DNA of 64,000 nt, taken from Opitutia bacterium (lineage in GTDB: Bacteria > Verrucomicrobiota > Verrucomicrobiia > Opitutales > Opitutaceae). A program made the position numbers and the translations under genes. The notes below the pieces were generated by a model. That model made no database searches and was not told the DNA's origin. It saw nothing but the letters and a program-made list of their open reading frames with translations. Below, one piece after another: positions 1 through 64,000 of this stretch. Location: positions 800,001 to 864,000 of the forward strand of contig CANJVR010000002.1 of the NCBI GenBank assembly GCA_947478395.1, given 5' to 3'. Position 1 is the first letter of the stretch. Each line of letters opens with the position of its first letter.

Positions 1-1234
1 CCTCTTCGGCGTAGGCGCGACGCCCGGCTGCGTCCTTCGGAACCGCATCACGGCTGAAGAAACGGGTGTAGTTCGCCGGATGTACCCATTGCGCTGGATC
101 GAGCGGGCCTTCGAGGCGTACTTTTTTGAGATTGTAGAGATTATCCGCCGCCTGGCTCTTGGGCGGGATCGGTAGCACCGGCTTGAGTGCGACCGCAACT
201 TTATGGGTGCCGGGTTCCCAATGGACGGAGTAGCTGTCGTCGATGTCGTGGTTGCTCTCCCAGCTGAATTCTTTCTGCGAAACCTGCTTTCCATCCACCG
301 TGACCGTGATTTGGGCGCGCTGCGGATTGTAGATAAAATCTCCCCGAATATTCTGCTCGAACACCAGCCGGTAGTCGCCGGCTTTGGTAATATTGAAATC
401 ATGACCGATGTTCGCCTCGGCCGGATATGGCAGGCCGACAGCCAGGATTCCATCGGCGCCTAGACCCGAACCACGGATGATTTTCCCAACGGTGGGTTTG
501 CCGTCCGCGTAGTTGAAATCCCCGACGTCGGCAATCTGCTGCGCCGGTACCTGCGTGACCGTCGGCACCGCTTTGCTCACCACAGCCTGAGCGGCCGCAA
601 GATACTTTTCCATCAGGAGGGGCGACATGTTCAACACGTCGGCAATGTTGTCGAAGCCGTACCCGCTGTCGTCATCGGGAAATGCCGCCTTGGTTTCGAA
701 ATCAACGCCCATCAGATCACGAATCGTGTTTTTATATTCGACGCGGTTGAGCCGGTGCACGGTCACTCGGCCAGGATCAGCCTGCTTGGGATCGAGGCCA
801 AAGGCCGCGGTTTTGATCCAACCCTCCAGCGCAACGTGTTCGCCCTCTGTGAGCGGGTTGTTCGTCTCAAGCGGCGGCATGATCTGCGAGCGAGTGTTCC
901 GCAGCACCTTGAGCCACAATTGCGGATCGCCAGCGATGCGAGCAGGCGTCAGGTCGTCGAAGGTGATGCCGCCTTTGCTCGCCCCGTCGCCGTGACAATC
1001 GTAGCAGCGCTCGCGAAGGATGGGCTCGATGACTTTGTGAAACTGGGCAACCGCCGGGCTTTCCGCAGGGACGGCCTTGGGGGCTGCCACAACCGCTGAT
1101 TTGGCGACCGCTACTTCACGCGGCGACGAGGTGCCGTTCTGGCAGCCAGTCCAGACCAGTAACGCCGCGGCCCCGAGGACGGCGACGCCGGTTGACCAAT
1201 GACGGAAAATATTCAGCTGGCTCAATTTGATCAT
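1..1234 (-). CDS. DUF1592/DUF1587 (PSD)-domain protein with N-terminal cytochrome c domain, probable lipoprotein; runs off the window start
   Basis: Not in the ORF track because its stop lies outside the window. Manual translation from ATG 1234 gives MIKLSQLNIFRHWSTGVAVLGAAALLVWTGC (lipobox-like), a CYDCH heme motif, WLKVLRNTRSQIMPP and the PSD3-like DPGRVTVHRLNRVEYKNTIRDL...DDDSGYGFDN. Confidence 0.85.
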   Translation of the reverse strand, partial: MIKLSQLNIFRHWSTGVAVLGAAALLVWTGCQNGTSSPREVAVAKSAVVAAPKAVPAESPAVAQFHKVIEPILRERCYDCHGDGASKGGITFDDLTPARIAGDPQLWLKVLRNTRSQIMPPLETNNPLTEGEHVALEGWIKTAAFGLDPKQADPGRVTVHRLNRVEYKNTIRDLMGVDFETKAAFPDDDSGYGFDNIADVLNMSPLLMEKYLAAAQAVVSKAVPTVTQVPAQQIADVGDFNYADGKPTVGKIIRGSGLGADGILAVGLPYPAEANIGHDFNITKAGDYRLVFEQNIRGDFIYNPQRAQITVTVDGKQVSQKEFSWESNHDIDDSYSVHWEPGTHKVAVALKPVLPIPPKSQAADNLYNLKKVRLEGPLDPAQWVHPANYTRFFSRDAVPKDAAGRRAYAEE

Positions 1235-1301
1235 GTCGAAACGTGGGTCGTGGAAAGCAAACCTTCAGCCGATAAGGCCCGGGGCGTAGAGAAAAACTTT
1301 G

Positions 1302-1327
1302 TTCGCTCGACGCGCCGCAGGGTTACA
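1302..1327 (-). promoter_or_regulatory. candidate ECF-sigma promoter upstream of the DUF1592 gene
   Basis: Minus strand reads TGTAAC-N16-CGAA about 70 nt upstream of ATG 1234, matching the generic ECF AAC-N16/17-CG pattern. Confidence 0.3.
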
Positions 1328-1529
1328 GCTCCTAAAGTGGAAAAATGCATTAAATAGGAAAACGCACTCGTCGCCGGGGATGACGGAATCCACCGGCAAG
1401 GGTTGCTCAAAAAAAAGGACCTCAGGTGCTCGCCTAACGCGATGCCGGCACGACGCTCGCCTACGTCCTGGCCGCCGCACGGGGGAAAAATCGCGGCGGC
1501 GCCGCTAACTTGAAACAGCGTGCCGTTCA

Positions 1530-2861
<1,332 letters not shown>

Positions 2862-3181
2862 TCAACCGCAGCGAACTGAACGGGAAAACCGCAACGCCGC
2901 CGCCATTTGGGGAAGTATAAGGCGGAGGAGTCAGTGCTACGAAACGTCGAAAAGAACACTCGCATTCCGGCCCGTGCGCGGCGTGAAACAACCCCGCATT
3001 GGTGCTACCCGCAGCTATGTCTTTTGTAATATTAAAACCGCGAATTCGCGGCGTTCGGCGCGGCCGCGTGCGGTGAGCCATCGCTGAATCAGCCGAACAA
3101 GGGTCTGAAACGGCGCGGCGGAGAACGCGTTTTCAGAAAAACATTCTCGATGAAATCCAAGATGAATGACTGATTGCACCT

Positions 3182-6100
3182 GTGACGGCGCGCACCCCAC
3201 GCAAACTCCGACCGGCTCGGCGAACAATCTCTACTCTTCTCATCCTGGGGTGCGTCGTGATCACAGGTTTCGCCGAACCGGGCATTCATGGACTGCCATT
3301 TTCGCGCCCGTATTCGCTGGAGGACGTCGGTTACGTGCCGCGGGGCGCCCGGCTGAATTTGGATCCGTTCGGTCGTATCGCGGTGATTCACGACGGCGTT
3401 TATGCGGTGCTCAACGATACCGCGTGGTTGAACATTGCCGACCCCGAGGAATCCGCCCGCACCCCTATGACCGACGTGTTGCACGCCGGCTACGGCCAGA
3501 CTTTTTACGGGGGGCGCGCGTCTTGGGGGATAGCGGAATTTGGCATCGACGGAAAAATTCACGCCAAGTCGCTGGTTCCGAAGAATGCTCCGGCCTGGAC
3601 CCGAACCACCACGTTCGAAGAATTGATCGGAACGGCGGACGGAATTTATTTTGTCAGTCGCAACGGCGTCGTCTTCTGGGATTTCATCCGCAAAGAGTGC
3701 CAGCTTTTTGAACTGGAAAGGATTTCGCGAGTTTTCGCCGTCGGCAGCAAAGTCTTCGTCTCGTCCTCCGGCCAGGCGCTGCGTACGATTAACCTCAACG
3801 AACGCCGCGTGGAACCGGTGCCGGTCACCGCGCTGGACCGAGTGGCGGTTGATCACGCCATCGTTCTGGATGGAACGCGCTCCCTGGTATCACTGATGAA
3901 CGGCCGTCTTTTCGTTTTCGACGGCTTGAATTTAACCCCGTGGTCCGGCGGCCAGGGGGTTGAAGAAACGATGGGCAGAATTTCGGTGCTGCAACGTCTG
4001 GCCGACGGCCGTGTGGCCGTCGCGGTCACGGGCAAAGGCGTTTTCGTGTATTCGCCCGAGGGGACGTTGCTGACGTCGCTGACGACTCCACAATATCATC
4101 AGATCTCGAGCATCGCGAGCCGTGAACCCGGCGTGCTGTGGTTGCTCACCGAAGAATCGATTGAAAAGGTCCTTTATTCGGGAGGACTTACCTCATTCGG
4201 GCAACGTCTTGGCCTGACCTTGGGGTGGCCGCAGGTGGCAGCGCGGGCGGGTCGAACATTTGTTACGTCGGGCGGTGTCCTTTACGAGGCGGTGCCTGAT
4301 AAGACCGGCGGACCGGCCCGCTTTGAACGCTTTAAGAACCAACCGGCCGGCGGCGCGATGTCGCTGACTTCAGGCGGCAGCCACCTAATTACCGGGAGCC
4401 GCGCCGGAATTTTTTCGGTTCAAAGCGACGACTCACTGCAGCTGATCGGCCAGGTCAAAGATCTCAATATTCTGATGATGGTCGGCGACAATCTCTGCTA
4501 CGCGATCGGCACTTCGGAGATCGCCCTCTTTGAATGGGACGGTTCGCGTTGGTTCGAGCCGGTCGCGCGCGTTCCCGGACTACCCCACTCCTTCAACGTG
4601 CAGCGGACCGCCAAAGCCGTGTGGGTCGAGATGGGCGGAGACGGCGTGGCTCGAGTCTCGCGCAAGGACGGCGAGATCAAGGTCACGGTGATAAAAAACG
4701 AACCCTGGACTAAGGCACTTTGGGTCAACATCGGCGTCGTCGGCGATGTCGCCGTACTGAGCACCCTGCGCGACCAGCGACGGTTCTTCGATGACAGGAG
4801 CGAATCGTGGTGCGACATGCCGGGGTTCGCGAAGCTCTTGGACCGTTCGCCGCATTGGATCGCGCGGGTTTGGATGGACGACGCGGGCACGCTTTGGGCG
4901 ACGCACACGGAAGGCCTCGTGCGATTTACGCCCAAGGGAGACGACTATGAAATGGATCTCTCGACCTACGACCTGATCAACGACCGCTATCCCATAATCT
5001 ACATCCTGCCCGGCAGCGGCACTTGGGTCTCGGCGAGTCGATCGCTGCATCATGTCGAGCAAGTCGAAAATCCACGGGCCAGCCCGGCTTCGAAACCGGT
5101 CCTCGTGTCGCTCATGGATACACGCCGAAATGTCGAGCTGTTGACGCACCGGCTTGCCCCCGAAAATCGCCTCCAGCTGCCGTTCGCGCAGAACAGCCTG
5201 ACGTTTCGTTTTTTTTCCGGCAGCTATGCCCGGCGGCGTGCCCCCGTCTACGAGGTCAGAATGAAGCCAAGTGAACCGTGGGTAACGCTCGATACGGGCT
5301 CGCTGCTGCGCCTTTCGGCGCTGCGCGAAGGCGCGTACGATCTTGAAGTAAAAATTGCCGGCGAACCCGTTGAACCGGGCGGAGCCATGCGTTTCTCGTT
5401 CGATATCCTCCCGCCGTGGCAACGCACGCTGCCGGCGTACCTGCTCTATGGCTCAATCCTCGTGGTCGGTGTTATCGGCATCAGTCGCCTTTCCGTCGGT
5501 CTGGCGCATCGTCGAAACCGGGCCCTGGAAGAGGTCGTGCGGGCGCGAACGAGTGAGCTGAAATCGACCATGGAAAAGCTGAATGAGGAAACGCGCATCA
5601 CCGCCACCTTGGCCGAGCGCGATCGATTGGCCGGGGAAATCCACGACAGCGTGCAGCAGGGCTTGAGCGGGGCGATCATCCAGCTCGACACGACGCTGCG
5701 GTTGCCATCGTTGGACCAGCCGGTCCTCACCCGGCTGCAGGTGGTGCGAAACATGTTGTCGTACGCGCGACAAGAGGTGCAGCACGCGGTGTGGGATTTG
5801 GATTCACCCCTGCTTGAAGGTAATGATCTGGGCGAAGCGCTCCGGAAGCTGACGACCTTCACGCTGTCGAATGCCCTTGTTCCCGTGGTCTCCGTTTCCG
5901 GCACGCCCATCCAACTCCCCCGCGTTACGACTCATCATCTGCTGCGAATTGCGCAGGAGGCGACAACGAACTCCCTCCGCCATGCGCAGGCCCAGCACAT
6001 CGACATCGCGCTAGAATACCAAGCTGGCGCTGTGACATTGACGATTTCCGACGACGGCATCGGATTTCCGCCGGACGACGGTTTGAACAAAGCCGGTCAC

Positions 6101-6220
6101 TTCGGTCTGCGCGGGATTCGCGGCCGGGCGAAAAAACTTGGAGCGGAAATTACCGTTACAAGTTCGATGGGACGTGGCACGACCGTTCGGGTGATCGCGC
6201 CCGTGGTGTCACCGACTTAG
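3182..6220 (+). CDS. membrane sensor histidine kinase with large beta-propeller/Y_Y_Y-type periplasmic domain and HisKA_3 plus HATPase core
   Basis: N-terminal hydrophobic segment, beta-rich periplasmic region, ILPPW-TM, ERDRLAGEIHDSVQQ H-box, QEATTNSLRHA N-box, DDGIGF and GHFGL G-boxes. Start (GTG) uncertain. Confidence 0.9.
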   Translation: MTARTPRKLRPARRTISTLLILGCVVITGFAEPGIHGLPFSRPYSLEDVGYVPRGARLNLDPFGRIAVIHDGVYAVLNDTAWLNIADPEESARTPMTDVLHAGYGQTFYGGRASWGIAEFGIDGKIHAKSLVPKNAPAWTRTTTFEELIGTADGIYFVSRNGVVFWDFIRKECQLFELERISRVFAVGSKVFVSSSGQALRTINLNERRVEPVPVTALDRVAVDHAIVLDGTRSLVSLMNGRLFVFDGLNLTPWSGGQGVEETMGRISVLQRLADGRVAVAVTGKGVFVYSPEGTLLTSLTTPQYHQISSIASREPGVLWLLTEESIEKVLYSGGLTSFGQRLGLTLGWPQVAARAGRTFVTSGGVLYEAVPDKTGGPARFERFKNQPAGGAMSLTSGGSHLITGSRAGIFSVQSDDSLQLIGQVKDLNILMMVGDNLCYAIGTSEIALFEWDGSRWFEPVARVPGLPHSFNVQRTAKAVWVEMGGDGVARVSRKDGEIKVTVIKNEPWTKALWVNIGVVGDVAVLSTLRDQRRFFDDRSESWCDMPGFAKLLDRSPHWIARVWMDDAGTLWATHTEGLVRFTPKGDDYEMDLSTYDLINDRYPIIYILPGSGTWVSASRSLHHVEQVENPRASPASKPVLVSLMDTRRNVELLTHRLAPENRLQLPFAQNSLTFRFFSGSYARRRAPVYEVRMKPSEPWVTLDTGSLLRLSALREGAYDLEVKIAGEPVEPGGAMRFSFDILPPWQRTLPAYLLYGSILVVGVIGISRLSVGLAHRRNRALEEVVRARTSELKSTMEKLNEETRITATLAERDRLAGEIHDSVQQGLSGAIIQLDTTLRLPSLDQPVLTRLQVVRNMLSYARQEVQHAVWDLDSPLLEGNDLGEALRKLTTFTLSNALVPVVSVSGTPIQLPRVTTHHLLRIAQEATTNSLRHAQAQHIDIALEYQAGAVTLTISDDGIGFPPDDGLNKAGHFGLRGIRGRAKKLGAEITVTSSMGRGTTVRVIAPVVSPT

Positions 6221-6228
6221 ATTTACTC

Positions 6229-6870
6229 ATGGAAAAAGTTACCCCGCCGCCAGCCAAGATCAGGGTCCTGCTCGTCGACGATCATGTCACAATCCGCATG
6301 GGTGTCACCACGGCCGCCAGCGACGCCGCCGACATGGAAGTGATCGCCGAGGCCGAATGCGGCGAGGACGCCATCGCAATATTTCGCGAGCACCGGCCCG
6401 ATCTCGTGGTCTTGGATCTTCGAATGCAAGGCATGAGCGGCATCGAAACCCTTAAGGCCCTGCGCGAGGAATTCAAAACCGCAAAGGTTTTGATCTTTTG
6501 CAGCCACGCGAAGGGGGAAGAGATTTATCAAGCGATGCGGATGGGCGCAGCCGGCTTTGTCCTAAAGGAAATGCCGCTAGACCGCCTCTTGGATGGCATC
6601 CGCGCGGTAAATCGCGGCGAACAATACATCCCGCGCGAAATTGCGGTCCGGATGGGCGAGCGGCTTCTCGCCCATATATCGCCGCGCGAAATGGACGTCC
6701 TTCGCTTGCTCGGCCGGGGTCTGAGCAACAAGGAGATTGGCGGTCAGCTTGGCGTCGTTGAGGGCACCGTGAAGCTGCACATCGCGAGTATTTTCACCAA
6801 GCTGGGCGTATCCGATCGGACCCAAGCGCTCGTCGAGGCAATCAAGCGGGGAATCGTCCAGGTCGAGTAA
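6229..6870 (+). CDS. NarL/LuxR-family response regulator
   Basis: VLLVDDH, LVVLDLRM receiver motifs and LuxR HTH (GLSNKEIG...TVKLHIASIFTKLGVSDRTQA); 8 nt after the kinase stop. Confidence 0.95.
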   Translation: MEKVTPPPAKIRVLLVDDHVTIRMGVTTAASDAADMEVIAEAECGEDAIAIFREHRPDLVVLDLRMQGMSGIETLKALREEFKTAKVLIFCSHAKGEEIYQAMRMGAAGFVLKEMPLDRLLDGIRAVNRGEQYIPREIAVRMGERLLAHISPREMDVLRLLGRGLSNKEIGGQLGVVEGTVKLHIASIFTKLGVSDRTQALVEAIKRGIVQVE

Positions 6871-6918
6871 TCTCTAACGGCGGAAGACGAGACCGCGGCA
6901 CCGGCTGCACCGTCTCGC

Positions 6919-8010
6919 CTACTCGCTCGTAGTTAGCCTAGGCGGGCACGAAGCCCCGTCGAACCAGGAGCCTTCGACGTAAGTCGTCGTAGGAATCTCC
7001 GGCACTCCGTATTTATTGTGCTGCAATTGCCCCGCGAGCACCTCGACGGCGAGTTCACCGACCGTCGCGTGATTCTGGCGGACACCCGCGGTCCGGCCGG
7101 AGAATTTGTTTAGAAAGACATCAACAAACGCGACATCCCTCGGCACACGCACATGCATCGCCGCAAGACTCGGCAGAACGAACGATCCCTTGCTGATAAC
7201 CACCTCGGGACGGTATTCCCGAAACCAACGCGCAAACGACCGGGACTCCGGCACCACGTCCCCCTTGCTTTCATTGATCCAACTCTCGACGGGCTCGGCC
7301 TCAGGAAAAAGCATCATCGGGATTCGCTCCTCGGGCCGAAGTTTTGCCTGTTCACACAGGAAGCCGGCGGTCCAGAGATGATCCACACTGTGATCCCAGC
7401 CGCGATGCATCACGAAACCGATCCGGCGATAACCCGCCGCCATCACCCGCTGCATCGCAAGTCGGATGATATCGCACTGGTTGTTCGTGACATTATGGAG
7501 CGCAGGCCGGTGCGGGAAATAGTCGATCTTCACCGCGCTGAAACTCGTCCAGTCGAAGTGCAACTCCACGTCCACTTCGCGCTGGTGCGAAGCGATGATG
7601 ACGCCGTTGATGCCGCGCGCCTTCAGGATATTGCTGAGACGGCCGTGCGTCAGCCCGGGCTCGCGCATCCAGAAGTGCTCGAGCTTGTACCCAAGTTCGA
7701 GCGCCTTCGCCATTGCGCCCGCATAAAAATCCGGATGGGCCGTGACCTTTTTCCAACCCCAACGGGTGTCCCAATTCGTCACGTAAGCGAGCGTCGCAGG
7801 ATTACGCCGCTCCGTCATTTTTCCGCGGTAGGCCACCAACGCGCGCAACATCGGATCGGGTGCATAGCCGAGCGAGCGCGCGAGCTTTTGAATCCGTTCG
7901 CGCGTGACCAAAGGCAGGCGTTGATGATTGCGCAACGCCAACGACACCGTCGTGACGTGCACTCCGGCCTTACGAGCGACATCGGCAAGGGTAACCCGGC
8001 GTTCGATCAT
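6919..8010 (-). CDS. LacI-family transcriptional regulator
   Basis: MIERRVTLADVARKAGVHVTTVSLAL LacI HTH; start moved to ATG 8010; divergent from xylA. Confidence 0.9.
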   Translation of the reverse strand: MIERRVTLADVARKAGVHVTTVSLALRNHQRLPLVTRERIQKLARSLGYAPDPMLRALVAYRGKMTERRNPATLAYVTNWDTRWGWKKVTAHPDFYAGAMAKALELGYKLEHFWMREPGLTHGRLSNILKARGINGVIIASHQREVDVELHFDWTSFSAVKIDYFPHRPALHNVTNNQCDIIRLAMQRVMAAGYRRIGFVMHRGWDHSVDHLWTAGFLCEQAKLRPEERIPMMLFPEAEPVESWINESKGDVVPESRSFARWFREYRPEVVISKGSFVLPSLAAMHVRVPRDVAFVDVFLNKFSGRTAGVRQNHATVGELAVEVLAGQLQHNKYGVPEIPTTTYVEGSWFDGASCPPRLTTSE

Positions 8011-8151
8011 GGACGATGATTCAAGCCCCGGCGTCGGGCGGCTCAAGTCTATTGTTAGTATCTTCACTCGATTGAGCACACGGTCCGGCCGGGCTCACTC
8101 CCCTTTTCAGCGCCCGATACCCTTTTAGGCCTTCCCCCTGAGTCCCCGCGT

Positions 8152-9472
<1,321 letters not shown>

Positions 9473-9480
<8 letters not shown>

Positions 9481-11647
9481 TATCCTCACCAAGGCAGCAA
9501 CCGACCGACCGACCATGCGCGGTGTCGCTTTGAACCAGCTGCTTTTTCAGGACGCTGACGCGCCGCTCGAGGCCCGGATCGACGATCTTGTCGCTCGGCT
9601 CACGCTGACGGAGAAAATCAACCAGCTCCTCCACGAGAACAACGCGATTGAGCGTCTCGGTGTGCCCGCTTACAACTGGTGGAATGAGGCCTGTCACGGT
9701 GTCGGCCGTAACGGCCGTGCGACCGTTTTTCCCCAGGTCATCGGTCTGGGCGCCACTTGGAATAGCGCGCTCGTACAACGCGTCGCCAGTGTCATTGCCG
9801 ATGAGGCGCGGGCGAAGCACCACGCGGCCGCCAAGGCCGGCCGCCGCGGCCAGTATCAAGGCCTCACGTTTTGGGCGCCCAACATTAACATCTTTCGCGA
9901 TCCACGCTGGGGCCGCGGCCAAGAGACGTTTGGCGAGGACCCACACCTGACGGGCGAATTGGGCGCCGCTATGGTGCGCGGCCTGCAGGGCGACCATGCG
10001 CACTACCTGAAGACCGCCGCCTGCGCCAAACACTATGCGGTCCATAGCGGTCCCGAACAGGACCGGCACATCTTTGATGCGTGCCCCACGCCCAAGGATC
10101 TGGAGGAAACCTACCTGCCGGCCTTCGCGAAACTCGTCCGCGCCGGCGTTGAAGCGGTGATGGGCGCCTACAATCGCACGCTCGGCGAACCGTGCTGCGG
10201 GAGCAAATTCCTCCTGGGCGATGTTCTGCGCGGACGCTGGGGCTTCAAAGGCCACGTTGTCAGCGACTGCGGCGCCGTGGATGATTTTCACCGTCACCAC
10301 AAAATCACGCGCAACGCCGCCGAGTCCGCCGCACTCGCCGTGCGCAACGGCTGCGACCTCAATTGCGGTTGCACCTACAACGACCTCGTCGTCGCGGTGG
10401 AACAAGGCCTCATCACGACCGCGGAAATCGACATCGCGCTCCGCCGCCTGCTCGCGACCAAGTTTAAGCTTGGGCTTTTCGACCCGCCGGCCCGCGTCCC
10501 TTGGTCCGCCATTCCGACTTCGGTAGTCGACAGCGAAGAGCACCGCGCGCTCGCGCGCGCGGCGGCCGTCGAATCCATCGTGCTGCTAAAAAACAACGGC
10601 ATCCTCCCGTTGCGCGCCGACTACGAAAGCCTGCTCGTGACCGGTCCAACCGCGGCCAGCACGGTCGCATTGATCGGAAATTACTACGGATTTTCGCCGC
10701 GGCTCGTAACAATCGCCGAAGGCATTCTCGAACGCGCGCCGGAGAGCTGCCGCGTGGTGTATCGTTTGGGCTGTCCGCTCTCGAGCCCGATGGCGCCGGG
10801 GGTTAACTACACCTACGGGACAGCGGCCGAAAACGACGTCACCATCGCGGTGCTCGGACTCGACCCTTCGCTCGAGGGCGAGGAGGGCGATACCGTCGCC
10901 TCCACCTCCGGCGGCGATCGCGACCGCATCGAACTGCCGCAGGTGCAACTCGATTTCCTCATCGAACTGCGCAAACACGCGAAAAAACTCATCGTCGTTC
11001 TCACCGGCGGCAGCGCCATCGCCGCACCCGAGGTCCACGAACTCGCCGACGCCGTGCTGCAAGTCTGGTATCCCGGTTGCGAAGGCGGTCATGCGCTCGC
11101 CGCCTTGCTGTTCGGCGATGTATCGCCCTCCGGCAAGTTGCCCATCACCGTCCCGCGCCGCACCGAGGATCTGCCGCCGTTCGAGGACTACGCCATGCGC
11201 GGACGCACCTATCGCTTCGCGCAGCTCACCCCGCTTTATCCTTTCGGTTTCGGACTCAGTTATGCGCGCCTGAGCTACGGCCCACTCGTCCTCAGCTCCA
11301 CTCGACTCGTCGCCGGCCAAGAACTGATCGTAACAACCACCATTACCAACGAGAGCGCGATCGCCGCCGCCGAGACCGTGCAATGCTATCTCAGTCCGCC
11401 ACGCGATTGGCCCGAAGCTCCGCACGCTACGTTGCTGGATTTCAAAAAAACTCCCGTACCGGCGGGCGCGACCGTCACCGTTACCTTCCGGCTCGCCGCG
11501 GCCGCGTTCGCCCAAATCGATGCGACCGGGCGTTCGGCTTACGCGCCGGGCACCTACGGTCTCGTCGTCGGTTCAGCCTCGCCCGATCCGCAGGCTCAGA
11601 CCCTTGGCGCGCCCGCCCCCTCGACCGGGACCTTTTTCTTAATTTAG
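9473..11647 (+). CDS. GH3 beta-xylosidase/beta-glucosidase, no obvious signal peptide
   Basis: [29 protein letters not shown], nucleophile VVSDCG, C-terminal Fn3-like domain. Start at ATG 9473 (overlapping the xylA end) or 9515. Confidence 0.92.
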
Positions 11648-11695
11648 TTGGCCGTTCCGCTGGGGACGGTCGCCGATTTCGATTCACCCCAACCC

Positions 11696-13201
11696 ATGAG
11701 CCACCCCACTCAAAAATTATCTTTCGTCGAAAAGGTAGGCTACAGCACCGGCGACGCGGCCGCGAACTTCGTCTTCATGACGATGGTTCTCTTTCAGCTG
11801 AATTTCTACACTGACGTCTTCGGCCTTTCCGCCAGCGCCGCCGCCGCGATCCTCCTCTGGCCGCGCCTCTGGGACGCGGTTTTCGATCCCATCATGGGCG
11901 TGCTCGCCGACCGCACCGAAACCCGCTGGGGCAAATTCCGCCCTTGGGTTCTATGGACTTCGATTCCGTGGGCCGTCGTCATGGTGCTCGCTTACACCAC
12001 GCCTCAAGGCTGGAGCACGGGCATGATGATCGCGTACGCCGGCATCACGAACACGATCCTGATGACGCTCTATTCGATGAACAACATGCCGTACGCGGCA
12101 TTGGGCGGGGTGATGACCGGCGACCTCGACGAACGCACCAAGCTCAACTCTTACCGCTTCGTCGCCGTCAACATCGCCCAGTTCATCGTCGGCGGCTTCA
12201 CGCTGCCGCTCGTTGCCAAGTTCGCCCGTGGCCACGACCGCGCGCACGGCTGGCAGATGACGATGACGCTCTGGGCCGTCGTCTGCCTCGTTTGCTTCGT
12301 CATCACGTTCCTCACGACGCGCGAGCGCATCAAACCCGTCGTCCAAACCCAGGCGTCGCCCAAGCAGGATTTCGCCGACCTGCTCAAGAATCGCCCGTGG
12401 CTCACCCTCGCCATCTTCACGGTGTTTAACTTTGCGATGCTGGCCTATCGTGGCGGCGCTCACTATAATTTTTTTCATCATTACGCCGACAAGGCCGCGA
12501 TGTTCGACTTCGTCGCAAAACTCGGTCTGACCTCCGCCGGGCCTGCGGGTGAACCTGGCGCCCTCGAATGGCTCGGCTATGTCGTTCACGGCACGCGCGA
12601 CAGTCTCGCGAATTCCAACGTGGCCGACGTATTCAACAGCATCGTCAACATGGCCGGCTTCGCCACAACGGTCGTCGTCATCATGCTTTCGAGCGGTTTC
12701 TCCCGCCGATTCGGCAAGAAAGCCGTGATCGGCACCGGCTTCGCGTTATCGGCGTTAAACGCCTTCGCTTACTATCTGCTCTCCCCAACCAACACGCTCG
12801 GCATGCTCGCGCTGCAGGTCACCGGCGCGATTGTTTACGCCCCCACAATCGCGGTCGCATGGGCGATGTATGCCGACGCCGCCGACTACTCGGAGTGGCA
12901 AACCGGACGCCGCTTCACCGGCATGGTGTTCGCCACAATCGGTTTCGCCCTCAAGTCAGGACTCGCCCTCGGCTCCGCCGCGTTCCTCTGGATCATGGCG
13001 GCCGCCTGGGCCTACGACACGAAACTACCCTCCGCGGCCAACGCCGTCCGCGGCTATTTTGTTTCCAGCAGCCTCATCGTTGGCTTGCTGTTCGTCGGCG
13101 CCACGCTGGCGATCGCCGCGTGCAAGCTAAACAAATCGCTCACCCTAAAAATGGCCGACGAGCTCGCCGATCGCCGGCGCTCCGCCGCTCCCTCCCCCTG
13201 A
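11696..13201 (+). CDS. MFS glycoside-pentoside-hexuronide (GPH):cation symporter, probably xyloside/xylo-oligosaccharide uptake
   Basis: EKVGYSTGDAAAN, WDAVFDPIMGVLADRTETRWGKFRPW, ADAADYSEW motifs; many TM segments; ATG 11696. Confidence 0.92.
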   Translation: MSHPTQKLSFVEKVGYSTGDAAANFVFMTMVLFQLNFYTDVFGLSASAAAAILLWPRLWDAVFDPIMGVLADRTETRWGKFRPWVLWTSIPWAVVMVLAYTTPQGWSTGMMIAYAGITNTILMTLYSMNNMPYAALGGVMTGDLDERTKLNSYRFVAVNIAQFIVGGFTLPLVAKFARGHDRAHGWQMTMTLWAVVCLVCFVITFLTTRERIKPVVQTQASPKQDFADLLKNRPWLTLAIFTVFNFAMLAYRGGAHYNFFHHYADKAAMFDFVAKLGLTSAGPAGEPGALEWLGYVVHGTRDSLANSNVADVFNSIVNMAGFATTVVVIMLSSGFSRRFGKKAVIGTGFALSALNAFAYYLLSPTNTLGMLALQVTGAIVYAPTIAVAWAMYADAADYSEWQTGRRFTGMVFATIGFALKSGLALGSAAFLWIMAAAWAYDTKLPSAANAVRGYFVSSSLIVGLLFVGATLAIAACKLNKSLTLKMADELADRRRSAAPSP

Positions 13202-15342
13202 TGCACCGCTCCCACGCTCTCGTTCCGCTCTGCGCCCTCGTCGTCAGCTTGCTCCTATCGCTGACTGCGCGCGCCGACGACGGCTACCGGCTCTGGCTCC
13301 GCTACGATCGGATCGCGGATGAAAAACTCCGCGCCGACTACTCCGCCGCCCTGACGCGCATTGTGCTGGCAACGCCTTCCGGCACCGAGTCGCCGACCGT
13401 CGCCGCCGCGCGCGATGAGCTAACGACCGCCCTGCGCGGCCTCATCGCCGCCGAGGCGAAGGTCGCTGTTGCAAAAGCCGGCGCAGATCTTCCGTCAGGG
13501 GCCGAAGCCTTCACCATCATCAGCCGCAACGGCAACGTAACCATCACCGGCGGCAGCGACGTGGCCGTGCTCTATGGCTCATTCGCCCTGCTGCGGCAGC
13601 TCCAGCTCAACCAACCCATTGACCGACTCGAAATTCACGACGGGCCCAAGATTCAGCGCCGCATGCTCAATCACTGGGACAATCTCGATCGCAGTATCGA
13701 ACGTGGCTACGCCGGCCAGTCGCTCTGGGAATGGGACAAACTCCCCGGCGAACTCAGCCCGCGCTACCGCGACTACGCGCGCGCCCTCGCCTCGATCGGG
13801 CTCAACGGTCTCACACCGACTAACGTCAACGCCAACATCCAGTTTCTCACGCCCGACTATCTCAAAAAAATTGCCGCGCTCGCCGATGTCTTCCGCCCCT
13901 ACGGCATCCGCATCTATCTCACCGCGAAATTCAGCGCGCCCGTCGAGCTCGGCAAACTCAAGACCGGCGATCCGCTCGATCCCGAAGTGATCCAATGGTG
14001 GCGCGCCAAAAGCGAAGAGATCTACCGAGCGATTCCCGACTTCGGCGGGTTCCTCATCAAGGCCAACTCCGAGGGCCAGCCCGGCCCGCAGGGCTACGGC
14101 CGCACGCACGCCGACGGCGCCAACGTCCTCGCCGACGCCGTCGCCTCGCACGGTGGCATCGTGATCTGGCGCGCGTTTGTCTACGACCCCGCCGTCGCCG
14201 ACGATCGCGCGAAGCAGGCCTACAACGAATTCGTCCCGCTCGACGGCAAGTTCCGCGACAACGTCGTCGTGCAGGTGAAAAACGGCCCGATCGACTTCAT
14301 GCCGCGCGAGCCGTTTCACCCGCTCTTCGGCGCGATGCCGAAGACACCACTCGCGCTCGAAATCCAGATCACGCAGGAATATCTCGGCGGCTCGACTGAG
14401 CTTTGCTTCCTCGCGCCGATGTGGAAGGAAGTGATCGACTCCGACACCTTACGCCCGAATCGAGGCTCAACCGTCGCCCGCGTGATCGATGGCACCGTGG
14501 CACGGGCGTCCCTGCCCGCAGCCACGAGCGTCGCTGCGCTCACCGTCATCGCCGGCGTCGCCAACACCGGCACCGATCGGAACTGGTGCGGCAACCAGCT
14601 GGCGCCCGCCAACTGGTATGCCTTCGGCCGGCTCGCGTGGGATCACACTCTCACCTCCGCGCAAGTCGCCGACGAATGGACGCGCCAGACTTTTTCCAAC
14701 GACCGCCGCGTCGTCGCCACCATCGTGCCGATGCTCCTCGCCTCGCACGAGGCCGTCGTGAACTACTCGATGCCTCTCGGCCTTCACCACATCATGGCGC
14801 GCAGCCACCACCAAGGTCCGGGCCCTTGGGTCACCGGCGGCCGCGCCGATCAGACGTCGGTTTATTTCCACCGCGCCGACGAAAAAGGCGTGGGCTTCGA
14901 TCGGACCGCCACGGGCTCCAACGCTCTCGGCCAATACGCACCCGCCGTCGCCTCACGCTGGGACGACCTCGCAAACTGCCCCGACGAGTATCTCCTCTGG
15001 TTTCACCACCTGCCGTGGGACTACAAAATGCGCTCTGGCAAAACACTCTGGACCGAAATCGCGCTCCATTACCAGACCGGCATCGACGCCGTGCGCGGCT
15101 GGCAAAAATCCTGGGACACCCTCCGCGGCGCAATCGACGACGAACGCTTCACCGCGACGCAGAAATTCTTCGCCCGGCAGGAGCACGAAGCCCGCATTTG
15201 GCGCGACGTTTGCACCCAATATTTCGCGACCTTCTCCAAACTGCCGCTCCCCGCTGCGTACGAGGTACCGGAACACCCGCTCGATTTCTACCGCGCGCTC
15301 CCCGCGCCTTTTTCCGTCGCGAAAAATCCATCGGCGAACTGA
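13201..15342 (+). CDS. aguA: alpha-glucuronidase GH67 with signal peptide
   Basis: DGYRLWLRY, RRMLNHWDN, KANSEGQPGP, KNGPIDF, EIQITQEYLG motifs; ATG 13201 overlaps the transporter stop (TGATG). Confidence 0.95.
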   Translation: MHRSHALVPLCALVVSLLLSLTARADDGYRLWLRYDRIADEKLRADYSAALTRIVLATPSGTESPTVAAARDELTTALRGLIAAEAKVAVAKAGADLPSGAEAFTIISRNGNVTITGGSDVAVLYGSFALLRQLQLNQPIDRLEIHDGPKIQRRMLNHWDNLDRSIERGYAGQSLWEWDKLPGELSPRYRDYARALASIGLNGLTPTNVNANIQFLTPDYLKKIAALADVFRPYGIRIYLTAKFSAPVELGKLKTGDPLDPEVIQWWRAKSEEIYRAIPDFGGFLIKANSEGQPGPQGYGRTHADGANVLADAVASHGGIVIWRAFVYDPAVADDRAKQAYNEFVPLDGKFRDNVVVQVKNGPIDFMPREPFHPLFGAMPKTPLALEIQITQEYLGGSTELCFLAPMWKEVIDSDTLRPNRGSTVARVIDGTVARASLPAATSVAALTVIAGVANTGTDRNWCGNQLAPANWYAFGRLAWDHTLTSAQVADEWTRQTFSNDRRVVATIVPMLLASHEAVVNYSMPLGLHHIMARSHHQGPGPWVTGGRADQTSVYFHRADEKGVGFDRTATGSNALGQYAPAVASRWDDLANCPDEYLLWFHHLPWDYKMRSGKTLWTEIALHYQTGIDAVRGWQKSWDTLRGAIDDERFTATQKFFARQEHEARIWRDVCTQYFATFSKLPLPAAYEVPEHPLDFYRALPAPFSVAKNPSAN

Positions 15343-15378
15343 AAGGTTCGCGCGAAGAGTAATCGAGCTGACGCGATT

Positions 15379-16503
15379 TTAGTTTTTAGGACGCGCCGCG
15401 GTCGTGGCCGCCGAAAATCGAAATTCCGTCGAACTCGAAAACGTTTCGCCGGGGCGCAGAACCGTGGTTGGAAAATTCTCGTGGTGGATCGAGTCGGGGT
15501 AATGTTGCGTCTCGAGGCAGAAAAAACCGAAGCGCGGCGGAACCGGCTTTTCCGGCGTGCTCACGGGAAGAGCACTGAGCGAACTGGTGTAGAGCTGCAC
15601 GGCCGGCTCGGTCGTCCAAACTTCGAGCGCACGGCCCGTTGTCGGGTCGGAGATCGACGCGGCGCGCACGAGGCCGGGGCCGGTACGGTTGATCACAAAA
15701 TTATTATCGTAGTTCTTGCCGCGGCTACCCAGTTGATCGGCGCGGGCGCCCAGCGCGGTCGGCGTCGTGAAATCCACGGGCGTGCCTTTCACGCTGACGA
15801 TTTCGCCGGTGGGAATTTGCGTGGCATCAAACACCGTTGTGCGATCGGCGTCGATCGTGAGCCGGTAATCGGTCACGTCGCCTTCGCCCGCGAGATTGAA
15901 GTAGGCATGGTTCGTGAGGTTGACGATCGTCGGCTTGTCCGTCGTCGCGCTGTAGTCGATGCGGAGCACGTTGGCATCGGTGAGCGTGTAGGTGACCGTG
16001 GCGGTGAGCCGGCCGGGGAAACCCTCCTCGCCGTCGGCGCTGATGTAGGTGAGTCGCACCGCACTGCCCGTGGCGGACTCGAGCGGCTGGCCCTGCCAGA
16101 GCGCTTTGCCGAAACCCTTGAGGCCGCCGTGCAACGTGTGCGCGCCATTGTTGGCGGCGAGCGTGTAGTCGTGACCGTCGAGGGTGAAGCGAGCGTTGGC
16201 GACGCGGTTGGCGACCCGGCCAGGCACCATCGCGGCCTGCGGGAAGCCACGCCGGTAGTTGGCTTCGGAGAACGTGGCCTCGCGCACAACCTGGACGAGT
16301 TTACCGTCACGGTCCGGAATCTGGAGATCGGCGAGGATGGCGCCAAAAGTGATGACCTTCGCTTTTGCGCCGCGCGGACTGGTGAGAATGTAGGCGTCAA
16401 TCGTCGTGCCGTCGGCCGCGCGGCCAAAGACTTCGTGGGTCGCTGGTGCGGCCAGCGCCGCCGTGGCGGACGCAATAAATAGTGCGAAGAGGAAACGAAT
16501 CAT
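15379..16503 (-). CDS. galM: aldose 1-epimerase (mutarotase) with signal peptide
   Basis: GRVANR, HTLHGG, GEEGFPG, NLTNHAYFNL, CLETQHYPD motifs; start ATG 16503 (or 16524). Confidence 0.92.
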   Translation of the reverse strand: MIRFLFALFIASATAALAAPATHEVFGRAADGTTIDAYILTSPRGAKAKVITFGAILADLQIPDRDGKLVQVVREATFSEANYRRGFPQAAMVPGRVANRVANARFTLDGHDYTLAANNGAHTLHGGLKGFGKALWQGQPLESATGSAVRLTYISADGEEGFPGRLTATVTYTLTDANVLRIDYSATTDKPTIVNLTNHAYFNLAGEGDVTDYRLTIDADRTTVFDATQIPTGEIVSVKGTPVDFTTPTALGARADQLGSRGKNYDNNFVINRTGPGLVRAASISDPTTGRALEVWTTEPAVQLYTSSLSALPVSTPEKPVPPRFGFFCLETQHYPDSIHHENFPTTVLRPGETFSSSTEFRFSAATTAARPKN

Positions 16504-16589
16504 GGGTGAAGGGGTGAATGACATTGGACGAAATTTCCGGGAGAACGCTGAGGACTGGATTACCGATGCGCGATGTTAGCGGCGACCGA

Positions 16590-17354
16590 TCAAAAACCGA
16601 TGTTCGCGCCGCCGTCGACGGGAAGCGTCACGCCGGTGACGAATTTCGCGGCGGGTGATGCGAGGTAGACGGCGGCCCAGCCGACGTCGCTCGGCGCTCC
16701 GAGCTTGGCGGCGGGGGTGCGTCCGAGAATTTTCGCTTTGCGGCCGGGGTCGCCATCGAGCGCCTTGCGGGACATCTCGGTCTCGATCCAGCCGGGGGCG
16801 ATGGCGTTGACGCGCACGCCGTGAGGGGAAAGTTCCGTCGCGTAGCCCTTCACCATCCCAACCATCGCGGTCTTTGCCGCAGTGTAGGCGATGACCAGCG
16901 GGATGCCAAACAGCGAGGCCATCGAGGCCGTGAACAAAATCGTGCCGTGCTTCCGCGCGATCATCCCAGGCGCGACGGCGCGAACGAGCGCATGCGCGCC
17001 CACGATATGGGTGTTGAGCACCATCTGGAATTCCGCGGGCGTCGTTTCGACCGCGGGCTTTTTCAGGTGAATGCCGGCGTTGTTGACGAGACAGGTGATG
17101 GCGCCGACTTCACGCGTAACGCGCTCGATGAGCGCAGCCGCGGCGTCGAGTTGCGTGATATCGTGGACGACAAAACTCGCGCGATCGCCGAGGGATTTAG
17201 CGGCAGCGCAGAGCTCCGGCTCGCGGCGGCCGACGAGCACGACGCGCGCACCTGCGGCGTGCATCGCCTGCGCCATCGCGAGTCCAATCCCAGTGCCGCC
17301 ACCGGTGATAAGGACGACTTCGCCTGAAAGTGAGAACGCGTCGGGAAAATTCAT
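16590..17354 (-). CDS. SDR-family oxidoreductase (gluconate-5-dehydrogenase/KduD-like), candidate D-mannonate oxidoreductase
   Basis: TGGGTGIG, NNAG and YTAAK SDR motifs; ATG 17354 overlaps the uxuA stop (ATGA). Confidence 0.88.
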   Translation of the reverse strand: MNFPDAFSLSGEVVLITGGGTGIGLAMAQAMHAAGARVVLVGRREPELCAAAKSLGDRASFVVHDITQLDAAAALIERVTREVGAITCLVNNAGIHLKKPAVETTPAEFQMVLNTHIVGAHALVRAVAPGMIARKHGTILFTASMASLFGIPLVIAYTAAKTAMVGMVKGYATELSPHGVRVNAIAPGWIETEMSRKALDGDPGRKAKILGRTPAAKLGAPSDVGWAAVYLASPAAKFVTGVTLPVDGGANIGF

Positions 17355-18430
17355 TTCGTTTGGAGCGTTTGGAGACCGGCCTTGATGAAGCCCATCGCGA
17401 AGGCCATGCCCGCGTGCCAGGGCGCGGCGCACGACATTTGTGGCGCGTGATCAGGAATGATCACGCCTTCAAATTTATTTTTGTGGAGAATCGCGAGCAC
17501 GCGCAGCACGTCGACTTCGCCGTCATCGATAAACGTCTCTTTGTAGTAGGGCACCTTGTCCCGGACGTTACGGAGGTGGACATACCCAAGCCGGTTTTGG
17601 CGCGAGTAGTCGTCGACGACATCGTAGATGTTTCCCTCGGTCATCTCGGCGAGCGAACCCACGCAAAACTCGAGTGCGTTGGAAGGGCTCGAGTTGAGAT
17701 CGAGCACGCGCTGATACATCGACGGCTGGTAGACGAGCCGCGGTTGTCCGCGGATGGTCGGCATCGGAGGATCGTCGGGGTGGAGCGCGAGGCGCACGCC
17801 CGCCTTTTCCGCGACGGGCAGAACCTCATCGAGGAAACGCTGGAGTCGCGACCAGAGCTGCTCGTGCGTCGCCGCGGCAATCGTACCGGTGGCGCGCGTG
17901 GGTGCGGTGGGGTCGACGACCATGTTCCACGCGAGGCCGTTGGGCATCGGTAAATCGTAGGGGCCTTCCATGCCGACGGACGGCGCGCCGCCGCGCGCGT
18001 AGTTGCCCTTGGTGCGGCCGGCGACGCCCGCGATGGAAAAATTGTAGCCCATGATCGGCACGCCGGCTTCGCCGAGCCGGCGGATGATTGTTTTCACATT
18101 TTCGATGTGTTTCGCGCGCTGCGGACCATCCAACAAAATGTCATGCCAATGCGCCGGGTCGAAATTTTCGATAGCCTCGAGCTTCAGGCCGGCCGCCTCG
18201 ACGTCGCGGCGGATTTTCGTGATTTCATCGAGCGTCCAGAGTTGGTCCGGATCGCCGGCAAGGCCCCAGCCCCAGTCGGTGCCGGTCGGCTGGTCGTCGG
18301 GGCCGACGTGGTTGCCGCCGCGGAAATAATCGACCAAGTGCGCAACGATGTGCGTCGCGCCGCCCTGCCGCGCGAACGCGAAGTTTTCCGGCGTGAGCAT
18401 GTGGCGGTAGAGTCCGAGGCCGAGGTTCAT
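17351..18430 (-). CDS. uxuA: mannonate dehydratase
   Basis: YNFS, PVAEKAGVRLALHPDDPP, HLRNV, ETFIDDG and IIPDHAP motifs. Confidence 0.9.
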   Translation of the reverse strand: MNLGLGLYRHMLTPENFAFARQGGATHIVAHLVDYFRGGNHVGPDDQPTGTDWGWGLAGDPDQLWTLDEITKIRRDVEAAGLKLEAIENFDPAHWHDILLDGPQRAKHIENVKTIIRRLGEAGVPIMGYNFSIAGVAGRTKGNYARGGAPSVGMEGPYDLPMPNGLAWNMVVDPTAPTRATGTIAAATHEQLWSRLQRFLDEVLPVAEKAGVRLALHPDDPPMPTIRGQPRLVYQPSMYQRVLDLNSSPSNALEFCVGSLAEMTEGNIYDVVDDYSRQNRLGYVHLRNVRDKVPYYKETFIDDGEVDVLRVLAILHKNKFEGVIIPDHAPQMSCAAPWHAGMAFAMGFIKAGLQTLQTK

Positions 18431-18714
18431 GATTGGGAGGGTTTAAAGCTCGAAAACAGGGCAAAACGCAAACGCGGCCTACGGTTCACGTCAAAAATTC
18501 CATGGGGCGGCTCCGTCCGCCAGTTCGAGCGGACCTAGCGGAGAAACGGGACTAGAAGAGGACCGCGGTCGTCAGAATCCGGCGGCCTACGGCATCGCGG
18601 GCAAGTCTGAGGGGGCGGTAAAAGAGTTCGATCGGAGGGCGAGGACGGCGGAGCCTTTACTGACAGTGGCCCTACCCGACTCGCGCAACGCCCTCGGGCC
18701 CAAGCTCGAAAATT

Positions 18715-18789
18715 TGGAGGCGCGGGCCGGAATTGAACCGGCGCATAGAGCTTTTGCAGAGCTCGGCCTTACCACTTGGCTACCGCGCC
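18715..18789 (-). tRNA. tRNA-Cys(GCA)
   Basis: Minus strand GGCGCGGTAGCCAAGTGGTAAGGCCGAGCTCTGCAAAAGCTCTATGCGCCGGTTCAATTCCGGCCCGCGCCTCCA folds as a cloverleaf with anticodon GCA and encoded CCA. Confidence 0.97.
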
Positions 18790-18807
18790 CAAAATCGAGG
18801 AGGGCGC

Positions 18808-18836
18808 ACGTTGCAGAAAAAAAATCTGTCCCGCAA
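18808..18836 (-). promoter_or_regulatory. candidate sigma70-type promoter of tRNA-Cys
   Basis: Minus strand TTGCGG-N17-CAACGT just upstream of the tRNA. The same TGCAACGTG also lies just upstream of hisS. Confidence 0.35.
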
Positions 18837-18906
18837 GTGCCGAAATAAAACGCCATCCGCACGCTTGCCGCGTGGCTTCCGACGCCGCAAACCAAAGTCT
18901 TCCTCC

Positions 18907-19686
<780 letters not shown>

Positions 19687-19695
19687 GACGCAGAC

Positions 19696-19770
19696 GTAGC
19701 GCGAGGCTTCAGCCCGCGTTCAGGGTTGGCCCCGGCTGCGTTCGGCACGCGGGCTGAAGCCGTGCGCGAC
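19696..19770. repeat. GTAG-type REP doublet (REPIN-like inverted pair)
   Basis: GTAGCGCGAGGCTTCAGCCCGCGT (19696-19719) versus its inverted copy at 19747-19770; 21/24 match with a perfect 15-bp core. Confidence 0.8.
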
Positions 19771-19788
19771 CCGCCTAGCCGCTTGCAC

Positions 19789-19823
19789 CTACTCGCTACC
19801 CGCTACTCACTCCCCGCTGCTTC
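19789..19823. repeat. degenerate heptamer tandem array (CTACYCG)
   Basis: CTACTCG CTACCCG CTACTCA CTCCCCG CTGCTTC immediately upstream of ATG 19830. Confidence 0.6.
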
Positions 19824-19829
19824 CGCTGC

Positions 19830-20639
19830 ATGTTTTCCTCCTTCGCCAAATATCGCCAGTCGTTCCTCATCGGGCTCCAGAGCAATCTGGTTTACCGGAT
19901 GAACTTCGCCGTACGCGGGTTCTTTTCGCTCTTCCACTTAGCCGTGGTCTTCATCCTGTGGGGCGCGGCGTTCGCCCACACTCCCACCATCGGCGGCTTT
20001 AACTTTGGCCAGACGCTCACCTATTTTCTGGTGATGCTCGTTATGCAGTTCTTCGTCGGCGCCTTCAACGAGGACTACCAGATCAGCGAGGAAATCCGCA
20101 ACGGCCTCATCAATCAGTTCATTCTGAAGCCCATCAATTATTTCCTCTACCGCTTCAGTATCTTCACGGCGGCGCGGCTCGTGACGGGCGCGTTGATCGT
20201 GATCCCGCTCCTGATCGCGCTGCCGCTGCTGAAGGACTACCTCACGTTGCCCCACGACGCGTGGCGTTTCGCGCTGGGTGTGCCGGCGATGGCGCTTTCG
20301 GCGCTAATCCAGTTCAGCATCGCATACTTTTTCGGCCTGCTGACGTTTTGGTTTCTCGAAATCCAGGGCTTTGTGATTCTCTCGATGGCCGTGGAGTCAT
20401 TGCTCGGCGGACAAATGTTTCCCCTCGATCTCCTGCCCGCGTGGATTTTTCGCACCGCGCAGTTCCTGCCTTTTTACTACCAGACCTATTTTCCCACCGC
20501 GATTTTCACCGGGCGCATCGACTTCGCCGCGACGGTCCAAGGCCTCGGCCTGCAACTGGGGTGGGTGCTGATCCTGCTCGCGGTCAACCAAGTGCTTTGG
20601 ACGCGTGGTCTGCGGCGCCACACCGCGGTCGGCGGCTGA
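19830..20639 (+). CDS. ABC-2 family transporter permease (DUF990-like)
   Basis: About six TM segments; EEIRNGLINQFILKPINY and LLGGQMFPLDLLP motifs. Confidence 0.85.
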   Translation: MFSSFAKYRQSFLIGLQSNLVYRMNFAVRGFFSLFHLAVVFILWGAAFAHTPTIGGFNFGQTLTYFLVMLVMQFFVGAFNEDYQISEEIRNGLINQFILKPINYFLYRFSIFTAARLVTGALIVIPLLIALPLLKDYLTLPHDAWRFALGVPAMALSALIQFSIAYFFGLLTFWFLEIQGFVILSMAVESLLGGQMFPLDLLPAWIFRTAQFLPFYYQTYFPTAIFTGRIDFAATVQGLGLQLGWVLILLAVNQVLWTRGLRRHTAVGG

Positions 20640-20655
20640 ACTTCAAATTTTCCGC

Positions 20656-21444
20656 ATGACGAAATATTTTGAAATCTGGCTCGCGAGCGCCCGCTACTCG
20701 GTCACGCGCACGCTGATGTTTCGCTTCGATTTTTTCCTCTGGGCGATGGTCGAACTGTTCTGGATGAGCGTGAATCTCCTGATGATCTCGGTGATTTACC
20801 AGCACACCGATTCCATCGCCGGCTGGAGCAAATACGAGATGATCCTGCTCGTGGGGACCTCGCTGCTCGTGCAGCGCTTTCTGATGGGATTTTTCTGGAG
20901 CAGCCTCTTTGAAATGGGCCGCAACATTAAGAGCGGCAACTTCGACTTCTTCCTCGCGCAGCCCGGCAACATTTTGTTCATGGCGTCGACGCGCAAGCTC
21001 GACCTCGACGGGCTGATGAACTCGATGGTCGCGATGGGCATCGTCGCTTATGCGGCGCACAAACTCGGCCTGCATCCCACCCTGCTCGACGTGGCGCTGT
21101 ATGGGCTGATGATTTTTTGCGGCCTGATTATTCACTACAGCATGCTCGTGCTGACCATCTCGCTGGCGTTCTGGCTCACGAGCGCACAGGGGATCGAAGG
21201 CAGCTACTTCACGCTCTCGGAATTTTCCCGCTTGCCACGCGCCGCGTTCAAGGGCGTCGCGAGCCTGCTCTTCGTTTGGTTGCTGCCCGTGGTGGTCGTC
21301 AGCAACGCGCCCGCCGAGACCCTCATCCGTGGTTTCCAGCCCTCATGGGCGCTGGGCTTGGTCGCCGCCGCGCTCGTGTGGTTCGCCGCGGCGGTCTTCG
21401 TTTTCCACCGTGGCTTGCGGCGCTATGCCAGCGCGAGTTCATGA
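20656..21444 (+). CDS. ABC-2 family transporter permease (DUF990-like), second subunit
   Basis: IAGWSKYE, IKSGNFDFFLAQP, C-terminal RGLRRYASASS; ATG 20656. Confidence 0.85.
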   Translation: MTKYFEIWLASARYSVTRTLMFRFDFFLWAMVELFWMSVNLLMISVIYQHTDSIAGWSKYEMILLVGTSLLVQRFLMGFFWSSLFEMGRNIKSGNFDFFLAQPGNILFMASTRKLDLDGLMNSMVAMGIVAYAAHKLGLHPTLLDVALYGLMIFCGLIIHYSMLVLTISLAFWLTSAQGIEGSYFTLSEFSRLPRAAFKGVASLLFVWLLPVVVVSNAPAETLIRGFQPSWALGLVAAALVWFAAAVFVFHRGLRRYASASS

Positions 21445-22172
21445 GCGAGGCCATCCCCGAACTTCCGGCCCGGCTCGGCTACGCCTTTCGCGATCCGGCG
21501 TTGCTCGCACGGGCGCTCACCCATCCCTCTTTCGCGGCGGAGAAACCGGGCCTGGAAAATAACCAGCGGCTTGAATTCCTCGGCGATGCTGTGCTGCAAA
21601 TCCTGCTCGCCGAGACGCTTTTTCACCTTTTTCCCACGGAACGTGAAGGCGTACTAAGCAAACGACGCTCGCTCCTGGTCAACCAAGGGTTCCTCGCCAC
21701 GCTCGCCCGGGAAATCGGTCTCGACGCGCTGCTGCGCCTCGCCGACGCCGAGGACAAGGCCGGCGGACGCCAGCGTGTGTCCGCGCTCGGCGACGCCTTC
21801 GAAGCCGTCGTCGGCGCCCTTTATCTCGACAGCGATCTCGCGACGACCCGCCGGGTGGTCCTGGATATTTACGGCGATTTAGCCGGACGCCTGGCGGCGA
21901 CCGAGGAAGGCGACAATCCGAAGGGCCGCTTACAGGAAAGAGTCCAGCCGTTGCACGGGAATCATGCCGTCCGCTACGAGGTGATTTCCACCGAAGGCGA
22001 AGACCACGCGCGCAGTTTTCACGTTGAAGTTTTTCTCCTGGAGCGTCCGCTCGGCCGGGGCCATGGCACGTCGAAGAAATTGGCCGAGGAAGCCGCCGCG
22101 CGGGCCGCGTTGGCCGCGTTGGGGCCGTCCGCGCCGCCACCTCCCCCGGAGGTCAGCTCGCTCGCGAACTGA
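21441..22172 (+). CDS. rnc: ribonuclease III
   Basis: ALTHPS, NNQRLEFLGDAVL signature, DAFEAVVGALYLD, dsRBD (NPKGRLQE...GTSKKLAEEAAA); ATG 21441 overlaps the permease stop (ATGA). Confidence 0.95.
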   Translation: MSEAIPELPARLGYAFRDPALLARALTHPSFAAEKPGLENNQRLEFLGDAVLQILLAETLFHLFPTEREGVLSKRRSLLVNQGFLATLAREIGLDALLRLADAEDKAGGRQRVSALGDAFEAVVGALYLDSDLATTRRVVLDIYGDLAGRLAATEEGDNPKGRLQERVQPLHGNHAVRYEVISTEGEDHARSFHVEVFLLERPLGRGHGTSKKLAEEAAARAALAALGPSAPPPPPEVSSLAN

Positions 22173-22247
22173 TCGCCACCGGGCACGGTGAAATGGCGGA
22201 AAACGCAGTTTGCCGTGCGGAGTTTCCTGAGTTCTGAATAACCTTTC

Positions 22248-25200
22248 ATGTCCGTCTCCGCACCTCGGCGCCTTAAGCTCACCGGTATTTGTCCCGCCGC
22301 GCGCGGGGCGGTACTCGCTGAGCTGACGCACGCGTATCCCGCGCCGGTGTGGCTGGTGGTGACCGACGAACTTAAGATCGCCGAGCAGCTCGCGGAAGAC
22401 GTCGCCTTTTTTCGCCACGCGGCGGTTGCCGCAGGAAATTCTTCCGCCCTCGCGGTGCACGTTTTTCCCGAGTCGATGCCCGACCACCGCGACATGCGCG
22501 AGGCTTTCGCCGCCTCGAGCGACCGGCTCGCGGTGCTTTCGAAATTGCGGGCGCTCCGCACGCCTTCCGGCACGCAGCTGCGCGCGGCCCACTCGCAGCT
22601 CCTGATTTTTTCGACGCCCGCCGCGCTGCTTCAACCCGTGCCGGCGCTCGAGGCGTTCGCGGCCCGCGAACTCACCCTCACGCGCGGCCAGCACCTGTCG
22701 TTCACCGGCCTTCTCGAACAACTGCGCGCTCTCGACTACGATTCCGAAGCCGTCTGCGAATCACCCGGCCATTACGCGATTCGCGGCGGTATCATCGATG
22801 TTTATCCCGTAACAGCGACGCAGCCCTACCGGCTCGATTTCTTCGGCGACGAGCTGGAGGAGATCCGGGCGTTCGATCCCGTTACGCAACGTTCCGGGGC
22901 AAAAATCGAGTCCATCGCCCTCGCGGCCTCCCCGCGGGTAAAACTCGATCCCGCCCAAACCGGTCTGGCCGACTATCTGCCCGCAGCGACGCACCTCGCG
23001 GTCGTCGAGCCGGTCGCGATCGAGGAATCTTTCAGCGCCCTCGCCCGCGAAGGTCGCGACGGACTGACCCCGCTCCTTCAGCAATGCTCCACGCACTTCG
23101 GCCTGTGCGATCTCGACGAAGCGAGCGCGCTTTTCGATCAGGCCGCCGATGAGCAAACGTGGGACACCGAGAGTCTCGCGCACCACCGGAGTTATCCCGA
23201 CAACGCGCTCGTCGCTCAGGAGCGGCTGCAAGTCGAGGCCGACGCCCGGCAACAGTTTCTCCATCAAATCGCGGCGTGGAAAAAATCGGGCTACGCCGTG
23301 GCCATCGTGGCGTCGAAGGAAGGCGAAGAGCAGCGCATCCGCGAAATTATCGCCGAGGACAGCGCACTGAAAAAACTGCAGCCGCTTTTTCTCCGCGGCG
23401 CACTCAACGAGGGCTTCCGCATCACGTATCGGGCCTCAACCCGAAACGCCAAACCCGAAACCCTGCAACTGGCCCCGAAGGGCGCCGGCCTTGTCGTCGT
23501 CACCGAAACCGAAATTTTCGGACGCCAGCGCGCACGCCGGGTCACCGGCACCGTCCGCGCCACGGCGCAACGCGCGCAAATCGACCAGTTGTTGGATTTC
23601 GCCGATCTCGTGGAGGGCGACTTCGTCGTTCACCTCCAGCACGGCATCGCGGTCTACCGCGGCCTCACCAAACTCGACACGGCGCAGGGCCTGCGCGAAG
23701 TCATCTCGCTTGAGTTCGACGATCAGGTGACGCTGCACGTCCCGCTGCAGGAATCCCATCTCATCAGCCGCTATGTCGGGCTCGGCAAAACGCGTCCACA
23801 GCTCGGCCGCATTGGCTCGGGTCGCTGGGAAAAGGCCCGGCAGGCGGCCGAACGCGCCACCATCGATCTCGCGGCCGAACTGCTCCGCATCCACGCCGAA
23901 CGCGAGGCCCAGCCCGGTCACGCCTTTCCGCCCGACACCACCTGGCAGAAAGAATTCGAGGCGTCGTTTCCGTTCACTGAAACGCGCGATCAATTGAAGG
24001 CCATCAACGACGCCAAGGCCGACATGGAACGCACCCGCCCGATGGACCGGCTCGTTTGCGGTGACGTGGGTTTCGGCAAAACGGAAGTAGCCATCCGCGC
24101 CGCGTTCAAAGCCGTCCAGGGAGGACGTCAGGTCGCGCTGCTCGTGCCGACAACGGTGCTCGCCCAGCAACATCTCAACACGTTCCGCGAGCGCATGGCC
24201 GGCTATCCGATCGCGGTCGAAATGGTCAGCCGATTCCGCTCGCGCGCGGAGCAGAAGAAAATCCTGGCGGCCGTCGCCGCCGGCCAGGTTGATATCCTCA
24301 TCGGCACACACCGGCTGCTCCAAGCCGATGTGAAGTTTCGCGATCTCGGCCTGGTCGTCTTCGACGAAGAGCAGCGTTTTGGCGTGAAGCACAAGGAGGT
24401 CTTCAAGCGCATGCGCGCAACCGTCGACGTCCTCTCGATGAGCGCCACGCCGATTCCGCGCACGTTGTACATGGCGCTCACCGGCGCGCGGGACCTGAGC
24501 GTGATCGAGACGGCTCCGACCAACCGTCATCCCATCCAAACCATCGTCAAAACCTACGACGAGCAGGTCGTCGTCGATGCGATCCGCCACGAGATCCGTC
24601 GCGGCGGCCAGGTGTTTTACCTGCACAATCGCGTGATGACGATCGAGCTGGTCGCCGCGCGTCTCCGTGAATTGCTGCCCGATCTCACGATCGGCGTGGG
24701 TCACGGGCAGATGGACGCCGACGAGCTGGAACGCGTGATGACCGACTTCGTCGCGGGAAAATTCCACGTGCTCATTTGCACCACGATCATCGAGAGCGGA
24801 CTCGATATCCCGAATTGTAACACGATCATCATCGAAGGCGCGGATCGTTTCGGACTCTCCCAACTCTACCAACTCCGCGGGCGCGTCGGTCGTTTCAAGC
24901 ATCAGGCGTACGCCTATCTGCTGCTGCACCGGCACACGAAACTCCTCGAAGTAGCGCGCCAGCGCCTGACGGCCATGCGGCAGCACAACCAGCTCGGCGC
25001 CGGTTTTCGCATCGCGATGCGCGACCTCGAATTGCGCGGAGCCGGCAATCTTCTCGGCTCCGAACAGAGCGGCCACATTATCGGCGTGGGCTTTGAACTC
25101 TATTGCCAGTTGCTCCGGCAATCCGTGGCCCGGCTGAAAGGCGACAAGACCGCCGCCGCGATCCGCGCGAGCGTAAAGCTCGATTTCGTTTTCGTCGGCG

Positions 25201-25676
25201 AAGGCGCGCCACGCGAGCGCGGCGACACGCGCAACCGGCACGGCGGCAGTTACACGGCCATCCGCGATGCCGAGGATGCGGCCAACGAAGGCCCGGGCGT
25301 TGCACCGATCCAAGCGCGCATCCCGCCCAACTACGTCAACGAAACCCGCCTGCGCATCGATTTCTACCGCAAACTGGCTCTCGCCGACACCGTGCCCGCG
25401 CTCAAACAGATCGAGTCCGATCTGCGCGACCGGTTCGGAAAATTCGCCGAGGAAGTACGCGCGCTGCTCATGCTGACGGAGATTCGGATCCGCGCGGAAC
25501 AAAAAGGCATTGTTTCCGTCGAAACCGAATCAAACCGCCTCAAGTGTCAGCGTAACAGCGGTCGCCACGACGATTGGGTGATGCACGGCACCCGGTTTCC
25601 ACGGTTGACCGCGACCGAGCCACTTCTACGGTTAAAAGAAGTAATCACGTTTTTGAACAATCTGCCGTCCCCATGA
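22248..25676 (+). CDS. mfd: transcription-repair coupling factor
   Basis: UvrB-like N-terminus, CarD/TRCF domain (GDFVVHLQHGI), CGDVGFGKTEVA, DEEQRFG, QLRGRVGR, RDLELRGAGNLLG. Confidence 0.97.
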   Translation: MSVSAPRRLKLTGICPAARGAVLAELTHAYPAPVWLVVTDELKIAEQLAEDVAFFRHAAVAAGNSSALAVHVFPESMPDHRDMREAFAASSDRLAVLSKLRALRTPSGTQLRAAHSQLLIFSTPAALLQPVPALEAFAARELTLTRGQHLSFTGLLEQLRALDYDSEAVCESPGHYAIRGGIIDVYPVTATQPYRLDFFGDELEEIRAFDPVTQRSGAKIESIALAASPRVKLDPAQTGLADYLPAATHLAVVEPVAIEESFSALAREGRDGLTPLLQQCSTHFGLCDLDEASALFDQAADEQTWDTESLAHHRSYPDNALVAQERLQVEADARQQFLHQIAAWKKSGYAVAIVASKEGEEQRIREIIAEDSALKKLQPLFLRGALNEGFRITYRASTRNAKPETLQLAPKGAGLVVVTETEIFGRQRARRVTGTVRATAQRAQIDQLLDFADLVEGDFVVHLQHGIAVYRGLTKLDTAQGLREVISLEFDDQVTLHVPLQESHLISRYVGLGKTRPQLGRIGSGRWEKARQAAERATIDLAAELLRIHAEREAQPGHAFPPDTTWQKEFEASFPFTETRDQLKAINDAKADMERTRPMDRLVCGDVGFGKTEVAIRAAFKAVQGGRQVALLVPTTVLAQQHLNTFRERMAGYPIAVEMVSRFRSRAEQKKILAAVAAGQVDILIGTHRLLQADVKFRDLGLVVFDEEQRFGVKHKEVFKRMRATVDVLSMSATPIPRTLYMALTGARDLSVIETAPTNRHPIQTIVKTYDEQVVVDAIRHEIRRGGQVFYLHNRVMTIELVAARLRELLPDLTIGVGHGQMDADELERVMTDFVAGKFHVLICTTIIESGLDIPNCNTIIIEGADRFGLSQLYQLRGRVGRFKHQAYAYLLLHRHTKLLEVARQRLTAMRQHNQLGAGFRIAMRDLELRGAGNLLGSEQSGHIIGVGFELYCQLLRQSVARLKGDKTAAAIRASVKLDFVFVGEGAPRERGDTRNRHGGSYTAIRDAEDAANEGPGVAPIQARIPPNYVNETRLRIDFYRKLALADTVPALKQIESDLRDRFGKFAEEVRALLMLTEIRIRAEQKGIVSVETESNRLKCQRNSGRHDDWVMHGTRFPRLTATEPLLRLKEVITFLNNLPSP
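23437..23471. repeat. heptamer tandem array (AAACCCG-type) inside mfd
   Basis: CAACCCG AAACGCC AAACCCG AAACCCT GCAACTG, the reverse complement of the GGGTTTY arrays at 26745 and 42338. Confidence 0.6.
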
Positions 25677-26722
25677 TGTCCACTCATCGTCGCTGTTTTG
25701 CGGTCTTCGCTCTTGCGCTCGCCGGCTCGGCCTTAGTTTCTGCGCAGCCTTTTGCCGCCCCCCTGGCGGCCCCCGCTCCTACTGGCGCCGTCAGCGACGG
25801 TTTGAACTCCCGCTTCGCCAACGGCATCGCCGCGATTGCGGAAGAAAAGGTGATTACGGTCGACGACGTCCGCCGTGAAATCGGTCAATACGCCGCGCAG
25901 ATCCAGCGCGAAGCCCGCAACGAAAAGGAGTTCAACGACAAGCTCGAAGCCCTGCAGGACAGCGTGATTCAAGACCTGATCGACAAAGTTTTAATCATCA
26001 AAGAATTCAAGAAAGAGAAGGACGGAAAGGAAGCCCGTCATATCCCGGAGAGCTTTATCGACAACAAGATCGCCGACATTTTGAGCGAGCAGTTCGACAA
26101 CGACCGTTCCAAGTTTCTCGCCTACCTGCGCTCACGCGGACAAACCATCCGCGAATTCCGCAAAGATCAGGAAGAAGACATCATTTACCGCTACATGACG
26201 GGACAGCAGCGGAAGTCACAAAGCTTGGTCAGCCCGGTCCGCATCGAAACATTCTACCGCGAAAACAAAGACCACTTCGTACAGGAAGACAGCGTGCATC
26301 TCCGGATGATTCAGCTCGCTAAAAACGACGATCTCACGACCGATGCGCAACTGGTCGCGAAGGCGAACGAGATCGCGGTGCGTTTCCGCGCCGGAACGAG
26401 TTTCGCGGATCTCGCCAAGGAATTCAGCGTGGGCACGACCCGGCTTAAAGGTGGCGAGAGCGGCTGGATGAACCGAACCAGTCTCAAAAAAGAATTCAGT
26501 GACCCACTATTTTTACTCAAAAAAGGTGATATCTCCGAGCCGCTTGTGACCGCCGATGGCTGCTTTCTCCTTTTTGCCGAGGACCGCAAGTACGCCGGCA
26601 CGCAGAGCATCGACGAAGTGCGCGATCAAATCGAACGCACCCTAGTTACCCAGATGGCGCGTTCGAACCAGGAACGCTGGCTCGAACGTCTGCGCCGCAA
26701 TGGGTACGTGAAGCATTATTGA
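25673..26722 (+). CDS. SurA/PrsA-like periplasmic parvulin peptidyl-prolyl isomerase/chaperone
   Basis: Signal peptide, SurA-N-like NGIAAIAEEKVITVDDV, parvulin SFADLAKEFS...GGESGW; ATG overlaps the mfd stop. Confidence 0.85.
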   Translation: MMSTHRRCFAVFALALAGSALVSAQPFAAPLAAPAPTGAVSDGLNSRFANGIAAIAEEKVITVDDVRREIGQYAAQIQREARNEKEFNDKLEALQDSVIQDLIDKVLIIKEFKKEKDGKEARHIPESFIDNKIADILSEQFDNDRSKFLAYLRSRGQTIREFRKDQEEDIIYRYMTGQQRKSQSLVSPVRIETFYRENKDHFVQEDSVHLRMIQLAKNDDLTTDAQLVAKANEIAVRFRAGTSFADLAKEFSVGTTRLKGGESGWMNRTSLKKEFSDPLFLLKKGDISEPLVTADGCFLLFAEDRKYAGTQSIDEVRDQIERTLVTQMARSNQERWLERLRRNGYVKHY

Positions 26723-26727
26723 GCGCG

Positions 26728-26760
26728 GCGTCGCGCGCGCGACGCGGTTCTGAGTTTTGG
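26728..26760 (+). terminator. possible intrinsic terminator after the surA-like gene
   Basis: Perfect palindrome GCGTCGCGCGCGCGACGC (26728-26745) followed by the T-rich heptamer array. Confidence 0.4.
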
Positions 26761-26807
26761 GTTTTGAGTTCTGGGTTTTGGGTTTTGGGTTTCTGACAAA
26801 CTCAACC
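26745..26807. repeat. heptamer tandem array (GGGTTTT/GAGTTYT) with short inverted tail
   Basis: CGGTTCT GAGTTTT GGGTTTT GAGTTCT GGGTTTT GGGTTTT GGGTTTC followed by AAACTCAACC. Confidence 0.9.
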
Positions 26808-26903
26808 ACGGCGCGGGGTCGGTCGGGTTATTTCCGCGCCGCGCCGATGATGACAGGCACCGCGCTGGCATCAGGAGACGCGCACGTTTTCACTCGACGA
26901 AGC

Positions 26904-27638
26904 ATGAGCGAAGGCGAGTCGTTTCCCGAACATCCCAACCGTCTCAAAACCATGGCGGTGGCAGAACGCCCGCAGGAGCGCCTCGAAAAATTCGGTTCGC
27001 AAGCACTCAGCGACACGGAGCTCCTCGCCCTATTGTTGCGCAGCGGTACGCGAGGACAGGACGTGCTCACGCTCGCCAGCCGGCTCATCGCCGAAGCAGG
27101 TTCGCTCGCCGGTTTGATCACGTGGCGGACCGCCGAATTTCGGGCGTTCAAAGGCATCGGTCCGGTGAAGGCGCTACAACTTGTAGCCGTCATGGAAATC
27201 GCGCGGCGTGTGCTCGGTCAGCCGGTGGGTGAGGCGCCGCTTCTGAATCGCTCCAGTCTAGTTGTCGCCTTCCTCCATCCCGTGGTGTTTGGGTTAGAGG
27301 TAGAAAAATTCTGGGTCCTGTGCCTCAACCGCCGCCAACGCTTGCTTAGCTTCGAGGAAATCACCTCCGGCATCGCGCACGGCACGCTCGCCCACCCGCG
27401 CGAGGTTTTTCGAACGGCGATCCGCAAGGCGGCGAGCGCGATTGTGTGCGTGCACAATCATCCCAGCGGCGATCCGATGCCGAGCGCCGCCGATATCGCG
27501 ATCACCCGTCAGCTCCGCGCAGCGGCGCAGACCGTGGATATTCCGCTGCACGATCACATCATCATCGGCCGCCCCGGCGCTGATCCAGCCGGCCGCGGCT
27601 ACTACAGCTTCGCCGAAGCGGGTTATTTAAAGGACTGA
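26904..27638 (+). CDS. radC: RadC/JAB-domain protein
   Basis: ERPQERL, LSDTELLALLL, HhH GIGPVKA, HPREVF, HNHPSGDPMPSAAD, DHIII; start ATG 26904. Confidence 0.93.
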   Translation: MSEGESFPEHPNRLKTMAVAERPQERLEKFGSQALSDTELLALLLRSGTRGQDVLTLASRLIAEAGSLAGLITWRTAEFRAFKGIGPVKALQLVAVMEIARRVLGQPVGEAPLLNRSSLVVAFLHPVVFGLEVEKFWVLCLNRRQRLLSFEEITSGIAHGTLAHPREVFRTAIRKAASAIVCVHNHPSGDPMPSAADIAITRQLRAAAQTVDIPLHDHIIIGRPGADPAGRGYYSFAEAGYLKD

Positions 27639-28054
27639 GCAATGCGCGGGATTTGTCGGGGCGGGAAACCCTGCTGCTGGACAACTTCTCCCCACCGCCG
27701 TTTGCATAAAAACCCCGCCCTTCCGCGCGCATAAATTCGCCATTTTGCCTGGCAGGCCAACCCTGCCCCTTGCGCACTGCGACGACGCAAGAAACCGTCG
27801 CGATGAGTGCGTTGCTTTAGTTCGTTTCCGACCCCGATCCCGGGATTTTCCAGGCGCGGACGTCAGCTACATTCTCCCTGAATCTCGCGCCCCAATCCCG
27901 TACGCCCCGCCCCGCTACTTCAGTGAAAAAGAAGCGCTTATGGAAAAACTATTCGCCTGACCCGTATTCATAAAAATTGCATCGTATACGCCACCGGTTC
28001 GTCTGACTCGCTGACGAACAAAACCCGTGTTTTCGTTTGTTTCCCCAATCTTGC

Positions 28055-29338
28055 ATGAACTCTCCCCTTACCACACCACCGCCGCCGGTTCCGCCTTCGT
28101 CGAAAACCACCGGTTGGTGGGTGTTCGCGGTCATCGTCGCGCTCGCGGCGGGCGGCTATTATTTCTACGCGAATAAAAAATCCGAGACCCCCGTGGTCGC
28201 GGCGCCGGCGCCCGGACGGGGCGGTGGCGGTGGCGGAGGACGCGGCGGACGTTTTGGCGGCGGCGGGCCGGTGCCCATTTCATCCGCGGTTGCGGCCGCC
28301 GGGGAATTACGGGTTTACCTCTCGGCGCTTGGCTCGGTCACCGCGCTTAATACGATCACGGTAAAAAGTCGCGCCGATGGTGAACTGAAGAAAATCCACT
28401 TCACCGAGGGCCAGCTCGTCAAAGCCGGCGACCTGCTCGCCGAGATCGATCCACGCTCCTATCAGGTCGCGCTGGAACAAGCGCAGGGCCAGCTCGCCCG
28501 CGACACGGCCCAGCTCGACAACGCGAAGCACGATCTCGAGCGTTATCAAAACGCCCGGGAAGCGGTTACCCAACAGCAGGTCGATGCCGTCGCTTCCCAA
28601 GTGGCGCAGTACGCCGGCGCCGTGCGGGCCGACCAGGGCTCGGTCGCCAACTATCAACTTCAACTCAGCTACTGCCGTGTCACCGCGCCGATCGCCGGCC
28701 GCGTGGGCCTGCGTCTGGTGGATCAGGGCAACTTAGTCCGCTCGGGCGATCAGTCGGGCATCGTCGTGATTGCACAGGAAGAGCCCATCGCGGTGGTGTT
28801 CAGTATTCCGGAGGACAATCTGCCCCAAATCCGCCAGGCCCTGGCCAAGGGCGAAGAACTCGCCGTCGAGGCCTACGATCGCAGCCTGCAAACCAAACTC
28901 GCGCAGGGAAAACTTGTGGCCGTCGACAATCAAATCGATGCCGCCACGGGCACGGTTAAATTGAAAGCGACCTTCGCGAATGAAGACCACGGGTTGTTTC
29001 CAAATCAGTTCGTGAACGTCCGCATGCTCACCGAGATCCAGCGGAACGTGGTTCTCGTTCCGAATTCCGCGGTCCAGATCGGCGCGGCCTCGCGCTTTGT
29101 CTTTATCACCAAAGCGGACGACACCGTCGAGCGCCGCAACGTGACTATCGGCCGCACCGAAGGCGAAAAGACCGTGATTCTCACGGGCGTCGCCGTGGGC
29201 GACACCGTCGTCACCGAGGGCCTCGATCGCTTGCAAGACGGAGCCAAAGTCGCACCCCGGGTTGTGCCCACGGTGAAACCCGGCGCCGACGCCCGAGGCG
29301 AAGGCGCGCGGCGCGGCTCCCGCAAGACTCCGCAATGA
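28055..29338 (+). CDS. mdtA: RND efflux periplasmic adaptor subunit, MdtA/MuxA-like
   Basis: N-terminal [55 protein letters not shown] 28055. Confidence 0.9.
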
Positions 29339-32300
29339 ACATCTCACGTCCGTTCATCGAGCGGCCGGTCGCCACGTCGCTCCTGATGGTGGCGCTGCTG
29401 CTGTCCGGCATCATTGCGTACCGCGTGTTGTCCATCTCGGCGCTGCCCGAGGTCGACTACCCGACCATTCAAATCACCGCGCTTTATCCGGGCGCGAGTC
29501 CGGAGGTCATGACGTCAGCCGTCACGGCGCCGCTCGAAAAACAATTCGGGCAAATGTCGGGATTGAGCCAGATGACGTCGGTGAGTTCCGGCGGCTCATC
29601 CGTGATCACGTTGCAGTTCGGTTTGGAAATCGCCCTCGATGTAGCCGAGCAGGAAGTACAGGCCGCGATCAACGCCTCCAACAGTTTCCTCCCGCGCGAT
29701 CTCCCGAGTCCGCCGACCTACAGCAAGGTCAACCCAGCCGACACGCCGATCATGACGCTGGCCATCACGTCCGACACGATGCCGTTGCCCAAGATCGAGG
29801 ATCTGGTCGACACCCGACTCGCGCAAAAAATCTCCCAAGTCTCCGGCGTCGGCCTCGTCAGCATTTCGGGCGGCCAGCGGCCCGCCGTGCGCATCCAAGT
29901 GAATCCGAACGCCCTCGCCGCGCTCGGCCTCGATCTCGAACAGGTGCGCAGCGCCATTTCTGCCGCCAACTCCAATTCGGCGAAGGGTAGTTTCGACGGC
30001 GCCACGCAGGCCTCAACGATCAACGCGAACGACCAGCTCAAGTCCTCCGAGGAATATAATCGCGTGATTATCGCCTATAAAAATGGCGCCGCGATCCGCC
30101 TCTCCGACGTCGCCGAAACCGTCGATGGCGCGGAAAACATGTACCTCGCGGCGTGGGCGAATCGCACGCCCGGTGTCATTCTCAACATCCAGCGCCAGCC
30201 GGGCGCCAACGTCATCCAGGTCGTCGACCGCATCAAGGCCTTGCTGCCCCAGCTCCAGGCCGCACTGCCCAATTCCGTCGAGGTTTCGCTGCTTACGGAT
30301 CGCACGACGACGATCCGTGCTTCGGTCGAGGACGTAGAATTCGAGCTCCTCCTGGCCATCGGGCTGGTGGTGATGGTGATCTTCATTTTTCTGCGCAACG
30401 TACCGGCGACGATCATTCCCGGCATCGCCGTGCCGCTCTCGCTGATCGGCACGTTCGGCGTGATGTACCTGGCCGGTTTTTCCATCAACAATCTCACGCT
30501 GATGGCGCTGACCATCGCCACGGGCTTCGTCGTCGACGACGCCATCGTGATGATCGAAAATATCTCGCGCTATATCGAAGAGGGAGAGGACCCGCTCACC
30601 GCCGCACTCAAGGGCTCCGAGCAGATTGGGTTCACCATCATCTCGCTGACGTTTTCGCTGATCGCCGTGTTGATTCCGCTGTTGTTCATGGCGGATGTCA
30701 TCGGCCGGTTGTTTCGCGAGTTCGCGATCACGCTCGCCGTCTCGATCCTGATCTCGGCGGTGATTTCCCTAACTCTCACGCCGATGATGTGCGCGAAGTT
30801 GCTCCGCCACGTGCCCGAGGAAAAGCAAAGTCGTTTCTATCATGCGAGCGGGCGTTTCTTCGACTCTATCATCGCCGCGTACGGCACGATGCTGCGCTGG
30901 GTGCTTGAACGCCAAAAGCTGACCCTGCTCGTCGCCCTCGGCACGGTCGTGCTCACCGGGCTGCTTTACGCCTGGATTCCTAAAGGATTTTTCCCGTCGC
31001 AGGACACCGGCGTGATTCAAGGCATCACCGAGGCGTCGCAGGACATCTCGTTCGGCGCGATGGGCGAACGCCAGCAGGCTTTGGCCGACGCCATCCTCCA
31101 GGATCCAGAAGTCGAAAGCCTTTCCTCGTTCATCGGTATCGATGGCACGAACTCGACCCTCAACAGCGGCCGCATTTCGATTAACTTGAAGCCGCTCGCC
31201 GACCGCCACGCACGCGCCCCGGAAATCATCCGGCGCCTGCAGCAAAGGGTGAGCTCTGTTCCCGGTATCACGCTCTACATGCAGCCGGTGCAGGACATCA
31301 GCATCGATACGACCGTGAGCCGCACGCAGTATCAGTTTGTGCTCCAAAGCACGTCGGGCACCGATCTCGCGACCTGGGTGCCGCAGTTGATGGACAAACT
31401 TTCCACCGTGCCCCAGCTCGCCGATCTCGCGAGCGACCTCCAGACGAACGGCCGGCAAGTCTACGTCGAAATCGACCGCAGCCTCGCGAGCCGCTATGGG
31501 ATTTCGACCACCGACATCAGTAACCTGCTCTACAGCGCGCTCGGCCAACGGTTGATCTCCACCATCTTCACCCAGTCGAACCAGTACCGCGTCGTGCTCG
31601 AGATCAAACCGGAATTCCGGCAAGGTCCGGCCTCGCTCGAAAACCTATATGTGAAAGCTTCGGACGGCACACCCGTGCGACTCTCCAGTCTCGCCCGCAT
31701 CGTGGAGCAATCCGCCCAACTGGCGATTTCCCGCTCGAGCCAGCTGCCAGCCACACGCATTTCGTTCAACCTCGCGCCCGGCGCCTCACTCGGCGAAGCG
31801 GTGGATGCGATCAAACTCGTCGAAAAGGAAATCGGCCTTCCGCTCTCGATCGACACGACCTTCCAAGGCGCGGCCAAGGCTTTCGAGACCGCGCTGGCCA
31901 ACGAACTCTGGCTGATTCTCGCGGCGATTGTGACCATGTACATCGTCCTCGGCGTGCTCTACGAGAGCTACATCCATCCGATCACGATTCTCTCCACCCT
32001 GCCCTCCGCCGGCGTGGGTGCGCTGCTCGCGTTGATGATGGCCCGCAGCGATCTCAACGTCATCGGCATCATTGGCATCATCCTCCTGATCGGCATCGTG
32101 AAGAAAAACGCGATCATGATGATCGACTTTGCCCTCGAAGCCGAACGCGTCCAAGGCCTCCCGCCACGCGAGGCCATCTATCAAGCCTGTCTCCTGCGCT
32201 TCCGGCCGATTCTCATGACCACCGCCGCCGCGCTTCTTGGTGCGCTCCCGCTCATGCTTGGTCACGGCATGGGCGCCGAACTCCGCCAACCTCTTGGCAT

Positions 32301-32454
32301 CACCATGGTCGGCGGATTGATGGTAAGCCAAGTGCTCACGCTCTTCACCACGCCGGTGATCTACCTTGCGTTTGACCGGTTCGCCGGCCGCTTCCGTCAG
32401 CCCGCCGCCGCGGCGACGGCCCATCTGCCCTCGCCCTCCGCGCCGCAAACGTGA
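29335..32454 (+). CDS. mdtB: RND efflux permease, MdtB/MuxB-like
   Basis: [59 protein letters not shown]. Confidence 0.92.
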
Positions 32455-35400
32455 AGTTCATCGAAACATTCATCGCGCGGCCCGTGGCCACGACGCTGCT
32501 GACAATCGGCATCGCCCTGGCCGGAGCGATCGCCTTTCGGCTGCTGCCCGTGTCCCCGCTGCCGCAGGTCGATTACCCCACGATCTCGGTCTCGGCCAGC
32601 GTCGCCGGGGCCAGCCCGGAAGTCATGGCGGCAACGGTCGCGACACCGCTGGAACGGGCCCTCGGCCGTATTGCCGGCGTGACGGAGATGACGTCCAACA
32701 GCTCGCAAGGCTCGAGCCGCGTCACGCTGCAGTTCGAATTATCCCGCGACATCAACGGCGCCGCGCGCGATGTGCAGGCGGCCATTAACGCCGCGCGCAG
32801 CCTCCTCCCGACGAGCCTCAACAACAATCCCACCTACCGGAAAATCAATCCGTCGGAGTTTCCCATTCTCATACTCTCGCTCACCTCGGACCGACTTTCG
32901 CGCGGTGAGATGTACGATGCGGCCTCCACGATTCTCGCGCAAAAAATCGCGCAAATCGACGGCGTCGGCGATGTGACCGTGGGCGGCGGCGCCTTGCCCG
33001 CGGTCCGCGTCGAACTCAATCCCACGCAGCTCAACAATTATGGCATCTCCGCCGCGACGGTGCGCGCGGCCATTTCGTCGACCAACGCCAACCAAGCGAA
33101 AGGCTTCGTCGAACAAGGGGACCGGCGCTGGCAGGTGGGCGCGAACGATCAGGCGCTGCACTCGAGCGATTATACGCCACTGATCATCAGCTATCGCAAC
33201 GGTGCGCCGGTGCGCCTCGGCGACGTCGCCGAAGTGAGCGATTCCGTCGAGAACCTCCGCACCTCGGCGGTCGCAAATGGCCTGCCCGCCGTGCTCGTGC
33301 AGATCACCCGCCAGCCCGATGCGAACATCATCGAAACGGTGGATCGCATAAAAGCCCTGCTGCCGGCTCTACAAGCCTCCATCCCGGCCGCGATCAACCT
33401 CGATGTGGCCATCGACCGCTCCGTGACTATCCGCTCCTCGCTGCACGACGTCGAAGTCAGCCTGGTTATCTCGGTCACGCTCGTCACGCTCGTGGTGTTT
33501 CTCTTCTTGCGCGACGTGCGCGCCACTCTGATTCCGAGCATCGCGGTCCCCGTTTCGCTGATCGGCACGTTCGCCGTCATGTACCTGGCGGGATTCAGCC
33601 TGAACAATCTTTCGCTGATGGCGCTGACGATCGCGACCGGCTTCGTGGTCGACGATGCGATCGTGGTTTTGGAAAACGTATCACGTCACATGGAAGCCGG
33701 CATGTCGCGTTTCGAGGCGGCGATCACCGGGGCGAAGGAGGTCGGGTTTACGGTGATTTCGATGAGCCTTTCGCTGATCGCGGTGTTCATTCCGATTTTG
33801 CTGATGAATGGGATCGTCGGCCGGCTGTTTCGCGAGTTCGCGATCACGCTCTCCGTCGCGATTCTCGTCTCCCTCGTCATTTCGCTTACGACCACCCCGA
33901 TGATGTGCGCGCGCATCCTGCGCGTGCGCCAACGCCACCCCGGCAGCAAGCCGGGCGAATTGCTATCGGAGCGCCGCGGTTTGCTCGCGTTTCTGCTCCG
34001 CGGCTATGAACGCACCCTGCGCTGGGCGCTGGCGCACAGCTTCTTGATGGTCCTCCTCCTCGCGGCAACCGTGGGACTTAACGTCTACCTTTACGTTATC
34101 ATTCCCAAAAGTTTTTTCCCGCAACAGGACACCGGCATGCTGATGGGTTTCGTGCAGGCGGACCAAAGCATTTCCTTCCAAGCCTTGAAACCGAAGTTGG
34201 AGGCGTTTGCCGAGATCGTGCGCAAGGATCCCGCGGTGGCCACGGTCAGCGCCTCGGTCGGCGGCGGTGGCCCCGGCGGTGGTGGCGCAAACGGATCGAT
34301 GTTCGTCTCACTGAAGCCGCTGTCGGAGCGCAAAGTTTCGGCCGATGTGGTAATCGCCCGCCTCCGCACGCAGACGCCCCGGATCACGGGCGCGCAACTT
34401 TTTCTCTCCGCGGTGCAGGACATCCGGGCCGGTGGCCGGCAGGGCGGTTCGACTTATCAATACACGCTCCAAGCCGACGACCTAGAAGAACTCCGCTCGT
34501 GGGAGCCGCGCATCCGCGCCGCGTTCGTTGGGCTGCCGGAAGTCACGGATGTTAACACCGATGCCCAGACCAAAGGCTTGGAAAGCCAGCTCACGTTTGA
34601 TCGCGACATGATGTCGAAGCTCGGCCTGAGCATGTCGCAAGTGAACGCCACCCTCTACGATGCCTTTGGCCAGCGACAGGTGTCGACGCTCTACAAATCC
34701 CTGAATCAATATCACGTGGTCATGGAGGTAGCCCCGCAGTTCTCGCAGGGCCCGGAATCCCTGAAAAACATCTACGTTGTCACACCCGCCGGAGCCAAAG
34801 TCCCGCTTTCGGCTTTTTCGCGTTTTGCATCCGGCAACACGGCGCTTTCCGTCAGCCACCAGGGCCAGTTCATCGCGTCGACCATTTCGTTTAACCTCGC
34901 CCCGGGTGTTTCGATTTCGCAGGCGACCGATGCGATCAATTTCACAATGGCCAACCTCGGCGTGCCGACCTCGGTGCACGGGAGCTTCCAAGGCAGCGCG
35001 CGCCTCTTTCAACAGGCGCTCGACAACCAGCCGCTCCTGATCCTCGGGGCGCTGGTGGCCGTCTATATTGTGCTCGGGATTCTCTACGAGAGCTACATCC
35101 ACCCCATCACGATTCTCTCCACGCTGCCGTCGGCCGGCGTGGGCGCGCTGCTGGCGCTCCTCGTTTGCGGCGCGGAATTCAGCGTGATCGCGCTCATCGG
35201 TGTGCTGCTCCTTGTCGGCATCGTGAAAAAGAACGCGATCATGATGATCGACTTTGCCCTAACGGCCGAGCGCACGCAGCACATCGGGGCGCGCGAAGCC
35301 ATTTTTCAGGCCTGCATGATGCGTTTCCGCCCGATCATGATGACGACCATCGCCGCGATGCTAGGCGCGCTCCCGCTTGCGATCGGCATGGGCGAAGGCT

Positions 35401-35591
35401 CCGAGATGCGCCAACCGCTCGGCATCGCAATCGTGGGCGGCCTGCTCTTTAGCCAGGTACTCACGCTCTACACCACCCCAGTGGTCTATGTTTACTTCGA
35501 TCGCCTGAGGCTCTGGCTGGAGCGCCGCCGCGCGAAACGCGCCCACGAACGTCCCGCCCTCCGCGCCATCCCCGCGCAACATTTGACATGA
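32451..35591 (+). CDS. mdtC: RND efflux permease, MdtC/MuxC-like
   Basis: [45 protein letters not shown] start overlaps the mdtB stop. Confidence 0.92.
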
Positions 35592-37003
35592 TGAATTTGA
35601 AATCAGTTCGAAAACGCTTCACCGCCTCCGCCCTGCTGGCGGCGGTGGGCGGCGCCCTCGCATCCTGTACCGTCGGCCCCAATTATCAGCGCCCCGACTT
35701 GAAGGTGCCGGCAGCGTACCAGCGTTCCGCGGCGCCGGAAGCCACGCCGTCGGCTGAAATCGGCAATCGTTGGTGGACGCTCTTCGGCGATCCCGTCCTC
35801 ACTAAAGTCGCGGACGATACCGTCGCGGCCAATCTCGATATCCGCGCCGCCATGGCACGCGTAGATCAGGCTCGTGAGAGCCGCCGAGCTGCGCTCGGAA
35901 ATTTCGCGCCGGACCTCAACCTCGGCGCCTCGAGCCGTCGCTCGGGCAACGCGAACGGAGTATCGAATCAGTTTTCGCTGCCGCTTACGCTGAACTACGA
36001 AATCGACGTCTGGGGTCGGCTGCGCCGTCAGTATGAAGTTTATAAAAACTCCGAGGCCGCCTCCGTCGCCGATCTGGAGTTCGTCCGTCAGAGCGCGGTG
36101 GCCGAAGTGGTGCAGGCGTACTTCACGATTCGCCTCTCCGACCGGCAGGTCGCGCTGCTGGAGGAAGCGTTGCAACTTTATCGCAAGCAACTCGAGCTCA
36201 CGGACACGAAGTACAAGGCCGGTCTCGCCCTGCCAACCGATCTCTTGCAGGCCAAGACGCAGGTTAATTCGGCGACGAACCAACTGATTGATGTCCGCCG
36301 CTCCCGTGCCAAACAAGAGCACGCCATCGCTCTTTTGTTGGGACGCGCGCCCTCCGATTATTCGTTCACCCGGGCCAACCCTGCCCTCGTGCTGCCCGCG
36401 GTTCCAGCGGGCCTACCGGTCAATTTGCTCGCGCGCCGTCCCGACGTCGCCGAATCCGAGTACCGGCTAGCCGCCGCCAACGCCCAGATCGGCCTCGCCA
36501 AGGCAAATTTCTTTCCGAGCTTCACGCTGAGCAGCAGCGCAGGCTTTCAAAGCGCCAACCTGAGCAATCTGCTCGATTGGGAAAAACGCGTATGGTCCTT
36601 CGGCCCTTCGCTGAGCCTGCCGATCTTCCAAGGTGGCCGCCTGACGGCCGCGCTCGCCCAAGCCAAGGCCCGCTATGAGGAAGTCATGGCAAATTACCGG
36701 ACCTCGGTCCTCGCGGCCTTACGCGACGTCGAGGACCAGCTGTCCGAACTTCAGCTGCTCGCCGAAAAGGCCAAGTCGCTCGAGGAAACCCTCGTTTCCG
36801 CCCGCGAATATTCGCGCCTCACCGAGCTGCAGTACAAGCAGGGCCTGACAACCTATCTCCAGGTGATCGATGCCAACCAGACGCTGCTGAACAACGAGCT
36901 CTCGGCGGCTCAGGCGGAAAGCCAACGGCTCACGGCCACGGTTTTGTTGATCAAGGCCCTCGGCGGCGGCTGGCAGAACCCCGCAGCGCCGGTATCGAAG
37001 TAG
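35588..37003 (+). CDS. outer-membrane efflux lipoprotein (NodT/OpmB-like OMF)
   Basis: Lipobox [42 protein letters not shown]. Confidence 0.93.
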
Positions 37004-37078
37004 CGGGTGGATCGAAGCCCGAGCCCCCGTAATTATCCCGTCTAGGACGGGCAGACCGCGGGCTTAAGCCTCGCGCTC
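37000..37078. repeat. degenerate GTAG-type REP doublet
   Basis: Right arm CGCGGGCTTAAGCCTCGCGCTC (37057-37078) is 20/22 identical, as reverse complement, to the REP at 19697-19718. The left arm GTAG overlaps the OMF TAG stop. Confidence 0.65.
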
Positions 37079-37107
37079 GTAGCCGAAACCGGAGCCGCGC
37101 TAAAAAA

Positions 37108-37193
37108 TGGTGGTAGGATCTGGATTCGAACCAGAGAAGGCGTAAGCCAGGAGATTTACAGTCTCCCCTCGTTGGCCACTTGAGTATCCTACC
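37108..37193 (-). tRNA. tRNA-Tyr(GTA)
   Basis: Minus strand GGTAGGATACTCAAGTGGCCAACGAGGGGAGACTGTAAATCTCCTGGCTTACGCCTTCTCTGGTTCGAATCCAGATCCTACCACCA with anticodon GTA, long variable arm and CCA end. Confidence 0.97.
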
Positions 37194-37407
37194 GAAAAGG
37201 GAATGGGCAAATTCTCGGCTCACTCCCCGGAGTTCAAGGTTTTTTTCAGCCCATCCGCAGATGAGTTAGGTTTTCGAGGCCAAGGTGGCCTCGCCCCGCA
37301 TCGGCCCTCAGCCGCGTGGCCGCAAAGCGAACCCGCTCCCAACGCCTAAGGACCGCCTCACGCCATCCCGTCTCCAGCGGCCTTCCCGGATCAACTCCGC
37401 CCGTGCT

Positions 37408-38973
37408 CTATTTTCCCTTGGCCAGCTTAAACTCCACGGCGTCGCGCAACGCTTCCCAGCTCGCATCGATGATATTGTCGCTCACACCAACCGTGCCCCA
37501 GACCGAATGCCCGTCGCCACTTTCGATCAACACGCGCGTGCGCGAATTGGTGCCGGCCCCGCTTTCAAGGATGCGCACCTTGTAATCCCGCAGCACGAGT
37601 TCGCGCAGCTTGGGATAAGTCTTCTCAAGGGCCAGCCGCAGCGCTTTGTCGAGCGCGCCGATCGGCCCCGTGCATTCGGCCACGGTGTGGACGGACTCAC
37701 CGTTCACTTTTAATTTCACCGTCGCTTCGGATGACAACTCGGTGCCGCGGCGTTCAATCGTGCATCGATAACTTTCCACCTCGAAAAAACTCTTTCGTTC
37801 GCCCAGCGCCGAGGAAACGAGCAACTTAAAAGACGCATCGGCCGCCTCGTATTCGTACCCGCGAAACTCCCGTTCCTTCAGCTGCTCGATCAACGTTTTC
37901 ATCTCCGGCCGTTTTTCGTCGAGTTCGAGCCCGAACTCCTTCGCCTTCAGCGTAAGGCTGCTGCGGCCGGCCATGTCGGACACGAGCACGCGCGTGCGAT
38001 TGCCGACGAGCGCCGGATCGATGTGTTCGTAACTACGCGCGACTTTTTGCGCGGCGTTGGCGTGCAGTCCGCCCTTGTGCGCGAACGCCGAGTGGCCGAC
38101 AAACGGCGCCTTGGGATCGGGCCTTAGGTTCGCCAGCTCGTCAAAGAACAGCGAGAGATCGCGCAGCTGGTTCAGCTGCGGCGCGCAATGCGCGGTGCGA
38201 CCCATTTTTAGAAACAAATTAGCCAGCACGGTCGTGAGGTTCGCGTTGCCCACGCGTTCGCCGTAGCCGTTGGCCGTACCCTGAACGAGCGTGGCTCCAG
38301 CGGTGACCCCGGCCAGCGTGAGGGCCACGCCCAGCCCGCTGTCGTTGTGGCAATGGACGCCGATTTTCTCCGCGCCAAACTCCTTTACCGCGCGAGCGAC
38401 GATGTCCTTGAATTCGTCCACGAGCGTCCCGCCGTTGGTGTCGCACAGCGTGAGGTTGCTCGCTCCGCCTTTTAGCGCGGCGTGCAGCGTGCGCAGCGCG
38501 TAATCGGGATCGGCTTTGTAACCGTCGAAAAAATGCTCGGCGTCGTGGATCACTTCGCGTCCCTCCGCCACGAGGTAGCGGGCCGAGTCCTCGATCATCG
38601 CGAGATTCTCCTCGAGCGTAGTGCGCAGAATTTCGGTCACATGAAGCGTCCACGTTTTGCCCACAATGGTCGTCACGGGCATCCCGCTATCAAGGAGCGT
38701 GCGCAGTTGCGCGTCTTCGCTCGCCTTGACTCCAGCGCGGCGCGTTGAACCGAACGCCGCCAGCTTGGCGTGTTTCAATTTAAGCTGCTTCGCCTCGGCG
38801 AAGAACGTGATGTCGCGGGGGTTGGAGCCCGGAAACCCGCCCTCGATGTAATCAACGCCGAACTGGTCGAGCCGCTCGGCGATGCGCAATTTGTCCGCGA
38901 CGGAAAAGCTGATTCCCTCGCCCTGCGTGCCATCGCGCAAGGTGGTGTCGTAGATCTTAAGAGCGGTGCTCAT
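37408..38973 (-). CDS. cimA: (R)-citramalate synthase
   Basis: YDTTLRDGTQGEG, EGGFPGSNP, DAEHFFDG, HCHNDSG, AFAHKGGLH, WGTVGVSDNIIDASW of the bacterial CimA clade. Confidence 0.92.
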   Translation of the reverse strand: MSTALKIYDTTLRDGTQGEGISFSVADKLRIAERLDQFGVDYIEGGFPGSNPRDITFFAEAKQLKLKHAKLAAFGSTRRAGVKASEDAQLRTLLDSGMPVTTIVGKTWTLHVTEILRTTLEENLAMIEDSARYLVAEGREVIHDAEHFFDGYKADPDYALRTLHAALKGGASNLTLCDTNGGTLVDEFKDIVARAVKEFGAEKIGVHCHNDSGLGVALTLAGVTAGATLVQGTANGYGERVGNANLTTVLANLFLKMGRTAHCAPQLNQLRDLSLFFDELANLRPDPKAPFVGHSAFAHKGGLHANAAQKVARSYEHIDPALVGNRTRVLVSDMAGRSSLTLKAKEFGLELDEKRPEMKTLIEQLKEREFRGYEYEAADASFKLLVSSALGERKSFFEVESYRCTIERRGTELSSEATVKLKVNGESVHTVAECTGPIGALDKALRLALEKTYPKLRELVLRDYKVRILESGAGTNSRTRVLIESGDGHSVWGTVGVSDNIIDASWEALRDAVEFKLAKGK

Positions 38974-39179
38974 GGATGGAAGCGGCCGAGATTTGCGACG
39001 TACGCACGGGCTGGCAAGGGGGCTTTTTCAAGGGCTGCGCGCGCGTCAGGATCGTGGCGCTCCCAATCAACTTACCGCAAGGAGCCGCAAAAACAGTTCG
39101 GGCCGCGCGCGCTATCTGCGCACCATCGAAAGTAGCGGACGATGTCCCGCACCGTTCCGATTCACCGCCAAAAGCCGGA

Positions 39180-40541
39180 CTATCTCACCGCCCGCGCATC
39201 AATAAATGCCCGGATCGCCGCCGGCGTCGCGGCGATGCGATGCTTCACGACCGGTCGTTTCTTCAACGCCTCCAGACTCGGGTCCGTCGGCTCGATGCCA
39301 ATGGCGGACTTGATCGTGTCGGGAAATTTCGCCGGGCTCGCCGTCGCCAGCACGATACTCACGCGTTCCGGATTGATTTGGGCAAAGCCGCACGCGGTGT
39401 GCGGATCGGCGATATAACCGTAATCGCGGTAAACGCGCTGGATGATTCCGGGGATGTCCGCATCCGTACAACGCGACGCGCTGAAAACCCCACGATCGAA
39501 ATTTTCAAAACGATAGGCGCCGGTCTTTTTAAACGTCGCCATCACCTCGCGCACGCGCGCCGGGTCGCGGCCGACCTGAAAATAAATGAAACGCTCGAAA
39601 TTCGACGCGACTTGAATGTCCATCGACGGCGCCAGACTCGGGAGCACGTCGCCGATGCGATACTCGCCGGTCGTGAACATCCGGTAGAGAATGTCGTTCT
39701 GGTTGGTTGCGACGCGAAAGCCGCGGATCGGCACGCCCATTTGCTGGAGCAGCCAGCCCGCGAGCACGTTCCCGAAATTGCCCGTCGGCACGACAAACTC
39801 CACGTCGCGCCGCTCAATCACCGGCACGCGCAGCCAAGCGTAAAGATAGTAAACGCACTGCGCCAACACGCGCGCGAGGTTGATGGAGTTGACCGCCGAT
39901 AGTCGGTGCCGCAGTCGAAATTCCTGATCGCCGAAAATTTCTTTCAGCGCGGTCTGCGCGTCGTCGAAGGTACCGTCGACCGCGAGCGCAAAGACGTTAT
40001 CTGCGCCGGTGCACGTCATCTGCCGTTCCTGCAGCGGCGAAACGCGACCGTCGGGATAAAGAATAAAGATCGCGGTGCCGGGTTTGCCGAGCAGTCCGTG
40101 AATCGCGGCCGCGCCCGTGTCGCCAGAGGTGGCGCCGAGGACGTTGATCGTCTCGCGACGCATGGCGCATTGATAGTCGTAAAGGTTGCCGAGCAGCTGG
40201 AGGGCGAAGTCTTTGAACGCGAGCGTGGGTCCGTGAAAGAGTTCGAGGACGTAGAGATTCTGCGCGAGCGGTTTCAGCGGGGCGATCGCCGGATCGCGGA
40301 ACGCGGTGTAGGATTTCGCGATAATCGCGCGGAGGGTTTCCGGCGGGATGTCGGTCGCGAAGACGCGGAGAAACTCGAAGCACAGCTCGGCGTACCCGAG
40401 TTTTTCAAAGCGCGCGAGTTGACTGCTAAAATCGGGCAGCGTCTCCGGCAGAAACAATCCGCCGTCCGGCGCCAGGCCAGTGGCCACGGCATCGGAGAAG
40501 CCAAGCGGCGGAGTTTGGCCGCGGGTGGAAAGGAAGCGCAT
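39180..40541 (-). CDS. thrC: threonine synthase
   Basis: STRG, GLAPDGGLF, ELFHGPTLAFKD (PLP lysine), ATSGDTG, VPTGNFGN. Confidence 0.96.
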   Translation of the reverse strand: MRFLSTRGQTPPLGFSDAVATGLAPDGGLFLPETLPDFSSQLARFEKLGYAELCFEFLRVFATDIPPETLRAIIAKSYTAFRDPAIAPLKPLAQNLYVLELFHGPTLAFKDFALQLLGNLYDYQCAMRRETINVLGATSGDTGAAAIHGLLGKPGTAIFILYPDGRVSPLQERQMTCTGADNVFALAVDGTFDDAQTALKEIFGDQEFRLRHRLSAVNSINLARVLAQCVYYLYAWLRVPVIERRDVEFVVPTGNFGNVLAGWLLQQMGVPIRGFRVATNQNDILYRMFTTGEYRIGDVLPSLAPSMDIQVASNFERFIYFQVGRDPARVREVMATFKKTGAYRFENFDRGVFSASRCTDADIPGIIQRVYRDYGYIADPHTACGFAQINPERVSIVLATASPAKFPDTIKSAIGIEPTDPSLEALKKRPVVKHRIAATPAAIRAFIDARAVR

Positions 40542-40551
40542 GTGGGAAAGA

Positions 40552-40590
40552 AGAGAAGCCGGAGGCCAGATGACAGCGGCCAGAATCAGA
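40552..40590. repeat. heptamer array, left arm of the inverted pair flanking the four-helix-bundle gene
   Basis: AG AGAAGCC GGAGGCC AGATGAC AGCGGCC AGAATCA GA. Confidence 0.85.
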
Positions 40591-41086
40591 TTGGACGGCG
40601 CGCGTCTCGCAGGAGAAATGGCGTCGGGTTTTGCATAATACTGCCGAGCATCCGGCCGATTTCCCTCATCTGTTCGTGAAGGGAATCGAAGTCAGCCGTC
40701 GACAAATAGCCGTGGTGGCTGGCGAACATGAGCCAATTTTCCGATTCCAAGAGTTCAGTGTCGCTGTCCGAAAGTTTGCTGACGAAGTGAGCTTCGTATC
40801 GGCGTTTTCCCCAAGCTTCACATATGTTGGCGCTCACCGATCGCGACGAACGCCTAACCTGATCGATGAGCGCGAATTTTTCCTCACGCGGCCAGCTTCG
40901 CGAAAATTCAAAGACACGCAGACCGAGATCAAAAGCTTTCTGCCAGACGATCAGATCCGTGAAATGCCGAATCGGGCCAGCCCCACGTCCACCACTTGGA
41001 CCCTCGACCACGATCGCGGGTCGCCGACCAGTGGTATCCGGCCTTTGGCTTCCGGCCGCTGACATCTGGCTTCTGGCCTCTGGCAT
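40586..41086 (-). CDS. four-helix-bundle protein (23S rRNA IVP/Avd-like family); start uncertain (41086, 41065 or 41011)
   Basis: FTDLIVWQKA, WPREEKFALIDQVRRSSRSVSANICEAWGKRRYEAHFVSKLSDSDTELLESENWL family motifs. Confidence 0.88.
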   Translation of the reverse strand: MPEARSQMSAAGSQRPDTTGRRPAIVVEGPSGGRGAGPIRHFTDLIVWQKAFDLGLRVFEFSRSWPREEKFALIDQVRRSSRSVSANICEAWGKRRYEAHFVSKLSDSDTELLESENWLMFASHHGYLSTADFDSLHEQMREIGRMLGSIMQNPTPFLLRDARRPI

Positions 41087-41097
41087 CTGGCTTCTCT
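41033..41097. repeat. heptamer array (9 units), right arm, inverted relative to 40552-40590
   Basis: GGTATCC GGCCTTT GGCTTCC GGCCGCT GACATCT GGCTTCT GGCCTCT GGCATCT GGCTTCT CT. Confidence 0.9.
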
Positions 41098-41101
41098 CCC
41101 C

Positions 41102-42316
41102 TCAAAGCTGATCCAGGTGAAACGCCTTGTGCGCGACGCGCGCGGCTTCGTCGGCTTTATCCTTGGCGATCACAACGGAGATTTTGATTTCCGAGGTGCT
41201 GATCAGTTCGAGGTTGATGTCGGCGCCCGCGAGCGCGGTGAAGAGCGTTGAAGCGACCCCGCTGTGCGTGCGCATGCCTACGCCGACGACGGAGAGCTTG
41301 GCGATCTTGTCGTCGAGCGTGATGCTGCCGCCGATTTCCTTGAGGACCGGCGCCAGCGCTTTCTCGGCTTTGAGCGTTTCCGTCTGCGGCACGGTGAAGG
41401 TCAGCGTGGCGACGCCGCCCTGACCGGCGTTCTGGACGATCATGTCGACATTGATGTTCGCATCCGCGAGAGCACGAAACACCTTGGCGGCGGTGCCGGG
41501 GCGATCGGCGATATTGCTGACGACGACCTTGGCTTGGTCCTTGTCGACGGCGACGCCACGGACGACGACTTTTTCCATATAGGCGACTTCTTGTTTCACA
41601 ATGGTTCCTGGGTTGTTGTTGAAAGAGGAGCGGACTTCGAAAATCACGTTGTACTTGGAGGCAAACTCGACCGAGCGGGTCTGCATGACTTTCGAGCCGA
41701 GAGACGCGAGTTCGAGCATCTCGTCGTAGCTGATTTCCTGGAGTTTCCGGGCGTCTTTAACGACCCGGGGATCGGCGGTGTAAACGCCATCAACATCGGT
41801 GTAGATCTCGCACTTGTCGGCCTTCACCGCCGCAGCCAGGGCAATGGCCGTAAGATCCGACCCGCCACGGCCGAGCGTGGTAATGTGGCCCTCCTCGTTA
41901 ATCCCTTGAAATCCCGCGACGATGATGACCTTACCGGCGCTGAGGTCGGCCTCGATGGGACGGGCGTCGATCGTTTTGATCTTCGCCTTGGTGTGGACCT
42001 TGTCCGTGAAGATGCCGGCCTGCGCTCCAGTGTAGCTCACGGCGCCGACGCCGATGGCCTCAAGCGCCATGGCGGTGAGGGCAATCGTCTCTTGTTCGCC
42101 GATCGAGAGCAGCTGATCCATCTCGCGCTCGGGCGGATTCGGATGAATCGCTTTGGCGCGAGCGATGAGCTCGTTGGTCACGCCCGAACGGGCAGAGACG
42201 ACGACGACGAGTTCGTTGCCTTCGTCGCGAATCGCCTTGATGCGGTTCGCGACATTTTTGATACGCTCGACGTCACCGACCGAGGTGCCGCCATATTTTT
42301 GAACAATGCGAGCCAT
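41102..42316 (-). CDS. lysC: aspartate kinase (monofunctional, two ACT domains)
   Basis: VQKYGGTSV, TLGRGGSD, YTDVDGVYTADPR, ISTSEIKIS. Confidence 0.96.
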   Translation of the reverse strand: MARIVQKYGGTSVGDVERIKNVANRIKAIRDEGNELVVVVSARSGVTNELIARAKAIHPNPPEREMDQLLSIGEQETIALTAMALEAIGVGAVSYTGAQAGIFTDKVHTKAKIKTIDARPIEADLSAGKVIIVAGFQGINEEGHITTLGRGGSDLTAIALAAAVKADKCEIYTDVDGVYTADPRVVKDARKLQEISYDEMLELASLGSKVMQTRSVEFASKYNVIFEVRSSFNNNPGTIVKQEVAYMEKVVVRGVAVDKDQAKVVVSNIADRPGTAAKVFRALADANINVDMIVQNAGQGGVATLTFTVPQTETLKAEKALAPVLKEIGGSITLDDKIAKLSVVGVGMRTHSGVASTLFTALAGADINLELISTSEIKISVVIAKDKADEAARVAHKAFHLDQL

Positions 42317-42333
42317 GGATTGAAGCGGAAGAA

Positions 42334-42402
42334 AAACGGGTTTTGAGTTTAGCGTTTTGGGTTTTGAGTTCTCCAGATCAGAAGAAGTTTCAAACCCCGT
42401 TT
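42334..42402. repeat. heptamer array (GGGTTTT/GAGTTYW) with inverted closing arm, between hom and lysC
   Basis: GGGTTTT GAGTTTA GCGTTTT GGGTTTT GAGTTCT; AAACGGGTTTTGA pairs 12/13 with TCAAACCCCGTTT. Confidence 0.85.
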
Positions 42403-42407
42403 GTCAT

Positions 42408-43730
42408 TCAGTTGCCGAAATCTCCAATGCGTAGAAGCACCGGCGGCTCGAGTACGCTGGGCAGGCGGGCGAGATTTTTCAGCGTCGCCCGAATCGCGCG
42501 CTCGTCGCTCTCGTGCGTCGTCAGCACCAACGAAGCCGCGCCGTCCTGCTCAGCCGGGTTCTGAATTACGCTGGCGATGCTCACATGATGGCGCGCCATG
42601 ACGGATGCGACGCGGGCCAGCACGCCGGGTTGGTCCTTTACGGACAAGCGCACATAGTAACGGCCGCGAATCCGTTCTGGCGGCGCGAGGCGCGGGCTCG
42701 TACCCGCCGCAGGAACGACGTCACCCATATGGTGTGCGCCCTTGCCGTGGCTGAGCAAAGCGACCGCGTCGGCGATATCGCTGATCACGGCACTGGCAGT
42801 CGCGTCCTGGCCCGCGCCGCGTCCAATGTAGAGCGTAGTACCGACGACATCGCCGGTGACGGAGATCGCGTTAAATACGCCGTTGACGTTAGCGAGGACG
42901 TTACCCTCCGGGAGCAGCGTCGGCTGGATGCGGACGCTGAGCTCGTTGGCGGCAAAATCGCGGGTGATGACCGCGAGTAGTTTAATACCGTAGCCGAGCG
43001 TGGCGGCGTTTTTGAAATCGGCGGGCGTGATGCGGCTGATGCCCTCGACGAGCATGCGGTCCGTTTTGACCCAGAGCCCGTGCGCGAGCCAAGTCAGGAC
43101 GGACGCCTTGTGCGCGGTGTCCCAACCATCGACATCGAGCGATTCGTCGGCTTCGGCGTAACCGAGGCTTTTCGCGGCCGCGAGGACCTCGGCGTACGGT
43201 GCGTTGCGTTCCTCCATCTGAGTGAGGATGTAATTACACGTGCCGTTGAGAATGCCGTAGATGAGCGGAAACCGATTCGCGACGAGACCCTCGCGCAGGG
43301 CTTTGATGAGCGGGATACCGCCGGCCACGCTGGCCTCGAAAAAGAAATGGCCGCCATGTTTGCGGGCGGTGGCAAAAATTTCCGCGCCGTGCGCACAGAT
43401 CAGCGCCTTGTTGGCGGAGACGACGATTTTGCCCGCGGACAATGCGGCGAGCGTGACCTGACGCGCCAGACCGGTCCCGCCCATGAGTTCGCATACGATG
43501 TCGATCTTGGGATCGGTGGCGATGGCGAGCGGATCGGCGGTGAGCTTGGCGGCGGGAATTTTCACGTCCCGCTTTTTCCGCAAATCGCGTACCGCGGCGC
43601 GAGCGAGCACGAGTTTGGCGCCGAGGCGCGCTTCGAGTTCTGGACGCGCGCGCTCGAGATGTTTCCACACCCCCTGCCCGACGGTGCCAAACCCACAAAT
43701 GCCGATCTGAATCGTGCGCGTGAGGCTCAT
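42408..43730 (-). CDS. hom: homoserine dehydrogenase with C-terminal ACT domain
   Basis: GICGFGTVG, VSANKA, FEASVAGGIP, GILNGTCNYIL, GYAEADESLDVDG, DQPGVLA. Confidence 0.95.
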   Translation of the reverse strand: MSLTRTIQIGICGFGTVGQGVWKHLERARPELEARLGAKLVLARAAVRDLRKKRDVKIPAAKLTADPLAIATDPKIDIVCELMGGTGLARQVTLAALSAGKIVVSANKALICAHGAEIFATARKHGGHFFFEASVAGGIPLIKALREGLVANRFPLIYGILNGTCNYILTQMEERNAPYAEVLAAAKSLGYAEADESLDVDGWDTAHKASVLTWLAHGLWVKTDRMLVEGISRITPADFKNAATLGYGIKLLAVITRDFAANELSVRIQPTLLPEGNVLANVNGVFNAISVTGDVVGTTLYIGRGAGQDATASAVISDIADAVALLSHGKGAHHMGDVVPAAGTSPRLAPPERIRGRYYVRLSVKDQPGVLARVASVMARHHVSIASVIQNPAEQDGAASLVLTTHESDERAIRATLKNLARLPSVLEPPVLLRIGDFGN

Positions 43731-44365
43731 GTCGCGGAGGAGGACGGGGATTTCTTCACGAACTTGTTTTCAGTCCCGTTAAGCAAACGGGAAATATTCG
43801 CCCGGTGCCGCAGGATCACGATCGCGCCGACGAGCACGCCCATCGCAATGAGCACGTTGGGGCGGCCGAGCGCCCAAGCCGAAAGCGGCAGGGCCAGCGC
43901 GGCGAGAATGGATGCGACGGAAACGTAGCGCGTAAGAAAAAAAGCCGCCATCCAGATCGCGATGCAGATGACCGCACTGAGTGGCAGCAAGACCAGCAGA
44001 CCGCCGGACGCCGTGGCCACGCCCTTGCCGCCGCGAAATTTCGTGAAGCACGAAAAGCTGTGGCCGATCAGCGCAAAAATAAATCCGGCGATCGCACCAA
44101 AAAGCGACCCGTCATGGTCAGCAAGCGAAGGGACAAAGGAAATCTGCAGCGGCCAGAATGCGGCGACGGCTCCCTTGAGCGCATCGAGCGCGAACACCAG
44201 ATTTCCCGGCCCGGCGCCCAGCACGCGGCGAACGTTGGTCGCCCCCGGATTTTTGCTGCCGACTTCGAAGATATTCACGCCCTTCGCGCGCGCGACGAGG
44301 TAGCCCACGGGGATTGCACCCAGCAGGTAGCCAACGACGGCAGCAACGAAGAACATGGCTGGCAT
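43727..44365 (-). CDS. plsY: glycerol-3-phosphate acyltransferase
   Basis: GYLLGAIP, GSKNPGATNV, GHSF...FRGGKGVAT, RHRANISRL motifs; start ATG 44365 or 44356. Confidence 0.94.
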   Translation of the reverse strand: MPAMFFVAAVVGYLLGAIPVGYLVARAKGVNIFEVGSKNPGATNVRRVLGAGPGNLVFALDALKGAVAAFWPLQISFVPSLADHDGSLFGAIAGFIFALIGHSFSCFTKFRGGKGVATASGGLLVLLPLSAVICIAIWMAAFFLTRYVSVASILAALALPLSAWALGRPNVLIAMGVLVGAIVILRHRANISRLLNGTENKFVKKSPSSSAT

Positions 44366-44456
44366 GGTGGCGGGGCGCGTCAGCGACAACGCGCCAAAAA
44401 CAAACCCGGCGGATGAGGGATCATTCGCCCTGGCTTGGAACTGTTAATCCGTTCAC

Positions 44457-46046
44457 TCACAGCTGCACGAACTTCGCCTGCTTGATGGCGGCGTGGCTCT
44501 TGATGATTTTACGCGCGGCCTCGCTCGGCTCGGTGTCGACGCGCACGACCATGTAAGCCGTACCACCGGGCGCGAGGCGGCTGAGGGACATGTCGGCGAT
44601 GTTGACCTTGTCCTGGCCGAGAATCGTGCCGACTTCCCCGACCATGCCGGGCTGATCAAGATTTTCGAGGACGAGCAATTTGCCCTCCGCAGCGACTTCG
44701 ACCTCGCGGCCATTAATGCTGACGATACGGGCCTGGTTGCCTTTGCCGATGAGCGTGCCAGCGGCGGAATATACGGTGCCGTCGGGCGCCGTCACTTCGA
44801 GCTGGATCAACTCGGTATAGCCGGAATCCGACGTGGATTTGACGACCTCGGCCTTGACGCCGAGCCGCTCGAGCGCGAAGGGCGCATTCACAAAGTTGAT
44901 GCCCTCGCCGCTGATGCGCCGCAGGTACCCGCGAATAATAGCGCGCGTGACCGAGTTGGAATCGAGGTCCACGATTTTGCCCCAATAGGTGATGCGGAGC
45001 GTCGAAACCTGCGCTGGTGCGATCTGTTGCACGAGCGTCCCGAGCTTGGCGCCGAGATCAAGGTAGGGTCCGAGAATCTTCAAGGCCGCAGCGTCGATCG
45101 AAGGCATGTTGACGGCGTTGCGGATGACACCGCCGTTGAGGACGTCGGCGATCTGTTCGGCGACTTCGATGCCAACGGATTCCTGCGCCTCGGCGGTGGA
45201 TGCACCAAGATGCGGCGTGAGGGTGACGTTCGGCAGGCTGCGCAGTTCGCTGTCCTTCGCGAGCGGCTCGTCCTCGAACACGTCGAGACCGGCGGCGGCG
45301 ACCTGACCGGATTTTAGCGCGGCGATGAGGGCGGCTTCCTTGATGATACCGCCACGGGCGCAGTTGAAGATCCGCAAGCCCTTTTTCGCCTTCGCGAAGG
45401 CGGCCTCGTCGATCATATACTTCGTGTCGTCGGTCAACGGCATGTGCACCGTGATGTAATCGGACTGAACCAAAAGCTCGTCGAGGGTAACGGCCTCGAT
45501 CTGCATCGCCTTGGCGCGGCTCGGAGCAAGGTAAGGATCATAGGCTAAAACGCGCATGCCGAAAGCCTGGGCGCGTTTGGCGACTTCACTGCCGATGCGG
45601 CCGAGACCGACGATGCCGAGTGTTTTGCGGAAAAGCTCAATGCCGGAGAAACTTTTGCGATCCCATTGCCCAGCGCGCATCGATGCAGCGGCCTGCGGAA
45701 CGGGACGCGCGCCGCATAGCAAGTGGGTGAAGGTCAACTCCGCCGTGGCGATGGTGTTGCCTGATGGCGTGTTCATCACGATCACACCGCGTTCCGTGGC
45801 AGCTTCGACATCGACGTTGTCCACGCCCACCCCAGCGCGGCCCACAACCTTCAGTAACGGAGCGGCCGCGATGACCTCAGCGGTAATTTTGGTCTCCGAC
45901 CGCACCGCGATGGCGTGCACATCTTTAACCAGCTCCAGCACCTGCGCTGGAGAAGACCCGTAGGCTTCAATTACTTCCAAGCCGGGCTGCTGGCGCAGAT
46001 AGGCTACTCCTTTAGGTGAGATCTTGTCAGCGACGAGGACTTTCAT
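44457..46046 (-). CDS. serA: D-3-phosphoglycerate dehydrogenase (long form with ASB and ACT domains)
   Basis: RAGVGVDNVD, GLGRIG, NCARGG, DVFEDEP, TPHLGASTAEAQ, DQPGMVG. Confidence 0.96.
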   Translation of the reverse strand: MKVLVADKISPKGVAYLRQQPGLEVIEAYGSSPAQVLELVKDVHAIAVRSETKITAEVIAAAPLLKVVGRAGVGVDNVDVEAATERGVIVMNTPSGNTIATAELTFTHLLCGARPVPQAAASMRAGQWDRKSFSGIELFRKTLGIVGLGRIGSEVAKRAQAFGMRVLAYDPYLAPSRAKAMQIEAVTLDELLVQSDYITVHMPLTDDTKYMIDEAAFAKAKKGLRIFNCARGGIIKEAALIAALKSGQVAAAGLDVFEDEPLAKDSELRSLPNVTLTPHLGASTAEAQESVGIEVAEQIADVLNGGVIRNAVNMPSIDAAALKILGPYLDLGAKLGTLVQQIAPAQVSTLRITYWGKIVDLDSNSVTRAIIRGYLRRISGEGINFVNAPFALERLGVKAEVVKSTSDSGYTELIQLEVTAPDGTVYSAAGTLIGKGNQARIVSINGREVEVAAEGKLLVLENLDQPGMVGEVGTILGQDKVNIADMSLSRLAPGGTAYMVVRVDTEPSEAARKIIKSHAAIKQAKFVQL

Positions 46047-46147
46047 GGGCACGAGTGGTTATAAAGGGAAACTTGCGCCGCGGTGCTAGCAAGGAAAAGG
46101 TTTGGGATTTGACGGAGCGCTTGAGTCGGTGAGAAACCCAACCACGG

Positions 46148-46162
46148 TGGCATATATTTTGT
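46148..46162 (+). promoter_or_regulatory. possible sigma54 (-24/-12) promoter for the second RND operon
   Basis: TGGCATATATTTTGT versus consensus TGGCACG-N4-TTGC: spacing correct, but the -12 C is replaced by T. Confidence 0.25.
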
Positions 46163-46297
46163 GAGCGAAGCCCTGACAACTCAGCGTCTTTTCATCTCGC
46201 AAAGCGTCATGCCCGCGACGCCGCCGGGTGTATTCTCGCAATCATCATCTACTCCGTTCATCTAACCTCTCCTGTTCGCACTGACGCTTCTTTCATC

Positions 46298-47596
46298 ATG
46301 GCTTCGACCCTGCCGACCCCATCCCGTTCGCTTCAATTTTTAATTCTGTTTAGCTTTGTCCTCGGCTCGACCGGGTGTGGATCTAAAGAAGCCGCCGCGC
46401 CCGAAGGCGCCGCGCCTGCCGGCCAACGGGGCGGCGGAGCTGGTGGCGCTGGCGGCCGCCGCGGGGGCGGCGGCGGTCTACCTCCAGTGCTCGTGGGCAA
46501 AGCTCAGCGCAAGGTCATGCCTCTCACGCTTGAAGCCATCGGCGCCGTCGAACCGATTCGCACTGCGGCTCTGCGCTCGCAGGTGACGGGTGTGCTGCTG
46601 AAGCTGCACTTTCAAGAAGGGCAGGACGTAAAACAGGGAGATCTTCTTTTCGAGATCGATTCCCGCCCCTTTCAAAATGCGGTGCGCTCCACCGAGGCCG
46701 ATCTTGAAAGGCTCCAGGTTCAACTCGGCACCGCCCAAGCCCAAGTCGCGCGCTACCGCAGCCTCAACGAGCAGTCCATGGTCTCCAAGGAACAGTTTCA
46801 GGCGATCTCGGACAGCGAACGCGCCCTGCAAGCGCAGATCGCTTCCAGCAAAGCCGCCAACGCAAACGCCAAACTGCAACTCGAGTACTGCTCGATCCGC
46901 GCCCCGCTTTCCGGTCGCACCGGAAATGTCGGCGCCCACGAGGGCGATCTCGTCCGCGCCAGCGACGCAGCGGTTTCGCTGGTCACGATCCACCAGCTGA
47001 GTCCGATTTACGTGACGTTCGGCGTGCCGCAACAAAACCTCGCCACGATCAGCCGCTATCGCAGCGAAGGCGCCATCGCAGTTACGGCCGCACCGTCGGG
47101 TACAGAGGAAGCCACGGACAAGGGCCAACTCACGTTCATCGACAACGCCGTCGAAGCCACCACCGGCACGATCAAATTAAAAGCGACCTTCCCGAACGAC
47201 GCGCTTCGCCTTTGGCCCGGCCAGTTCGCCTCTATCCGCATCACGCTCGCCGAGCCCGAAATGCTCACCGTCCCCACCATCGCGGTGCAAAACGATCAGA
47301 AGGGGCAACATGTTTTTGTCGTCACCGCCAACCAGACCGCCGAACTTCGCGATGTCGTCGTCGAGCGTTCCTTCGGCGGCGATTCCGTCATCGCCAAGGG
47401 ACTGAGCGTAGGAGAAACGATCATCACTGACGGCCATCTCCGGGTGTTACCAGGCCGGCCCGTGGACGTAAAATCCCCGCTTAACGAGGGCGACAGCGCC
47501 ACCCGGGGCAACATACCGGGCCGCGGCCGGGGCAATTCCAAAGCCCCCGGCTCGTCGGAAACCGCCGCTCCTGCCTCAGGAACTCCGACGCCATGA
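46298..47596 (+). CDS. RND efflux periplasmic adaptor (lipoprotein-type)
   Basis: Signal ending STGC, LRSQVTG, IRAPLSGRTG, IDNAVEATTGTIKLKA, LWPGQF. Confidence 0.92.
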   Translation: MASTLPTPSRSLQFLILFSFVLGSTGCGSKEAAAPEGAAPAGQRGGGAGGAGGRRGGGGGLPPVLVGKAQRKVMPLTLEAIGAVEPIRTAALRSQVTGVLLKLHFQEGQDVKQGDLLFEIDSRPFQNAVRSTEADLERLQVQLGTAQAQVARYRSLNEQSMVSKEQFQAISDSERALQAQIASSKAANANAKLQLEYCSIRAPLSGRTGNVGAHEGDLVRASDAAVSLVTIHQLSPIYVTFGVPQQNLATISRYRSEGAIAVTAAPSGTEEATDKGQLTFIDNAVEATTGTIKLKATFPNDALRLWPGQFASIRITLAEPEMLTVPTIAVQNDQKGQHVFVVTANQTAELRDVVVERSFGGDSVIAKGLSVGETIITDGHLRVLPGRPVDVKSPLNEGDSATRGNIPGRGRGNSKAPGSSETAAPASGTPTP

Positions 47597-50500
47597 ACAT
47601 CCCCGCGTTTTTTATCCGCCGGCCGGTCATGACGACCTTGGTCACGACGGCGATCACGATCTTCGGGGTCATGGCCTATCGGACCCTGCCGGTTAACGAT
47701 CTTCCGAACATCGATATTCCGACGATCAATGTAAATGCCAGCCTCCCGGGCGCGAGTCCCGAGACCATGGCCTCATCGGTCGCCACGCCACTCGAGCAGC
47801 AATTCTCCACCATCGCCGGAATTGAGTCGATGACGTCGAGCAGTTCGCTCGGTAGCACCAGTATCACGCTTCAATTCAGTCTCGATCGCTCAATCGATGG
47901 CGCCGCTCAGGATGTCCAATCTGCGATCGCTGCCGTCGCCCGGCGTTTGCCGCAGGACATGCCGAGCCCACCCTCGTTTCGCAAATCGAACCCAGCCGAC
48001 GATCCCATCATCAATCTGGCGCTGAGCTCTACCACCCTGCCGCTTTCCGAAGTAGACGAGTATGCGGAGACGTTGATTGCCCAGCGTATTTCCACCGTGA
48101 GCGGCGTCGCCCAAGTCACGGTATACGGCGCGCAAAAATATGCGGTCCGCGTCAAGATCGATCCCCGCGCCCTCATTGCCCGCGGCATCGGTCTCGACGA
48201 GGTTCGCACCGCGCTGAACACGGCAAACGTCAACCTGCCCACGGGTACACTCGACGGCAACGAACAGTCCCTCACGCTGCAGGCGAACGGCCAGCTTAAG
48301 AACGCCGACGCGTTCCGGCGCGTGATCATCACCTACCGCAACGGCGCGCCCGTTCGTCTTTCCGACGTCGCCGTCGTGCTCGACAGCGTGCAAAACGACA
48401 AGACCGCGAGCTGGTTTAGCAACGATCACGGCGAATTCGAACGCTGCATCCTCCTGAACGTGCAACGTCAGCCCGGCACGAACACCATCGATGTGGTCAA
48501 CGGGATCAAAGCGCTCCTGCCCGAAATTTCTGCGCAGCTACCGTCCAGCGTCACGCTCCGCACCACGGTCGATCGCTCGATCGCAATTCGCGAATCCGTT
48601 TCCGACGTAAAGTTCACGCTCATTCTCGCGATCGTGCTGGTCGTGCTCGTGATCTTCCTCTTCCTGCGGTCGCTGTCGGCCACGATTATCCCGAGCATCG
48701 CGATGCCGATCGCGGTCATCGGCACCTTCGCCGTGATGTTTTTCTGCGGGTTCACGATCGATAATCTTTCGCTGCTGGCCCTCACCCTTTCAGTGGGCTT
48801 CGTCGTAGACGATGCCATCGTGATGCTCGAAAACATCATCCGGCACATTGAAAAGGGCGAACCGGTGATGGAAGCCGCCCTCAACGGCTCCCGCGAAATC
48901 GGGTTCACGATCATCTCAATGACCATCTCGCTGGTGGCCGTCTTTATTCCAGTGCTGTTCATGAACGGCGTCCTCGGCCGGCTACTGCACGAGTTCGCCA
49001 TCACCATCAGCGCGGCGATTCTCGTTTCCGGTTTCATCTCGCTCACGCTGACCCCGATGTTGTGCAGCCGTTTTCTTAAACCCATCAAGCACGGGGCCGA
49101 CCACAACCGCTTCTATAAAATCACGGAGGGCGCCTTCCAAGGCACCCTCAACCTTTACGAGCGCAGCCTTAAGTTTTCCCTGCGCCACCGTCGCATCACC
49201 ATGCTGATCGCGGCCAGCACGATCGGCGTCACGCTCTACCTTTTGGGCGCCGTGCCAAAGGGCTTCATCCCCACGGACGATACCGGCCGCCTCAACCTTA
49301 ACGTCGAAGCCGCGCAAAACACGTCCTACGACGCGATGATCAAATACCAGCGGGCCGCGGCGGAAGTTGTCCGGAAGAATCCTTACATCGAGGCCGCGTT
49401 TTCCAGCGTGGGCGGCGGTGGTTTCGGCGGTGGCGGCGGTGGTGGTGGCAGTAACACCGGCCGCTTCGGCATCCGTCTCGTCGACCGCAAACTGCGGCCC
49501 TCCGCGGACCGGGTCGCTCAAATGCTCCGGACAGAACTTTCCAAGATCCCCGGCATCCGCGCCGTCCCGCAGGTGCCACCCAGCATCCGCATCGGTGGAC
49601 GTCAGTCGGCCGCCGTGTACCAGTATTCGCTCTACGGCACCGATCTGCAGGAACTCTACCGGGTGGCGCCCGGCTTTGAGCAGAAAATCCGCGAGATTTC
49701 CGGCGTGATCGATGTCTCTTCAGATCTCCTTGTCACGAGTCCGCAGCTGCTGGTCGATATCGACCGCGACAAAGCCTCGTCGCTCAACGTCTCGGCCCAG
49801 CAAATCGAAGATGTACTCTACAGCGCATTCGGCTCGCGCCAGGTCTCGACCATCTACACCCCGACCAACCAATACTTCGTGATCCTCGAACTGGACGACC
49901 GTTACCAGAAGGACTCGCGATCGCTGTCGATGATTTATCTGCGCAACAAAGAGGGAAGACTGATTCCGCTCGATGCCGTGACGACGCGCCGTACGACCGT
50001 GGGCCCACTCACCGTCACCCACCTTGGGCAACTGCCGTCGGTCACGGTTTCCTTCAACCTAGCCCCGGGCATTTCGCTCAGCGACGTGACCACGGAAATC
50101 CAAGCGCTCGCACTTCGCGAACTGCCCGCGACAATCGGCTCGACGTTCCAAGGTACAGCGGCCGCCTTCACGAGTTCATTGAAAGGCCTCGGCGCTCTGC
50201 TGCTTGTGGCCGTGCTCGTGATCTACCTCGTCTTGGGCGTGCTCTACGAAGATTTCGTGCACCCCATCACGATTCTTTCCGGTCTGCCGTCCGCCAGTTT
50301 CGGCGCCCTGATCACACTGCTACTGTTTAAAGAAGAGCTGAACATCTATGGGTACGTGGGATTGATCATGCTCATCGGTATCGTGAAGAAAAACGCGATC
50401 ATGATGATCGACTTCGCGCTCGAAGCGCAGCGGGTGCGCGGCCGCAGCGCAGCTGATTCCATCTACGAAGCCTGCGTGGTCCGCTTCCGGCCCATCATGA

Positions 50501-50730
50501 TGACCACGCTCGCGGCCTTGGCCGGCACGCTGCCGATCGCCCTCGGCTGGGGCGCGGGGGCCGAATCCCGCCGCACGCTCGGCCTGGCCGTCGTCGGCGG
50601 GTTGCTGGTGTCGCAACTCCTCACGCTCTACATCACGCCGGTCTTCTACCTTTACATGGAACGCTTCACGAAGCTCATCTCGCCGAAGCCCGTGCCTGCA
50701 CCCGCCTTGGCCGGAGCGCAAACGACCTGA
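47593..50730 (+). CDS. RND efflux permease (MdtB/C-related HAE1)
   Basis: [45 protein letters not shown]. Confidence 0.93.
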   Translation: MNIPAFFIRRPVMTTLVTTAITIFGVMAYRTLPVNDLPNIDIPTINVNASLPGASPETMASSVATPLEQQFSTIAGIESMTSSSSLGSTSITLQFSLDRSIDGAAQDVQSAIAAVARRLPQDMPSPPSFRKSNPADDPIINLALSSTTLPLSEVDEYAETLIAQRISTVSGVAQVTVYGAQKYAVRVKIDPRALIARGIGLDEVRTALNTANVNLPTGTLDGNEQSLTLQANGQLKNADAFRRVIITYRNGAPVRLSDVAVVLDSVQNDKTASWFSNDHGEFERCILLNVQRQPGTNTIDVVNGIKALLPEISAQLPSSVTLRTTVDRSIAIRESVSDVKFTLILAIVLVVLVIFLFLRSLSATIIPSIAMPIAVIGTFAVMFFCGFTIDNLSLLALTLSVGFVVDDAIVMLENIIRHIEKGEPVMEAALNGSREIGFTIISMTISLVAVFIPVLFMNGVLGRLLHEFAITISAAILVSGFISLTLTPMLCSRFLKPIKHGADHNRFYKITEGAFQGTLNLYERSLKFSLRHRRITMLIAASTIGVTLYLLGAVPKGFIPTDDTGRLNLNVEAAQNTSYDAMIKYQRAAAEVVRKNPYIEAAFSSVGGGGFGGGGGGGGSNTGRFGIRLVDRKLRPSADRVAQMLRTELSKIPGIRAVPQVPPSIRIGGRQSAAVYQYSLYGTDLQELYRVAPGFEQKIREISGVIDVSSDLLVTSPQLLVDIDRDKASSLNVSAQQIEDVLYSAFGSRQVSTIYTPTNQYFVILELDDRYQKDSRSLSMIYLRNKEGRLIPLDAVTTRRTTVGPLTVTHLGQLPSVTVSFNLAPGISLSDVTTEIQALALRELPATIGSTFQGTAAAFTSSLKGLGALLLVAVLVIYLVLGVLYEDFVHPITILSGLPSASFGALITLLLFKEELNIYGYVGLIMLIGIVKKNAIMMIDFALEAQRVRGRSAADSIYEACVVRFRPIMMTTLAALAGTLPIALGWGAGAESRRTLGLAVVGGLLVSQLLTLYITPVFYLYMERFTKLISPKPVPAPALAGAQTT

Positions 50731-50734
50731 GTTT

Positions 50735-50797
50735 CATCGCACCCCGCTTTGGCCCGTGCTCCGAAAAATTGGAGCGCGGGCTAAACCCGGGCTCTAC
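50735..50797. repeat. GTAG-type REP doublet between convergent genes, possible bidirectional terminator
   Basis: TTTGGCCCGTGCTCC-N8-GGAGCGCGGGCTAAA stem; the right arm read on the minus strand is GTAGAGCCCGGGTTTAGCCCGCG, directly after the nemA stop. Confidence 0.7.
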
Positions 50798-51847
50798 TCA
50801 TAAAGCAGGGTAATCCGTATACCCCCGCGCATCGCCGCCATAAAACGTAGCCGCATCCGGCGGGTTCAGCGGCGCTCCGCTCCGAAACCGCTGCGGTAAA
50901 TCCGGATTGGCGATAAACAGTTTCCCAAACGCCACCGCGTCGGCCTCCCCGTCCTCGATCGCCTGCCGCGCGCTCTCCGCCGTGAAATTTTGATTCGCGA
51001 TGTAAACGCCACCGAACGCCTGCTTCAGTTTGGGCCCGAGGCGCTGCTCATCATACGCTTCACGCGCGCACAGAAAGGCGATCTTCCGCCGCCCTAGCTC
51101 CCGCGCGAGGTACCCAAAAGTCGTCGCCGGATCGCTATCGCTGACGCCGTGCGAACCACCGCGCGGCGCGAGATGATAACCCACACGATCTGCTCCCCAA
51201 ACGGCAATCGCCGCATCCGTCACCTCGAGCGCCAGCCGGGCTCTATTCTCGACGGAGCCGCCGTAGTCATCGGTGCGCCGGTTGGATCCATCCTGCAAAA
51301 ACTGGTCGATCAAATAGCCGTTCGCGCCGTGAATCTCCACCCCGTCGAATCCGGCACGTTGCGCATTTTCCGCTCCACGGCGGTACGCGGCGACGACCGC
51401 GGGAATTTCGGACCGCTCCAACGCGCGCGGTACGACGAAGGGTTTATGCGGCTGCAACAAACTAACGTGTCCGGGTGCGGCAACGGCGCTGGGCGCAACC
51501 GGAAGTTCACCGTTCAGGTAGAGCGGGTCGGAAATACGACCAACATGCCAGAGCTGAAGCAGCACACGCCCGCCCGCAGCGCGCACGGCCGACGTGATTT
51601 CACGCCAACCGGAAATCTGTTCATCGCTCCAGATGCCGGGCGTGTCGGGATAGCCCACGCCCATCGGATCGACCGCCGTGGCCTCGCTCAAAATAAACCC
51701 GGCGGAGGCCCGCTGCACGTAGTAGTCACGCATGAGCGCGTTGGGCACCCGCCCGGCAGAGGCACGGCAGCGCGTGAGCGGAGCCATGATGATTCGATTC
51801 GGGAGCGTGAGCGCCCCCACCTGAAGCGGTTCGTGCAGTTTGGACAT
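50798..51847 (-). CDS. nemA: old-yellow-enzyme alkene reductase (NemA/XenB-like)
   Basis: MAPLTRCRA, QLWHVGR, EIHGANGYLIDQF, RTDDYGGS, FIANPDL; ATG 51847. Confidence 0.9.
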   Translation of the reverse strand: MSKLHEPLQVGALTLPNRIIMAPLTRCRASAGRVPNALMRDYYVQRASAGFILSEATAVDPMGVGYPDTPGIWSDEQISGWREITSAVRAAGGRVLLQLWHVGRISDPLYLNGELPVAPSAVAAPGHVSLLQPHKPFVVPRALERSEIPAVVAAYRRGAENAQRAGFDGVEIHGANGYLIDQFLQDGSNRRTDDYGGSVENRARLALEVTDAAIAVWGADRVGYHLAPRGGSHGVSDSDPATTFGYLARELGRRKIAFLCAREAYDEQRLGPKLKQAFGGVYIANQNFTAESARQAIEDGEADAVAFGKLFIANPDLPQRFRSGAPLNPPDAATFYGGDARGYTDYPAL

Positions 51848-51947
51848 GCACCGCATCTAGATGGGTAAAAATCCGTCCGGCGCAAACGCTCAGGGCCAAA
51901 TCGCGTTTCCTCTTTTCAGGCAGACCCATTCGCGTCGGACTCCATTC

Positions 51948-52550
51948 ATGCCGGACTCACCTGCCACTCACCTCGCCCGCCAGATCGAATTCATCGTCGA
52001 GACCGACCGGCTGAAAAATATCTTCCGTCAGACCGTCAACATCCACGGCGGCCGCGCCGAAAATGACGCCGAGCATTCCTGGGCGCTTTGCCTGCTGGTA
52101 ATCACCCTCGCCGAGCATGCCAACGTTCCCGATCTCGACGTGCTCCGCGTTTTAAAAATGGTGATCCTCCACGACCTCGTGGAGATCGATGCCGGGGACA
52201 CGTTCGCCTACGACACGAAGAACATGGCCGACCAACACGCCCGCGAAGCGCTCGCCGCCGATCGCATTTTTGGGCTGCTGCCAGCGACCCTGGCCGCCGA
52301 GTTTCGCGCGCTCTGGGACGACTTCGAGGCGCGCCAAACTCCGGAGTCGAAATTCGCCGCTGCCGTCGATCGCTTCCACCCGATGCTACTCAACTGCCGC
52401 ACGGAAGGCGCGGCGTGGCGCAAACACGGTGTCACCAGCGACCGCGTGCTCGCGCGCAACGCCCACATCGCCGAGGGCAGCACCGCACTTTGGGCCTACG
52501 CGCAAGAAATGCTCAGCGCGGCCGTCTCCGCCGGGCACCTGAAGGAGTGA
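51948..52550 (+). CDS. HD-domain phosphohydrolase (HD_3; YfbR/HDDC2-like)
   Basis: DRLKNIFRQ, ENDAEHSW, HDLVEIDAGD, AAAVDR; ATG 51948. Confidence 0.88.
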   Translation: MPDSPATHLARQIEFIVETDRLKNIFRQTVNIHGGRAENDAEHSWALCLLVITLAEHANVPDLDVLRVLKMVILHDLVEIDAGDTFAYDTKNMADQHAREALAADRIFGLLPATLAAEFRALWDDFEARQTPESKFAAAVDRFHPMLLNCRTEGAAWRKHGVTSDRVLARNAHIAEGSTALWAYAQEMLSAAVSAGHLKE

Positions 52551-52711
52551 CGCTAAGGCACCGTAGGGTGGCCACAAATAGGCCCTGAAATTCCGTTTCC
52601 TCCCGGACCAATCCCTTCCGCCCTAGGTGCCATTCCCACTCAGTTGTAGCCTTAGGATTTTTGGCGCCCCTTTGCGCCGAATCTCCGAGAGATCAAGCGC
52701 CCCCACCGTGC

Positions 52712-52739
52712 TTGCACCCCACCCGCCCCACCCTACGCT
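52712..52739 (+). promoter_or_regulatory. candidate sigma70-type promoter of sod
   Basis: TTGCAC-N16-TACGCT, 9 nt before ATG 52749. Confidence 0.45.
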
Positions 52740-52748
52740 GCGCGCATC

Positions 52749-53504
52749 ATGAACCGTCGCGATTTCCTCACCCGCAGTTCCGCCGCCGTCCTGGCCGTGT
52801 CACTTTCCCCCAACCTCAGCCCGCTCGCCGCCGCCGAACCGGCCGCGGCCGCCACGCCCGTTTCACTGACCTATCCTTTCGCCCTCGAGCCGCTGCCGTA
52901 CGCCTACAACGCACTCGAGCCACACATCGATGAAGCGACGATGAAGTTGCACCACGACAAACATCATCTCGCGTACATTACTAATCTCAACGCCGCGCTC
53001 AAAGACCACCCCGAGCTTCACACCCTCACCGTCGAGCAACTTCTGCGGAAACTGGCCGATCTGCCCCCGACGATTCAGACCGCGGTGCGCAATCACGGCG
53101 GCGGCCATCTCAATCACCGTTTCTTTTGGCATATCATGCGCGCGCCCGGCGTGGAAGGCGCTGGCGCCGAGCCAAAGGGCGAGCTCGCGGCCGCCATCGT
53201 CGCCGAGTGGGGTTCCGTGGAAAAAATGAAAACCGCGTTCAACGACGCGGCCACAAAAGTATTCGGTTCCGGCTGGGCCTTTATCGAAGCGGATGTGAAA
53301 ACCAAAAAACTTTCGATCGCGACCAAGCCCAATCAGGACAGCGAACTTTTTTCCGCCGACCGCGTCGGTCTCCTCGCGTGCGACGTCTGGGAGCACGCCT
53401 ATTATCTTAATTATCAGAACCGCCGCGCCGATTACCTGAAGGCTTGGTGGAACGTGGTCGCCTGGGATGTCGTCGCGCGCAACTACGCCGCCGCCAAAGC
53501 GTAG
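52749..53504 (+). CDS. sodA: Mn/Fe superoxide dismutase with twin-arginine signal peptide
   Basis: MNRRDFL Tat motif; ALEPHID, HHDKHH, NHGGGHLNH, FGSGW, NQD, DVWEHAYY. GGG and NQD favour the Mn type. Confidence 0.9.
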   Translation: MNRRDFLTRSSAAVLAVSLSPNLSPLAAAEPAAAATPVSLTYPFALEPLPYAYNALEPHIDEATMKLHHDKHHLAYITNLNAALKDHPELHTLTVEQLLRKLADLPPTIQTAVRNHGGGHLNHRFFWHIMRAPGVEGAGAEPKGELAAAIVAEWGSVEKMKTAFNDAATKVFGSGWAFIEADVKTKKLSIATKPNQDSELFSADRVGLLACDVWEHAYYLNYQNRRADYLKAWWNVVAWDVVARNYAAAKA

Positions 53505-53541
53505 TCCGCGGGAGCGCCGCCGCACGCACGCTTTTCCCGCT

Positions 53542-54810
53542 TCAGCTCAAATCCCGGATCGAGCCGAATTCCGGATCGAACAGCCGCCGGTAGGTCCGAA
53601 CAATCATACCGTCGGTCAACCCCGCGAGCCAGTCGCAGATCTGCCGCGCCTTGCCGGCCGCTGTGGTCTCCGCATCGATCAAACGGCCCACGTGAGGCGG
53701 CAGAATGTTGATCACCCGGCCACCGCGTTCGACGTAGTTTTTCCACGCCGCGCTCCACAGATCGAACATCACTTTACGCGCCTTATGCTCCATTTGCTGG
53801 AGCTGCGGACTTTCGAAAATGATATCGTTGGCGATCTTTTTATAAAACATCGCCTCGCGTTCCGCCGCGGGCGTCACCGTGAGTTCGAAACGATAACGAT
53901 TGGTCGCCGCGCTCATGAAATTTCGGCGTTCCCGCAACCGGCACGCGGTGATGAACACACCTATCTTCGCCGAGAACGCGCTCTCGAGCCGGTCGCTCCG
54001 AATTGCAGAAAAAAGCTGGTCAAGCCACGCCTGGCGCTCCGCATCCAGCGCCTCGCGCGCGGCCCACGCCTCGATCCGCTCCACGTTGAGAAATCCCGCC
54101 TTCACGCCATCCACGATATCGTTGAGCGAATAAGCGGCATCGTCAGCCCAATCCATGATCTGGCACTCCACGCTTTTGAATCCGTTCAGCGTTTCCCCAG
54201 CGTGGAGTTCAGGCGGGATCGACGCCGGCGCGAAAACAAACGCCCGGACCTCAGCCTGCGGATTGTAGAGAAAGTGATGCGCCGGGAGCGTCGGAAATTC
54301 GGCAAAAAGTTTTTTGTATTTCAGTACACCGTCGAGCAACGCGCGCGTCGGCTGCATCCCATGCACCCCGGACTCGTTCTGATACATCGTGTGCGTGAGG
54401 AGGTGGAGCGTCTGGGCATTGCCTTCGAATCCGCCCCACGGGAGCATCAACTCTTGCAGCGTGCGTTCACCCGAATGGCCGAACGGCGGATGCCCCAGAT
54501 CGTGAGCGAGACACACGGCCTCGACCAGATCGCTATCGATAAAAAAATCCTCCGTCAGCGCTCCGCCCTGCATGCGCAGGAAATGGCAGATTGACCGGCC
54601 AATCTGCGCGACCTCCATCGAATGCGTCAGTCGCGTCCGGTAAAAATCATATTCCCCCGAAAGAAAAACCTGCGTCTTCGACTGCAGCTTCCGAAACGCA
54701 TGAGCATGGATGATCCGGTCGCGATCGATTTGAAACGCATTGCGATAATCCGTCTTGCGGCTGCCACCCAAGGTTTCGGCATCGAAGCCGGAATAAAAAC
54801 GATTCGTCAT
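53542..54810 (-). CDS. dgt: deoxyguanosinetriphosphate triphosphohydrolase (dGTPase/dNTPase)
   Basis: DRDRIIH, FRKLQSKTQV, RTRLTHSMEV, AHDLGHPPFGHSGE, FEGNAQT, ADDAAY; ATG 54810. Confidence 0.93.
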   Translation of the reverse strand: MTNRFYSGFDAETLGGSRKTDYRNAFQIDRDRIIHAHAFRKLQSKTQVFLSGEYDFYRTRLTHSMEVAQIGRSICHFLRMQGGALTEDFFIDSDLVEAVCLAHDLGHPPFGHSGERTLQELMLPWGGFEGNAQTLHLLTHTMYQNESGVHGMQPTRALLDGVLKYKKLFAEFPTLPAHHFLYNPQAEVRAFVFAPASIPPELHAGETLNGFKSVECQIMDWADDAAYSLNDIVDGVKAGFLNVERIEAWAAREALDAERQAWLDQLFSAIRSDRLESAFSAKIGVFITACRLRERRNFMSAATNRYRFELTVTPAAEREAMFYKKIANDIIFESPQLQQMEHKARKVMFDLWSAAWKNYVERGGRVINILPPHVGRLIDAETTAAGKARQICDWLAGLTDGMIVRTYRRLFDPEFGSIRDLS

Positions 54811-54953
54811 CGGAGTTCGTGTCCGACAGCACCGGCTCCGCTCAGCAGAGGCAAACCCATATGCACCGCTTAGACTCAACGGAGCTGCAATCTGAGCCAG
54901 ACGTGATTGCCTGATTCCCATCGGTCGACTCCGCTCTCCCATCCGATACTTCC

Positions 54954-55436
54954 GTGCCGCGATACCTTTTCCCAACTGAACTCGGCCTTTGCGCCATTGA
55001 TTGGGCCGACTCTGCCCTCACCAGTTTCAGCTTGCCCCCGGCCATCGGAGCGCCGTTCGACGAGACGTTGCCGCCAACTTGGCTCAGGCCACTCATCGCT
55101 CGCGTTCAACTGCACCTGGCCGGAACACCGCAGGATTTCTCGGACGTGCGCTTTGCGTTCCAGCGCGTGACGGAATTTCAGCGCCGCGTCTACCTGCAAA
55201 CCCTCGCCATCAGAGTCGGCCTGACTAGCACGTATGGAGAAATTTCGTCGGCGCTCGGGCTGCCACCGGGCGCCTCGCGAGCCGTCGCGGCCGCGCTCGG
55301 CGCTAACCCCTGGCCGCTCTTGATCCCCTGCCACCGGATCATCGGGGCCAACGGCAAAATGACGGGATTTTCCGGGCCGGGCGGGATCGCCACAAAAATC
55401 CGACTACTTACGCTCGAAGGCACCCAGCTAATTTGA
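54954..55436 (+). CDS. ogt: methylated-DNA--protein-cysteine methyltransferase
   Basis: TEFQRRV, TYGEI, RAVAAALGANP, active-site PCHR; GTG start. Confidence 0.9.
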   Translation: MPRYLFPTELGLCAIDWADSALTSFSLPPAIGAPFDETLPPTWLRPLIARVQLHLAGTPQDFSDVRFAFQRVTEFQRRVYLQTLAIRVGLTSTYGEISSALGLPPGASRAVAAALGANPWPLLIPCHRIIGANGKMTGFSGPGGIATKIRLLTLEGTQLI

Positions 55437-55574
55437 GGCGATACGGGCAGGCCCGAAACGCCGAAAACCAGGCTCACGGTGATTTGGGACCGCCGCCGAG
55501 AAAAGAGCCGCGTCGATGGGAAAATCGGGGATTTGCCCTTGATGGCACCCGGGAACGGAATCAATTTCCGCGCC

Positions 55575-55772
55575 ATGTACTGCGCAATTTCCTCCAAGAA
55601 ATTGCATGTCACTTTCAACGGTACTTTCATGCTTTCACCCGGTTCATTCCTTACCTCGGTCCGCGGGAACGACTCCGCCGCTGCCGCCGAACTCAAGACG
55701 ATCACGTACGATATTCAGCGCCTCACAGACCAGCAGATGGTCGCCCAGATCGAGCGGATGGACATTCGTTGA
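55575..55772 (+). CDS. small hypothetical protein (65 aa from ATG 55575)
   Basis: Fills the ogt-cdd gap on the same strand, ends 6 nt before the cdd ATG, and has C/G-ending codons in its 3' half. Alternative starts at 55479 and 55542. Confidence 0.5.
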   Translation: MYCAISSKKLHVTFNGTFMLSPGSFLTSVRGNDSAAAAELKTITYDIQRLTDQQMVAQIERMDIR

Positions 55773-55778
55773 CCCTTC

Positions 55779-56186
55779 ATGCCCCGTAAAATCTCCCCAC
55801 TCTCCGCTTTGATCCGGACCGCGCGCGCCGCGGTGAAGAAGTCTTATGCGCCCTACTCCAAGTTTCCGGTCGGAGCGGCAGTCCTCGCGGGTTCGGGCAA
55901 AATTTATGCAGGGTGCAATGTCGAGAACGCGTCCTACGGGCTCTGCAACTGTGCCGAGCGCAGCGCGATTTTCGCCGCCGCCTCCGCTGGGGAACGCGTC
56001 ATCCGGGCGGTCGCCATCTATACGCCGACCGCAACCCCCACCGCACCCTGCGGGGCCTGCCGCCAGGTCATCAATGAATTTGGCCCTACCGCGTTGGTCG
56101 TGAGTGTCTGCGACTCCGCCGAACGCACCGAGGCCACGCTCGACCAATTGCTCCCCGCTGCATTTGGCCCGGCCAACTTACGGTGA
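55779..56186 (+). CDS. cdd: cytidine deaminase (homotetrameric type)
   Basis: YAPYSKFPVGAA, GCNVENASY, CAER, PCGACRQ. Confidence 0.95.
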   Translation: MPRKISPLSALIRTARAAVKKSYAPYSKFPVGAAVLAGSGKIYAGCNVENASYGLCNCAERSAIFAAASAGERVIRAVAIYTPTATPTAPCGACRQVINEFGPTALVVSVCDSAERTEATLDQLLPAAFGPANLR

Positions 56187-56218
56187 CACCGAGCCTTTCC
56201 CGCTCAGGCAGGCTTAAC

Positions 56219-57529
56219 CTAACCCGTGAAAATATCTCGGACCGCGGCGATCACATCAACGCTCGGTACTTCACGTTCACTTCTGTCGCTGAGATCACGA
56301 ATCTTGACCGTGCCCTTCGCCAGTTCGTCACCCCCGTAAATCAGCGCGATCTTCGCGCCACATTCCGCGGCCGCTTTGAATTGCTTGCCGAAGGCCATTT
56401 CCCGGAGCGGATAATCCACCCGGAATCCGGCCGCCCGCAGCGCGTGAATGTCCGCGAACGCCGCCGCCCGCTCCTTTTCACCGCCAATCACGCAATAAAC
56501 GTCCGGGACCTGCACTAACGCCGGCATCAGGCCGCGCTGCTCAAGCAGCAACGCAAACGTCATGTCGCCAATGGCGAAACCCACGGCCGGAAGTGCGGGG
56601 CCACCGAGTTTCTGGACTAGATCATCGTACCGCCCACCGCCGGCAAGTGCGCGCAATTCCCCTTTGCGATCGAAGGCTTCGAAAACGAACCCGGTGTAAT
56701 ATGCCAGCCCACGGACTACCCCAAGGTCGACTTCGACAAAGCGCTCCAAGCCCATCGCCGCCAGACCAGCCAGTAGTTTTCGCCAGTCGGCCAAGCGCGC
56801 TGAAATTTTTTCTCCGCCGAGCGAAGCCACGGTTTCCTCGATAGCGGAGAGCGATTTAACGCGAAGAAACGCCAGCACCTTCGCCTTTAGCTCATCGCCC
56901 GGTTCGCCGAATTGCTCTGCGTAGGATTTGAAAGCGTCGTCACCCATCTTCTCAAACTTGTCCACCGCGCCCAGCATCGCGCGAATGCGAAGCTCGTCCA
57001 AGCCGAGCGCTTCAAGATAATAAAACCAGAGATTGCGGTCGCTCAGCCGCACATAGAAATCCTGGTCGGTCAGGCCGAACGCGCACAAACATTGGGTCAG
57101 CAACGCAATCAGCTCAATTTCAGCCTCGGGGCCTGGCTCAGCAAAAATATCGGCGTTGAACTGGAAAAAACAGCGCCCCCGGCCCTTCTGCATCCGCTCG
57201 TAGCGATAAAATTCAGCAATGCTAAACCACTTGATCGGGCGCTTGAGTGAGCTGGCTTTCGCTCCGACAAGACGGCAGACCGTCGGCGTCATTTCCGGCC
57301 GTAGCGCGACGTCGCGTCCGCCCTTGTCGGTGAAACTAAAGAGCTGCGCCTCGATCTCGTCTCCTGACTTCGCCTTGTAAAGTTCGAGCGGTTCGAGCAC
57401 CGGCGCATCGTATTCAGAGAAGCCAAATACGCCTGCGGTCTGGCGCCAAAGCCGGAAGATATGATTACGCCGGGCAAAATCCTCGGGATAGAACTCACGG
57501 AAGCCGGGCAGGGTTTGGAACGTGGCCAT
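56219..57529 (-). CDS. hisS: histidine--tRNA ligase
   Basis: LRPEMTP, YRYERMQKGRGR, VRGLAYYTG, GGGRYD, AVGFAIG, anticodon-binding domain. Confidence 0.95.
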   Translation of the reverse strand: MATFQTLPGFREFYPEDFARRNHIFRLWRQTAGVFGFSEYDAPVLEPLELYKAKSGDEIEAQLFSFTDKGGRDVALRPEMTPTVCRLVGAKASSLKRPIKWFSIAEFYRYERMQKGRGRCFFQFNADIFAEPGPEAEIELIALLTQCLCAFGLTDQDFYVRLSDRNLWFYYLEALGLDELRIRAMLGAVDKFEKMGDDAFKSYAEQFGEPGDELKAKVLAFLRVKSLSAIEETVASLGGEKISARLADWRKLLAGLAAMGLERFVEVDLGVVRGLAYYTGFVFEAFDRKGELRALAGGGRYDDLVQKLGGPALPAVGFAIGDMTFALLLEQRGLMPALVQVPDVYCVIGGEKERAAAFADIHALRAAGFRVDYPLREMAFGKQFKAAAECGAKIALIYGGDELAKGTVKIRDLSDRSEREVPSVDVIAAVRDIFTG

Positions 57530-57670
57530 GAAAAGAGGACCTCACGTTGCAAATCGCTCGGCCCCCGCGCGAGGAAAAATCCCGGATTACAGAGTCACGC
57601 TGATCGGGATCGACTTCGGACGCTGGCATCTGCGGAGGAAAAAAGCGGTGCGCATCGGCCCAATGGGAAC

Positions 57671-57704
57671 AAAAAAAACGCCGGTGAAATTCACCGGCGT
57701 TTTT
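57671..57704 (-). terminator. intrinsic terminator downstream of the HU gene (symmetric)
   Basis: AAAAAAAACGCCGGTGAAATTCACCGGCGTTTTT: perfect GC-rich stem flanked by A and T tracts. Confidence 0.85.
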
Positions 57705-57729
57705 AAAATACGGAGCTTAGCCGCTCGCA

Positions 57730-58041
57730 TCACATGAGCTTGGCGAGGTCGATTTTCTTGAGCTGCTGCTTGAGAATCTTGCCAGATTTGAATTTGACCA
57801 CCGCCCGCTGGGGGATGATCACCTCGGCTTCGGGCTTGTTCGGGTTGCGGCCGATACGTTGCTTGCGAACTTGCACTTCGAGTACACCGAAATTCCTCAG
57901 CTCGACATTCCGGCCGTCGGCCAGCGCCTTCTGAATGATATCAAGCGTCTGCTGCACCGTGTCGACGATCTGCTTTTGAGGGAATCCGGCTTTCCGGAAA
58001 ATCTGCAGTACGATTTCTCTTTTGGTTAGATTTGCGGACAT
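57730..58041 (-). CDS. HU/IHF-family DNA-binding protein
   Basis: LTKREIV, VELRNFGVL, RIGRNPNK, VVKFKSGK. Confidence 0.93.
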   Translation of the reverse strand: MSANLTKREIVLQIFRKAGFPQKQIVDTVQQTLDIIQKALADGRNVELRNFGVLEVQVRKQRIGRNPNKPEAEVIIPQRAVVKFKSGKILKQQLKKIDLAKLM

Positions 58042-58164
58042 GTGTTCGGTTGTGTATAGTTAACTGACGACCCGTAACTATTTGCAGAGCCTACGTTGCG
58101 TCAACCTCAACGGTGACTTTAGCACTGGGTCGCCTAATACTCATTATTTTCCCTAGCCGCCACC

Positions 58165-58866
58165 ATGCCCGATCCTGTCGCCGTCAGTTCCATGTTTGCC
58201 CGTATCGCCCGGAATTATGACCGCGCCAACCGGCTATTGAGTGCAGGCACGGACCTGTGGTGGCGCCGGTGTCTGGTCGGTCAGGTCCGTCGCCACTCCC
58301 CCTCCCGCGTGCTGGACCTCGCGACCGGAAGCGGTGACGTCGCCTTCGCGCTCGCGCGCGTGTTGCCCCGGGACACGACCATTATCGGGATGGATTTTTG
58401 CCAGCCCATGTTGGATGAGGCGGAAGCCAAAAAAAAAGCCGCGCCCCGGCGTGAAGGCACGGAAGTGGAGTTTTTGCCCGGGGACGGTCTAGCGCTGCCG
58501 CTCGCCGATGGCGGCTTTGACGCGGTCACGATTTCATTTGGGCTGCGCAATATGACCGACCGCGCTTGCTCGCTGCGTGAAATGCGGCGCGTGTTGCGGC
58601 CCGGCGGAAGACTGTTCGTCCTCGAATTTTCCCAACCGCAGCAATGGTTCAAGCCGCTCTATTTTTTTTATCTCAGGCACATCCTGCCCGCAATCGCCGG
58701 CGCCGTGACGGGCGACCGCGCCGCCTATGTTTACCTCAACGAGACCATCGAGCAATTTCCCGCAGCGCAGGAATTGTCGGGCGAAATTGAGCGCGCCGGT
58801 TTTGTGCAGGTTCAGTTCAAACGGCTTTCCTTGGGCATGGTTGCCCTTCATGAAGCCCGGGCTTGA
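58165..58866 (+). CDS. ubiE: UbiE/MenG-family quinone C-methyltransferase
   Basis: MFARIARNYDRAN, LDLATGSGD, ISFGLRN, RVLRPGG, LEFS, AYVYLNETI. Confidence 0.92.
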   Translation: MPDPVAVSSMFARIARNYDRANRLLSAGTDLWWRRCLVGQVRRHSPSRVLDLATGSGDVAFALARVLPRDTTIIGMDFCQPMLDEAEAKKKAAPRREGTEVEFLPGDGLALPLADGGFDAVTISFGLRNMTDRACSLREMRRVLRPGGRLFVLEFSQPQQWFKPLYFFYLRHILPAIAGAVTGDRAAYVYLNETIEQFPAAQELSGEIERAGFVQVQFKRLSLGMVALHEARA

Positions 58867-58881
58867 ACAACCGCGAGCAGC

Positions 58882-59199
58882 CTAGTTGAACGATTTTCCG
58901 CAGCCGCAGGTGGACTGCGCATTGGGATTTTTGATTTCAAATCCCTTCCCGTGCAGCCCGTCGTCAAAATCGATCTGCGAGCCATTCAAGTAAGCCAGGC
59001 TGGCCGGATCCAATAGCATCTTTACGCCTTCACTTTCCAAAGTCGTGTCGTCGGACTTTGAGTCGTCGAAAGACATGCCATACTGAAAACCGGAGCAGCC
59101 ACCGGACTCGACCAACACCCGAAGCAGCTTGGCCGGTGCGTCCAGTTCCGACTGCATCGTTCGAACTTGGTTTGCGGCGCGGGGCGTGAGTGTAATCAT
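58882..59199 (-). CDS. A-type Fe-S cluster carrier (HesB/IscA/ErpA)
   Basis: GGCSGFQY and C-terminal TCGCGKSF. Confidence 0.95.
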   Translation of the reverse strand: MITLTPRAANQVRTMQSELDAPAKLLRVLVESGGCSGFQYGMSFDDSKSDDTTLESEGVKMLLDPASLAYLNGSQIDFDDGLHGKGFEIKNPNAQSTCGCGKSFN

Positions 59200-59205
59200 G
59201 GCCCA

Positions 59206-59233
59206 AACGTAAAGCCGCGCCAGGTGCTGTCAA
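59206..59233 (-). promoter_or_regulatory. sigma70-type promoter, probably giving a leaderless erpA/iscA mRNA
   Basis: Minus strand TTGACA-N16-TACGTT-N6-ATG. Confidence 0.55.
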
Positions 59234-59409
59234 TCGACGCCGCCCCGCTATTCGACGCGAAGCGGCTCCGATTCTCGGCATTGAAGGTAACTGCGGAAGC
59301 GCGCTGATTCGTGGCGAATCGGGTGGCAACAAAATACCTGCAGCAATTTCCGGGCCTGTTTTCGATTTGCACTCTTGCCAGTGGTTGAGGCCGCGCCCTT
59401 TCTCGCTTC

Positions 59410-60033
59410 GTGGGATCCCTCCAGCACATCTTCAACGAGCTCCAATACAAGATGACCCGCAAGATTGCGGAAGGCGGGATGGGCCTTGTTTATGAGGCCG
59501 TCCAACTAGGCGCCGGAAATTTCCGAAAAGTCCTGGCGGTGAAGCTTATCCGCGAGGTGTATTCTGCCATCGCGGAGTTTAAAAACAACTTCATCGACGA
59601 AGCCCGCTTTACGGTGATCGGCGGCAAAGACGAATACCTTTCCCCCGAGCAGGCCAGTTACGAGGTCACCGATGCCCGCGCCGATATTTTCCACCTCGGT
59701 ATCGTCCTCACCGAAATTCAATTGGGCCGGAATCTTTTCCGCTCCGTCGACCGCGCCCAGTCGCGCCGCAACATTCTTTCGATGCCGATACCAAAGTTCG
59801 CCACGCTGCGCGCGGATATCGAGCTGGCCCTAGAAACCATCATCCAGCGCTGCCTGCAGCGGGATCGCGACCAACGCTACCAGTCCTCCCTCGACGTATT
59901 GACCGATTTGGAAATGTACCACTACAGCGACCGTTACGGACCGACCAACGAAAAGCTCGGTGTCTATCTCAAGGAAATCTTTGGAGTGCGTGACCCCGTT
60001 GTTCCTGCGCCCTTCTTGAGCACCCAAATCTGA
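59410..60033 (+). pseudogene. Hanks-type Ser/Thr kinase with in-frame internal deletion of the catalytic core (pseudogene or pseudokinase)
   Basis: Gly loop AEGGMGLVYEA, LAVK lysine and helix C FIDEAR run straight into VIGGKDEYLSPEQA (subdomain VIII) and DARADIF. No HRD or DFG; only 207 aa. Confidence 0.75.
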
Positions 60034-60062
60034 GATGAAGGCTTCGTATTTTCATCCAGCTT

Positions 60063-61556
60063 ATGAGCGGGCCCGGATTTAGCCAAGATCTGCGGCAGCG
60101 ACAAAGTCAGTCGCTCATCCTCGCCCCCCAACTCAGGCAATCACTCAAGATCCTGCAGGTGGCGGCGCTTGATTTGCGCTCAGTCATACAGGAAGAGCTG
60201 CAAGCTAACCCCACCTTGGAAGAAATGCCGATGGACGGCATGAGCCTGGATAAGCCAGCGGAGACGGAGGATCTCTCCGGCGAGCCCGAGGGCGATTCCG
60301 CCTCTCCTGCCCCCACCGACAACAGCGAGGTCAAGGGCGATGAACTCGATTTCACGAAGGAGTTCGAGATTCTCGGGAAAATCGACGAAGACTGGCGTGA
60401 CCATATGGCGAGCGCCGGCGGAGCGCAGCCTTACACCTCGGAAGATGCCGAGCGTCGCCAGCATTTCTTCGATTCGCTTGTGAGCGTGACATCGCTGCAG
60501 GAACATCTGATGCAGCAGGCCGAGATGGACGATCTCGACGCGCCCACCCTCAGCGCGCTCCGGCATCTCGTCGGCAGCTTGAATGATCGCGGCTTCCTTA
60601 CGCAGAGCCCGTCCGACGTCGCCCTTCAAACCGGCATTTCCCTTGAGTCGGTCAAACACGCTCTCTCTCTCCTGAAAGCGTTCGATCCACCCGGCATCGG
60701 CGCGCAGACTCTGTCCGAATGTCTGCTGTCCCAACTCTCGGCCAACGGCCGAAGCGACTCGCTCGGCGCACGCATGATCCGAGATCACTTCGATCTCTTG
60801 TCACGCCGGCGCATTCCCGAACTCGCGCGCAAACTCGCGGCCGCGCCAGACGACGTGCAGGCCGCCATCGAGGAAATCGGGAAACTAGATCCGGCGCCGG
60901 GCCGCCGCTTTGCCGAGGATAACAACCGCATCGTGGTCGCCGACGTAACCGTCGAAAAAGACGGCACGGAGTGGAAGATTTCGCTGAATGACGATTACAT
61001 CCCGCGTCTCCGTATCTCCAGTACCTACCGCGATCTCATCGCCAAGGGCACCCTCTCGAAGCAGGAACGAGATTATCTGCGTGAACGGATTCGCGCCGGG
61101 AAATTCCTCATTGATTCAATCGAACAGCGCCAGCGCACCATCGAGCGCATCACCCGCGAGATCATCAAGGCGCAGCTGGCGTTTTTCGAAAACGGCGTTT
61201 CCGAGCTAAAACCGCTCACAATGACCCAAATCGCCGACGTCGTCGGCGTCCACGAAACCACCGTCAGCCGGGCGATCGCGAACAAGTATCTGAAGACGCC
61301 GCACGGTGTTTTCGATTTTAAATATTTCTTCACCCCGGGTTATCAGTCCGAGGCCGGCGCCTCGGTCTCCAACACCAGTGTAAAAGAAATGATCGCGGAC
61401 CTCGTCGCCGGAGAAGAAAAAGCGTCGCCGCTTAGCGACCAAGAGCTTGTGACCAAGCTCCAAGCCAAGGGCATCACCATCGCACGGCGGACGGTCGCTA
61501 AATATCGAGAGGAACTCAGCATCCTTCCGAGCAACCTGCGCCGCGACTACAAGTAA
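60063..61556 (+). CDS. rpoN: RNA polymerase sigma-54 factor
   Basis: Q-rich region I (QSQSLILAPQLRQSL), DPPGIGAQTLSECL, HETTVSRA, RpoN box ARRTVAKYRE. Confidence 0.97.
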   Translation: MSGPGFSQDLRQRQSQSLILAPQLRQSLKILQVAALDLRSVIQEELQANPTLEEMPMDGMSLDKPAETEDLSGEPEGDSASPAPTDNSEVKGDELDFTKEFEILGKIDEDWRDHMASAGGAQPYTSEDAERRQHFFDSLVSVTSLQEHLMQQAEMDDLDAPTLSALRHLVGSLNDRGFLTQSPSDVALQTGISLESVKHALSLLKAFDPPGIGAQTLSECLLSQLSANGRSDSLGARMIRDHFDLLSRRRIPELARKLAAAPDDVQAAIEEIGKLDPAPGRRFAEDNNRIVVADVTVEKDGTEWKISLNDDYIPRLRISSTYRDLIAKGTLSKQERDYLRERIRAGKFLIDSIEQRQRTIERITREIIKAQLAFFENGVSELKPLTMTQIADVVGVHETTVSRAIANKYLKTPHGVFDFKYFFTPGYQSEAGASVSNTSVKEMIADLVAGEEKASPLSDQELVTKLQAKGITIARRTVAKYREELSILPSNLRRDYK

Positions 61557-61642
61557 GTCGTTCCGGGCTCTGGGAGGGCATCGCGAAATATGTGGCCGAA
61601 GTCGGGGTGGTTTAGCTTTAAGCCGCCGACGCGGCTCGGCTG

Positions 61643-61698
61643 AAAAGGGGAGCGGAGCTGAAAGCGGCGCATCAAGGATGACCGCTCCCTACCCTTTT
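61643..61698. repeat. inverted repeat (GTAGGGAGCGG REP-like) between convergent rpoN and tsaD, possible terminator
   Basis: AAAAGGGGAGCGG ... CCGCTCCCTACCCTTTT. Confidence 0.55.
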
Positions 61699-61717
61699 AG
61701 ACGCCGCGACAGCTGCG

Positions 61718-62761
61718 CTAGGCCAGGGCCAGCGCCGCACTCGGCTCTACCGTGAGTCCGAGCCCCGCCGCCCGATCCACGCTGGCTTCATCAGCCCACG
61801 CCGCGAATGCAATCATCCCGGCGTTATCTCCGGTGTGTTTTGGCTGCGCGGCGAAAAACGGGATTCTTGCCCGCGTCGCCTCGCCTTCGAGCGCGCTCCG
61901 CAGCACCCGGTTGTTCGCCACGCCGCCGGAAAGCCCGAGACTGCGAAATGCACCGTCATCCAGCCGCAAGGCCGCACGCGTCTTGAGCGCGAGCGCGTCC
62001 ACCACCGCCTGTTGATAGCTCGCGCAAAGATCGGGCAGCCGCACCCGTACTTCGTCTGGCGACATTTTTTCCAGCAGGTAACGCAGGCTGGTTTTCAAAC
62101 CCGAGAAACTGAAATCAAGTTCATCACGCCGGCCGATCCCACGGGGAAAATCAAAAGCGGAGGCCCGGCCGGCGACGGCCATTTTCTCGATCAGTGGCCC
62201 GCCGGGATATCCGAGCCCGAGCAGTTTCGCGCCTTTGTCCAGCGCCTCGCCCGCCGCGTCATCACGCGTCGAGGACAAGACCGTAATCCGCCGCTGCCGA
62301 TCAATCGCGAACAGCAGCGTGTTTCCTCCCGATACGATCAATCCGAGGTGCGGTAAAATCTCCGCCACCTTCGCGGCAAACACCGTTGGAGCTTCCTCAT
62401 GCAATCCGATGAAGGGGGACCAGGCGTGCGCCCGGAGATGATTCACCCCCGCGACCGGAACGCGCAGCGCCAGCGCCAGGGCTTTCGCCGTCGCGACCCC
62501 AATGGCGAGACAGGCGGCCAAGCCCGGTCCGTTTGTCACCGCGATCTGAGTTACGTCCCGGAAATTATTTTCGCGGCCCGCTCGATCCAACAACGGCCCA
62601 AAATGCCGCAGATGCTCGCGCGTCGCCAGGTCCGGCACCACGCCACCGTGTCGCTCGTGTAAAGCGATCTGGCTATGGATCCATTCGCCCACCAGCCCGC
62701 GCGCCGGATCAAATAACGCGACCGCGGTCTCATCACAGGAACTTTCTAAGCCGAGAATCAT
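61718..62761 (-). CDS. tsaD: tRNA N6-adenosine threonylcarbamoyltransferase
   Basis: ILGLESSCDET, GGVVPDLA, NHLRAH, VSGGNT, DDAAGEALDK, FSFSGLKT, DNAGMIA. Confidence 0.96.
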   Translation of the reverse strand: MILGLESSCDETAVALFDPARGLVGEWIHSQIALHERHGGVVPDLATREHLRHFGPLLDRAGRENNFRDVTQIAVTNGPGLAACLAIGVATAKALALALRVPVAGVNHLRAHAWSPFIGLHEEAPTVFAAKVAEILPHLGLIVSGGNTLLFAIDRQRRITVLSSTRDDAAGEALDKGAKLLGLGYPGGPLIEKMAVAGRASAFDFPRGIGRRDELDFSFSGLKTSLRYLLEKMSPDEVRVRLPDLCASYQQAVVDALALKTRAALRLDDGAFRSLGLSGGVANNRVLRSALEGEATRARIPFFAAQPKHTGDNAGMIAFAAWADEASVDRAAGLGLTVEPSAALALA

Positions 62762-62822
62762 GCGCCTACATTTACGCTTCCGCTCGTCTCTGCAGAATTA
62801 TCGTCGTCATCTCGCACGCGCA

Positions 62823-64000
62823 TCATCGGATCGGGCGACTGTTAGCCGCCCGCGCTTCCAGCAAATTCACCCCACGCAGCACGTCGATCGCGGCCTGGAG
62901 CTGTCTATCCTGCACCGGCTCAAAACCAAAGCGGTCTTTAAATTGTTTGGGGGCGGTTAGCTCCGACCTCGAACGCTGCAGGTCGAGTTTATTGTCCTCG
63001 TCGGCTGTCATCACCACCTCGACGTTTGGGCCGATACCCTTCTCGTGAATGCTCACCCCGCTCGGCGTGAAATAGCGCGCGGTCGTGAGCCGGAGGCCGT
63101 CACCGTTCTTGAGTTTGAAAATGGACTGGACCGATCCCTTGCCAAACGAGCGCTCGCCCACGACTACGGCCCGACCGGTATCTTTGAAAGCCCCCGTCAC
63201 CACCTCCGCCGCACTGGCGCTACCGCCGTTGATCAGCACCGCGATGGGCAGATCGAGCGGCGGGCCCTGAATTTCCGAGCGGTAGTCGTCACGATCTCCC
63301 GGTTTGCGGCCCTGCGTGTAGACGATCAGCTCGCCTTTCTTGAAAAAAATCTCCGCGACCTCCACCGCCGCGTCGAGCAAGCCGCCGGGATTGTTGCGCA
63401 GGTCGATGATCAGACTGTCGATCCCTTGCTGCAACAGGCCGTCGAGCGCGGCGCGAAATTGTTCGCCGGTATGCTCGGAAAATTCCGTGAGTTCGATATA
63501 GCCGACGCCATCCGCCACCCGATGGGGATCCCGCACGCTTGCGACTTTGATGAGCTCCCGCACGAGCATAACGTCGATATTTTTCTGCGTCGCGGGCCGG
63601 TAGAGTCCGATGGCCACCTTTGATTTGGGCGCGCCACGCAGGCGGCTCACGACGTCGTTCATGGCGGAGGCTTTCTCGACCGGCTTGCCGTCGATACTTT
63701 CAAATTCATCGCCGCGCAATATACCCGCGCGTTCGCTGGGCGATCCTGGCATCGGCGAAATCACGACCACTTTCTCGCCCCGGGTTTCCACCTGCACACC
63801 GATGCCGCCAAACTCGCCGCTGAGCTCTTCCTCGAAGTCGCGATTATCCTTCGCTTCCATAAACTCAGAGTGCGGATCGAGCGACTCCACCATGCCGTAG
63901 AGCGCCAGCTTCGCGAGTTCATCGTAATCGGCGGACTTCGGCTCGACGTAGTTTTCATGCACCAATTCCAGTACTTCGTGCACGCGGTTCGACGCTCGTT
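62823..64000 (-). CDS. S41 carboxyl-terminal processing protease (PDZ plus peptidase), 5' end outside the window
   Basis: LDPHS, PDZ FGGIGV, DLRNNPGGLL, SASAAE (Ser), SFGKGSVQ (Lys); the frame stays open to the window end. Confidence 0.93.
   Translation of the reverse strand, partial: RASNRVHEVLELVHENYVEPKSADYDELAKLALYGMVESLDPHSEFMEAKDNRDFEEELSGEFGGIGVQVETRGEKVVVISPMPGSPSERAGILRGDEFESIDGKPVEKASAMNDVVSRLRGAPKSKVAIGLYRPATQKNIDVMLVRELIKVASVRDPHRVADGVGYIELTEFSEHTGEQFRAALDGLLQQGIDSLIIDLRNNPGGLLDAAVEVAEIFFKKGELIVYTQGRKPGDRDDYRSEIQGPPLDLPIAVLINGGSASAAEVVTGAFKDTGRAVVVGERSFGKGSVQSIFKLKNGDGLRLTTARYFTPSGVSIHEKGIGPNVEVVMTADEDNKLDLQRSRSELTAPKQFKDRFGFEPVQDRQLQAAIDVLRGVNLLEARAANSRPIR

Follow-up and report, generated by a model that had tools for sequence, protein, structure and literature searches.

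Open reading frames (ORFs) of the S23p/PF05635 protein family are known from intervening sequences (IVS) of 23S rRNA, as in helix 45 of Coxiella burnetii and in Leptospira. The Coxiella IVS encodes a PF05635-type protein and begins, at the 5′ end, with GACAGAT heptamers, the first of which is the site of RNase III cleavage (excerpt of PMC4990558). The family is described as uncharacterised in a preprint on CPR rRNA insertions, the available portion of which does not contain the word "repeat" (10.1101/2024.02.27.582315). The Avd protein of DGRs is a related four-helix bundle that binds RNA (excerpt of PMC6182149). In a DGR complex, a single RNA element is touched by all five Avd protomers, and flipped bases sit in the crevices between them (excerpt of 10.1101/2023.10.23.563531).

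Short dispersed repeats are the second point of comparison. Rickettsia palindromic elements are small repeats that lie between genes and, in frame, inside genes for conserved proteins, and the Nostoc STRR and trnL P6b repeats are reportedly bacterial heptamer repeats of a comparable kind. In Beggiatoaceae, TAACTGA forms runs of 2–6 copies before start codons (excerpt of PMC4679880). DNA uptake sequences (DUS), which originate through recombination, occupy permissive sites of the core genome and occur as closely spaced inverted pairs (excerpt of PMC2397512).

The window, the whole 64,000-nucleotide stretch of Opitutia DNA analyzed here, contains a gene of the PF05635/TIGR02436 family between two biosynthetic genes, all on the minus strand. 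Upstream is the host gene lysC, encoding aspartokinase (41102..42316), and downstream is the host gene thrC, encoding threonine synthase (39180..40541); Pfam domains (AA_kinase and ACT; Thr_synth_N and PALP) bear out both names given in an earlier sequence-only reading. The four-helix-bundle gene (40586..41086) encodes 166 amino acids from its first ATG. Its 5′ arm (41034..41097, minus strand), about nine purine-rich RGCCAGA-type units, spans the possible start codons (ATG 41086 or 41065), provides GAGG motifs, and contains the first ~17 codons. The 3′ arm (40552..40590, minus strand), made of some five units complementary to these (on the mRNA, TCTGGCY), begins at the gene's stop codon and ends 10 nt before the thrC ATG. 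The terminal 9-bp inverted repeat is exact, with AGAGAAGCC at 40552–40560 and GGCTTCTCT at 41089–41097, and the stem spacing described earlier is accurate, with 4 nt separating the stem from the lysC stop (41102–41104) and 10 nt separating it from the thrC ATG (40539–40541). Nuclease and transposase domains are absent from the Pfam results, in agreement with the description of a gene-plus-arrays unit lacking a transposase.

The encoded protein belongs clearly to the family, matching PF05635 with an E value of 2e-30 (score 105.6, cut-off 33.8) and TIGR02436 with a score of 99.7 (cut-off 24). Against the DGR Avd model NF033474 it scores 41.7, below the cut-off of 80. Its predicted structure (pLDDT 92.5) resembles 2GSC (Xcc0516; Z 19.3, rmsd 1.3 over 115 residues), 2RLD (BT_0352; Z 17.2), and Avd (Z 14.4–14.8). 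Family membership and fold match together uphold the proposed kinship with ORF-bearing 23S IVS and with Avd. Both solved homologs, 2GSC and 2RLD, contain five chains, by analogy with which the window protein is probably a homopentamer. The dN/dS of the gene is ~0.1 in close pairs (median 0.11, n = 7), with 0.06–0.12 in four pairs, 0 in one, and 0.32–0.34 in two. Such purifying selection argues that the gene is translated.

The sequence-only reading had proposed that the arms fold the mRNA into a stem that loops out the gene and brings lysC and thrC together. The match between 40554–40585 and 41050–41081 is as described, with 27 Watson–Crick pairs among 32; the other five are 2 G·U, 2 A·C, and one further mismatch. 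The count of 29/32 in mRNA is right, but it is not specific to that strand, as the 2 A·C pairs would be G·U on the opposite strand. When 3000 32-mers were drawn at random from contig C2, none matched inverted sequence within 700 nt at 27/32 (best 26), and the arms pair in six registers 7 nt apart, with 19–27 of 33 in each. In silico, the predicted fold of the 591-nt mRNA has an energy of −242.6 kcal/mol (z −3.55; 0/100 shuffles as low), and a 3′-arm base pairs with the 5′ arm with a mean probability of 0.74. The order of variant units shared by the two arms does not exceed that in unit-order shuffles (p 0.28).

The design recurs throughout the family. Inverted heptamer arrays flank all four PF05635 matches of the window's genome (G000), with a different unit at each, as the looping proposal had anticipated for paralogs. 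The family has 568 matches in 121 Opitutaceae genomes; the locus set combined the best-scoring 130 of these with 160 loci from two clade-seeded searches and is biased towards the clade of the window protein. Of 306 matches, 249 remained once those with incomplete cores, insufficient flanks, or duplicate proteins had been removed. Period-7 arrays flank both sides in 179 of the 249 homologs compared with 0 of 221 windows displaced 500 nt outwards, and no other period from 5 to 11 rises above 19 loci on either side. A total of 234 loci represent 83 neighbourhoods, and within Opitutaceae the large neighbourhoods are each mostly of one unit class. Copies located in rRNA were sought as a positive control; the loci examined carried no conserved rRNA motif, and no rRNA operon was evident in G000.

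Selection for pairing leaves marks that can be sought across these loci. Summed over 221 loci, the mRNA-strand duplexes hold 579 A·C pairs against 452 G·U; by locus, A·C is the more frequent in 106, G·U in 66, and 49 are ties. Best arm-to-arm identity is 0.791 compared with 0.783 after unit-order shuffling (171 loci with enough distinct units), 93 of the 171 loci lie above the shuffle mean, and 11 reach p < 0.05, which is about the chance level. The two arms behave like independent samples of one consensus. By these indirect tests, the A·C excess and the unshared unit order speak against selection for an mRNA stem, and the self-looping mRNA is weakly supported. The stem can form nonetheless, and RNase III may cut it by analogy with the Coxiella IVS.

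Arm length and unit identity are constrained instead. Four to five consecutive cores is the mode (139/225 5′ arms and 131/225 3′ arms), and arm length climbs sharply at 29–30 nt and peaks at 30–35 nt, with arms shorter than 28 nt numbering 14 and 18 of 222. Planted arms of 14–25 nt were recovered in 58–92 of 120 trials and those of 32 nt in 95/120, which shows that shorter arms would have been detected. The 3′ arms are kept slightly better than the 5′ arms (133/222). The unit of a locus is close to that of the nearest protein (distance 1.23 versus 2.61 at random), and unit class persists although the synonymous sites of the gene are saturated. It also persists across phyla, as the window clade keeps RRYCAGA-like units in 45 neighbourhoods. 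In a tree-aware test, no residue passed as changing with the unit (best family-wise p 0.09–0.11), with hints below threshold in the helix 2–3 loop and at the N-terminus. Because the alignment lost one loop column and registers are uncertain, this null does not refute a residue code. Within the lysC-thrC clade, unit position 3 shifts in both arms without obvious change in the protein.

Arrays also occur far from the gene. At the chosen threshold, G000 holds 90 arrays (5 doubtful ones were dropped later), most of the class that flanks the paralog on contig C6. Counted as overlapping pattern matches rather than sites in 121 Opitutaceae genomes, where kin are not independent and "without" means not found with that query, TTYYGRG arrays reach at least 25 matches in 8/13 genomes with the cognate gene versus 0/108 without it, and at least 10 matches in 10/13 versus 4/108. 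On the same terms, CRGANGH arrays reach at least 50 matches in 9/25 genomes with the window gene's clade versus 0/96 without, and at least 20 in 13/25 versus 9/96. Comparisons within genera give 7 up, 0 down, and 1 tie for TTYYGRG, and 10 up, 3 down, and 1 tie for CRGANGH (p 0.09). Cross controls were null in the 121 genomes.

The association has exceptions on both sides. Among array-bearing genomes that were spot-checked, the cognate gene is present in G007 and G116 and was not found in G015, G022, and G023; the AGTAGCG arrays of G000 have no cognate gene among its four PF05635 matches. Genes also occur without expansion, as the window's own unit has 4 matches in G000 and 0 in G018 and G090, and match numbers range from 0 to 646 inside one genus. 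Five single-gene genomes (G024, G048, G093, G099, and G123) have 232–646 matches of one unit. A strong partner was found for few G000 arrays, giving 14 pairs among 90 at the chosen threshold. The loops of these 14 pairs show no sequence match to one another, which rules out MITE-type copying. A ComEC-family gene is present in the genome, as it is in 10/14 control genomes.

The positions of the arrays, judged against gene calls from a simple in-house caller, fall into gaps and protein loops. Four lie elsewhere in the window. A gene-less array at 42338..42370 (minus strand), of the TTTTGAG class cognate to the paralog G000:C6:13568 and of the 3′-arm type on the mRNA, lies 21 nt before the lysC start. 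An AGTAGCG-class array of the 3′-arm type (19775..19821, plus strand) lies 8 nt before a predicted start codon, a TTTTGAG-class array of the 5′-arm type (26746..26792, plus strand) lies 23 nt after a predicted stop codon, and another TTTTGAG-class array (23434..23465, plus strand) is in frame in a hydrophilic loop of mfd (22248–25676). Of the gaps that bear arrays, 36/39 are between co-oriented genes and 1 is divergent (expected share 0.18, p 0.005). The arm order is fixed, and unpaired arrays are almost all of the 3′-arm type on the mRNA. Intergenic 3′-arm arrays are closer to the downstream start in 24/27 cases, and 5′-arm arrays are closer to the upstream stop in 16/17. The sole array in a divergent gap is a near-perfect six-copy GGTGATT run (G000:C2:756600–756646), for which a cognate gene was not found.

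Arrays in frame number 33 in G000 (one doubtful). In a scan of 17 host proteins, made without a background control, 13 were nameable and 9 of these are nucleic-acid enzymes: UvrA, DnaE, MutS, Mfd, RecD2, HrpA, Snf2- and Rad3-type helicases, and RsmB. When six genes were compared with up to five relatives each, the array corresponded to extra residues in purL, recD2, dnaE, and gcvP, and the comparisons of mfd and metH gave no clear insertion. The same loops carry other units in other genomes. One purL loop has arrays of near-equal length in G015 and G000, with units TCTCAAA and TCTCAAC; one run looks like a rewritten version of the other. Several arrays can share a protein: a 2008-aa double UvrA (G000:C7:84706–90732) has six in-frame heptamer arrays, two as inverted pairs, and dnaE (C8:37804–41538) and hrpA (C2:368209–372570) have three each. 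In-gene arrays favour one strand (33 versus 5). Read on the opposite strand, they would encode a hydrophobic peptide (mean hydropathy +0.83 versus −1.95) with more stops (73 versus 18 of 186 frames). In-gene orientation is therefore uninformative, and the bias was discarded as proof of RNA binding.

The lysC-thrC junction records a long residence. Adjacent lysC and thrC are found in 28/30 thrC loci, and these 28 junctions hold the cassette in 3 (G000, G024, and G018), a gene-less heptamer pair in 3 (two of another unit), another ORF-sized insert in 4, a gap of at most 21 nt in 3, and other spacers in 15. The empty alleles are too diverged for comparison of target-site duplications or insertion motifs. 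Of the 41 closest loci (at least 62.9% identity, duplicates counted), 38 adjoin lysC and/or thrC. All 41 form a single branch (SH-aLRT 98, quick tree), and a 12-row sub-branch of this clade now occupies at least 4 other neighbourhoods. For 29 loci, the gene tree and the lysC+thrC tree have five groups in common and conflict strongly in two places; the lysC and thrC trees conflict with each other as well. AU tests reject the host tree for the four-helix gene and do not discriminate, because the lysC tree is also rejected for thrC. The view of a recently inserted cassette is not supported. Vertical conservation at this site, which the sequence-only reading had weighed against its own proposal, is borne out in part, in that the tree largely follows the host, and fails in part, with losses and swaps. 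The gene appears from these comparisons to be an old translated resident that is often lost and sometimes swapped.

Sequencing runs contain alternative alleles of the region. One contig of DNA run X17 matches lysC over 531 nt with a single difference, then skips 557 nt and rejoins at the base before the thrC start, which implies ~83 other letters (644 − 531 − 30); this cassette-free allele is one contig with a 30-letter side, and the same run also holds contigs with the cassette. Contigs of RNA runs X18 and X19 depart from the reference at the two ends of the X17 allele, and none covers the cassette. The X17 contig hints at allele replacement within the species, not splicing. Over window positions 41540–42400, run X16 (record 8) has a contig with 47 differences across the 5′ part of lysC, alongside near-identical contigs elsewhere, which reads as a diverged allele or a sister strain in this one sample. 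GTAG-ended, REP-like palindromes fill the lysC-thrC junction in several genomes of the window's genus (L006, L011–L016), and one of them also occurs in G000 on C2 near 574170. Four relatives (L006, L009, L010, and L031) have unrelated genes of 570–780 nt there, which marks the junction as an insertion hot spot.

We propose that the gene product is a homopentameric ring that would bind a run of five heptamers on single-stranded nucleic acid, one unit per subunit, with each protein subfamily reading its own unit. A five-heptamer ring is the most economical account of the period, the arm length, the pairing of unit with protein, and the dependence in trans. The two arms would be the protein's own binding sites, one per DNA strand, and one site per strand would yield inverted arms without selected pairing. 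Acting in trans on run-bearing DNA, the protein may favour that DNA in allele exchange by homologous recombination, for example by protecting it or aiding its pairing as a single-stranded donor. Runs would then accumulate where they are tolerated, at operon junctions and in loops of large core proteins, and the site-flanked gene would keep itself at the junction or be swapped as an allele. Biased allele exchange fits targets without a common function and also fits allele replacement.

This reading, a pentameric binder whose sites spread by biased recombination in the manner of DNA uptake sequences, is assigned a probability of about 0.4. Its parts differ in strength. Direct binding of the ring to five heptamers is probable. 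A single strand, of DNA rather than RNA, is the presumed target, and drive by recombination has, overall, somewhat less than an even chance. A side remark of the sequence-only reading, that the protein may bind or propagate arrays, is favoured by the unit-protein pairing, the five-unit length, and the co-occurrence of gene and arrays. The tie of arrays to transcription, seen in gap orientation and in the prevalence of the 3′-arm type, counts against a DNA-level drive, as it is equally explained by a role in RNA.

The main rival is such a role, though it is unlikely. A TRAP-like, mRNA-binding pentamer would bind 3′-arm-type runs before start codons and in coding loops, changing translation or stability. 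The arrays would be a selected regulon and the 5′ arm an antisense switch for self-regulation. The positions of intergenic arrays next to downstream starts and upstream stops, the avoidance of divergent gaps (1/39), and the slightly better keeping of 3′ arms are what such a protein predicts. Its homolog Avd binds RNA, and TAACTGA runs before start codons have been proposed as sites of an unknown regulator (excerpt of PMC4679880). The putative targets, however, lack a common function and vary between genomes of one genus, different units occupy the same protein loops, tolerance explains the in-gene strand bias, and an antisense switch finds no G·U excess.

An mRNA counterpart of the 23S IVS is more improbable. 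Here the arms would pair, RNase III would cut or the ribosome would be carried across, and the insert would be harmless. The stem folds in silico, the arm order is fixed, and the Coxiella IVS combines heptamers, the same family, and an RNase III cut (excerpt of PMC4990558). Against this stand the excess of A·C over G·U on the mRNA strand, the unshared unit order, the lack of a strong partner for most G000 arrays, and the purifying selection on the gene, which is hence translated. RNase III cutting without ligation would also split the operon mRNA, not rejoin it. Cleavage by RNase III may be a side effect in the arms.

Writing in the manner of Avd is a poor candidate. A ring that recruits a reverse transcriptase or another polymerase to array RNA, from which new runs are copied into DNA, would accord with the Avd fold, with the link of arrays to transcribed strands, and with runs that arise as fresh ~30-nt insertions. 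The protein falls below the Avd model cut-off, however, no template repeat was seen, and PF00078 matches a single G000 protein, a solitary enzyme of 527 aa encoded on contig C4, far from the cassettes. This reverse-transcriptase-like gene (G000:C4:155216–156799, minus strand) lies beside a methylase/restriction-like ORF in what looks like a defence locus. Equally improbable is the absence of any recognition, with arrays made by slippage, homogenised by conversion, and merely accompanying the gene: no residue code passed and arrays persist where no gene was found, but the five-unit floor, the unit class retained beyond synonymous saturation, and unit-specific expansions distant from the gene only where the gene is present, with null cross controls, speak against it.

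A wider claim may be ventured, tentatively and with less assurance than for the locus itself. The many PF05635 proteins would be pentamers that bind single strands in a sequence-specific way. Each would recognise a five-heptamer run of its own, would drive such runs and its own gene without a transposase or nuclease, and would place 10-residue peptides in core enzymes. The 23S IVS would be a special case, and the repeats of Beggiatoaceae, Xanthomonas, and cyanobacteria would be footprints of such proteins. The comparison joins two orphans, a common protein family that has structures without a function and heptamer repeats of several phyla that have no known binder, and it offers a candidate binder for these unexplained repeats. 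In a literature search with limited coverage of subscription journals, no paper linked the PF05635 family to dispersed heptamer arrays. The unit-protein pairing and the five-unit length permit a cheap direct binding test. Were the drive true, sequence spread and peptide insertion into essential proteins would proceed without a transposase, and the family would offer a ready-made collection of small rings that each recognise a different 7-letter unit.

Compared with known systems, the locus is nearest to the ORF-bearing 23S IVS, with which it has the protein family in common. Both end in inverted repeats that can pair as a stem, and both are patchily present, and the tandem GACAGAT heptamers of Coxiella are close to the window's unit (excerpt of PMC4990558). 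Unlike those IVS, the cassette lies between the protein genes lysC and thrC rather than in 16S or 23S rRNA, its pairing shows no sign of selection, its gene is under purifying selection, and its arrays occur genome-wide and inside proteins. It resembles DGR Avd in the four-helix bundle and in the pentamer of solved homologs; Avd binds nucleic acid through a single kind of pocket that recurs in several protomers (excerpt of 10.1101/2023.10.23.563531). Unlike Avd, the protein is below the model cut-off, and a reverse transcriptase, template, and variable region were not found near the gene.

The arrays, in turn, resemble the Beggiatoaceae TAACTGA and Xanthomonas GGGAATC repeats in their period of 7, short runs, and inverted pairs, and in those repeats one strand follows stop codons and the other precedes start codons (excerpts of PMC4679880 and PMC4692102). 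The accessible parts of these papers name no binder, and "four-helix", "S23", and "intervening" are absent from that of PMC4679880. With the DNA uptake sequences of Neisseria (DUS) and Pasteurellaceae (USS), the arrays share the accumulation of a short cognate motif, probably by a like way of working; as with DUS, arrays in the window's genome occupy permissive core sites and form inverted pairs. Unlike DUS and USS, the motif is a five-unit tandem run rather than one 9–12-mer, there are several "dialects" per genome, and a small cytoplasmic protein, whose gene has its own sites on either side, is the putative reader. Rickettsia palindromic elements, REP/RAYT, and MITEs are likewise small repeats, both intergenic and in frame. 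Unlike them, the copies here have no shared loop or body, and the cassette has no nuclease or transposase domain. The cassette shares its design with ORF-bearing IVS, and it is not an rRNA IVS, a DGR part, or a MITE.
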